A stretch of DNA of 64,000 nt from contig JBBPEB010000030.1 in assembly GCA_039096225.1 (NCBI GenBank), positions 310,001 through 374,000 of the forward strand, read 5' to 3'. Positions 1 to 64,000 of the stretch are shown here, in pieces. This DNA is from Blastocystis sp. Blastoise (Eukaryota > Protista > Bigyra: Opalinata). Position 1 is the first letter of the stretch. The number at the start of each line of letters is the position of its first letter. The translations under genes were made by a program, and so were the position numbers. The notes below the pieces were generated by a model. That model was not told the origin of the DNA. It saw only the letters and a list, made by a program, of their open reading frames with translations, and did not search any database.

Positions 1-2945
1 CTTATATAATGAATTCAATTGACTAATATAAAACATATCAAATGCACTATCTCTCAATGAATAGAAAACTACACAATCTGGCGTATCTTGACGATTTGCT
101 AATTGAATAAATTCATCTATATATGAAGCTAGTTTTCTAGAAATTGTAGATCCTATTTTTGATGATGATTTTGTAGTATTATAAGTTGAATCATTTAGTT
201 TGGTTTTCGAGACTTTCCATTCTTCGGCTAATATATCATTTACAACAGATCGTATTTGAATAAGACGATTATTCGTAATTAATACATAACAGTGAATTGT
301 CTATATATAATATATATATATATATATTTATTGAATAAAAATAATATATATATATTTACTGAATAAAAATAATATATATATATTTATTGAATAAAAATAA
401 TATATATATATTTATTGAATAAAAATAATATATATATATTTATTGAATAAAAATAATATATATATATTTATTGAATAAAAATTTGTATATATATATATAT
501 ACAAATTTGAGTTCTTCTAGATGTTTACGAACTTTTTCACAATATCCTTTTATTTCTTCATCTTTAATTGGATCTATACAATAATATATATTTTTCATTT
601 CAACTTTTGTTGTTACTACTTGTTCATCAACTTTTCTTAATGTTTTTAATATTTGAACATCATTCTTTTTACCACTAAAATAAGATTTCAAAGTTTGAGC
701 TACATCATAAACTGATGTATAATAGATACTCTCTCGTGTCTTCTGATTAATATCCTTACTAAAGGACATACACTAAATAGTAAAGAAATTATATAGTTTA
801 TTATGTAAGTATAAAAATTATAAAAAGAGTTATTAAATGATAAACTATATTAATTAAATGATAAACTATATTAATTAAATAATAAACTATATTAATTAAT
901 ATAATAATAAATAATAAATATATATACATATTGAGGTAATGATGATTTATCAATATGTATTTCTATGACATATTTAATACCACGAGTACGTAAATAAAGA
1001 GCTAAATCATTTATTGAACGAGATCCCCACTCCCACCAATCACACTATATATATATATATATATATATATTATTCTTTATAAAAATGATTAAAATAAAAA
1101 AATATATTAATGAATTCATAATATAATAAAAATACAATATATATATATAGTAATAAAATATAATAATAATAATATACATTAATTCCTTCTTGCCATAAAG
1201 CTTGTGCTAATACTAGTTCTTCTACTGTTGTTCCCTTTTCAAATGTACTACATATAAGAACAAGAGGACTAAAGAAATAGGCCTCAGATTGTAAATGAGT
1301 CGATAATAATGATTCTTCTTCCTATTATATATATATATATAATAGATATTTATAAGCATATTAATTGTATTTATATAATAATATATAAATATAAATATAT
1401 AAAATATATAAAATATATAAAATATATAAAATATATAAAATATATAAAATATATAAAATATATAAAATATATAAAATATATAAAATATATAAAATATATA
1501 AAATATATAAAATATATATACTTTACAATATTGTAATGCATTTGATATGATTTCTTCGATATTTACTCGTATACCTGCACTTCCTACAGAAGATTTCTGT
1601 CCTTTCGGATACAAAGATTTATAAGGATATAAACTTTGATCATATTCACCACCCTGTTATATATAGATATATAGATATATATATATATATAGATGGAGAG
1701 AGAGATAATAAAATGAATAATAAAATAATTAGATATAAAAAAATTAATTTGTATATAATAATTAGTACAATAAATAAACAAAAATATATAAAAAATAATA
1801 ATAATAAAACGAATAATCTAAAATTAATAATATATATATACCATAGCTAAACAAACAGATTGTTTGATACTTGTTTTTCCTTTCGAATCTTCTTTATTTA
1901 TACGCTTCATCTCTAATTGGGTATATACACTATATTGAATAGTTTGTCCCGCGGGAATAAGTAGTACATCAAAAACCATAGTATTCAAATAAGTAGAAAA
2001 ATGAGTCTATATGTATATAAATAATTAAATAATTATAATATTATTATATACATTAATAGTAGTAATAAGATTGGTCATAAATGACACAGCTTCTTTAACT
2101 TTAGATATGTATTCATTTAATGATTTCGACAAAGAACCATTTTCTTTTATGTAACTCTGTTCATATTCATTAACATATCGATTAATCATCTAGAATAGAT
2201 ATATATATATAGATGATAATGATTATATATGAACAAGATAATTATTATCACTCTAATAATATAATATATAATAATATAAAATAATAATATTATATTTATA
2301 TATATACACGAAGAGCAGCATCAGGAGAAGAAGGAAGAGATAGAAGAGAAAGAAGTAACTTCGCTTTAGGAACAGAAACACGAAATAGTGTACCTGCATA
2401 ACGAATTGTCCTATATATTTAATAATAAAATTAAACAAATACATAATATATAATATATATAAAAATATATGAAAACAAATAGTATATTAACAAAATAATT
2501 CTATGATATATATATAACTAAAAAAATATATATGTATACTCTTCTGAAGGTTTTTTTGTTTTTTTATTGAGTTTTGTAAGTCCAATAAGCGTACGAATGA
2601 TTCTCTTTTGATCTTGAAATGATTGTATACCTACCATTCGTAGAATATTCACCATTATCTATATATATAGAATATATAATATTCTATATTAATACGATTT
2701 AATAATTATAAAAAAGTTTTTTATAATAATATATAAATAAAAATTAAATTGTTTGATAATAAATATTTTAATGAAAATAACATATATCTATATACATCAA
2801 GATGTGTTATTTTAAGTTGTATTTTATGGAAATTGAGTGATTCCGAGAGAAATACTTGAAGACGATGCATGATAAGGAGAATCTCAAGGATATACATACA
2901 ATAAACAGAATCACGATTATATCTATATGAAATATGTATAAGTGT

Positions 2946-3010
<65 letters not shown>

Positions 3011-4365
3011 AAAATATATAACTATATATATATATACGTAACTGGCCATATGATATCATATATAGCTTCTAATGACGAATCAGGTTGTCCTCCAATAACA
3101 TCTTGTTGTTGTTTATATACGTTACAAATAGAATAACGTTTTAAACGTTCAATACATTGTCTATTAATTAATCGTGAAAATCCAGGAAGAAGAGAAGAAG
3201 CTAAATAAACTACATTTCCAGCACGATCAATAAGAGGATAAGAAGAAGAAGTTCTATATATATATATTATATATGTTAAATATATATTTAAAAATATGAA
3301 AAACATATAGTATGTATTATTTTGTAATATAATATATCATAAAATATACAAAAAATAATATATAATATATAATATAATAAAAAATATATAGTATATATAA
3401 TAAATAATATAGTATATAAAATATACACATAAGAGGAGGATAAGGAGGAATAAGGGAGTAATATTGGTGTATCTACTTGAATGCCATTATGAATAATAAA
3501 GAGGAAATAGAGAAACTGGGACACATATTGACGATAAATAGACTAATAGAAAATATATATGTAACTATTCTATGTATAATTCAATAAATATATAAACATA
3601 CATGCATTTGAATCTTTTTTAGTTTCTTTTCTACTTTATAGGCGTCATTATATGACGCAAGGGGTGTCGATAAAAGTAAATTATGATCATACTGAATGTC
3701 TTCAGGCTCAGATAATGTCTATATACGTGTTTTAAATTATATTTTTAATTACCATTATTTATTATATATATATATATATACTCGTTTGAAAAGGATACTA
3801 AAGACCATAGAATAATATGTATTCTATATATATATATATAATAAACATAATAATAATATATATATATATATATATACCATAGGATCTAAAATATAATCGA
3901 TAGCTTGTCGATAATATTGATATCGTTTATCTACTTCTTGTCCATTCTCTTGGTTATTTGCACTAACAATAGCAGTTGTAGATAGATAAGCAAAAACATC
4001 ACGTTGAATCTCTGTAATTGAAGGACGAAGAGAAGGAGTTAACTATAGAATAATAATAATAATAATATCTCAGATAATAATAATAATAATATATACATTA
4101 ACACATTGAGAAATAATACTTTTCATAAATGGCATGTGATCAAAACGTTTATCAAATTTACTATTCTATATATATATATATTATAATACTAATAAATAAA
4201 TATAAACATATATATAATTAAGATACTCTAATATTATTTAAAACTTCATATTTTTCTGAAATAGTTGTAAATGGAGGTAAACACATTTCAGCTAAAATTA
4301 TTCCAAGTGAAAATATATCACTCTAAATATTTATGTTATTATATATATTATTTACATAATAAAAA

Positions 4366-4411
<46 letters not shown>

Positions 4412-7400
4412 TTTAGTTGTAATATTAGCTCCACGAAGAAGTTGTTCTGGTGACGCATATATACGTGTTCCAACTCCTAGAAATATACACAATATTATTT
4501 TAATTATTGAAAAAGAAACAACTACATACCATCTGTTTTCTCTACACTAATTACTCCTTTATTATTTCCATTATTATTTTCTTCATTTCCAGGAGTATTT
4601 GGGTCGATACTCTCTGAAATCTCTTGATTTCCACGTAAATAAACAAGACCAAAATCACCAATTTTAATTTCTCCTTTTAAATCTACAAAAATATTTGCTG
4701 GTTTCAAATCACGATGGATAACGGATTTACTATATTTATATATTATTTTTCATATTCTTTAATATATATATATATATATACCTGTGAATATAGCAAATAG
4801 CACTTACAATCTATATATATATATATATTGAGGAATTAATATGATAGAAATGATAATGATAATATTAATTAAGATTATTATTAAAAATAAGTAAATAAAT
4901 AAATATAATATAATATACCTGCTCAAATACTCTCATAACATTATCTAATTTAAGAGACAACCCCTAAATATAATAATAATAATAAAAATAAATATAAAAA
5001 TAATAATAGAAATAAATAAATATAATAATAATAATAAAAATAAATATAATAATAATAATAAAAATAAGTATAATAATAATAATAAAAATAAATATAATAA
5101 TAATAATAATAATAAATAAACTAATAATAATAATAATAAATAAACTAATAATAATAAAAATAAATATACTAATAATAATAAATATAAATATAATAATAGC
5201 ATACTTGTTCAATAAGGTCACATAGAGTTCCACCTCCGCAATATTCCATTTGTATATATAGATATCTATTTATAGTACTTTTCATATTTTTATCACTATC
5301 TTCTTCTTCTTCTTCACTTGATATTTCATCATATAATGCATTTCTCTGAGGAGAATAGTGTTTTTCATCGTCACTTGAAGAAGAAGGAGACCATAAAGAT
5401 CCTCCTACATATAAATTATCTAAATCTTTATCAGTATCAGTATCAAAAATATAAGAATTATTTGTATTTCCTGTATCTTTCGGATCATTAGGTATAGAGT
5501 TATGACGACTGTTATTTGATGAAGAATTTGATTTATTGGATATCACATGCTTATCTTGATTATTTGATAGTTCATTAGTTAAATTATTATTATTATTATT
5601 CAATGATTCTTCTTCTTCTTCTTCTTCTTCGTCAGAAGAGTTACAACAATAAGAGTAATCACAACTAGATTCAGAACATGAAAAACATGAAGTGGAACAA
5701 TAATATGTACTGTCACTATCTGTATCACTATCCGTATCGCTATCACTTGAAGATGAAGAAGAAGAGGAGGAAGAGGAGGAGGAAGAAGAGGAAGTAGGAG
5801 TTGGTGTTGAATGAGAAGGAGATATAGTATGCATTAATGATATATCAGGAGTAGTAGAAGAAGAAGGAGTATTCGTAGTAGTAGAGGAAGATGTAATACT
5901 TACAGGTGTTTTCGTAGTAGTAGATACACTTGTATTCGATTTAGAATCTATAATAATGAATATATATATTGATTTTTAAAAAGTATATAATTAGAATAGA
6001 ATAAAAATACGAATAAACTGTGAAAAATTAGAAGAATTGGAACCAGTTTTACCATAACTACTATATATATTATAAGAATGAAATATAACCATAATACTAA
6101 TATAGATAAATAATACAATAAAAAAATACAAATAAAAAATAAAAATAATAATAATAAAAAATACCTAATACTATTATTTCTAGAAGGTCCATTAGTAGAT
6201 ACAGAAGAGACAGTATGAGTAGTATAATTCGAAGAAAAGACATCTTCTTGAGAACTAGGAGAAGAAATAGGAGGTAAACGAATATAGGATGAATCATTCC
6301 CATTAGTATTAGGGTTATAGATAGAAGAAGAAGGAAGATAAGGAATAGAAACAGAAGAATTCATTGTTTGAGATGTTGAGTTATTAAATAAAATATCTGA
6401 AGGAGGAGGTCCAAATGAAGATATTGAAGTATCCATCTATATATATATATTAATAGCTATTATTTATAGATCAAGAATTAGAATATTTAGATATATAATA
6501 ATTATTATATATATACAGAAATAGAAGAAATAGTAGGTTTGACTGATTTTGATGAAAATTCATTGGATGTTGAGGGTGACACAATGAGGGATTCGCCTTC
6601 ATCTATCCAACTCTATACATAATGTTTATTATATTATTCATATATTTTTATATATTTTTATTATATTTTTATTATATTTATTATATTATTTATATATTCT
6701 TTATTATTATATTAATATATTTATTATGAATATATTTATATATACAGTATAATATCGAACAACATTATTATTATTTAAAGCAGCAAGAGCTACAGCTTCA
6801 CGAATAACCTTGTTATTTTCACGGGAATTTGCTTCCAAAGGAATACATTTGATCTATTTATATATTTATATATAAGAAATAGGATAGAACTAGAATATAT
6901 ATACAGCATAAGTACATTTGTCAAGTTTATTTATACATTTATAAACAATACCAAAATTACCATTTCCAAGTTTCTCTTCAATAATAAAATCATTTTCAAA
7001 TCGATGTGAAGAATAATGAGACTATATATATATATATATTATTAAATAATAGAACAAAAATCAAATAAATTTTATAAAATATATATTTTTTAAATAAGAT
7101 AAATAAAAAGTATATATATAATAACTATATATATATATACATGTGAAAAGAAAATATTATTATCTGGTTCTTTAAAATCAATGGATCTACTAGAATGATC
7201 AACTATATATATATATATATATGTAATATAATAATTAAATTATTATAAAAGATATAATAAATATAGAATATATACATCTAGCATTAAATGCTTTTGAATT
7301 ATTATCAATCTGCCTTTTTTTCATTTTATTTTTCTATATAAATATAGAATATCTAGTATAAATAATATAATAATAATAATATCATATAATATAATATAAT

Positions 7401-8174
7401 AATAATTTATAATAATAATACAATAATGTTAAAAAAAATAATAATAATAATATAATAACAAAACACAATAATAATTACATAATATATACATGTATAAAGG
7501 ATTCAAATGTTGATTTATTCGAAATATCTATAGAAGATTCACTATTTTGTATATCATTTTTATCTCGTAATTTATTACGTTCTCTCTCTTCATATAATCG
7601 CATCTATATAATATACGAAAAATTATATACATATATAGAATAAGAATAGCTTATATATACTTGATCTTTATTAGATCGTTGTAAATAATTTTGCATTTCC
7701 ATGATTAAATCAAATACAATTGTTTCTTTTTCTTTTTGTTGACAGTCAACAGCACAATCTATTAATTTTGATTTCAATTCAGCAACCTATTTGTAGAATA
7801 ATAATTTACTTTTTAAAGAAAAAAAAAGAAAAAAATACTTGACTTGTTGTTAATCCATCAGTAAATGTTAAATCAATCTTAGGACTATAAAAACATTATA
7901 TATATATATATTATATTAGAATAAAATACATTGTTTTAGGATAATTTGGCTGATATGTAATTACTAAATTTCCTTTAGCTTTAGATTCTTCAGTATAATC
8001 TGCAGGAACAAATATAGTTATCGACGGATATCCTGAAATAGATGTCTTCTCAGTGATATCTTTGTCGTAAATGAGTTTGAGAGCACTAATCTCTTCTTGT
8101 ATGTTAGATTTCCACGAATCTATATTTACAATATTCATCTTGTATTCATATTTGTTCATACCTTGCTTGTTCAT
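1..8174 (-). CDS. GCN2: eIF2-alpha kinase GCN2 (multi-exon; stop codon lies beyond position 1)
   Basis: Hand-spliced exons give an RWD domain ([11 protein letters not shown]...YQPNYP), then kinase motifs [79 protein letters not shown] HisRS-like region follows ([14 protein letters not shown]) and a GCN2-type tail ([14 protein letters not shown]). Confidence 0.93.
326..480. repeat. ~30-bp tandem repeat (about 5 copies) inside a GCN2 intron
   Basis: TTTATTGAATAAAAATAATATATATATATA repeated head to tail. Confidence 0.85.
1390..1520. repeat. 9-bp tandem repeat (ATATATAAA)n in a GCN2 intron
   Basis: Directly visible; produces the spurious YIF/KYI ORFs. Confidence 0.9.
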
Positions 8175-8594
8175 TGAGAAGTAGGGAAATACAAAGAAAA
8201 AAGAGCAATAGAAAACAGATTTTTTAAAAAATATATTTTTTAAGGATTTTCAGAAACATTCAGTTTTTCAGTATTTTTTATATTTGTGTGTCATTTCGTA
8301 ATTGACATATTAGAGTCTCATAATGATAAGATATTATTCAAATAAATGGTTAAGTGACGATTTGGAATGTGGTTTTCAAAATAGAAATTATTTTATGTCA
8401 ATGAACCCTCAACAGGAATTAATAAAGCATATGAAATTTATAATTTTAGCGTAGAATATATTTATTTAAAAAAAATCTAAAATTTCAAAAGTGTATGTAT
8501 TATAGAATACCAAATAATATAAAAAAGAAACTTGAATGACAAGTGTTATAGTGTTTATATATAAAAATGATGTTACTTATGATGATAATACATT

Positions 8595-10655
8595 CTATAA
8601 TAGGTCAAAGAAATAATCAAGACCTAGAATCATTACTATATATATGAGAATAGGCAAAAAAATTCCCATTGGTCAGTTTTTGGAGAATGCATTTGATTGG
8701 CTACTATATACTATAGTTTGTCGCCGCAACTCCTCTAAACTTACGGGGAGTTAACTTTTGAGTGAAACACAGTTCAATACGATATAACGTGTAGTTGTGC
8801 ACCGTATATTTAGTTAAGCGATATTATTTATAACTAAAAAGTTATTAATAAAAGAACAGAAAACATGATTTTTGAGTCGTTTTTGATTGGCTCTTTGGGA
8901 TGACCCCGATAAAAATTGTTGACCAGATAATTGGAAAATAAACATGGGGTAAACTTGATTTTTTCTCAATCCCACAATATACGTTATCCGTGTTTATTCT
9001 TTATATTTATCTATTTTTTAATACTTTTTCATATTGAACACGTGAGGCCTTAACGGTCAAATTTAGATTCTTAATTTGACATCATATTCTGATTCAGGAG
9101 GTCAGAAAACCTAGGTGTAGCGATTTTGAGCTCCTGAAGACGATTTTTGAGTGATCGATATTTTCTTCGATCTTCTTATAATCGACTAATATTGTATCAT
9201 AGTAATCAATAGGTCATCAAACTACTATAGTAGAAACAGAGTCTTAAAATAATGAGTTTAAGTATGACAATTTTGAAAAATGTGAATTAAGTGGTCTTAG
9301 AGTGAGAGATTCAATATAATGACTTTTATTTAATAAACTAGAGATAATACTCTATACTATGTTAAAAGAAGAGTCAAAATTATGAAGGTCAAAGTGTATG
9401 ACCAAATGACAAAATGTGTCTTAAAAAGAAAAAGGGTTTGCATATGTGTATAGAATGTTAAGTCAAGTTTATTCTATGAATAAGAGCTTTAAATAAATAG
9501 TTTAAGGTTGTCAAATTCAAAAGAATGTGTAAAACATAGTCTTAGACTATGAATAAAAAATCTAGAGATATTAATTAGTGTACAGCTATAGTAGCCCTAC
9601 AACATATCAAAAGTACAGTTAAAATAATTTTTAAAGAGTGGATGTGTGAAGGGTTGTGACTATTATTTAAAATTTATTTTTACTTCAGTTTGATCAAAAT
9701 CGTGAATTTCGTGCACTGTAGAAAAATTGATTTAAAACGTCAACTCTAAGGGTCTTAAATTTAAATAAATGTAAAAATGAGTGACTTAGAGGACGAGATT
9801 CAAAATAAGAGTGTTTATTCATTAAACTAGAGTGTATGACCTATATTATGTCAAAAGAAGGGACGAAAATATTTTGATCAAAGTGTATGAGCAAATGGTA
9901 AAGTGTCTTTAAAAGTGTTATGGTGATGACAGTTGTGTTTATATGTCTGAATCAAGTCTATTCTTTAAATATTAACTTTAAATAGCAAGTTAAAGGTTGT
10001 CAATTTGTCAAAATGTTTTAAACACTGTCTTAAACAAAGAGATTCAAGAAGTTGACTTTCATTTTATACATAATATGTCTATATAAACACTTTACTAAAA
10101 GAACTTTGGAAAATATTGTGGATGAGTGTTTTGTCAAATGGTAAAGTTGTATCAAGAGTGAATTGTTTCCATTCCTTTTTGTTTAAATCAATGTTTTATG
10201 TCCACTCTATAAAAACTATCTTTTAATACTGAGTTTAACGTTTTAAAGTCAACATGTGTGTTTGGTTTGCTTACTTTTGAGAGTTGAAAATCAGTTTAAA
10301 TTGATAAATTATGTCATAGACGTCTATATTAATTGATTCAAACAGTTTTGAGATGACTTAGTTGTTTGAGTTAAAATGGATTTGTTCTCATTGTGACTGT
10401 TGTTGAGAAGAGGAAGTCTAAAAAAACTATAAACAGTTAGATATATGTATATAATGTCAAAATTTAAAAGGTATAATCTAAAAGAGATAAAAATAAGTTT
10501 AAAAAAAGAGAAAATATATATATATATATAATATGTAAAAAATATTAAAGAAAAAGAAAAATAAGACTTCATGTCAGGAATTGAACCTGAAAACAATCTA
10601 TAATGATTGTTTCTCTCCTTCTAGAGCATAAAGGGAGTTTATAAATAATAATAAT

Positions 10656-10692
<37 letters not shown>

Positions 10693-11248
10693 TATATATA
10701 TAGATATAGATATATATATATATATATAATAAGGAGGAAGTAGGAAGTAGGAAGTAGGAAGGAAGAAGGAAGAAGGAAGGAGGAAGTTTAAGAAGGAAGG
10801 ATGAAGAAGTAAGAAGGAAGGATGAAGAAGAAGGAAGAAAGAAGGATGAGGAAGAAGGAAGTAGGAAGAATCAAGGATGGGGAAGAAGAAAGAAGAAAGA
10901 AGGAAGAAGGAAGGAGGAAGAAGAATGAAGAACCAAGGTGAAGAAGAAGGGAGAAGTAAGAAGTAAGTACGAAGAATGAAGGAAGAAGGAAGAAGAAGGA
11001 AGAAGGAGGAAGAAGTAAAGAATGAAAAGAAAGAAGGCAGAAAGAAGAAGGAAGAATGAAGAAGGAAGAAGGAAGAAGAAGGAAGGAAGAATGAAGTAAG
11101 TAGGAAGGATGAGGAAGAAGGAAGAAGTAAGAAGGAAGAAGAACGAAGATAGAAAGAAGAAAAAAAAAAACTAAGAAGAATATTAAACCTATATACAATA
11201 AATAAACATAATAAATAAATAAATAAATAAATAAATAATAAACAATAA

Positions 11249-11279
<31 letters not shown>

Positions 11280-14200
11280 ATTAATAAATAAATAAACATA
11301 TAAAAAAAATGAATAAATAAATAATAAATAAATAAATAAATAATAAAAAAAAATGTAAACAATAAATAATAAAAATAATAAATAAAATATAAATATATAC
11401 CTTTAAAATAACCTTGAACGACAGATTAAAGAAGGAAAATATTTAGCAACGAAGACCACAACACATCCATTGAAGTTTCTTTCCTATAGAATAAAAATTA
11501 TTAATAATATATAGAATAAATTATATGTAAAGACTAAATAAATAATATTGATAATAAAAATAATAAATAATAAAAACGAATTAACAAAAAGAAAAACAGA
11601 TCTTAAGAAATAAATAATATATTTATATACCTGATCATAAATAAACCATTTTACACAGCCAAGACCACTTCAAGAACACTTCACCACTATAACGAAGACA
11701 AATACAAAACAATCCTATAGAAAATGAAATATTTTAAATGAATAAATCAATATATACAAATAAATATAATAATAATAACTAAACAATATCAAATAAATAA
11801 ATAAAACATACTCAGTCAATCAATATAATAAAATATTTAAAAAATGTAAAAAACTATGTTTTTTGGGTACCCTAAATATTTTTAATAGAAAATGACCCAA
11901 TTATTACTTTTGTAAATAAATCAATGAAAATTCAAGGGTTTTTTAATTTCTATTAATTTTTAAGAAGCATATTTTTAAAATAGACCCTATTCTTTAAAAG
12001 TGGAAATATAAACACAATTTTTATATTAAGAGAAAACACTTATTTTTTATAATTAAAATATTATCTAAGATGCCTCAGAAGGCATGATGCTGTCAAGATC
12101 GAAGTGTGTAGATGGAAAAATATACATTTCTCAAAAACTTTCAGGTATATTGTATCTATTTTTTATTATTATTCGTATATAGGTTCTTCTACTCAATAGG
12201 ATCCAGTTGTGTATGTTCTTGGTCTTGGTATTACTTGCTCTGATGGTCTTAAAGGTATATATTTTCCGTTTCTTTTTTTTTAATTATTTATTATATTATT
12301 TTAGGTTCTTCTATGTTATTTGTATCATACGGAGGCTGTGGTGTTGCCTGTTATGCTAACTGTGAAGGTATGTTGTCAATGATTTGTTTTTATTTTTTTA
12401 ATTTTATTTATTTATAGGTTCTTCTGTTGTTTTAAATGATGCTAATGGTTCTAATGATGTGATTGTAGGTTCTTCTTATTGTATTGAAGGTATGTTGCCA
12501 ATCATTTAATTTATTTTTATATTTTATTATTATTTTTTTATTATTTCTATATATATATATAGGTTCTTCAGTTGCTGTGCATGTTGACAGTGGTGTTGAT
12601 GATAGATGTCTGTGTGGTGTTGAAGGTATGTTGTCATTCATTTATTTTTCTTTTTTTACTTTTATATATATTTAGGTTCTTCTGATGCTTTCAATACTGC
12701 TGTTGATGTTGTTGGTGATCAGATAGACTGTTCCTATGGTATTAAAGGTATATATATATATTGTCATTCATTTATTATTATTATTTTTTTATTTATTATT
12801 TGTCTATTACTGTTTCTTTATAGGTTCTTTTATTGTTGTGTGTGTGGTTGCTGAAGGTGTTAATAATTAAGGTATGTCTATTTTTTTAATTTAATTTAGT
12901 TTATTTTTATTTATTATTTATATATAGGTCCTTCTATTCTGATCGAGTCTTCTATTATAGGTAATGAAAGGTATATACTTATTTCTTCCTTTCTTTTTTT
13001 TTTAATTTATTAATTATCTTATCATTATATATAGGTTCTTCAAGTCAGTTATGATATGATACTTATTTTTCTGTTCCTTCTTTAGAAGGTATATATATTT
13101 TTATTGTTTATATATTTTTTATTATTTATTATATATAGGTGTCTTTTCTAATAGGGGATCTTATCACCCTAATGTTGGCTTTTATTTTAATAATAAAAAT
13201 ATATCTAAAGGTATATATATATATATATATATATAACAAATATTTATATTTCTTTTAATATATATATCTATATATTTTATCTATATAGTGATGGTGTAAA
13301 TAGTTCTTTAATGCTGAAGGTATATATATATATATTTATCTTTTATTTCTATAGGTTCTTCTAATTTGGTTGGCATACTTAACATATTATTTTATTTTTG
13401 TTTTGTTTTGTTTTGCTTTGTTTATTATTATTATTTTTTTTTTTTTCACAGATAATATCTTTCTATTATCTGTTTTCTTAGTATTATTTATTTATTTTTG
13501 TTTTGTTCGTTTTTTATAATTTTTATTGTGCTTACTATTAAGATAATTTTGAAATTAGTTAATGTTATTAGTATGTGGTCCTTAATATTGTTTTAATTTA
13601 TAATAACATTCATTTATCACCTAATCTGATATAGACTAGCGATATAATTACATCAATGATTGAGTTATTATTAAGTTTTGTATTCTCCACTTTCATTTAT
13701 ATATTTAATTATGTGTAAAATTTTAAGCAATAAGAAATGTGAAAAAATAGGTTATTAAATTAAGAGATTTAAAATTATAGAAATTGTTTAATATAGAACA
13801 ACATGTACTCTACAACATATTAAAAAATAAGAGAATTTCATTTTTGACAAGTGAATTAAGAATGCGTTTGAGTTGTTCAGAAATTTTAAAGAGTAAGTCT
13901 ATTCTTTTAAAATTGTGTTTTTGTTATACTATGAAAATTTTGACTTTTAAAAACAAGTTTAAAGGGATTATTTTTTTAAAATGTAGAAATGAATTATCCA
14001 AAGGACGAGATTCAATATAAAACATTTTATTTATCAAACTATTATTTATAGTCTGAATTATATTAAAAGGAGGGACAAAAATACTCTTGACAAAGTGTAT
14101 GACCAAATGAAAAATGTTTATAAAGAGTGTCAAAATGGTAGCTAATGTATTGATAGAGTTATGTTGAGCATAGTGTTAAAATATAAGCTTTTTAAATTAA

Positions 14201-17174
14201 CTATAAGTGTGTTAACTTTTCAAAATGTATAAAAAAGGGTCTTTAGGTCAGAGATTCAAGACATTCAACTATAAGTAATATATGAAATAATGAGATCTAT
14301 ACTATGTGAAAGTTATGTCTAAAACTATTTTGATACACTGGATATCAAAATGGTGAAGTCTCTTTACAAGCGATATTGTTGACACTTTTATGTATAGAAA
14401 TGCTTTTTAGAGTGACTTTATTAATATTAATTCTAAAACTATGTGTTTAAGTCGTTAAAGTGAAAATGAATGTTGACTTTGTTGTGTTAGATTCGTTTTA
14501 GTTTTATGAAATGGTTAAAGAAAGTGTAAACTACCTTATTATAATCTATTTAAAATGATTTTACATAATAATGACTTTCAATACTTAACATTGTGACCCA
14601 TTTCTAAATTTATTAGCTTTAGAAACTCCATAATAATTAAAGCAGTAACTCAACTATTTATAAATACAAAATATATTTTTAAAATAATAAATAACAAATA
14701 TAATGATTCAAAAACGATTTCTTATTTTTTTTATAGTATTGTTTTTAGTTTTTCAGATACTATTCAAAAGTAAATTTTAATTCTTATATCAGGAATTGAA
14801 CCTGATTACAATCAATATATGATTGTAACTCTCCATATAGAGTATAAGAAGTGTTAATAAAATAATATATATAATATATAATAAGTAACATATTATAGAT
14901 AATAAGTAACATATTATAGATAATATTTAATAAATAATATATATTATATAATATATAGTAGATAATAAGGAAAGAAAGTGAATAAAAACAAAACACTTAT
15001 TATTCATTGCAGCCGCGGTCCGGTGCCGTTAGGCCCCGGACCTGCGGCGTGACCCTAGTAGATATATAATAATAATAATAATCAAAAAAACATATATATA
15101 AATAAAAAATACCTTGTCCTAATTCCCAGATAGAATATCCGATATTTCTTTGTTTACATAAATCTAAACGTTCTTGAATACTGTATAATGTAGGATAATA
15201 AACTTCATGAATTTTTCCATTTTTAATATATCTAAAAAAGAGAATATAATAATTAAATATAATAGATAAAAAAGATATATAAAAAGATATATAAAAAGAT
15301 ATATAAAAATGATATAAAAAATATATAGAATATAATATATATAAAATGATATAAAAAAATATATAGAATAAAATATATTGAATATAATACATATAAAATG
15401 ATATATAAAAATGATATAAAAAGAATATATATGAATAAATAAAGTTATAGAATACTTAAATGAATGTTCTTTAGAATCTTTATGAAATGTAAAAGGTACA
15501 TTCTGTGACATTAATATATCAATATAACCATTATTAATAATAGGTTCCGTTATATCATATCTATAGTATATATATATATTAATAATAATAATATTTATAT
15601 AATAATATTATTATATATATATATATACCCATAAAAAGCAATACCTAATAATAGTTTCTTTTGAATACTATTTTTAGTTGATTTTTCAAATAAATTCAAA
15701 AATGTATCAATATCATCCTCAACGTTCTATTTTATAATGAATAGATATGATGTATAGAATAGTATATATGATAATACATAAATATACGTGAATAGGAGCA
15801 TTAGGTCCAATTTTTCCTTGTCTTACACTGTAATCATAAGTCATTAATACAAAATAATCAATTATCTATATGTATATATATATAATTTTAAAAGATATAT
15901 ATACATAGATTAATATTTATGTACTTTAGAAATTGAATTTGAGATTGATAAAGTATTTAAGTGGTTCATATAGGCAACTATATAAATATATATATATATA
16001 TATTTAAATAACTAATTTATACAATAAGAAGGATTCACAGTTGAAATTAAAATAAATTGTTTATTTGGATTAATTGTATATAATAATTCACGAATTAATG
16101 TATATATAGATATTGTAGATTCTGTTAAAGGTAATTCTAACACAAATCCATCAAAATCATATTCATTAAGAAGAAGTGTCATTGAATTCAGTAGCGTTTC
16201 TTTATCCTATAGAAAAAAAATAACAAAAAAAATTTATATAGATATATAAATAAATAAATATTAATAAAACCATAATTAACAAAAATAGAATATATTTTTT
16301 TTAATTTTATTATAATAAATACTTGTGATTGAATGCCTTGTATATTAAAAGTGACACGAGGAAGAAGAAGAGGACAATGGATATTATGAATACAAGAATC
16401 ACGAATATTCTTTATCCATTCATCATTTATTGTATTTGATACTGATATAATAACACTATTATCTTGATCTCTATAAATATATATATATAGTATGTAGATA
16501 ATATATATATATCTATACTTAAAAAAAACAAAAAAAACATAAATAAATGTTATTTATAATTATTATCTATATTTTTATTTCATAAAAATTCTATATATAC
16601 TTTATTTCTAGCCAGCAAGGGGATAACATATCAAATTTTTCAATAAATAATGACGAGAAATCATATCCTTGTGAATATTATTAAGAAATACTCAATAGTT
16701 CATATGTTGATATTATTATATTAGAATTTATATTAGTACTTATGTAAAAAATATTTATATATATAAAGATATTTGTATTCCATGACGTTAGAAATCCAAG
16801 GCTAGGATTTGTGAAATGACGGTGAGTAGTATTTGAACTATATCGTTGATATTCATCTAGAATCACAGAACGAGATAATTTTTGTGTTACTAAATGACGT
16901 TCAAAAACCTATATATTGTCAAACAAGAATAATATATATAAAAATATACGATTTATATATATATTATAATTATTTATATATCGAATATATTATAAATCGT
17001 TTAAAGCATATAAATCAATATATATACGGATTCTTCTGGATGTTTTGGAGTAATATCTTTTAAGACATATTTCTTTTGAGGAATCGATAATTTAGATCTT
17101 CCTTCTGATATGTCCAGCATACATATAATTAAAAAAAGAAATGAATAGCACGATAATGAAAAACAGCAGACCAT
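8595..17174 (-). CDS. CHID1: Chitinase domain-containing protein 1 (GH18-like); last intron interrupted by a Helitron; possibly decaying
   Basis: Signal peptide MVCCFSLSCYSFLFLII, then LGFLTSW, KFDMLSPCWLEI, LLLPRVTF, YDFDGFVLE, LMTYDYS...GPNAP, KLLLGIAFYG, EHSFKY, HEVYYPTLYSIQERL...GYSIWELGQG. The family terminal exon GLDYFFDLL* is at 8595-8623. Confidence 0.88.
9240..10300. repeat. Diverged tandem repeat inside the Helitron (~245-bp subunits, ~490-bp dimer)
   Basis: GAGATTCAA...AAACTAGAG...AAAAGAAG...CAAAGTGTATGA(C/G)CAAATG recurs at ~9306 and ~9795; GAGATTCAA again at ~10039. Confidence 0.75.
10567..10633 (-). ncRNA. tRNA-like cloverleaf, copy 1 (non-canonical, non-decoding)
   Basis: Minus strand reads CTTTATG CTCT-AGAAGG-AGAG AAACAATC-ATTATA-GATTGTTT TCAGG-TTCAATT-CCTGA CATGAAG. 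Perfect B-box, T-runs downstream. Confidence 0.75.
10640..11850 (-). ncRNA. Putative spliced non-coding transcript inside the Helitron
   Basis: Exon-like segments 11631-11714 and 11401-11483 are bounded by TAG|...|GTAT; donor at 11810-11811, acceptor at 11189-11190. The 84-nt exon has stops in all three frames. Confidence 0.5.
10731..11160. repeat. Polypurine (GAA/GAAG)-rich low-complexity tract
   Basis: About 430 bp almost entirely G/A on the + strand. Confidence 0.9.
12084..13400 (+). other. Array of about 12 micro-exons (mostly phase 1-1, GTTCTTC...(G/A)AAG) inside the Helitron
   Basis: Exons 12183-12254 (72), 12305-12367 (63), 12418-12489 (72), 12563-12625 (63), 12676-12747 (72), 12824-12871 (48), 12928-12960/12970, 13035-13088 (54), 13139-13210 (72), 13289-13319 and 13355 onward, each between TAG and GTA. 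An in-frame ATG exon is at 12084-12144. Confidence 0.8.
13880..14880. repeat. Diverged duplicate of the ~9700-10660 block (offset about 4.2 kb), including the tRNA-like element
   Basis: GGACGAGATTCAA at ~14003 matches ~9790; CAAAGTGTATGACCAAATG is shared; GAGATTCAAGA at ~14251 matches ~10039; TCAGGAATTGAACCTGA at 14789 matches 10574. Confidence 0.8.
14781..14850 (-). ncRNA. tRNA-like cloverleaf, copy 2 (non-canonical, non-decoding)
   Basis: Minus strand reads TTCTTATA CTCT-ATATGG-AGAG TTACAATC-ATATATT-GATTGTAA TCAGG-TTCAATT-CCTGA TATAAGAA, with compensatory changes relative to copy 1. Confidence 0.75.
15012..15058 (+). terminator. Helitron 3' terminal hairpin plus CTAG
   Basis: GCCGC GGTCCGG T GCC GTTA GGC C CCGGACC T GCGGC then gtgaccCTAG; an extreme GC island in AT-rich DNA. 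Confidence 0.9.
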
Positions 17175-17320
17175 TTCTGAAAATATTTTAACTTTTATAT
17201 AGATTCAACAGTATATAGATATATATAAGATTGATATGAGCTTATTAAGTATCGTATACAAACAATAAAAATGAGTTCGTTTTGTATATTATTATTTTCA
17301 AGATTTTTGTAACACAATCC

Positions 17321-19975
17321 TAGAGATTTACAAAAAACCGTATATGAATATATCACCGGTTTTTTTTTGAGAAAACCGTATATACGGTTTTTTATTTTAC
17401 TTATATCTCTTTTAATGTTTTTTTTTTATTGTTTATTAATTATGTATATTCATAAGAATTATAGTTGTAATAGAAAGAAACTTAGAAAAAAAAGAAACAA
17501 TTCCATTTGTTGACATTGTTCACAAAGTATCTTCGAATTTATTGTTTACTATATTATGATAATGTTAATTATGTTATGTATATATGTAAAAACTAATATT
17601 GTTGAAATACTCATGATATAAGTACTATTTTATAAGCAATTAATTATTTAATTTGATATTTTTTATACTATAATATTTCTCCTTTACTATAAATGCTATT
17701 TAATACACAATAAACTAATATAATCAACATTTGATGAGCTTTAAAAAACTACATATTCTGTGAAATGTTTTTAATATCTTTCAGATTAATGTGCTCTATC
17801 ATGTCAACATCTTCATAAATAATTACATATCATAAATTATAACTGATATTACATTTTCACTGATTGTACATTGATTCTATTTTTATTTGACTCATTAATA
17901 GTAGTAATGATTCATTTATACTTTATATCTCTCTATATAAATATTTCATGCTTTTAATATAGCTATAACTAGTATTTAAGAGAATAAAAACATCATTCAT
18001 TTTATGATAGATAAATTTCAATGAAATTATAATAATATTATAAAATACATTGAGAAGTGATGATATATATCATATTATGTAATTATTTATAATATAGAGT
18101 CAAATATAGCCGATAATGTAAAAAAATGTTATAGTCACGGATTCATTGTATTTCCAAAAGAAGTTACTTCATTTTATATTGATAAACGCAGATTAGAGTA
18201 TTGAATAAGAACAATTAACTGATTCAATCAAAATGGACAAAAAGTGATTACTATCAATAGAGTTTAATCTACCCATAACTTGCTTGAGATTATCAGAAAC
18301 AGTTATTATATGTTTGTAATATGACTAGATTAAGCTTAAATCTCTTTATTGTCTATATAATCTAATTAATAATAAAATATTTCTAAAAGAATATCAAGAA
18401 ATAACTTAAATATATGAATAAGCCTGATATAACACTTATAAAACAAAAAACAATTTTAAAAAATTAATATTTGACTTTATATAAGTAAAATAAAATTCAT
18501 ACAGTCCTAATAAAATTTTTTTGGACTTGAATAAAATTCTTGTTCGAAAAAATATTTATGGTTTTTTATAATAAAATTAGTTTCAGTATGATTATATTTA
18601 CGATTCAAAATAATAAAATTTAATTGAGGATTAATATAATTCTTGTTTTACTTTATTTTTGTAATAATAGTTTTTATTATTCAAAATTATTTTTAGTGAT
18701 TTAATAGTATGTTGATAAGCAGGGGATGACAAGCTTTTTTATAAGAAAGTGAATTATATTGATCAATTCAGAAATTGAGTTGCTAAAATTAGTATAATTC
18801 AACGAAAAGATTGATAATATAATATAGATAGTCTAGTAGTATGGTTTATAAACATAATAAATACATTATGTTTTCAATAATTACTTGTAGTTTAGTTATT
18901 TTTAGATATTATGTGGTTTGTAATAGTGCATTTCTTAGATTATTGTAATATAATTAATATTTTAAATATTAGTCTACCTAATATTGAAAAGTAATGATAA
19001 TGCTGATTAGAATCTCTGCTTGAAAAAAGCAACAATTATTCTCATCGTAAAATCTTATATAACAATAGTATAGTAGCAATACCAAATAATAAGTTATTTT
19101 TCACATATAAAGTTCAGATCAACTACATAAACATGGATTATACATTAAATAATGGGAGTGCAACTTTTTATATTATTGGAGCATAGTAAAACGAATAATA
19201 ACTTTAAGATATGTGGCATATAAATATAATATGATTTCATAATTATGTCTATTCATAACCTATATTATCATCTATTTTCATTATTATTCGTAACTTATAA
19301 AATATTTCATGAAATATCTATTTATTTACATGTATTTCTACAAATGAAAAGCAGATTTGAAAAGAAGCAGATCTTTGAAATTTAATTATTTTTAAATAAT
19401 ATTACATTAATAATACATATATCTAATATAAATATAAGGTTATAAACAATATATTGCTAATCAAATATCTAAAAAACTCAAAATGCTGATTATGTTCAGG
19501 ATTATATGAATAAAGGTTACAATAAGAAGGAATACATATAAATTTGAATATGCTCAAATATGTCATCCTTCTCTATTTGCAAGTAAAACAATCAATTATG
19601 GAAATTACCCTTATTTTAAACAAGAAAATGTATTTCCCCTAATTAACATATTATGTAGAATTGAAAAATACAAACTAGAGTGTTTAATTCATCTAATTAC
19701 AAAAATAAAGTAAAACAAGAATTATATTAATCCTCAATTAAAATTTATTATTTTGAATCGTAAATATAATCATACTGAAACTAATTTTATTATAAAAAAC
19801 CATAAATATTTTTTCGAACAAGAATTTTATTCAAGTCCAAAAAAATTTTATTAGGACTGTATACGGTTTTAAAACCGAATATGGAATTTTGACTGAGAAA
19901 TGAAAAAACCGTATATACGGTTTTCTCAAAAAAAAACCGGTGATATATTCATATACGGTTTTTTGTAAATCTCTA
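17321..19975. mobile_element. Non-autonomous hAT (Ac-like) element, 2655 bp
   Basis: ~73-bp TIRs TAGAGATTTACAAAAAACCGTATATGAATATATCACCGG...; 8-bp TSD CACAATCC at 17313-17320 and 19976-19983; AAACCG subterminal repeats; no transposase. Confidence 0.93.
18502..19859. mobile_element. Tc1/mariner-type non-autonomous element nested in the hAT element
   Basis: ~165-bp near-perfect TIRs, starting CAGTCC and ending GGACTG, flanked by TA on both sides. Confidence 0.88.
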
Positions 19976-20054
19976 CACAATCCTATTGAAAAACAGAGAT
20001 TTCCATGGAATCACTTGAATTCTATATATCTACGAATATTTCTTTGGATTTACA

Positions 20055-20359
20055 ATGAATTTTGTTAAAACGTAATTGATAGTATTAACCTTATTTTATA
20101 CATATATAGTTTGATTAAAATTCCATCAGTTTACAAGAGATCCTTTGGAACAAACGAGATACCTATCGAGAAACCAAAAGAAAAAGTCATTGCTGAGACG
20201 TCTACAGAGAAACCAAGAAAGCCAAAGACTGTAGTTCAAAAAGCTAATCGAATTGCTCATACATTTCGAATAACGCCTTTATTAATTTTAGTGGGTGCTA
20301 CTGGATTGTTAGTAGCAGCAAAGATACATATGGATAATAATCGTGAAAATAAAAAATAA
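20055..20359 (+). CDS. Small single-pass membrane protein, probably targeted to the mitochondrion/MRO (2 exons)
   Basis: ATG exon MNFVKT spliced to LIKIPSVYKRSFGT... (presequence-like), C-terminal TM segment ITPLLILVGATGLLVAA. Confidence 0.65.
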
Positions 20360-20581
20360 TAAAAAATAAATAGTTAATTTGCAAATTAGTTCCATAAATT
20401 GTTTTGTTTCATTATATTAAATTTAAAAGAAGTATATATAATTTGATTCATAGTCAAATAGTATATAACAGTCATAAATCATATAAAAATTGAAAAAAAA
20501 AAAAAAACAAATAATTAAATATGAATTATTAAAATGAAAGAATAGATTTATTCAATGCAATAAATGATAAATATAGATTGT

Positions 20582-20815
20582 TTAATAATCAGCATTCTTA
20601 GGCCATCTAGGGAAAGGAATAACATCACGGATATTTTCTAAACCAGTAATAAACATAATAAGTCTTTCAAAACCAAGACCAAAACCAGAATGAGGAACAG
20701 TACCAAACTTTCTTAAATCAAGATAGAATTCAAGTGATTTTCTATCCATATTCATCTCTTCCATCCTATATATAGATGTGTATTATAGTTTATTATAATA
20801 TTTATTATTATTATA

Positions 20816-20846
<31 letters not shown>

Positions 20847-23131
20847 AATATTATTATTATATAATAATATTATTATTATAAATATTATTATTATAAATAT
20901 TATTATTATATACTTCTTAACAAGAACATCATAATTTTCTTCTCTTTGAGATCCTCCAATAAGTTCACCAATCTATATATATATATATATATATACATAT
21001 AATATATACATAAATATATTATGATTTTTATTATTTTATATATTTATATATATACCTTAGGAACAAGAATATCCATAGCTCTAACAGTAGCATTATCAGG
21101 ATTCAATTTCATGTAGAAAGCCTTGATTTCCTTAGGATAATCAGTTACAATAACATATAGAAATATATAGTACACATATATATGATATAATTTTAAAATA
21201 TTTAAATAGGTATATATTATGTAATAATAAATATAAATATAATAAATATAATATAATAATAATAATAAGATATATATATACAGGTTTCTTGAAGATGACT
21301 TCAGTAAGATAACGTTCATGTTCAGAGGCCATATCCATTCCTTGATAGGGCTTCATTTCAAAAGGATGTTCTTTAGAAGCTTCGATAACAAGATCTACAG
21401 CTTCATGATAAGTAACATGAGCGAAAGGACTTTCTAAAACATTATGAAGACGTTCAGTAAGACCCTTTTCATAGAATAATAATAAATAATAGAAAAATAA
21501 ATAATAGAAAAATAAATAATAGAAAAATAAATAATAAATAATAATAAATAAAAAAATAATAAATTAAATAAAAATAATATTAAAAAAAAAATAAATTAAA
21601 TAAAAAATAATCTAAATCCCTTTTCAACGTTCTTTTCAAAGAAGGCGATATCATCAGTATTATGTTCTAAGCAATAAGTAGTACAGAACTTGACATAATC
21701 TTCAGCTACAGCCATATCAACATTAAGATCAGCGAAACTATAGATATATTATAAATATAGAATAAAGAATAATCATAATATATACATATAAATAATTTAT
21801 TAAATATTATTTATACAAGTTATTCATAATACTAGAATATATAGAATAATATATACGCCATTTCAGGTTCAATCATCCAGAATTCAGATAAATGTCTAGA
21901 AGTATGAGAATCTTCAGCTCTGAAAGTAGGTCCAAATGTATAGACATCACATAAAGCAGTACAATAAGTTTCAACATTTAATTGACCAGAAACAGTTAAC
22001 TTAGCATGACGACCAAAGAAATCTTTAGTATAATCAATCTTACCATCCTTAGTAGTAGGAAGCTTAGCCTATATATATATATTGGTTAATATAATATAAA
22101 AATATAATACAATATAATATTATATAATATAATATAACATAATATAATATAATATAATATACATCTTTATCATTTAATAAAGTAGTAACAGTGAACATTT
22201 CACCAGCTCCTTCACAATCAGCAGTAGTAATAAGAGGAGTATGTACCTATACATATAATATATATATATATACTTGATAATCATAACTAATATATATATA
22301 CATATTTGAATCCTCTTTGTTGGAAGAATAAATGAGTAGCAAAAGCACAAGCATTACGAATACGAGCAACAGCACCAATCTATATATATATATAATATAT
22401 AATATATATATTACACTTACAAAAATTTAAAAACATAATAATTAACAATATAATAATAAATAAAACAATAAATAAAATAATAAATAAAATAATAAATAGA
22501 ATAAATCTAATATATATAGTATTAGTTCTGACTCTAAGATGAGCAATATCTCTAAGATATTCTAAAGTATGTCGTTTCTTAGCAAGAGGATAAGTCTTGG
22601 AATCACAAGTACCAAGAATAGTAACTTCAGTAGCATGAAGTTCAACAGCTTGACCAGCAGCAGGACTCTTAACTAAAACACCCTTAACCATCATAGAAAC
22701 ACTAACACTTCCACTCTTAATAACTTCTTCAAAGTTAGATACCTTATCTTTATCAACAATAATTTGAATAGATTCAAAACAAGAACCATCATTAAGATTA
22801 ATGAAACAGAAAGCACCACCTCCTTGAAGACGTTGAGTTCTAGTCCATCCACCAATAGTGACGTTCTTACCAACAAGAGATAAACCCTTATCTTTAGTAT
22901 ATAATATTTATAATAAGAAAAAATAGTAATCATAGCAAAAATAATCATTTAAATGACTTAGAATATAAACATACTAGTGATTAAGATATCTCTGATGAGG
23001 ACTCTTGATCTTTCAAATTTATAACCGTAAGGGAATTCACAATCACAGACGGAATGATTAATAGTAACAGGTTGAACTTCTTCAGTAGCAACAGGAACTT
23101 CAGCAATAGGCTCTTTAGCTTTTTCAGACAT
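20582..23131 (-). CDS. asnS: Asparaginyl-tRNA synthetase (bacterial AsnS/organellar type)
   Basis: [120 protein letters not shown]. Confidence 0.96.
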
Positions 23132-24660
23132 CGTTATATATACTATACACAGAAATATGATGATCTATTCTTTATAGTCACATCATAAACCTCTCTTTTA
23201 CATGAATTCGAATAATCACGGAAAAATCAGGTTTGTCACCGCAATTTTCTTCTCACAAAAAATGATGAAGAAACCAAAGAAGGTATTGACAAGATGCGCG
23301 TCATTGGTATCTGCCAATGATTTCTACAATGAATCGAAATAAGCAAATAAAATGATCAAGAAACATCTAGAAAATTTTTGTGAACAACAAAAGCAGGGTG
23401 TGCCAAAACTGCGCTTTAAGCGCAAAGTGCGCTTTTCGATGTTGTTTTTGCGCTTAAATCTTTTATTTCATTTTTCTTTTAATTTTTATAAATCTACATA
23501 GAATAAAACGTTTAATAATTTTTAGAGGATCGAGATAAGCTCAATAATGATGTTTTTGACATTTTACACGAGGTTTGTGTTTGTTGATGTAATTTGATTT
23601 GTTGTTGAATAAATAATAACCTTACACATATTATAATTAGAGAGCAAATTGAATTTTTTAGCATTTTTAGAATGTTAATCATGTAGTTATAATGATTGAT
23701 TGTCTTTAAGTATTTAACAATTAGGAAAAAAGCGTGATTATGTGTAGATCTTAATAATATAGTAGTAGTAGAATCATAATAGCAATACATGCTTCAAATT
23801 TTTACAAAACTTTGAATTCTTTTTAAATTGGCTAAATACTGATTATTAGTGGTCAAAAAATTTTCAAACTCAGCTCATCAAGACGCATTAATTTACACAC
23901 TTTTCATGAAAAAAAGACCGGGTGACATAAAAAAGTAATTCATTCATTGACTATTATACTATGACATGACAGTTTTTAACTTAAAACATATTATTTTGAT
24001 ATATAATGTATAAATGTTTTGAAATAAGTCATCTAAGAAGATTTTTGTGACACATGTTGTGACAGATACATGACTTAAAAGTTCATAAGTCATCAAATAA
24101 CAACAAGTATGATTCCTATATTTGACTATTTGTGTTAATTTGGGTGACAAATAAAAATTATTTTGTGACAAAAGTCAATTGCTTAAGATATTCTTTTGTA
24201 TATTATTTTAAAGACTTTTATTTATGTTTATAATGAAAAATAATGTCAATAAATACTAAAAAATATTATAAAAAATAATAATGTAATTAAAAAGTTTTTA
24301 TTTTTATAAAATATCATGAAGTAGTCTTGTAGGGACTGTACAGATACATCCTGACAAGTAATAAAAATTAAATAAACGAAAAGCATATTAAAATATTATT
24401 TTTCAAAAATCAAACAAAAAACAATACAATGAACAAAAGCTGGATTTGAAAAAACAATACGTCCAACAAAATGATTTTTAATAGCCTTATAAAATGGTTT
24501 TAAAATGTATTTTATATGTAGAATAAGTCACACAACACATTTATAATATTTATATTATAAAATATATTGTTTTTATGTTTAAAAATAAAAAAATAAAAAA
24601 ACGGTTAGTAGTCACTAGCTTTGCAATTATTATATGACTTGATGAAAAATATTATAAGGG

Positions 24661-24731
24661 AGTTGTTTGGTCAAATGGTCAGTGCGTATAAAATTTTTAC
24701 ATAGTGGACGGATCGAATCTTACGAGGAACT
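24661..24731 (+). pseudogene. Degenerate tRNA-derived unit (A/B boxes and T-run), copy 1, in the hAT
   Basis: TGGTCAAATGG ... GGATCGAATC ... TTTTTTT at tRNA spacing; stems poorly paired. Confidence 0.55.
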
Positions 24732-25024
24732 ATTTTTTTAAACTTTTTCTTTTGACTGCTATTTACAATGATTTTATTTAAAATCAACTTTGTTTCATTT
24801 TTATTATCTGTAAACATTATTTACATCATTGATATCTGCTTTTTAGTTTAGAATCAACATATCAACAAACTTTTTTTTTCAAAAAATAGTAATTATTGTT
24901 TAAAAACAATTCTAAGTATTTCTAGAATGTTATAAATGTAATAAAAGAGCATAAATATAATATTTGAAGATATCAAATAATTTTAAACTTATTATATAGA
25001 ACACATGAAAAAATAAAATTGAGA

Positions 25025-25097
25025 AATCGGTTGGTATAGTTGACCAGCGCTGTAGCTATTATGGTAATTGTCGCTGGATCGAATCTCGCAAGAGGCA
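25025..25097 (+). pseudogene. Degenerate tRNA-derived unit, copy 2, in the hAT
   Basis: TGGTATAGTTGA ... GGATCGAATC ... TTTTT; about 365 bp from copy 1, with a similar upstream flank. Confidence 0.55.
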
Positions 25098-25267
25098 TTT
25101 TTATTTTTATTTCTTGGAAAAACATCTTTTTATGAAACTTGTTCTTTTATATATTTATTTTGATTATCTCTTGATACGATCATTTATTTTGGTTTAATTT
25201 AATTAACTTAGTTTATCAAGAGTATTCGCCTTGAGTATTTATTTTAATTTTTATAATCTGCTTTACT

Positions 25268-32350
<7,083 letters not shown>

Positions 32351-32699
32351 TGCTTAAAGTAATTATTTCATTGCTTCGTTTAGTTTGAATATGTTTGATG
32401 GCTTATATCAAATAAATGATAGCTTTATTTGCTCATTTATAAAGACATTTTTTTTGTATTTAGGTTAACTTTGTCAAAAATATTATGATTTATGGCCATG
32501 TATACAAATAAGGTGAAAAGCCTTTCATTCAGTCTGATGACAAAACTCATGAGTATCATATTTTGTTACAAAAAACTTCCTTATGTGTTTGATAAATTCA
32601 GCAGAATTAAGCATGGCTGAAAAAGTGTCACAAAATTTGGTGGCAAGTGTCACCAAAGTCAGGAAAGGACTGACTATTTGATTATTTTTAAAACTTCAG

Positions 32700-35600
32700 T
32701 CATTCTTTAAAAATTTCAATGATAATTTCATTCTTTTGTTAAAGATTCAAATCAGAATAAGATTATTGCCTATAATATTTTTTCAAACTTGCTTTCTATC
32801 TGCTTTCTGAACTAATAATGGTTTATCATTAAGATTCATATTGGTTTTTGTTGCATTGTGAACTCCTCTTAAATACTAGTCAATATCTACTACATGATGA
32901 TTTCCCATTGTTTGTTGATTGCTTTGTTACGTACTTGCTCGTTATGATCAGTGTTCAATACACATATCTTACAATGTGCTACGTGATGGATACTTATCAG
33001 TTACTTATTCTTGGAATGATTACTTGCAATGTATAATTTTATGAATATTTACAGTTTGTTGCCTTCCATTTATTATTTACATCTGATTTGGTTACTCACC
33101 AAACTTCCTTACTTCTCTTCTTGAATTAGTATACTCATTTTTCTTTTTGTAACTTTGCGATTAATGAGATCTTTATTTATGTTGTTTGTATGTTTGATTT
33201 TATTCGACTAATGTGCTTTTGATTGCTTGTTCTACTTTATAAGTGCTAATTATTTTGTTTTTGTTTTTTATTTTTCTGATACTTCCTTTTTTCATACTGT
33301 ATTATAATGGTATTTATATATAACGATGACATTTTCTTATAGATTTACTTATTATGAATTTTCTTATTCTTATTCTAGTATTTAATAAATACTTAAACAC
33401 TTCATCTCTGCGATTAATACTTACTATGGTTACTAACATACATAAGTTTCTACTGAAGATAGTAGCAGATTAGTAACAATTGATGTTTATTTCTTTTCAT
33501 CCTTAAATCCTTTTGTCTATATTACAATATTATCATGTACTCTTATTCTATCAAGTTTACTATTATAAGTTTTTGAATGTTTTAGTATCTTATTGTGTAA
33601 TTCTTTAATATGCTATTATACAGGAAAGTATCTATATGATATTTCTTTGTTGTAGTTTTCTGTATAAAATTTTTGAATTTCTTTTTATTCTTTGTATATA
33701 TTTTCATCTTGGTTAATTATTCTTCAACTTCTCTTCATGTTATCGTTAGTCTACTATTATATATTGAATTTTTAGTTATAAACCTTATCTTATTTCCTTA
33801 TCTTATTTCATCTTTTGTTCTTTTAAGGTATTATAGCATTACATTAATTGTATTAGTTTTCTGGTTTTTCAGTCTCTTCCTATCTTCTTCGTATGGTATC
33901 TTTATATTTATTAGACTCTTCATTTCTTCTGGTGCTTTTCAATTATTATGTGATCATTCGTAATACTTCACCTGCATGTTCTTTTCCCTTTATTAAAGAG
34001 TTTCTAGATGTGCTATTTTTATATTACTTTTATATTATCCTTAGTTGATATTCCTTTTTCTCCTATGATAGAATTCTTTATGTTCTTATGTTATTCTAAT
34101 AGTCGTTTCATATTTCTCTATTAAACATACTATGAGATTTAATGACGATTTTCTTTTCCTTTAATAATTACAAATTCCTCACTATTATATATTATTATAT
34201 ATCTTAGTTTTATTATTCTAACAGATTTATTTTTATATTTGTTTCTATAATTGAAAACATACTCAATTAATTTATTTTCATATTTCATTCAAATATACTC
34301 TTCATATACATATTCATATCCTTCATTTATGGTTTTCTTCGTTTTCTCATGTTCTATATATTATCCCATGGTCTACTTATTTTTGTGCCTATTTTTAATC
34401 CTATACTTCCTCATTATCTCTATTTCTTTATCCACTTTTCTTTTATTTCTAGTGCTTCTATTGTGTATATTGTGTGCTCATTATTAGACTTATTCATTTT
34501 AATACTGCTTCATCATTATCTCTCTTCATATTCTTTAATGCTCATGTTTATTGTATTTCCTATTTACACAGTTATTATTTCAGAAGCATTTTCCATTTCT
34601 TGTCTAAATAATATGGGTTTGAATATTTTTATTAGTCCTATTTCTTACTATCGTTTTTTATAATTCTTCTCGTTCGTTTCCTTTCTTTTTCTTTCCAACA
34701 ATTTCTCTCTTGGCACTACTCATCATGGATTTTAGTAATCAAAGTTAGGATTTGTTCTCATTGTTGTATTACTATTATCTATATACCACAAAAGATATTT
34801 TTATTATTTCTCTTCATTCTAAGGTTTTGCTCTTTTTGTTACTTAAACATATTTATATGGCTACTCTTATTTATTATTATTGTGTACATTCTCTTCTTCT
34901 TATTTAATTTTTTATAAAAGCCTAGTATCTACACCTTCTATTCCTTCTATTCTTTCTCATTTCTAATTACTCTCATTTTCCAAAAATGATATAATTATAT
35001 AATAGGATCTATGTCTCCATATTTCTTTCGTACTGTTATTTAATAAAATACTATCTCTATTTACTTTAAACCATTTCAACTCCCTTTAACTTATTATCTA
35101 TATACATCTTACATTCATGCTGATATGAATACTATAATACTATTTGTATTTCTTCTATTTTGTTGAATACGGTTGAGGTAGTTCTCGAATTGTTTATTTT
35201 CTAAATTTATTTTCATTTCTATTACTTTAGATATTATATCTTCTTAAGTGCATATGTACATAATTAATATGCTTATATATATTTACACCTGCTTTTTCCG
35301 TTATCAGCCGTTACTTCATATTATTTATACAATGTCTAACTATTATATACAATTTACTCCGTTTGTTCTTTTACTCATGATGATATAATATAGAAATCAA
35401 CTTCTTATTACTTCTTATGGTTTATTTATTGTATTTCTATTTATAGATTTATATATATTTTTATACGAATATTGTTCTCTCTTCATGTTATTGTCTTTAA
35501 AAATATACTAAAAATAATTATTATCGTCTCTTCTACTCATTTATCACTGCCGATTATAAATTCAGTTGATATATGCATTCTTCCTTCTTCTTAACTTCAA

Positions 35601-36000
35601 ATTTTATTTACAAGTTTTTAGTTATCTTCTTTATGATCTACATATATAAATATATTCTCATTAAGTCTATGTCAATCTTTCCAATAATTTTTCTTCTGAT
35701 AATCTTTCAAATGCTAACCTTTATATAATATCATGAATCTTAATCTAATACTTATTTCATGCTATTATAATATAAAATCCACATTACTTTCTATTATATC
35801 ATATATTCTAATACTCTTTCGGATATATATAATCCCTCATATGATACTTAATATAGATATAACACATCTTGCTCTTTCCTTTTGAATTCATGTATAAATA
35901 TAAAATTGTTGGTGTAAACGATTTAAGATTCCACTTTATATATATGTTTTGGAAAATAGTATATTCTTTAGGAACCAATTGTTATCACTCTCTTTGTGAT
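32700..36000 (-). pseudogene. Strand-biased, intron-poor, stop-riddled block; probably decayed coding cargo of unknown origin
   Basis: Minus strand is purine/GAA-rich with K/E/N-like reading stretches broken by many stops; no recognisable motif. Confidence 0.3.
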
Positions 36001-36674
36001 ATTTGATTGATAAGTCAGGTAAATGATTTTAGTAGTTATTTGGTTCTTTCTATTGATACATTATGATTGAAAATATATTTTGCTATTTATTTATATATTT
36101 AATCTTCTTGATTAGATATACTATTTGATTTAAGAAGAGTATACTTTATAGTTGTATATTATACTTTTGATTGAATAAAGATTCTTATTAGTATTGGATA
36201 TTGTTTTAAAGTATTATACTAGAGAGATTAGTATATATGAAATAATTACTTCTAAAATAATATTTATTTTTCATATAAGTAATAATATTTCTCAGTTATT
36301 CGTTTGATCTGAATATAATAGTACTTGAAAAAGAATATAATTAGAAAAATAATTGAAATATAGATAAAAATTATTAAGGAATAGTGATTCTAATTAAGAA
36401 ACTATATACTATTGATATAATCAAATATATAAAGGAATATTCAATGTCATCTATTTATAATTATATTTAAAAGATAACAGTATATCTTCTTGAGTTAATT
36501 AAAACAATACAAATTATAATGTAACAATAAAACATTATGGAATACAAATAGTTAATATAATGAAAACAATATAAATATATAAATATTAATAGTAAAAGAA
36601 ATCAATGTACTTTGTAGTATAAATACAGTAATTAAGTAGTTGGATTAGATTAGTGATTTTGTTGCTAGATGTTA

Positions 36675-39409
36675 TCAATCGAGTTTCTTTTTCTTTAATT
36701 TATCTATATATAATTAAGAATAGATTCTATATTATGTGAATTATGAATATAATACTTATAATATACATACGCTCTAAAACAGTAGTTATAAGTGATGAAG
36801 AATCAATGATATCAGAAGTTAATCCAATTGTCATTTGGGTTGTTGGATTAATAGTGTTTCTGTATTTGTTTTTTATATACACGAGATGACTGAAACCGCT
36901 CTCACAGAGATATGAAGTTGCAAAGGGAAGAAAACATTTCTTGGCTATATCATATAATAATGGAAAACGACTCTTATGGCTTATATAGAACTCATCTATT
37001 GGTACGTTATTAAATTCTTCTCTACATGTTTTATCAGCAAGTAAACAGAAATACTCTTCTTTAACATGAAACTCCATTTTATTTTCGTCAGCTACTTTTG
37101 AAAATGGATTAGTAATCCAATATAAAGAATGATCAATAAGATTAGTTGTTGGTGTATTTTTTGGTTTTTTTATGTTACTATTCGTTTTCTTCTGCTTTTT
37201 ATTCTTTTGTACTTCTCCTTGATTTGTATTATTACTTATTTCATTTGGAATGATTGCCCCAAGAGTTATTATACAATTGATATTAGCCTGAATTATATTT
37301 ATATTACTAATGATTCCATTGTATTGTCCTTGAATACTACTATTAGGGAAATTATTAAGAACACCAGAAATACTACCTAAAGTGTATCCATATACTAAAT
37401 ATGGAAAGTCAATTCTAATCGTTACTTGAGTTTCTATTAATTGCTGAGTAACTATGTCAACATAGGTTATTAAGCCATTTACAACTCCATTTGGAGATAC
37501 GCAACCTTGTAATGATCCAAGAATATTAAATTGGTTTGATACTACTGATGTATTGTTATTAACATTACTATTCACTTCATGAGATATATTTGATGTATTA
37601 TGTGTATTTTCTTGGTCTATTAAATATTCATTAAGGTCTTGAAGATACGATTCATCACTACCAATATAATTTAGTATTTCTGGGAAATAATTCAGTAAAT
37701 TACGTCGAAGAGTTATTAGATGATTTTTGATATAAAATATGATTGAATTAATATCAAGCTTGGTTGTAGATACATAATCCTTAAGTTTCGTAAATGATGA
37801 ATAATCGTTATTATTTATTAGTCTTTCTAATCTCAACGATAATTTTATAAATAAATCCTTCATAATGTCTATTAACCCAAATATATATCTATGCTGTCCT
37901 TGCATTGATTTATTACAATCATAGAATAAACTGGTAACATCCTCAAGGTATAACATTGAAGCTATGAAGTTAGTATCAATAATGGTGTTATATAAGTCCT
38001 TCTTTTCTTTATCCTTTTTTATTACTAGTGTTATTCCATTTCTAAGTAAATTAAATCTTTTAATTGATGAATGGCATGAAAGCCATCTTGTAGGGCAATA
38101 AAGGAGAAGTTTATAACTTCTAATATTTTTTTCCTTTTTTTCTTCCTTCTTATCATTACTATAAACTTCATGAATATTATTATCTATATTATTATCTGTA
38201 TCAGATGTATCTAAAAGGGATTCAACTACTTTATTATATTCTATCTCTAAAGAAGATATATTATTAGGGGAATCAGGTATGTTATCTTGAGGAGAGAAGA
38301 TAGAAGAGGTTAATGAATATTCATTATCAATATTGTAATTATTGGATTCGTCTTGTCTAACAGCAGACTTCTTTATATATGAAATTATCTCAACAGCACT
38401 TTTGAATATATTAGTGAAGTATTTTGGTAAACAGTTTACACAGAGTTCTTCTCTATGAAGAAAACAGTGGATGAACATACAATTCTTATTCTTCTCTAGT
38501 ACTCGTGTTTTGAAGGAGTTTTTGTCTCCATTCATATTCGAAGCACCGTCAAAAGTAGCTGATACGCAATTATTCCACAGAAGGTTATTATTATTAAAGA
38601 AATTATCTACCATGTTAAATATATTATCACCTGTTTTGGAACTAATCTGAAAAATACTTAAAAATGATTCAGTAAACTTTTTATTATATTCGTATCTAGC
38701 ATAAACGAGTAAATAGGATTTCATTTCTATGTCAGTTGACTCGTCAAGCTGAATAGAAAATGATCCTGATTGTCTTATCCTATTTATTACTTCTTGTTGA
38801 ATTGTCAAAGCAATTTCATCACTTTTTCTTTTGATACTGCTTGAGGATAACGGAAGATTAGAAAGGACTTTGACATTCTTTAACCTTTCATATTCTTCAA
38901 TAATAGGTTTAACTAATTTTTCTCCAGTTCTGTAGCTGTATCCATTCTTTGAAATGGAGTAGGCGATGAAATATGAAAGCTTACTGGATAAATCTGAAAA
39001 GCTAAAGAGAGAATTTGAGTATTCTGTGTTTTCATTATGATCTTTTAAGAGTTCTTGAATGTCATCATATGTATATTTGCTTAACCCATGTTTATTCTTG
39101 AAATGAGTGAAGAGTTTTGAGGCTTCATAACCTTTACACGTGAGAGTAGACTCACAGATTAAACAAAAATAGGAGTTTTTTGTTAATTTTTTAAATCCAT
39201 AAACAACTGGATTGGCATTATATCTTTTAACTCCTTCTTTTACTTCACTATAATATTTGGATTTAGGATTAATATCTGGTTTATTATTCGTTTCTTCTGT
39301 AATTATGTCATCATCTTTTTTTTTTTCGTCTGTTGTAGACTTGTCAATCTATATATATATATATATATTACTATTAATATACTTGTAATTTTTTAAAGTA
39401 CTGTTCCAT
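36675..39409 (-). CDS. hAT transposase, Buster/Charlie (ZBED5/SCAND3/FAM200-like) type, apparently intact, 3 exons
   Basis: Exon 1 MEQYFKKLQ; BED finger CLICES...THFKNKH; LPLSSSSIKRK; FSIQLDESTD, TFDGASNM, HCFLHRE, TRWLS, WITNPF, LPFATSYLCESGFS; spliced tail HKLKKKKLD*. Frame is open from ~39348 to ~36771. Confidence 0.93.
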
Positions 39410-39955
39410 GTATTTAAACAATAAAAAAAGTTTATCTAATATAGAATGTTCTTTTTGGTTTAGCAAAACATTTTCCCTTATATTTTTGTTTTTCCCGTGT
39501 TTTCATCACTTAAAATAACTATGAAAATCACGGTAATAAAAAAGTAACTTTGTTATTTAAGCGCAAAAATTTTGGTCCTTTCGCTTAACGAGTAACTACG
39601 TGGTGACCCCTGAACAAAAGTCTTGTATTTTCTGAAAGTAAGTCAGTTATTTAAGAAAAGTAGTTCCCTTTATTTAAGGACATAGTTAATCAATAAGGCT
39701 TTTAATATTATAGTTTTTAAATTATTTGTTTATGTATCAGAAACAGGTAATAAAAGAAAATCTTTAATACAAGTTTTTTTATAGAAAAATTGTTTATTGA
39801 TAAAAATGAGTTTTCAAAATGGTTTCATCATAAATCTATGACTTACATGAAATGCATTTTAAAAAAAAAAACATTTAAAATTACAAAAAAAAAGATATAA
39901 CAATAAAAACTCTATAGAAAAATGAAAAAAAAAAATGAAAAGTTCGAATAAATGA

Positions 39956-42548
39956 TTAATGTTGTCTATTAAGTGTTTCTATATATTCAGTAAGACTTGT
40001 GACAGTATATTGTTTTAATTCAGGAGACTCCGTAATTAATTTTTGATATTCATCAACAACAGTATGTTTATCTTGTTCTGAAAGATATAAATACATTTCA
40101 ATTAAGTCACCATCAATAAATCCAGCTGACTCTTTAACATATTTCAATCCTTTGAAAGAACGGTAATAAGTATGTGATAAATGAGCAATTCCTTTAATTA
40201 CCTATAATATATAATAATTATATTCTGTTTATTATTAGTATATGGTACTAAAAAGAAGATCATAATTATAAATAATTTATTATAATATGATACTAAAAAG
40301 AAGACTAATTTTTCTTATTAAATAAAGAGTGACAAAAAGTATAAATAATATACATATATAAATCTAAAAGAATAATAAAAGAGTAGTACAAAAACATACA
40401 CAAAGAATAGCTTTTTCAATATTTTTTAGTTCATTAAATTCATTTATATTGTTAATTTTTCCAATAACACCAATTCGACCACTAGTTGTTACAAATAATA
40501 TATTCATATCAATAGATGTATATAAAGAAGATAATTGGGAAGAAGAAGTGAATTTTCCCGTAATTATCTTATTTATAGTATCTCCTAAATGGAACCAACT
40601 TGTCATCTATATATATATATATATTATTATAGTATTCTTATTGATTTGATAATATGATAGGTTATTTAGAATATACAGAAAAATAGATAACTAGAATGAT
40701 ATATAAAAAGAATATATATATATATATATATATAATTTAATATATAAATAAAACTATAACTATAAATAAAGAAAATAATAAATATATAAAAAAAAAACTA
40801 GAATTAATAAATAAACAAAACTAATATATATATATATATATACAGTAAGTGTTTTTTTAGTTGTAGCTTCATCTTCTTGTAAAGTCAGAACAAATAAGTT
40901 TCTATCGATATCACTACATACTATATGATTATCATCTTCTATATAGAAGTTTGTACAATAATGAGTAGATACTTCATTACATAAGAAAGTAATAGAATAT
41001 GTATCTATATTTAATGTATAGATAATTACACTCTTTGTAAGATCTAAAACATATATATAATCATTCTTCTCATCTATCTGTATATCTAAGATATAAACAT
41101 GTTGAGAACGAATACAACGAAGTTCTAAATGATTATTCTCATATGTAAATATACATAACTATATATTATTTTATTATCATATTATTATATCATTATTATA
41201 TTATTATAATAATATAATATTAAAAAAAATTATTAAAAAAAAATAATATATATATATATATACTTTTCCATTAACTCCACAAAGTAGATGTTTTTTATAT
41301 ATACAAATAGTATTAACACATCCATCTACTTCTTCCTTATCGATTTCTTGTAAACTATATTTATTTCCTTCTTTAATAACACGATATACACATAGAAAAC
41401 CGTGGGAAGGTTCCTCTTCATCCGGTAAAATATACGTTCCTCCCATGATTATTACTTGTTCATTCTTTGTACCTAAAGGACCACAATATAATGCTGTTCC
41501 CCATATATTATTACTAAAGGGAAGAGAATATAATAATTTAAATGAAGAATCATATAAACATATAGAATTAGACTCTAAATTCTCCTCAAAGAAATTTATA
41601 GATTGAGTTATTACAGCATATATATTCTGAGGAGGCTATATATATATATGTATTGTTTATTTATATTTATTAATATTTTTTTATTATTATTTATATTTAT
41701 GTATTATTATTATTATAATTATTTATTAATATTTTATGATTATTTATAATTATTTATATTTATATTATTATTATTATTATTTCTTATTAATATTTTATGA
41801 TTATTTATTATAATTATTTATATTTATTATTATTCATAATAATAAAAATAATAAAATATATACATAATACACAATACTAGCAGGTGTTTTATGAATGACA
41901 CTTTGATATATATGAATTCGTTCATTTCCCTCCAAATTACCCATAAATAACGTTTCATGAGAAGCCATTAAATATCCCTTGAAAATACCGCGGGGAGAAA
42001 TAAGTGGACATAATGTCGTAATAGATGGCATATCAATATAACTATATCTATATATATATAAAATTATATAAAAATATGAACTATATATAAAACAATATTA
42101 TATATATATATATACAAGAATCCTCCATTTTCCATATATATATTAGCTGTTTTATCTGATAATGCAAATATGGTTGATACTTTTGTATTTACAGAAGAAG
42201 GAAGAGAAGATGAAGATAAAGAAGATAAAGAAGAAGAAGGTACTGTAAAACAATATAAAAATACAGGAATATTACCAATTGAGATCTATAGAATATATAT
42301 ATATAAATATATATGGAGAATATCATAATATCATATATATATATACATACTTTACGATCTTCAATCCATGTTCTTTTGTCTTTTAAATAAATATATGTAT
42401 ATACATATCCATCAGAACTACCCGTAAGTAATATATATTTATTATTATAATTACCTATATATAAATTGATATTATATATATATATATATATATATACCTA
42501 AAAATATAGAAACAGGGAAGGAATCAGGATGAATATGTATAGTATCCA

Positions 42549-42598
<50 letters not shown>

Positions 42599-43538
42599 CT
42601 GGTTGAAGATTTTCATTATATAAAGTGATTGTATCTTCAAAGAAACAATGAACAGCAATATATATAGCATCTATATATATAAATATATAATAGATATAAA
42701 CATATAATATATATAAACATATAATATATATAAACATATAAACATATATATACCTTCAACTAAAGGTTGTGTATTAATAAAAACAGATTTCACTTCATTT
42801 TCAAGTTGTTTCTTATTCATTTCTCGAAGACCTCCTGTTTCTTCCTCAATTAAATAGGTCATAACCGCGGTTTTAGACCCCAAAACAAGGATATTATGAT
42901 AAAGAGAAGCAGCTGAAATAGAGAACGTGAAAGGGAATGAAGAAAGAAGAGACATATCATTATATATATGAATAGAATGAGAAGTAATCTATATAGAGGT
43001 AAATAAGTTATATATATATATGAATCTATTCTAGATAGTATATATATATATTTTAAATATATAAATTATTAATTTACTCTTAGATAGAATTATATATATA
43101 TATATATACTTGTATCCATAAATGTTTATTAATAGCTCCAGCATATATACTCATTTCATTATATAAAAAGTCAGATACAAATATATGTCGCATTTGAATA
43201 CCGAGGTCTTCCGCGGGAATTTCATCAGAATCATTAGAATATAAACAACATTGAGGAATCGAATGATGAAGATAAGAATATATAACTAAAGGAGTTTCTA
43301 TATATATATATTTGTTATTATTAATCATATATATATTTTATTATATATATACCAATATCGATATTAAATATATGAATAGGATCTGAAGGAATTGTTATAT
43401 TTGTATATATAGAGAATCCCGTGCCATTTCGAATAGATGTTATATGACCAGAATTAGAAGTACCACCAATACAGATAATTTCATTATTTGATTTTTTTTC
43501 TTCTTCTATATAGAATAATAATAATAATAATAATAATA

Positions 43539-43594
<56 letters not shown>

Positions 43595-44192
43595 TAGTAA
43601 GAGTATCGATTCGAGAAGGTTGATAAAGAGATACAAGAGGTCCAATATTATTATAATGATTAATTTGCTTTATATATATAAAAAGTAATATATATTAAAA
43701 TAAAGTATATATAAGAATACTATATTATATTACATATATATACTTCTACTGTTCCTTCTATATCGTTAATTCTGTATATATAGCTATGTCCAGTAGAAGA
43801 TCCGATATAAATACATTTATTATCAATATATCGAGCAACAGAAGGAGAAGAAGTACGGCCCAGAGAGAGAGTCATCAGGGAAGAAGCTATAGGAAGAAGA
43901 GGAGTAATATAGAGGAAGATATATATATATTGTATATAGGATAAGAATAATCAAAATAATAACTATAATATACATAATATATATATATATACATGAATTA
44001 GTAGTATTATTAGGTATCATTGAATATCCAAATATATATATATAACCCTCATTATCAACAACTAAATATCGAGAATCATCTATCTATATATATATTATAT
44101 ATATATAAAGTATATATATATAATATATATATATACTTTATCCCAAACAATGCTCCCATTGAGAGATATCGATAATCGTGATATTGTATTCC

Positions 44193-44234
<42 letters not shown>

Positions 44235-44297
44235 ATAGAGAAATACTTTATAAGTTGCCATGTATTCTCACCAATAATAGATAAAGAACCATCAGAA

Positions 44298-44376
<79 letters not shown>

Positions 44377-45394
44377 ATCATATAATAATAATCATATAAT
44401 AATAATCACATAATAAATAAAACAAAAAAATATATATACGAGGAATAAGTGAGGATACACGACTATCATCAATTTTATAAGAGAATTCTTTTCGAAGGTT
44501 TTCTTTAATAGGATCAAGAATACAAATGTTTCTATATAGAGTTCCATGATTATCTTGAGATAATACACATAGAGTAAGAGAAGATGGTTTTGAATAAGTA
44601 GGAGAAGAATTAGATAGAGAAGGAGTATGAAGAAGAGGAATAGAAGAAGGATATAAAAAACATATATCTTTAATATTAATATCGAGTAATCGAACATTAT
44701 AGCTGTGAACTATATTCGACTCAGAAGAAGGGAGTAATACAATCTATATAATATATATAATATGTATTAAATGAATGAATATAAAAAAACAACAAAAATA
44801 ATATTTATATATACTTTTAACACGCCAATATAAAGATATAATGCTAAAAAGTTATTTGAAGGATCAATAATACATATAGGTTCTCTCTATATATATAAAA
44901 ATTATAGCATATTAAAATTATAATAATAAAATGAATCAATAAAATACATCAATTGGTCTTCCTATATTATCTTGAATATTCGCACTGATTTGAGTGACAA
45001 TTTGATGCTTCTCACAATCAAAACTAAATAAAGAATATATATAAAGAACAAATAAATAAAAAATAAAGGTCATACCTAAGAATACACAAGTCACAAGCAT
45101 AGGTAACTACAATTAACCATTCTTGATTTAATCCTATAAAGATATAGATCAATATATTTAAAAATAAGAACTAAAAAACAAACCTTGAGGTTGATATTTA
45201 CATAATGCTGATATTTGAGCATAAATTGGTACATCATAAACAGGTTGTAATCCCTCACTAGTAACATTATACAATTCAAGACGATTGCACTTCGCTATAA
45301 TCAAATCAAGATTGTCGGGTCCAGTAAAATGACCAACAACTCCATGAGTCACAGCATTTGGCTGTTTTGCTGATGCTACATAATGATAATTCAT
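39956..45394 (-). CDS. DDB1: DNA damage-binding protein 1 (multi-exon)
   Basis: N-terminus [81 protein letters not shown]-terminus LNRQH*. Confidence 0.95.
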
Positions 45395-45969
45395 ATTGAT
45401 TATTCTTTTATTATTCAAGGATCCCTTCAACAGTTGAAAAATCTTCAAAAATACAAAGTTAAAAAAAGATCGTTTTTGTTAAAAACCCGTGTTTAATCTC
45501 AAAAACAAAGGTTGTTTTTATTTTTAATCATGAATATATTCTTTAGTAATATCAAATTTCCCACTTTTTTTTTACTCATTAGGGTCATGATCAACATTTA
45601 AATTTGTAGAAATCCTAATATGATTATTGTTTATGCTATAGAAAAGTTAGGAGAGAAACAAACTGAAAGAAAAATGATTGATTATCTACATTATTTAAAT
45701 CAAAATAATAAAAAATGAATCTTAAAATGGACCTTCATCTTTGCAGCACATGTATTTATTTTTTAATTTAGAAATATATGAAATGAGAAAAAGAAAATAC
45801 TATTTTTGTACTCTTTTTAAAGAATGTATTTACAAAGCAATTCACAATAAATTATAAACGATATATATATTAGAAACGGTAATCGAGGAGTTATATAAGA
45901 AAATAAAAATTGCACATATATACATAATATATATAATATATAGCCATGTATATGAATAAAGAATAACAA

Positions 45970-46892
45970 TTAAACTTTAGGCGCAGCAAGTGCAAATTTC
46001 GCTTCACTTTCAGAACAATTCTTTGAAAGTGGTGGACTTAAAACTTCTAATGATTCTTCTCTCTTACGATATTTAAGAATAAGAAAAACAACAGAAATAA
46101 TAGCGACAATAGATAAGATAACAATTCCTACAATAATCCAAGGGCTAAATGATTTATGCTCTTTACATCCTATATATATTATTTATTATAGAGTATTGAA
46201 AATGCTGAAGATTTCAATATAATAATAATTATTATTATTAAATTAAGAATAAACACAATGATAATAAAAAAATAATAATAATAACAATAATAAACACAAT
46301 AAATATAAATAATACCTTCATCATTAACATAAGACCATAAGAAATCAGCATATTTGATTTTATGATTGTCTATAAATGATAAAAAAATAAAATTGATATA
46401 AATAAAACAAAATAAACATTATCTTAATATTAAGTATTTACCTAGCATTTCAAATGTGAAAGTCAAAGTCATCCCAAGATCTTTTTTTATTACAGCCCAG
46501 TAATCAACATTGTTACGAGTACAATTCAAATCAAAAACATTATAGGTTTTGAATTTCTCAAGATTTTGAGTACAATTCATAGTATTTTTCACAGCATCTA
46601 CATTATTGACAACGAAATAGATAGAATTATAAGTTCCTTCGTAGACATTAGTCGCCTTTCCATTTTTGACATCAAATTGTTGCATTGTTCCGTAGAGTGG
46701 TGTGTCATAGCATGACTTAGGATCAGCTGCATATGTGATAATACTAAATTTTGTTAAGTCTTCTTTAGCGTTAGTAATAAAGTTGATATCCGTTCTTTCC
46801 TCATCAATTTCTGTACAAAAATCCGAGAATGTTCCACAAATTTTTTCAGAAAAGGCAGTAACAATTAAACATAAAAATAAAAGATAATACAT
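45970..46892 (-). CDS. Cys-containing type-I membrane protein of unknown function (3 exons)
   Basis: Signal peptide MYYLLFLCLIVTAFS; ectodomain ending WSYVNDEGC; TM WIIVGIVILSIVAIISVVFLIL; tail ...AAPKV*. Confidence 0.8.
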
Positions 46893-47988
46893 ACTCTTCA
46901 ATTCAAAATAAAATGAACAAAACACAAAAATGGAAACAACTCAGTTTCGGTTTTTAAACACTATTCATGGGAAAATGAATTGTTTCTATGTATCTTTTTG
47001 AATAGTTCTAATATCCTCGTTTCTCGAATAAAATGAAAAATAGTGTTGTTTTGTTGTCGTATAAAGGTTTTATGTTGAACTGATGATGCTAGTACATATA
47101 ACAATTGAAATTTGATTGAAATAGAACGATATATCCATGGAAAATGGTTGATGATGGCTTACTATGAGAATATTATCTAGGTTCACTATATATTATTTTA
47201 ATTAAAACGATGAAGGGATCAAATTGAGCATAAAAAGTGATTCAGACCTTTTTTATTCTTGATGACGATTGAATTAATCAATTATGAGGTTAATTTATAG
47301 TCAAATATCTATGGCCAAACTTTTATTTTCTTTCATTATATATTCATTAACGTTGCGATGAATCGTTAAAATCAATTATAGCATTCTGGCGGTAAATGTT
47401 GTAAACAAACTAGTCAGTCTATTTCCTTTTATTGAAAATTTTGAATTTAAGTTAGTAAAGCTATTAAAATAAATGAAAAGAGAAGGATATAAATGTATAG
47501 ATTACTTTTGCATAAGAATAAATGGGATATATAAAACTAGAAACTTATAAACAATTGTAGCAAAAAATATTAAAAAAAACAACTGGCAAGATGATTAAAA
47601 AAATATTTACAAATGAAGAACAAAAAAGAAAATTACAAAAAAAAAATAGAATAGAATAATATATATATATATCAACTATGAAAGAAATAGAGAATTCGTT
47701 CAATAAGAATAGAACGAGGAAAATATCAAAAAAGAATTGAATAGTTTGAAGCTAAAAAAACGATATATAAACAAGAAATATATATTAAAAGAACACAAAA
47801 ACACATAATAAAAATAGAAAATGAAGAAGAGAAAATGTTATTATATTTAAATAGTATTATAGAATAATAAAATGTCTATTATATAAAGGAAAAAGTCATT
47901 CATGCAGATAATATATAATATATATAATAAAATCACATACTCTACTTTTCAAAAAAATATACTAATATGAGTAATAACGAAGCATTGC

Positions 47989-49395
47989 TTATATTTTTCT
48001 TGGTACTATAAAGGATTAAAAGTTATAATAGAGAAAATATAAATATAATACAGAAAATGTAAATATAATACAGAAAATATAAATATAATAGAGAAAATGT
48101 AAATATAATAGAGAAAATGTAAATATAATAGAGAAAATATAAATATAATAGATAAAACTAAACTATTAGATAAATTTAAAAAATTGGAAAAAATAAAAAT
48201 ATTTGATAAAAACTAAGATAATATAAATATATATATATAATTAGCATACCTATACAGAGACAGTTTCTATTTGTAAAATAATAATGTTCTATAGCTTCAA
48301 GAGACAATGATGACGCATTGTACGAACAGAGGAGAAGAATAGGGAAAATAATACTGGGAATAATGCACGTACCAATATCAAACTATATATATATATATAT
48401 ATATCATTCATACATAATAAATAAATAAATTATATATGAACTCTATAATAGAAGAATGAATATATTTTTTTATAGTAAATATGTAGATATACAGGAATAG
48501 AGTCAGTTGAGTAATCGACATAATTCATAAGTGTAAGTGCCAAAGAGGAGAAGAAGAAGCAGAAAGCAGTCCAAGGAAATCGTGTGAATGAAGGAATTGA
48601 CTCTAATACTATAAATGGAAGAGGAAGAAGAGAAGTAGAGAAACCATAAAGGCTAAGGAATGAAGAAAAAAGGAAAAGAATTGAAGATAATGATGACTGA
48701 AATATACTATAGAAATTAAAATAGATTTGTTTTAATTATTGTAAACATTTTTAATATTGAATAAATATATATATATAATTGATATATATATATAATTGAT
48801 ATATAGATATATAGTTGACATATAAATCTATAATTGATATATATACTCTTTTTGTAAATATAGATATATAAGAAGTGTATTGCCTAATAAATAAAAGAAA
48901 TATCCATAATAAGCAGGGAAATATCGACTTTCTTCATCATAACTATTTATATTATACTATATATAATAAGAATTAATATAGAATTATAAAGAAGATAATA
49001 AATTATATATAAAAAGCGATATTATTATTATTATAATTATATATTATTAGCTTTATTATTATTACATACAGCCAAACAACCAATAATAAACAGTAATAAC
49101 CAATAGTTTTGAGAATAATCCAATTGAATTCCTGTTAAATTCAAGTAGAGATGACTCAATAAATTATACATATAAGGTATATTAATACCCTAGATAGAGT
49201 ATATATTAAGAATATTAAATTATTATAAATTACATAAATAATATATATATATACAGCTAATATTATAAAGCAAAGATATGTTGAGAAATGAGGAAATGAA
49301 TAAGAACAAAATAATTTACACGAAGATATATTTAAATCCTATATATATATTTATAAATTAATTATTATCATCAATATAATAATAATTATATATAG

Positions 49396-49429
<34 letters not shown>

Positions 49430-51180
49430 GTTGAGATGTCTTAATATTTTGAACTCTTGATGTAAATAGAGATCGACTTTCTTCATATAAAGCCTAACGA
49501 AAAAAAAAAAATTATTATTATTATTATATTATTATTATCATAAAATAATTAAATTAAAATATAATAAAATAAGAATATTTTAAATAAAATAATATAATAA
49601 AATAATAAAATAATATAATAATAATATAAAAGAATAAAATAATAAATAAAATGAATACTTCAAAAGTAGAGAGAACAGCTTGTGTTCCATCGGTTCCTTC
49701 TTCTGATGTTCCTACTTTCATTTGTATAGATATATATACAGGCGATCGTGGAGAGTTACTATAATAATAGAGAAAAGAGAGTTGAAAAAGAATAGTAACA
49801 CATTCAAGAAGAAGACGATTATGATCCACAAGAAGAGAGGGAAAACAAGATATTAATAGTTGACTATATATATTATTATTATTATTATGTTTATTATTAT
49901 TCTTATTAACCATATTATTATTATTATTATTATTATTATTGTTATTATTATATATAATATAGAAATATATACGCTAATACTGATCCATTAAGAATACAAA
50001 TAAGAATAAGAATAACATAATAACCACGATATTTTGGTGGTGATATTTCATGTATATATACAATAGAGGATACAATTATAAGCGAAATACCTATTCCATG
50101 ACTTATACAGACTATATATATATATATTATTATAACATTAATAAATATTATAATAATAATATAATAACTATTATTATCATAGAGTAACTTCACGAAAAAC
50201 AATATATAGAATTATATAATATCAATAACAAAATTTAGTAAAAGAAAAGTATATATATGAATAAAATTATAATATATACTAAATCCTTTCATAAAGTATC
50301 CAGAGGCCATAGATATATTATCGACAATAAAGAAGAATGTTCCCACAAAATAGATAAAATGACCAAATATCATATATTGTTTTCTACATAAATAATTACG
50401 AATAAATACCATAAAAAGACAACCTAATATAAATCCATAATTCCACTATATATTTATAACAATTTAAACAAATATATATTTTATAAAAATAGTATATAGT
50501 AAATAAATGTATTTTAAATAAAAATTTTATAATAATAAAATAATATATATTATATAATAAAAAAATAAAAATATACCCAACAAGTAGAAAAATAATTTTC
50601 AGTAGACGCATTATGATAGCCTTCAATCACTATATATTCATATATATATCATAATTCATTTACTATAATAAAATTCTAAAAAAACTAAATCAAATATATT
50701 ATAAAAAACAAATAAATCAAATATATTAAAAATAAATAAATAAATAAAAATATATTATAAAAAACAAATAAATCAAATATATAAAAAAAATAAAATAAAT
50801 CTATAAATACTCCAAGAAGCACATGAAAAATCATATCCAATAAGAAATAAGGATATATAAAAGAATATTAAGCAGATTTTTGTTTTAAATGAAAATAGTA
50901 TCGTAGTAGGTCTTTCATCTGAATAAGAATTTGGTGAAGGACAACTACTACCATTTGCTGAACTAGAATCTGTAAGACTTAACTCTGAAATAGTCAGAAA
51001 TTTAGAATCACTATTCAAAGATGAATCTGGCAAGTTTATTACAGTATGGATTGGTTGCATCACCATCTCACCTAATTAAAGTTAATATAAATAACACTAT
51101 TTAACTATTAAAAGCAAAATACCTTTACAATACATGTCACTATTTGGTGAATTCCCATCTTGAGAATTTAGCATCATCAT
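47989..51180 (-). CDS. Divergent MFS sugar-porter family transporter (multi-exon)
   Basis: LFLIGYDFS (TM1), IVYIHEISPPKYRG sugar-porter signature, SPRSP, QLNGINSIG, tail SLEAIEHYY; many hydrophobic exons. Confidence 0.8.
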
Positions 51181-51757
51181 GTCTTACAAATATCACACAA
51201 ATAAAAGCACAAATAAAACAAACAATTAAGGACCACTAAGGTTTTGAGCAAACGATTTTAAATGAATCTATAAGATTTATATGATTTATAATTCAAAAAG
51301 TTTATTACATAAAACTATGTGTTTTAAGAGAAACAAAAATTCAAAAAGTGATAAATGTTCCATTTCAAAGTGGAATGAAAATTCTCAAGAATAAAAGTTA
51401 TATAATACTTGAGCGTGTATAGTTTCCCATAAATAATTTTTGTCCTCATATTTGAAATTCAAATGTTGTCATTTGGCGAGTTAAGAAACTTGTTCTATAG
51501 CATAATTCTCTCTTTCCTGATTTCAAAAATGTTTTAAATTGAAATTTTAAATGAAAAATGATCAAAATATTCACATTCAGAGTTCGCAAGTCTTTTTTCA
51601 ATTTGATTTGAGCTTTTTTAGTATTCTTGTATTTCTGATTACTCATTTTAATGATGATTCCATAAATGTTTTTTCATTTAGTTCACTATATGAAGAAATG
51701 GGCAAAAAAGACCATACTGTATATCCATCTATAGATGTGAAAATTTCGGTTCAACTT

Positions 51758-51830
51758 GCGGCTTTAGCTCAGCTGGAAGAGCATAGGTCTCATAATCCTA
51801 AGGTCATGAGTTCGATCCTCATAAGCCGCA
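51758..51830 (+). tRNA. tRNA-Met(CAT), elongator type
   Basis: GCGGCTT/AAGCCGC acceptor, GCTC/GAGC D arm, TAGGT-CTCATAA-TCCTA anticodon arm, ATGAG-TTCGATC-CTCAT T arm, followed by TTTTT. Confidence 0.97.
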
Positions 51831-52036
51831 TCTTTTTATGTTGTTCCTCTTTTTTTTTGTTTTGTTTAGAATAGTTTATTTATTTAAAAAATAATGAATA
51901 ACAACATAAGAATAGAATAGAATGAAAAATAATAAATACAAAAAAAGAGAAAAAATAATTATAATAAGCAATAAAATATATTTTGTTGTTTTTGTATGTA
52001 AAAAGAGAGATTTATCATATAATAAAAAAGATAAAA

Positions 52037-59779
<7,743 letters not shown>

Positions 59780-60968
59780 CCTATATTGTTTTATACTCTT
59801 ATCAATAGAAATATATAGTTTTCAATTTTTAAAACAAATAACGCTATTCCCTTGAGAAAAAGTACCTATGTCATTTTTATTTCATTTTTTCTTCATTATT
59901 CTTTAAAGATAAAATTTAATTTTAAAGCTGATAAAGACATAAATATTAGCTATAATTTATTAGTTGCAATCTCCAGCATGTTTAGCTTGGTTTTATGATA
60001 TTAGAATATGTATTGTCTTGGTGTTCATTGAAATGACACACACATTTTGGGTAGAATACAAATATTCTTTTGTATGTAAAATTATTCTGTAAGGTGAGGT
60101 TAGTGACTTTAGTATGCTTTAAGGAAAATCATTGAATAATTTGATACTCATTCATAATTATATTACTAATTTCGATTTCTAAAATATATTATTAGCTAAG
60201 CTTATGGATCAATTTTTTAAATGATTGTAAACAAGGATTTAAAGTCAATTATGTTTTTCTTTTTTTTATGAAACCATATTATTATGCTTCAATTAACTCA
60301 TGTATAAGTTTGATATATTACTGCTATTATCCTCACATATTATTTCCTTATAAGAAAAAGAAAAGTTAATCGACTTCTACGTAATCTATCAATTTTTCGC
60401 AAAAAAAACTTTGTTTATTCAATAAATATTCTAACTAATTTGAATTATCCAACAAAAATTAATTTCTTAGGTCAACAACATGATAAGACATTCGATTTCA
60501 ATGTATATGAGATGAATTTGAATTGCTAAAGAGCTGCACATATTAGTATTACATAAGCTGATATACATTCAACATGTATAAGGCTTGAAGAATCATTGTG
60601 AATAAAAAAAGAAAAAAATTATGGGAATCTTTTGGAATCTATAAGAAAAGTATGGAATAATTATAAAGACCATGGTTTTATATAGAATAAATTTGTTCCT
60701 CACAGATTGCGCGATTGATTGGCAAGAATAAATAAAAATCAAGAAAAGAGGTGGAATAAAAACCAATTCAATATTACTTTTTATATCAACAAAGAATACA
60801 CTGTTTTTTAAGTTTTCAAACTTTTAAACACTTCGTTATTGTATAAATTGTTTTATATCAAGACAAAAACGCTTAATAAAGTATATAACATGAAAATTAT
60901 TTCTTATAATAGCATAATCGAGTCACTATTATTATTTTGCTGTACATTTAATATAAAAATTTATATAG

Positions 60969-63056
60969 ATGTCTGCTACTGAACCTGCTGTTGAACCTAT
61001 GCCTAGAGAAGAAATGCTTGAAGCTATCAAGAAACAAGTTGAATTTTATTTCTCCAAGGAAAACTTATCTGCTGATCCTCATCTTGTTTCTCAAATGAAT
61101 GAAAGTTATTTTGTTCCTCTTTCCGTCATTCTTGGTTTTAAGAAGATTACTCAACTTACTAGTAATATGGAAGATCTTATTGAAGCCATTAAAGATTCTC
61201 CTTCTGTTATTTTAAATGAAAATCAAACTATGATCAAACCTAATATTAAGTTAGAAAGAAAGACTATTATTCTTCGTGATATTGCTTCGGATGTTCCTAA
61301 AGAAGAAATTGAAGAATTATTTAAAGGTTTAGGTACTATTGAATCGTTAAAGAGTGATGTTGGTAATACTTGGTATATATTATTCTATTCATATTCATAA
61401 ATTGTATAGTTTTATTATCCTTTTTTATTATTTTGTTTTTATTATTTTGTTTTTATTATATTTATATTATATTTATTATATATTGTTTATTTATTTATTT
61501 ATTATTATAATATAGGTTCCTTACTATGGATAGTGAAGATACTGCTGTTAATGCATTACTTGAACTTAAGAATCGTAAATTCCGTGATCAAGCTGTTAAG
61601 GCTAGACTGAAGAGCGAAAACCTTCTTCGTACTATCTATAAACCAACTATGGGTATATATATTTAATAGTTTTTTTTAAAAATATTTTAAATTATTTAAT
61701 TTATATATAATTATACACATATAGTTCCTCCTATGATTCCTGCTATGAATGCAAATATGACTGAAGGTATTAATCCAGTTGCTCCTGCTCCTTTCTTCCC
61801 TCCTTATCCTAAATCGAATGGTTTCTATGGTATTCCTCCTTATTTCCCTTATCCTACTCAAAATCAAGAGAAGAATCCCAAGAAACATAGTAAGGGTCAT
61901 AAGAAGGGTGGTAAACATGAAGAAAGAGAAAAGGAAAATATTGCTATTATTATTCCTCAAGCTCAATCTAGTGTTCATTTCCCTCCTCTTATTCCTACTG
62001 GTACTAATCAACAAGATATGTGTACTAACGGTTATAATAATAAACCTTTTAAGAAGTATTCTAATGATGATATTCTTGATATTGTTAGAGTATATAGATC
62101 TTATTATTATTATATTTATTATTATATTTATTATTATATTTATTATTATATTTATTATTATATTTATTATTATATTTATTATTATATTTATTATTATATT
62201 TATTATTATATTTATTATTATATTTATTATTATATTTATTATTATATTTATTATTATATTTATTATTATATTTTATTATTATATTTATTATTATATTTAT
62301 TATTATATTTATTATTATATTTATTATTATATTTATTATTATTATATTTATATTTATCATCTATATAGAAGATGAGTGATCTTTCTATTCCTTCTACTAT
62401 TGAAGCTGGTGATCATAGTGAAGTCCTTGTTGAAGCTAATCCTGAACTTGTTGAAAAGGGTAGAACTATGTCTATCGATCAAGCTTTATCTCATGGTATA
62501 TATATATATATATCAAACCTTATTTATGGATATGATATATTTATGTTTATCTATAATAATAAGAATAATAAACATATAATAATTAATCTATACTAATCTC
62601 TAGGTCGTCCTCGTACTTTATCTGTTGATAGTGTCGATTATACTTGTATGGTTTATGGTAATCAAGAAGATGAAGTCTTAGAACAAGTCAGAAAACAAAG
62701 AAAGGGAAAGAAACATACTAAACCGTATATAATTAAATTATAATAATAATAATAATATATATATATATATATTATAGTTATGCTGCTGTTGTTATGAATG
62801 GTATTCCTAATGAAGGTGCTAAAGGTATATTTATATATATATATATAACATATAGCATTACTTATAATAATATAAATATATAGAAGCTCCTAAGACAGAG
62901 AAAGAAGGAAAACCTGTTGCTAAATCTGCTCCTAAGGATACTAAGAAGGACAATAAAGAATCAAAGCCTAAGAATAATAATAGACAACCTCATAGAAATA
63001 ATAATAATAATAAAGGAAAGAAAGAAGAAAAGAAAGCTGATAAACCTAAGAATTAA
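60969..63056 (+). CDS. La-related protein (La motif + RRM; LARP4-like)
   Basis: IKKQVEFYFSKENLSADPHLVSQM, RKTIILRDI, NTWFLTM, VKARLKS, HFPPL; multi-exon, ends KPKN*. Confidence 0.88.
62101..62345. repeat. 12-bp tandem repeat (TATTATTATATT)n in an intron
   Basis: Directly visible; produces the spurious YYYI/IIIF ORFs. Confidence 0.9.
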
Positions 63057-63566
63057 ATAGTTATTTATTTATGAATCTTTTGAATTATTATATTTATTGA
63101 ACACTTTTTTTTATTCTCTTTTATTTTATCTAACTATCAATGGCGTATATATATAATCTATTCTTTTTTAATTGTAAAATAAAAAACAAAAAAATACTTT
63201 TTAAATTCTTTCTGTATTTATTTTTATTAATAAATACTATTTTATTTTTTAAATTTTTGTTATATAATTTATGTTTGATATTATATAATATTTTTATATG
63301 TTTATAATATCATATATAAGCATTATTTTCTTTATCATATATATTTTCTTGCATCCTCTAGTTTGGCTTCTATATAAATGACACTATTGTCACAGATGTT
63401 GTAGCTATGCAATCGAATCCACACTTACAAAACAATATTTTGAATCAAAAAAAAAATATATAGTACAACAAATGAATGTGTAATTGACACACAAAAGAAA
63501 CAGAATAATATATGAATATCATATAATTATAAATAATAATAAGAAACACGAAAAAAAAAAAGATAA

Positions 63567-64000
63567 TTAAACATGAATAACTTTGGGTTGATTCGTTTCA
63601 CTATTTATATCTTTCTTACTATGATGATGAGGTTCACTTTTGTCTTTCTTATTACTATCACCACGTTTTAAAGAACCAACTTTCTTTGTTTGTAATTGCT
63701 TCTTATTTTGTTTATATAATTTTGTTTTCTCTCCAGCTATTGTCTTCACAGATCGTCTTATAAATCTTAAATAAACAAGGAATAAAAGAAGAAGAACTAC
63801 AACGAAAACAGCTACAATAATAATAATTATTTGTGTATTATCATTTACACCATAAAAACAACCATCAGTATTCACATAAACATAAGTACCTCTATTAAAA
63901 TGCAATTTACCATTTTCATCAATATCAAATTTTAAAGTAACATCTTTATTTACATAATCAGTTAATCCATCCCAAACGTTCGAACTATACCATAAACAAG
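63567..64000 (-). CDS. 3' part of a type-I membrane protein, paralog of 45970-46892 (5' end outside the window)
   Basis: ...VTLKFDIDENGKLHFNRGTYVYVNTDGC, then TM IIIIIVAVFVVVLLLLFLVYL and a basic tail. Confidence 0.75.
   Translation of the reverse strand, partial: CLWYSSNVWDGLTDYVNKDVTLKFDIDENGKLHFNRGTYVYVNTDGCFYGVNDNTQIIIIIVAVFVVVLLLLFLVYLRFIRRSVKTIAGEKTKLYKQNKKQLQTKKVGSLKRGDSNKKDKSEPHHHSKKDINSETNQPKVIHV

Follow-up and report, generated by a model that had tools for sequence, protein, structure and literature searches.

Two elements on the minus strand of a Helitron transposon belong to a selectively maintained family of non-decoding, tRNA-shaped RNAs that sit at fixed positions antisense to their carrier. 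They lie in a window of 64,000 nucleotides from the genome of Blastocystis sp. Blastoise. Viruses, SINEs and two lncRNAs of vertebrates are known to mimic tRNA. The antisense elements of this Helitron suggest that transposons, too, may borrow the cell's tRNA machinery, and a structurally selected, non-decoding tRNA mimic in DNA transposons would, if true, represent a new use of host RNA machinery.

Two cloverleaves and their carrier

Each element (Table 1) folds independently into a four-arm cloverleaf when read on the minus strand, as proposed in the preliminary description of this DNA. Class A reaches a minimum free energy of -19.4 kcal/mol (z -3.4 versus dinucleotide shuffles) and class B one of -22.0 kcal/mol (z -3.9); under the covariance model R1 they score 92.3 and 93.5 bits, respectively. 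Common to both are a CTCT/AGAG arm whose loop reads A..GG, an identical T arm (TCAGG-TTCAATT-CCTGA) and the absence of the connector nucleotides 8, 9 and 26. The B-box, previously called perfect, is more accurately near-perfect, because it carries A instead of G at tRNA position 57, a single deviation from the consensus GGTTCGANTCC. Position 57 of tRNAs is a purine. The A-box, as read from the sequence, matches only in part.

Are these elements simply tRNA genes? A 7-bp acceptor on a 5-bp T stem, a TTCRA T-loop and the D-loop GG of the elbow are all present, as in canonical tRNA. ARAGORN called neither element, its only call being a real tRNA-Met at 51757-51832, and no tRNA-like element matched Rfam at the gathering score. 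When the elements were isolated, class A had no Rfam match at E<=10, and class B aligned end to end with the tRNA family (RF00005) at 17.1 bits versus a gathering score of 29. The loop at the anticodon position measures 5, 6 or 7 nt and differs in sequence both between and within classes. Given scores below the detector thresholds, this variable 5-7-nt loop and the lack of connector nucleotides and of a variable loop, we rejected a canonical tRNA. The loop is variable in length and sequence and the stems covary, which bears out the earlier proposal that structure rather than decoding is being kept.

That the carrier is a Helitron follows from its termini, its repeat boundaries and the Rep/helicase ORF of an autonomous relative. 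Twenty or more copies begin with A/TC and end in a GC-rich hairpin and CTAG/T, so that the 5' TC, the 3' hairpin with CTRR, the insertion between A and T and the lack of both terminal inverted repeats and target-site duplications all agree with this assignment. The repeat edges are sharp in more than 20 copies of 82-94% identity. No long ORF is found within 8630-15058. The autonomous relative has an ORF of 1571 aa in which Helitron_like_N (1.9e-56) and PIF1 (2.1e-64) domains are recognised, and 250 nt beyond this ORF comes a 3' hairpin of the same type with CTAG. Within the carrier, class A keeps a constant distance of 1.96-2.0 kb from the 5' end in most copies, being farther away in the few that carry extra repeat units, and class B lies about 214-274 nt inside the 3' end in most copies. 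Each resides in one of two paralogous modules, between which self-BLAST aligns 9696-10049 with 13909-14261 (68%) and 10571-10731 with 14786-14953 (76%).

Table 1. Positions of the Helitron, its tRNA-like elements and neighbouring features in the window
Feature	Positions	Strand	Remarks
Non-autonomous Helitron	8630-15058	+	6,429 bp (~6.43 kb); carrier of both tRNA-like elements
Paralogous module 1	9696-10731		contains class A; self-BLAST, global alignment
T5 run	10557-10561	-	Pol III terminator-like; 5 nt after class A 3' acceptor strand; at +5 in 27/27 class A copies
tRNA-like element, class A	10567-10633	-	acceptor of 7 bp (one U-G pair); D-like arm of 4 bp; middle arm of 8 bp with a loop of 6 nt; T arm of 5 bp
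Polypyrimidine (CTTCCT-like) tract and (TA)n	10634-11188	-	abuts class A on its upstream side; candidate last exon of a spliced minus-strand unit
Two putative short exons	11413-11714	-	11714-11631 and 11483-11413; AG/GT borders; upstream of pyrimidine tract; sequence reading
Array of short repeated exon-like units (ag/GTTCTTC...)	12084-13400	+	between both elements; repeat families D7, D12, D13
Paralogous module 2	13909-14953		contains class B; self-BLAST, global alignment
tRNA-like element, class B	14781-14850	-	8-bp acceptor, D-like and T arms as in class A, 8-bp middle arm, 7-nt loop
GC-rich 3' terminal hairpin ending in CTAG	15009-15058	+	diversity 0.034

Covariation and constraint

All 24 base pairs form in both class A and class B, with five two-sided changes (three in the acceptor, two in the middle arm) and one G-U wobble, just as had been counted before, and no broken pair. 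When 11 random substitutions were simulated over the 48 stem positions, all pairs were kept in only 4 of 2,000,000 trials (P ~2e-6). The covariation is real and reaches beyond this pair: across 14 distinct sequences from the genome, 96% of cells are paired and 10 of the 24 pairs show two-sided changes (controls: 0/500 shuffles, 0-2 pairs when slid). Read on the minus strand, G-U cells outnumber A-C cells by 9 to 1, and the minus strand is therefore the one that folds; only on this strand are the T-loop and D-loop motifs tRNA-like. Not every part of the cloverleaf covaries. Across classes A-D the sequence of the T arm, and of much of the D arm, does not change, the D arm as a whole being nearly invariant, and the GG and the TTCAATT loop are unchanged in 14/14 distinct sequences.

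The duplicated flanks are heavily diverged, in line with the preliminary description: they retain 33-44 identities per 60 aligned columns, versus 49 per 60 in the element itself, and BLAST detects 68-76% identity between them in parts only. Among copies, diversity is 0.02-0.036 in class A and 0.04-0.05 in class B, as compared with 0.1-0.3 in the flanks, so that the elements vary 3-8 times less than the Helitron DNA around them and rank among the top 5-6% most conserved 67-nt Helitron windows, level with the 3' hairpin. All 55 copies in the DNA examined score at least 70 bits under the covariance model, with no intermediates and none decayed. Recent common ancestry accounts for part of the conservation among transposon copies.

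Conceivably, the elements could be neutral relics, a tRNA gene or the head of a tRNA-derived SINE captured once and spread by transposition, their conservation reflecting nothing but the youth of the copies. Helitrons do take up host DNA, descent links the copies, and the architecture is tRNA-derived, with class B aligning over its full length to the Rfam tRNA model (17 bits). Neutral descent, however, fits poorly with 24 pairs kept through five double changes between flanks that have become nearly random, with a fold kept by four classes from different carriers, with the excess of G-U over A-C, with the low variability relative to adjacent Helitron DNA, with 0/55 decayed copies and with a fixed internal position unlike that of a SINE. 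We consider this already disfavoured reading quite improbable.

A family beyond this Helitron

The 33-Mb genome contains 264 occurrences of the 17-nt T arm, ~220 of them with a class A or B acceptor start and 44 in other acceptor classes, and we put the size of the family at about 260-300 copies. The other acceptor classes, where examined, lie in other repeated contexts; the two that were compared are outside this Helitron family, three are multi-copy, and classes C and D, which come from other loci, adopt the same fold. One of these contexts adjoins a DUF4371 (hAT-type) ORF, and others are inverted pairs 14 kb apart. The earlier notion of a Helitron element thus holds insofar as the elements are carried at fixed Helitron positions, but not in the sense of Helitron specificity (44/264 in other acceptor classes). 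Because the fold is not Helitron-specific, ideas that apply to Helitrons only, such as a primer on the peeled strand, are weakened. With two classes outside this Helitron family and three multi-copy ones, a general role as RNA is more probable than a step in rolling-circle transposition.

Nevertheless, the cloverleaf might act as single-stranded DNA during rolling-circle transposition, for example to prime second-strand synthesis, or as an RNA primer on the peeled strand. Helitrons pass via a single-stranded intermediate, rolling-circle plasmids have folded single-strand origins, and the positions within the Helitron are fixed. The transferred strand, however, is the plus strand, on which the observed G-U pairs become A-C mismatches, and the autonomous Helitron lacks the element in its 3' end, its RepHel gene and the 1.4 kb upstream. 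The same fold recurs next to the hAT-type ORF and in the inverted pairs, and its T-loop and D-loop carry the motifs seen in substrates of tRNA enzymes. Such a role strikes us as very improbable indeed.

With tRNA-derived SINEs the family shares a tRNA-related fold, a B-box and high copy number. Classes A and B differ in being fixed at two internal sites of a 6.4-kb transposon, in lacking a tail and target-site duplications of their own and in keeping their stems by compensation instead of decaying; this position test covers the 53 class A/B copies among 55. An ordinary SINE found widely outside Helitrons, which would have undermined the original proposal, is therefore not what the fixed internal positions resemble, the 31 dispersed 'TC' copies standing outside this comparison. 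Full-text searches on Helitrons with tRNA-like structures and on Blastocystis Helitrons turned up nothing of this kind. The genome paper on these strains reports a transposable-element content of 5.6-7.5% and mentions neither tRNAs nor the tRNA-like element. The host, a tortoise-gut Blastocystis, is a little-studied gut eukaryote.

Possible roles of the fold

How might a tRNA-shaped RNA serve a DNA transposon? The family keeps the features by which tRNA enzymes would know their substrates, the 7+5 bp acceptor/T stack and the elbow of D-loop GG and T-loop TTCAA, without an anticodon. We tentatively favour, at somewhat below an even chance, an RNA-level tRNA mimic under selection that most likely marks antisense transcripts for cleavage by RNase P/Z. 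The fold in a minus-strand transcript would be excised by RNase P on its 5' side and by RNase Z on its 3' side. Class A would then form the 3' end of an antisense non-coding transcript of the Helitron itself, pyrimidine-rich and probably spliced, and class B would cut transcripts reading into the Helitron from flanking DNA. As a net effect, antisense transcription across the transposon would be ended or severed with no need for a poly(A) signal; in addition, this DNA may bind TFIIIC via its B-box. Counting for such a cleavage signal, class A is immediately preceded by a pyrimidine tract whose borders resemble splice sites: an AG acceptor at 11189-11190 is followed by the pyrimidine tract and then by (TA)n, from which we infer that minus-strand transcripts may be spliced into the class A unit. 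In classes B and D, no T4 run occurs until about +65 to +144 (in most class B copies, no T5 run before ~+65), as would suit a signal lying inside longer transcripts. Against it stand the lack of an element-internal transcription unit upstream of class B, the lack of a MALAT1-type triple-helix element and the part that recent common ancestry plays in the conservation among copies.

Alternatively, and this is the main rival, the elements may be autonomous Pol III mini-genes and/or TFIIIC sites, with an internal B-box and an A-box-like D region, that yield a small stable tRNA-like RNA and/or form a tDNA/ETC-like barrier shielding the Helitron core from silencing or read-through. The T arm, B-box included, does not vary among 264 copies or between classes while other stems covary, and the D arm is nearly invariant as well. 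Invariance without covariation would better suit a DNA or protein recognition site (B-box/TFIIIC) than a purely structural need, and speaks against the RNase P/Z reading. So do the T5 run of class A, a T10 run at +10 in class C and the 8-nt upstream motif TATAAACT common to classes A and D from different carriers, all of which favour a Pol III unit of its own; a T5 run falls within 10 nt with a background probability of 0.07, and terminator runs in two of four classes have P ~0.03. As in tDNA/ETC barriers, a near-consensus B-box is invariant in all copies, and two copies bracket the putative transcribed core in the central region of the Helitron. Such barriers need no RNA fold, however, whereas the Blastocystis fold covaries. 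The A-box match is partial, classes B and D are without nearby terminators, and TFIIIC binding alone leaves the compensatory changes in the acceptor and middle stems unexplained, so that an RNA must matter too. On balance, we regard a Pol III/TFIIIC role as possible, if rather unlikely.

The RNase P/Z cleavage signal has its closest counterpart in MALAT1 and NEAT1, where a tRNA-like fold at the lncRNA 3' end is processed by RNase P and RNase Z, and where conservation is highest in the T-arm-like hairpin while the anticodon-like arm varies (PMC12941219). Like mascRNA and its NEAT1 (MEN-beta) counterpart, the Blastocystis elements are non-decoding cloverleaves of ~60-70 nt in a longer non-coding context, and cutting by RNase P and RNase Z is plausibly shared. 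Unlike them, they are multi-copy and transposon-borne in a stramenopile protist, not single-copy in vertebrates. They show no sequence or covariance-model match to mascRNA/menRNA (RF01684), even at E<=10 on the isolated elements, and a MALAT1-type A-rich/U-rich triple-helix element was not found upstream, nor was any A-rich tract, the sole feature there being the potential AU hairpin discussed below. A structurally selected mimic in DNA transposons would also offer a small, naturally occurring cassette with which to form RNA 3' ends independently of poly(A) or to recruit Pol III. A broader version, which we hold to be doubtful though possible, is a portable tRNA-mimic cassette shared by unrelated DNA transposons, in which RNase P/Z cleavage and possibly TFIIIC would end or sever antisense and read-in transcripts and thus protect the carrier from transcriptional interference or silencing. 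If true, tRNA-like 3' processing of the MALAT1 type would here be used for the first time outside vertebrates, and for the first time by transposons.

Other parasitic replicons offer partial likenesses. The TMERs of murine gammaherpesvirus 68 are viral Pol III units in which a tRNA-like part is linked to pre-miRNA hairpins and processed by tRNase Z; here, too, a parasitic element bears non-aminoacylated tRNA mimics with candidate internal Pol III boxes, but its carrier is a DNA transposon rather than a virus, and the 150 nt downstream of the elements contain no stable hairpins (z -0.21 and +0.94). In plant mitochondrial t-elements and viral 3' tRNA-like structures, tRNA mimics serve as processing or recognition signals in longer RNAs, the viral ones as aminoacylated 3' ends; these belong to another compartment or replicon and share no homology with the elements described here. 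Upstream of class A, the (UA)-rich part has the potential to form a hairpin (z -3.75), which may be due to chance because (TA)n runs are so frequent in this genome, occurring within 80 nt of 13% of window positions.

Two cloverleaves in a non-autonomous Helitron

The minus-strand sequences of the two tRNA-like elements, classes A and B, read as the preliminary description had them, and independent folding recovers the linker-free architecture that it had claimed: folded alone, each yields a four-arm cloverleaf without connector nucleotides (class A, -19.4 kcal/mol, z = -3.4 against dinucleotide shuffles; class B, -22.0 kcal/mol, z = -3.9), which survives the addition of 10-nt flanks. The 17-nt T arm (TCAGG-TTCAATT-CCTGA) has exactly two matches in the window and none in shuffles. 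An arm-by-arm alignment shows all 24 pairs formed in both A and B, five of them changed on both sides (three in the acceptor stem, two in the middle arm) and one by a wobble, with none broken; the compensatory changes reported earlier are thus confirmed, as is the variability of the anticodon-position loop (5-7 nt). When 11 random substitutions were placed across the 48 stem positions, all pairs stayed intact in 4 of 2,000,000 trials. That the elements are a neutral relic is unlikely, because the compensatory changes speak against it.

The carrier is a repeat with sharp ends, more than 20 copies of which were compared (82-94% identity). Its 5' end, A/TC (slash, element boundary), and its 3' end, a GC-rich hairpin followed by CTAG/T, bear out the earlier assignment and, judged from these termini, make it a true Helitron on the plus strand, non-autonomous since it holds no long ORF. 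Both elements are antisense to it. In most copies 1.96-2.0 kb separate class A from the 5' end, the distance being greater in a few with extra repeat units; class B is found 214-274 nt in from the 3' end, and about 705 nt in from it in a tandem deletion derivative of 3.16 kb. The two elements head a pair of old paralogous modules that have diverged as heavily as had been described, with 49 identities per 60 aligned columns over the element versus 33-44 elsewhere.

Coordinates of the elements, their carriers and neighbouring features
Feature	Location	Strand	Remark
Class A element	window 10567-10633	-	
Class B element	window 14781-14850	-	
Non-autonomous Helitron	window 8630-15058	+	carries classes A and B
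Paralogous modules	window 9696-10731 and 13909-14953		class A or B at head
Most conserved Helitron block	window 8830-9081		
36-nt motif (repeat family D19)	window 9393, 9882, 10125, 14094, 14337		five copies
3' terminal hairpins	window 15009-15058; L033:3541-3590		same type
ORF from host DNA into Helitron	window 15003-15392	-	stop codon 15000-15002
RWD domain exon	window 7914-8174	-	E 2e-5
tRNA-Met	window 51757-51832		genuine
Interrupted RepHel ORF	L034:1337-2026 and 8884-9999	-	Helitron copy 2027-8910 inserted
RepHel ORF	L040:1-1761		abuts Helitron 3' end at 1761
Arrays of 3.16-kb derivative	G000:C4:1504001-1514000 (L047) and 1533001-1543000 (L048)		head to tail
D-like inverted pairs	G000:C2:180218/194396; G000:C4:62929/76792		about 14 kb apart

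Several features of the Helitron family accompany this arrangement. The 36-nt motif, which starts AGTGTATGA.CAAATG, recurs at spacings of 243/489 nt inside the two tRNA-like-bearing modules. The 3.16-kb derivative is made up of the 5' 1.4 kb plus the 3' module, and of the two elements it carries class B alone; in its arrays the CTAG end meets the next TC start across 2 nt. Non-autonomous copies are also found inside or against the RepHel (PIF1 helicase) ORFs of autonomous Helitrons, as nested Helitrons. At the host boundary, the minus-strand ORF runs from host DNA into the Helitron 3' terminus, its stop codon lying inside the Helitron and class B following about 150 nt downstream on the same strand; its identity as CHID1 is unconfirmed by Pfam, with no match on the exon. 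The RWD domain exon just left of the Helitron is consistent with a GCN2 gene.

Selection on the folded strand

The covariation alignment comprises 14 distinct sequences, drawn from 55 copies of classes A-D that are related by descent, C and D being members of the same T-arm family at other genome loci. Within it, 96.1% of paired cells are formed, two-sided changes occur in 10 of 24 pairs and the covariation score is 0.278, values that none of 500 shuffles reached; sliding the partners by 1-3 columns lowers pairing to 40-47% and leaves 0-2 two-sided pairs. None of the five T-arm pairs varies, nor does most of the D arm; covariation is located in the acceptor and middle arms. Classes C and D likewise fold alone as cloverleaves, with weak outer middle-arm pairs that give them a slightly more tRNA-like look. 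G-U cells outnumber A-C cells by 9:1 (about six events versus one), and this excess, taken with the direction in which the T-loop and D-loop motifs read, indicates that the minus strand is the one that folds.

Nucleotide diversity is 0.02 for class A (22 distinct segments) and 0.047 for class B (24 segments), versus 0.10-0.30 in the adjacent Helitron. By a reference-anchored pile-up of 17-33 copies, both elements, at 0.036 and 0.042, are among the most conserved 5-6% of 67-nt windows; they match the 3' terminal hairpin (0.034) and vary less than the 5' end (0.052). A few other blocks are more conserved still; the most conserved of the whole Helitron (diversity 0.004-0.025, about 25 copies) exceeds either terminus. 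All 55 element copies score at least 70 bits with a covariance model and there are no intermediates, a weak match of 95 nt (L034, 207-301) having proved spurious on folding. When the 3' terminal hairpin of the window is compared with that of an autonomous relative (L033), the arms differ by compensating changes, and the flanking GCAGCCGCGG, the GTTAGG loop and the final CCCTAG are constant.

A family beyond one Helitron and apart from known RNAs

In the genome (33.34 Mb in 34 contigs, about 22% GC, intron-rich), the T arm has 264 matches at no more than one mismatch, compared with none for a reversed-pattern control, often in same-strand pairs about 4.2-4.3 kb apart, the spacing of A and B. 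In 44 of the exact matches the acceptor starts differently (31 'TC', 12 'CT' and 1 'TT'). In 19 of the 31 'TC' copies, searched with short anchored patterns, the middle-arm strand GATTGTTA directly abuts the T arm, and this junction marks them as linker-less tRNA-like elements rather than real tRNAs. Classes C and D comprise three identical copies each; a DUF4371 (hAT-type) ORF lies 1.9 kb from class C, on the other strand. Four diverged D-like copies, which with 3 mismatches in a 24-mer fall outside the T-arm match set, form two inverted pairs, the arrangement that the ends of a large transposon with terminal inverted repeats would show. Two C and D loci compared with the window Helitron have no similarity to it; given these loci and the other acceptor classes, the element is not confined to the window Helitron family. 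A structure-anchored pattern had no matches in viral contigs or JGI metagenome contigs.

Might the element instead serve as single-stranded DNA or as a primer in rolling-circle transposition? We consider such a role unlikely. The G-U pairs would lie on the wrong strand for a transferred plus strand, and the element also resides in other carriers. The autonomous relative in L033 has an ORF of 1571 aa in which the domains Helitron_like_N and PIF1 are recognised. Over its 3' end, its RepHel gene and 1.4 kb further upstream, the covariance model finds no tRNA-like element. L007 holds a 5' Helitron segment bearing class A, about 3.5 kb beyond the L033 copy, and the sequence covered has a 2-kb gap (C1:147001-149009) of the putative autonomous element between the two.

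Known families had been named as something to exclude. The one tRNA that ARAGORN and Rfam report in the window is the genuine tRNA-Met. On the isolated elements every Rfam family stays below its gathering score: class B reaches 17.1 bits with the tRNA model (gathering score 29) and class A does not match it, the mascRNA model matches neither, and weak Plastid-ycf2 and snoRNA matches, which either lie on the wrong strand or score well under threshold, were judged spurious. A host tRNA ancestor with an identical T arm was not found, the 19 'TC' copies being tRNA-like as well and none of the 63 RF00005 matches scored, which cover the best candidates only, coinciding with a T-arm site. Herpesvirus TMERs combine a tRNA-like unit with hairpins, whereas the 150 nt downstream of each element have no significant structure, which rules out a TMER-type unit. 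Full-text literature searches on Helitrons and tRNA-like elements, and on Blastocystis and Helitrons, turned up no description of such an element, in line with the earlier remark that the arrangement was not known in Helitrons. The report on Blastocystis genomes from tortoises puts transposable elements at 5.6-7.5% and never mentions tRNA (PMC12129017). Among lncRNAs, only NEAT1 and MALAT1 are known to rely on the tRNA-processing machinery, and their T-like hairpin is highly conserved and their anticodon-like hairpin variable (PMC12941219), the same pattern as in the element described here.

Possible roles, and the origin of the Helitrons

How might such a structure be used? RNase P, RNase Z and the CCA-adding enzyme recognise just the parts that are conserved here, as does TFIIIC at the DNA level. 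We tentatively rank first that the elements act as a processing signal within longer minus-strand transcripts, antisense or read-in, which would be cut by RNase P and RNase Z. This is favoured by a pyrimidine tract of about 550 nt that directly precedes class A, its start a putative AG acceptor, with two short exon-like blocks bearing AG/GT borders further upstream; by classes B and D, which lack a T-run terminator before +65 to +144; and by the presence of the element in different carriers. An upstream AU hairpin as a 3' stabiliser is no more than a weak possibility, given how common (TA)n runs are.

Second, and in our view rather doubtful, the element could be a Pol III unit of its own or a TFIIIC site, for which speak the invariant T-arm sequence, downstream T runs (T5 at +5 in all 27 class A copies; T10 at +10 in class C) and an 8-nt upstream motif common to classes A and D. 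Cleavage by RNase P and RNase Z and recruitment of Pol III or TFIIIC are not mutually exclusive.

Among the top 120 matches to the RepHel protein, those from Blastocystis all belong to the same genome and none to two other tortoise isolates, Rus-S and Hermann's, with 56% amino-acid identity at the most distant. Its nearest relatives outside that genome, among the matches listed, are from squamate reptiles and a pseudoscorpion (42-43% identity) rather than other protists, and the genome's three further RepHel families share only 38-39% identity with it. From these similarities, horizontal transfer involving reptile hosts appears possible. Elsewhere in the assembly, two small contigs (G000:C9 and G000:C12) share a dense set of high-scoring tRNA genes, the order of which is mirrored between them; they are probably two copies or orientations of a mitochondrion-related organelle genome.
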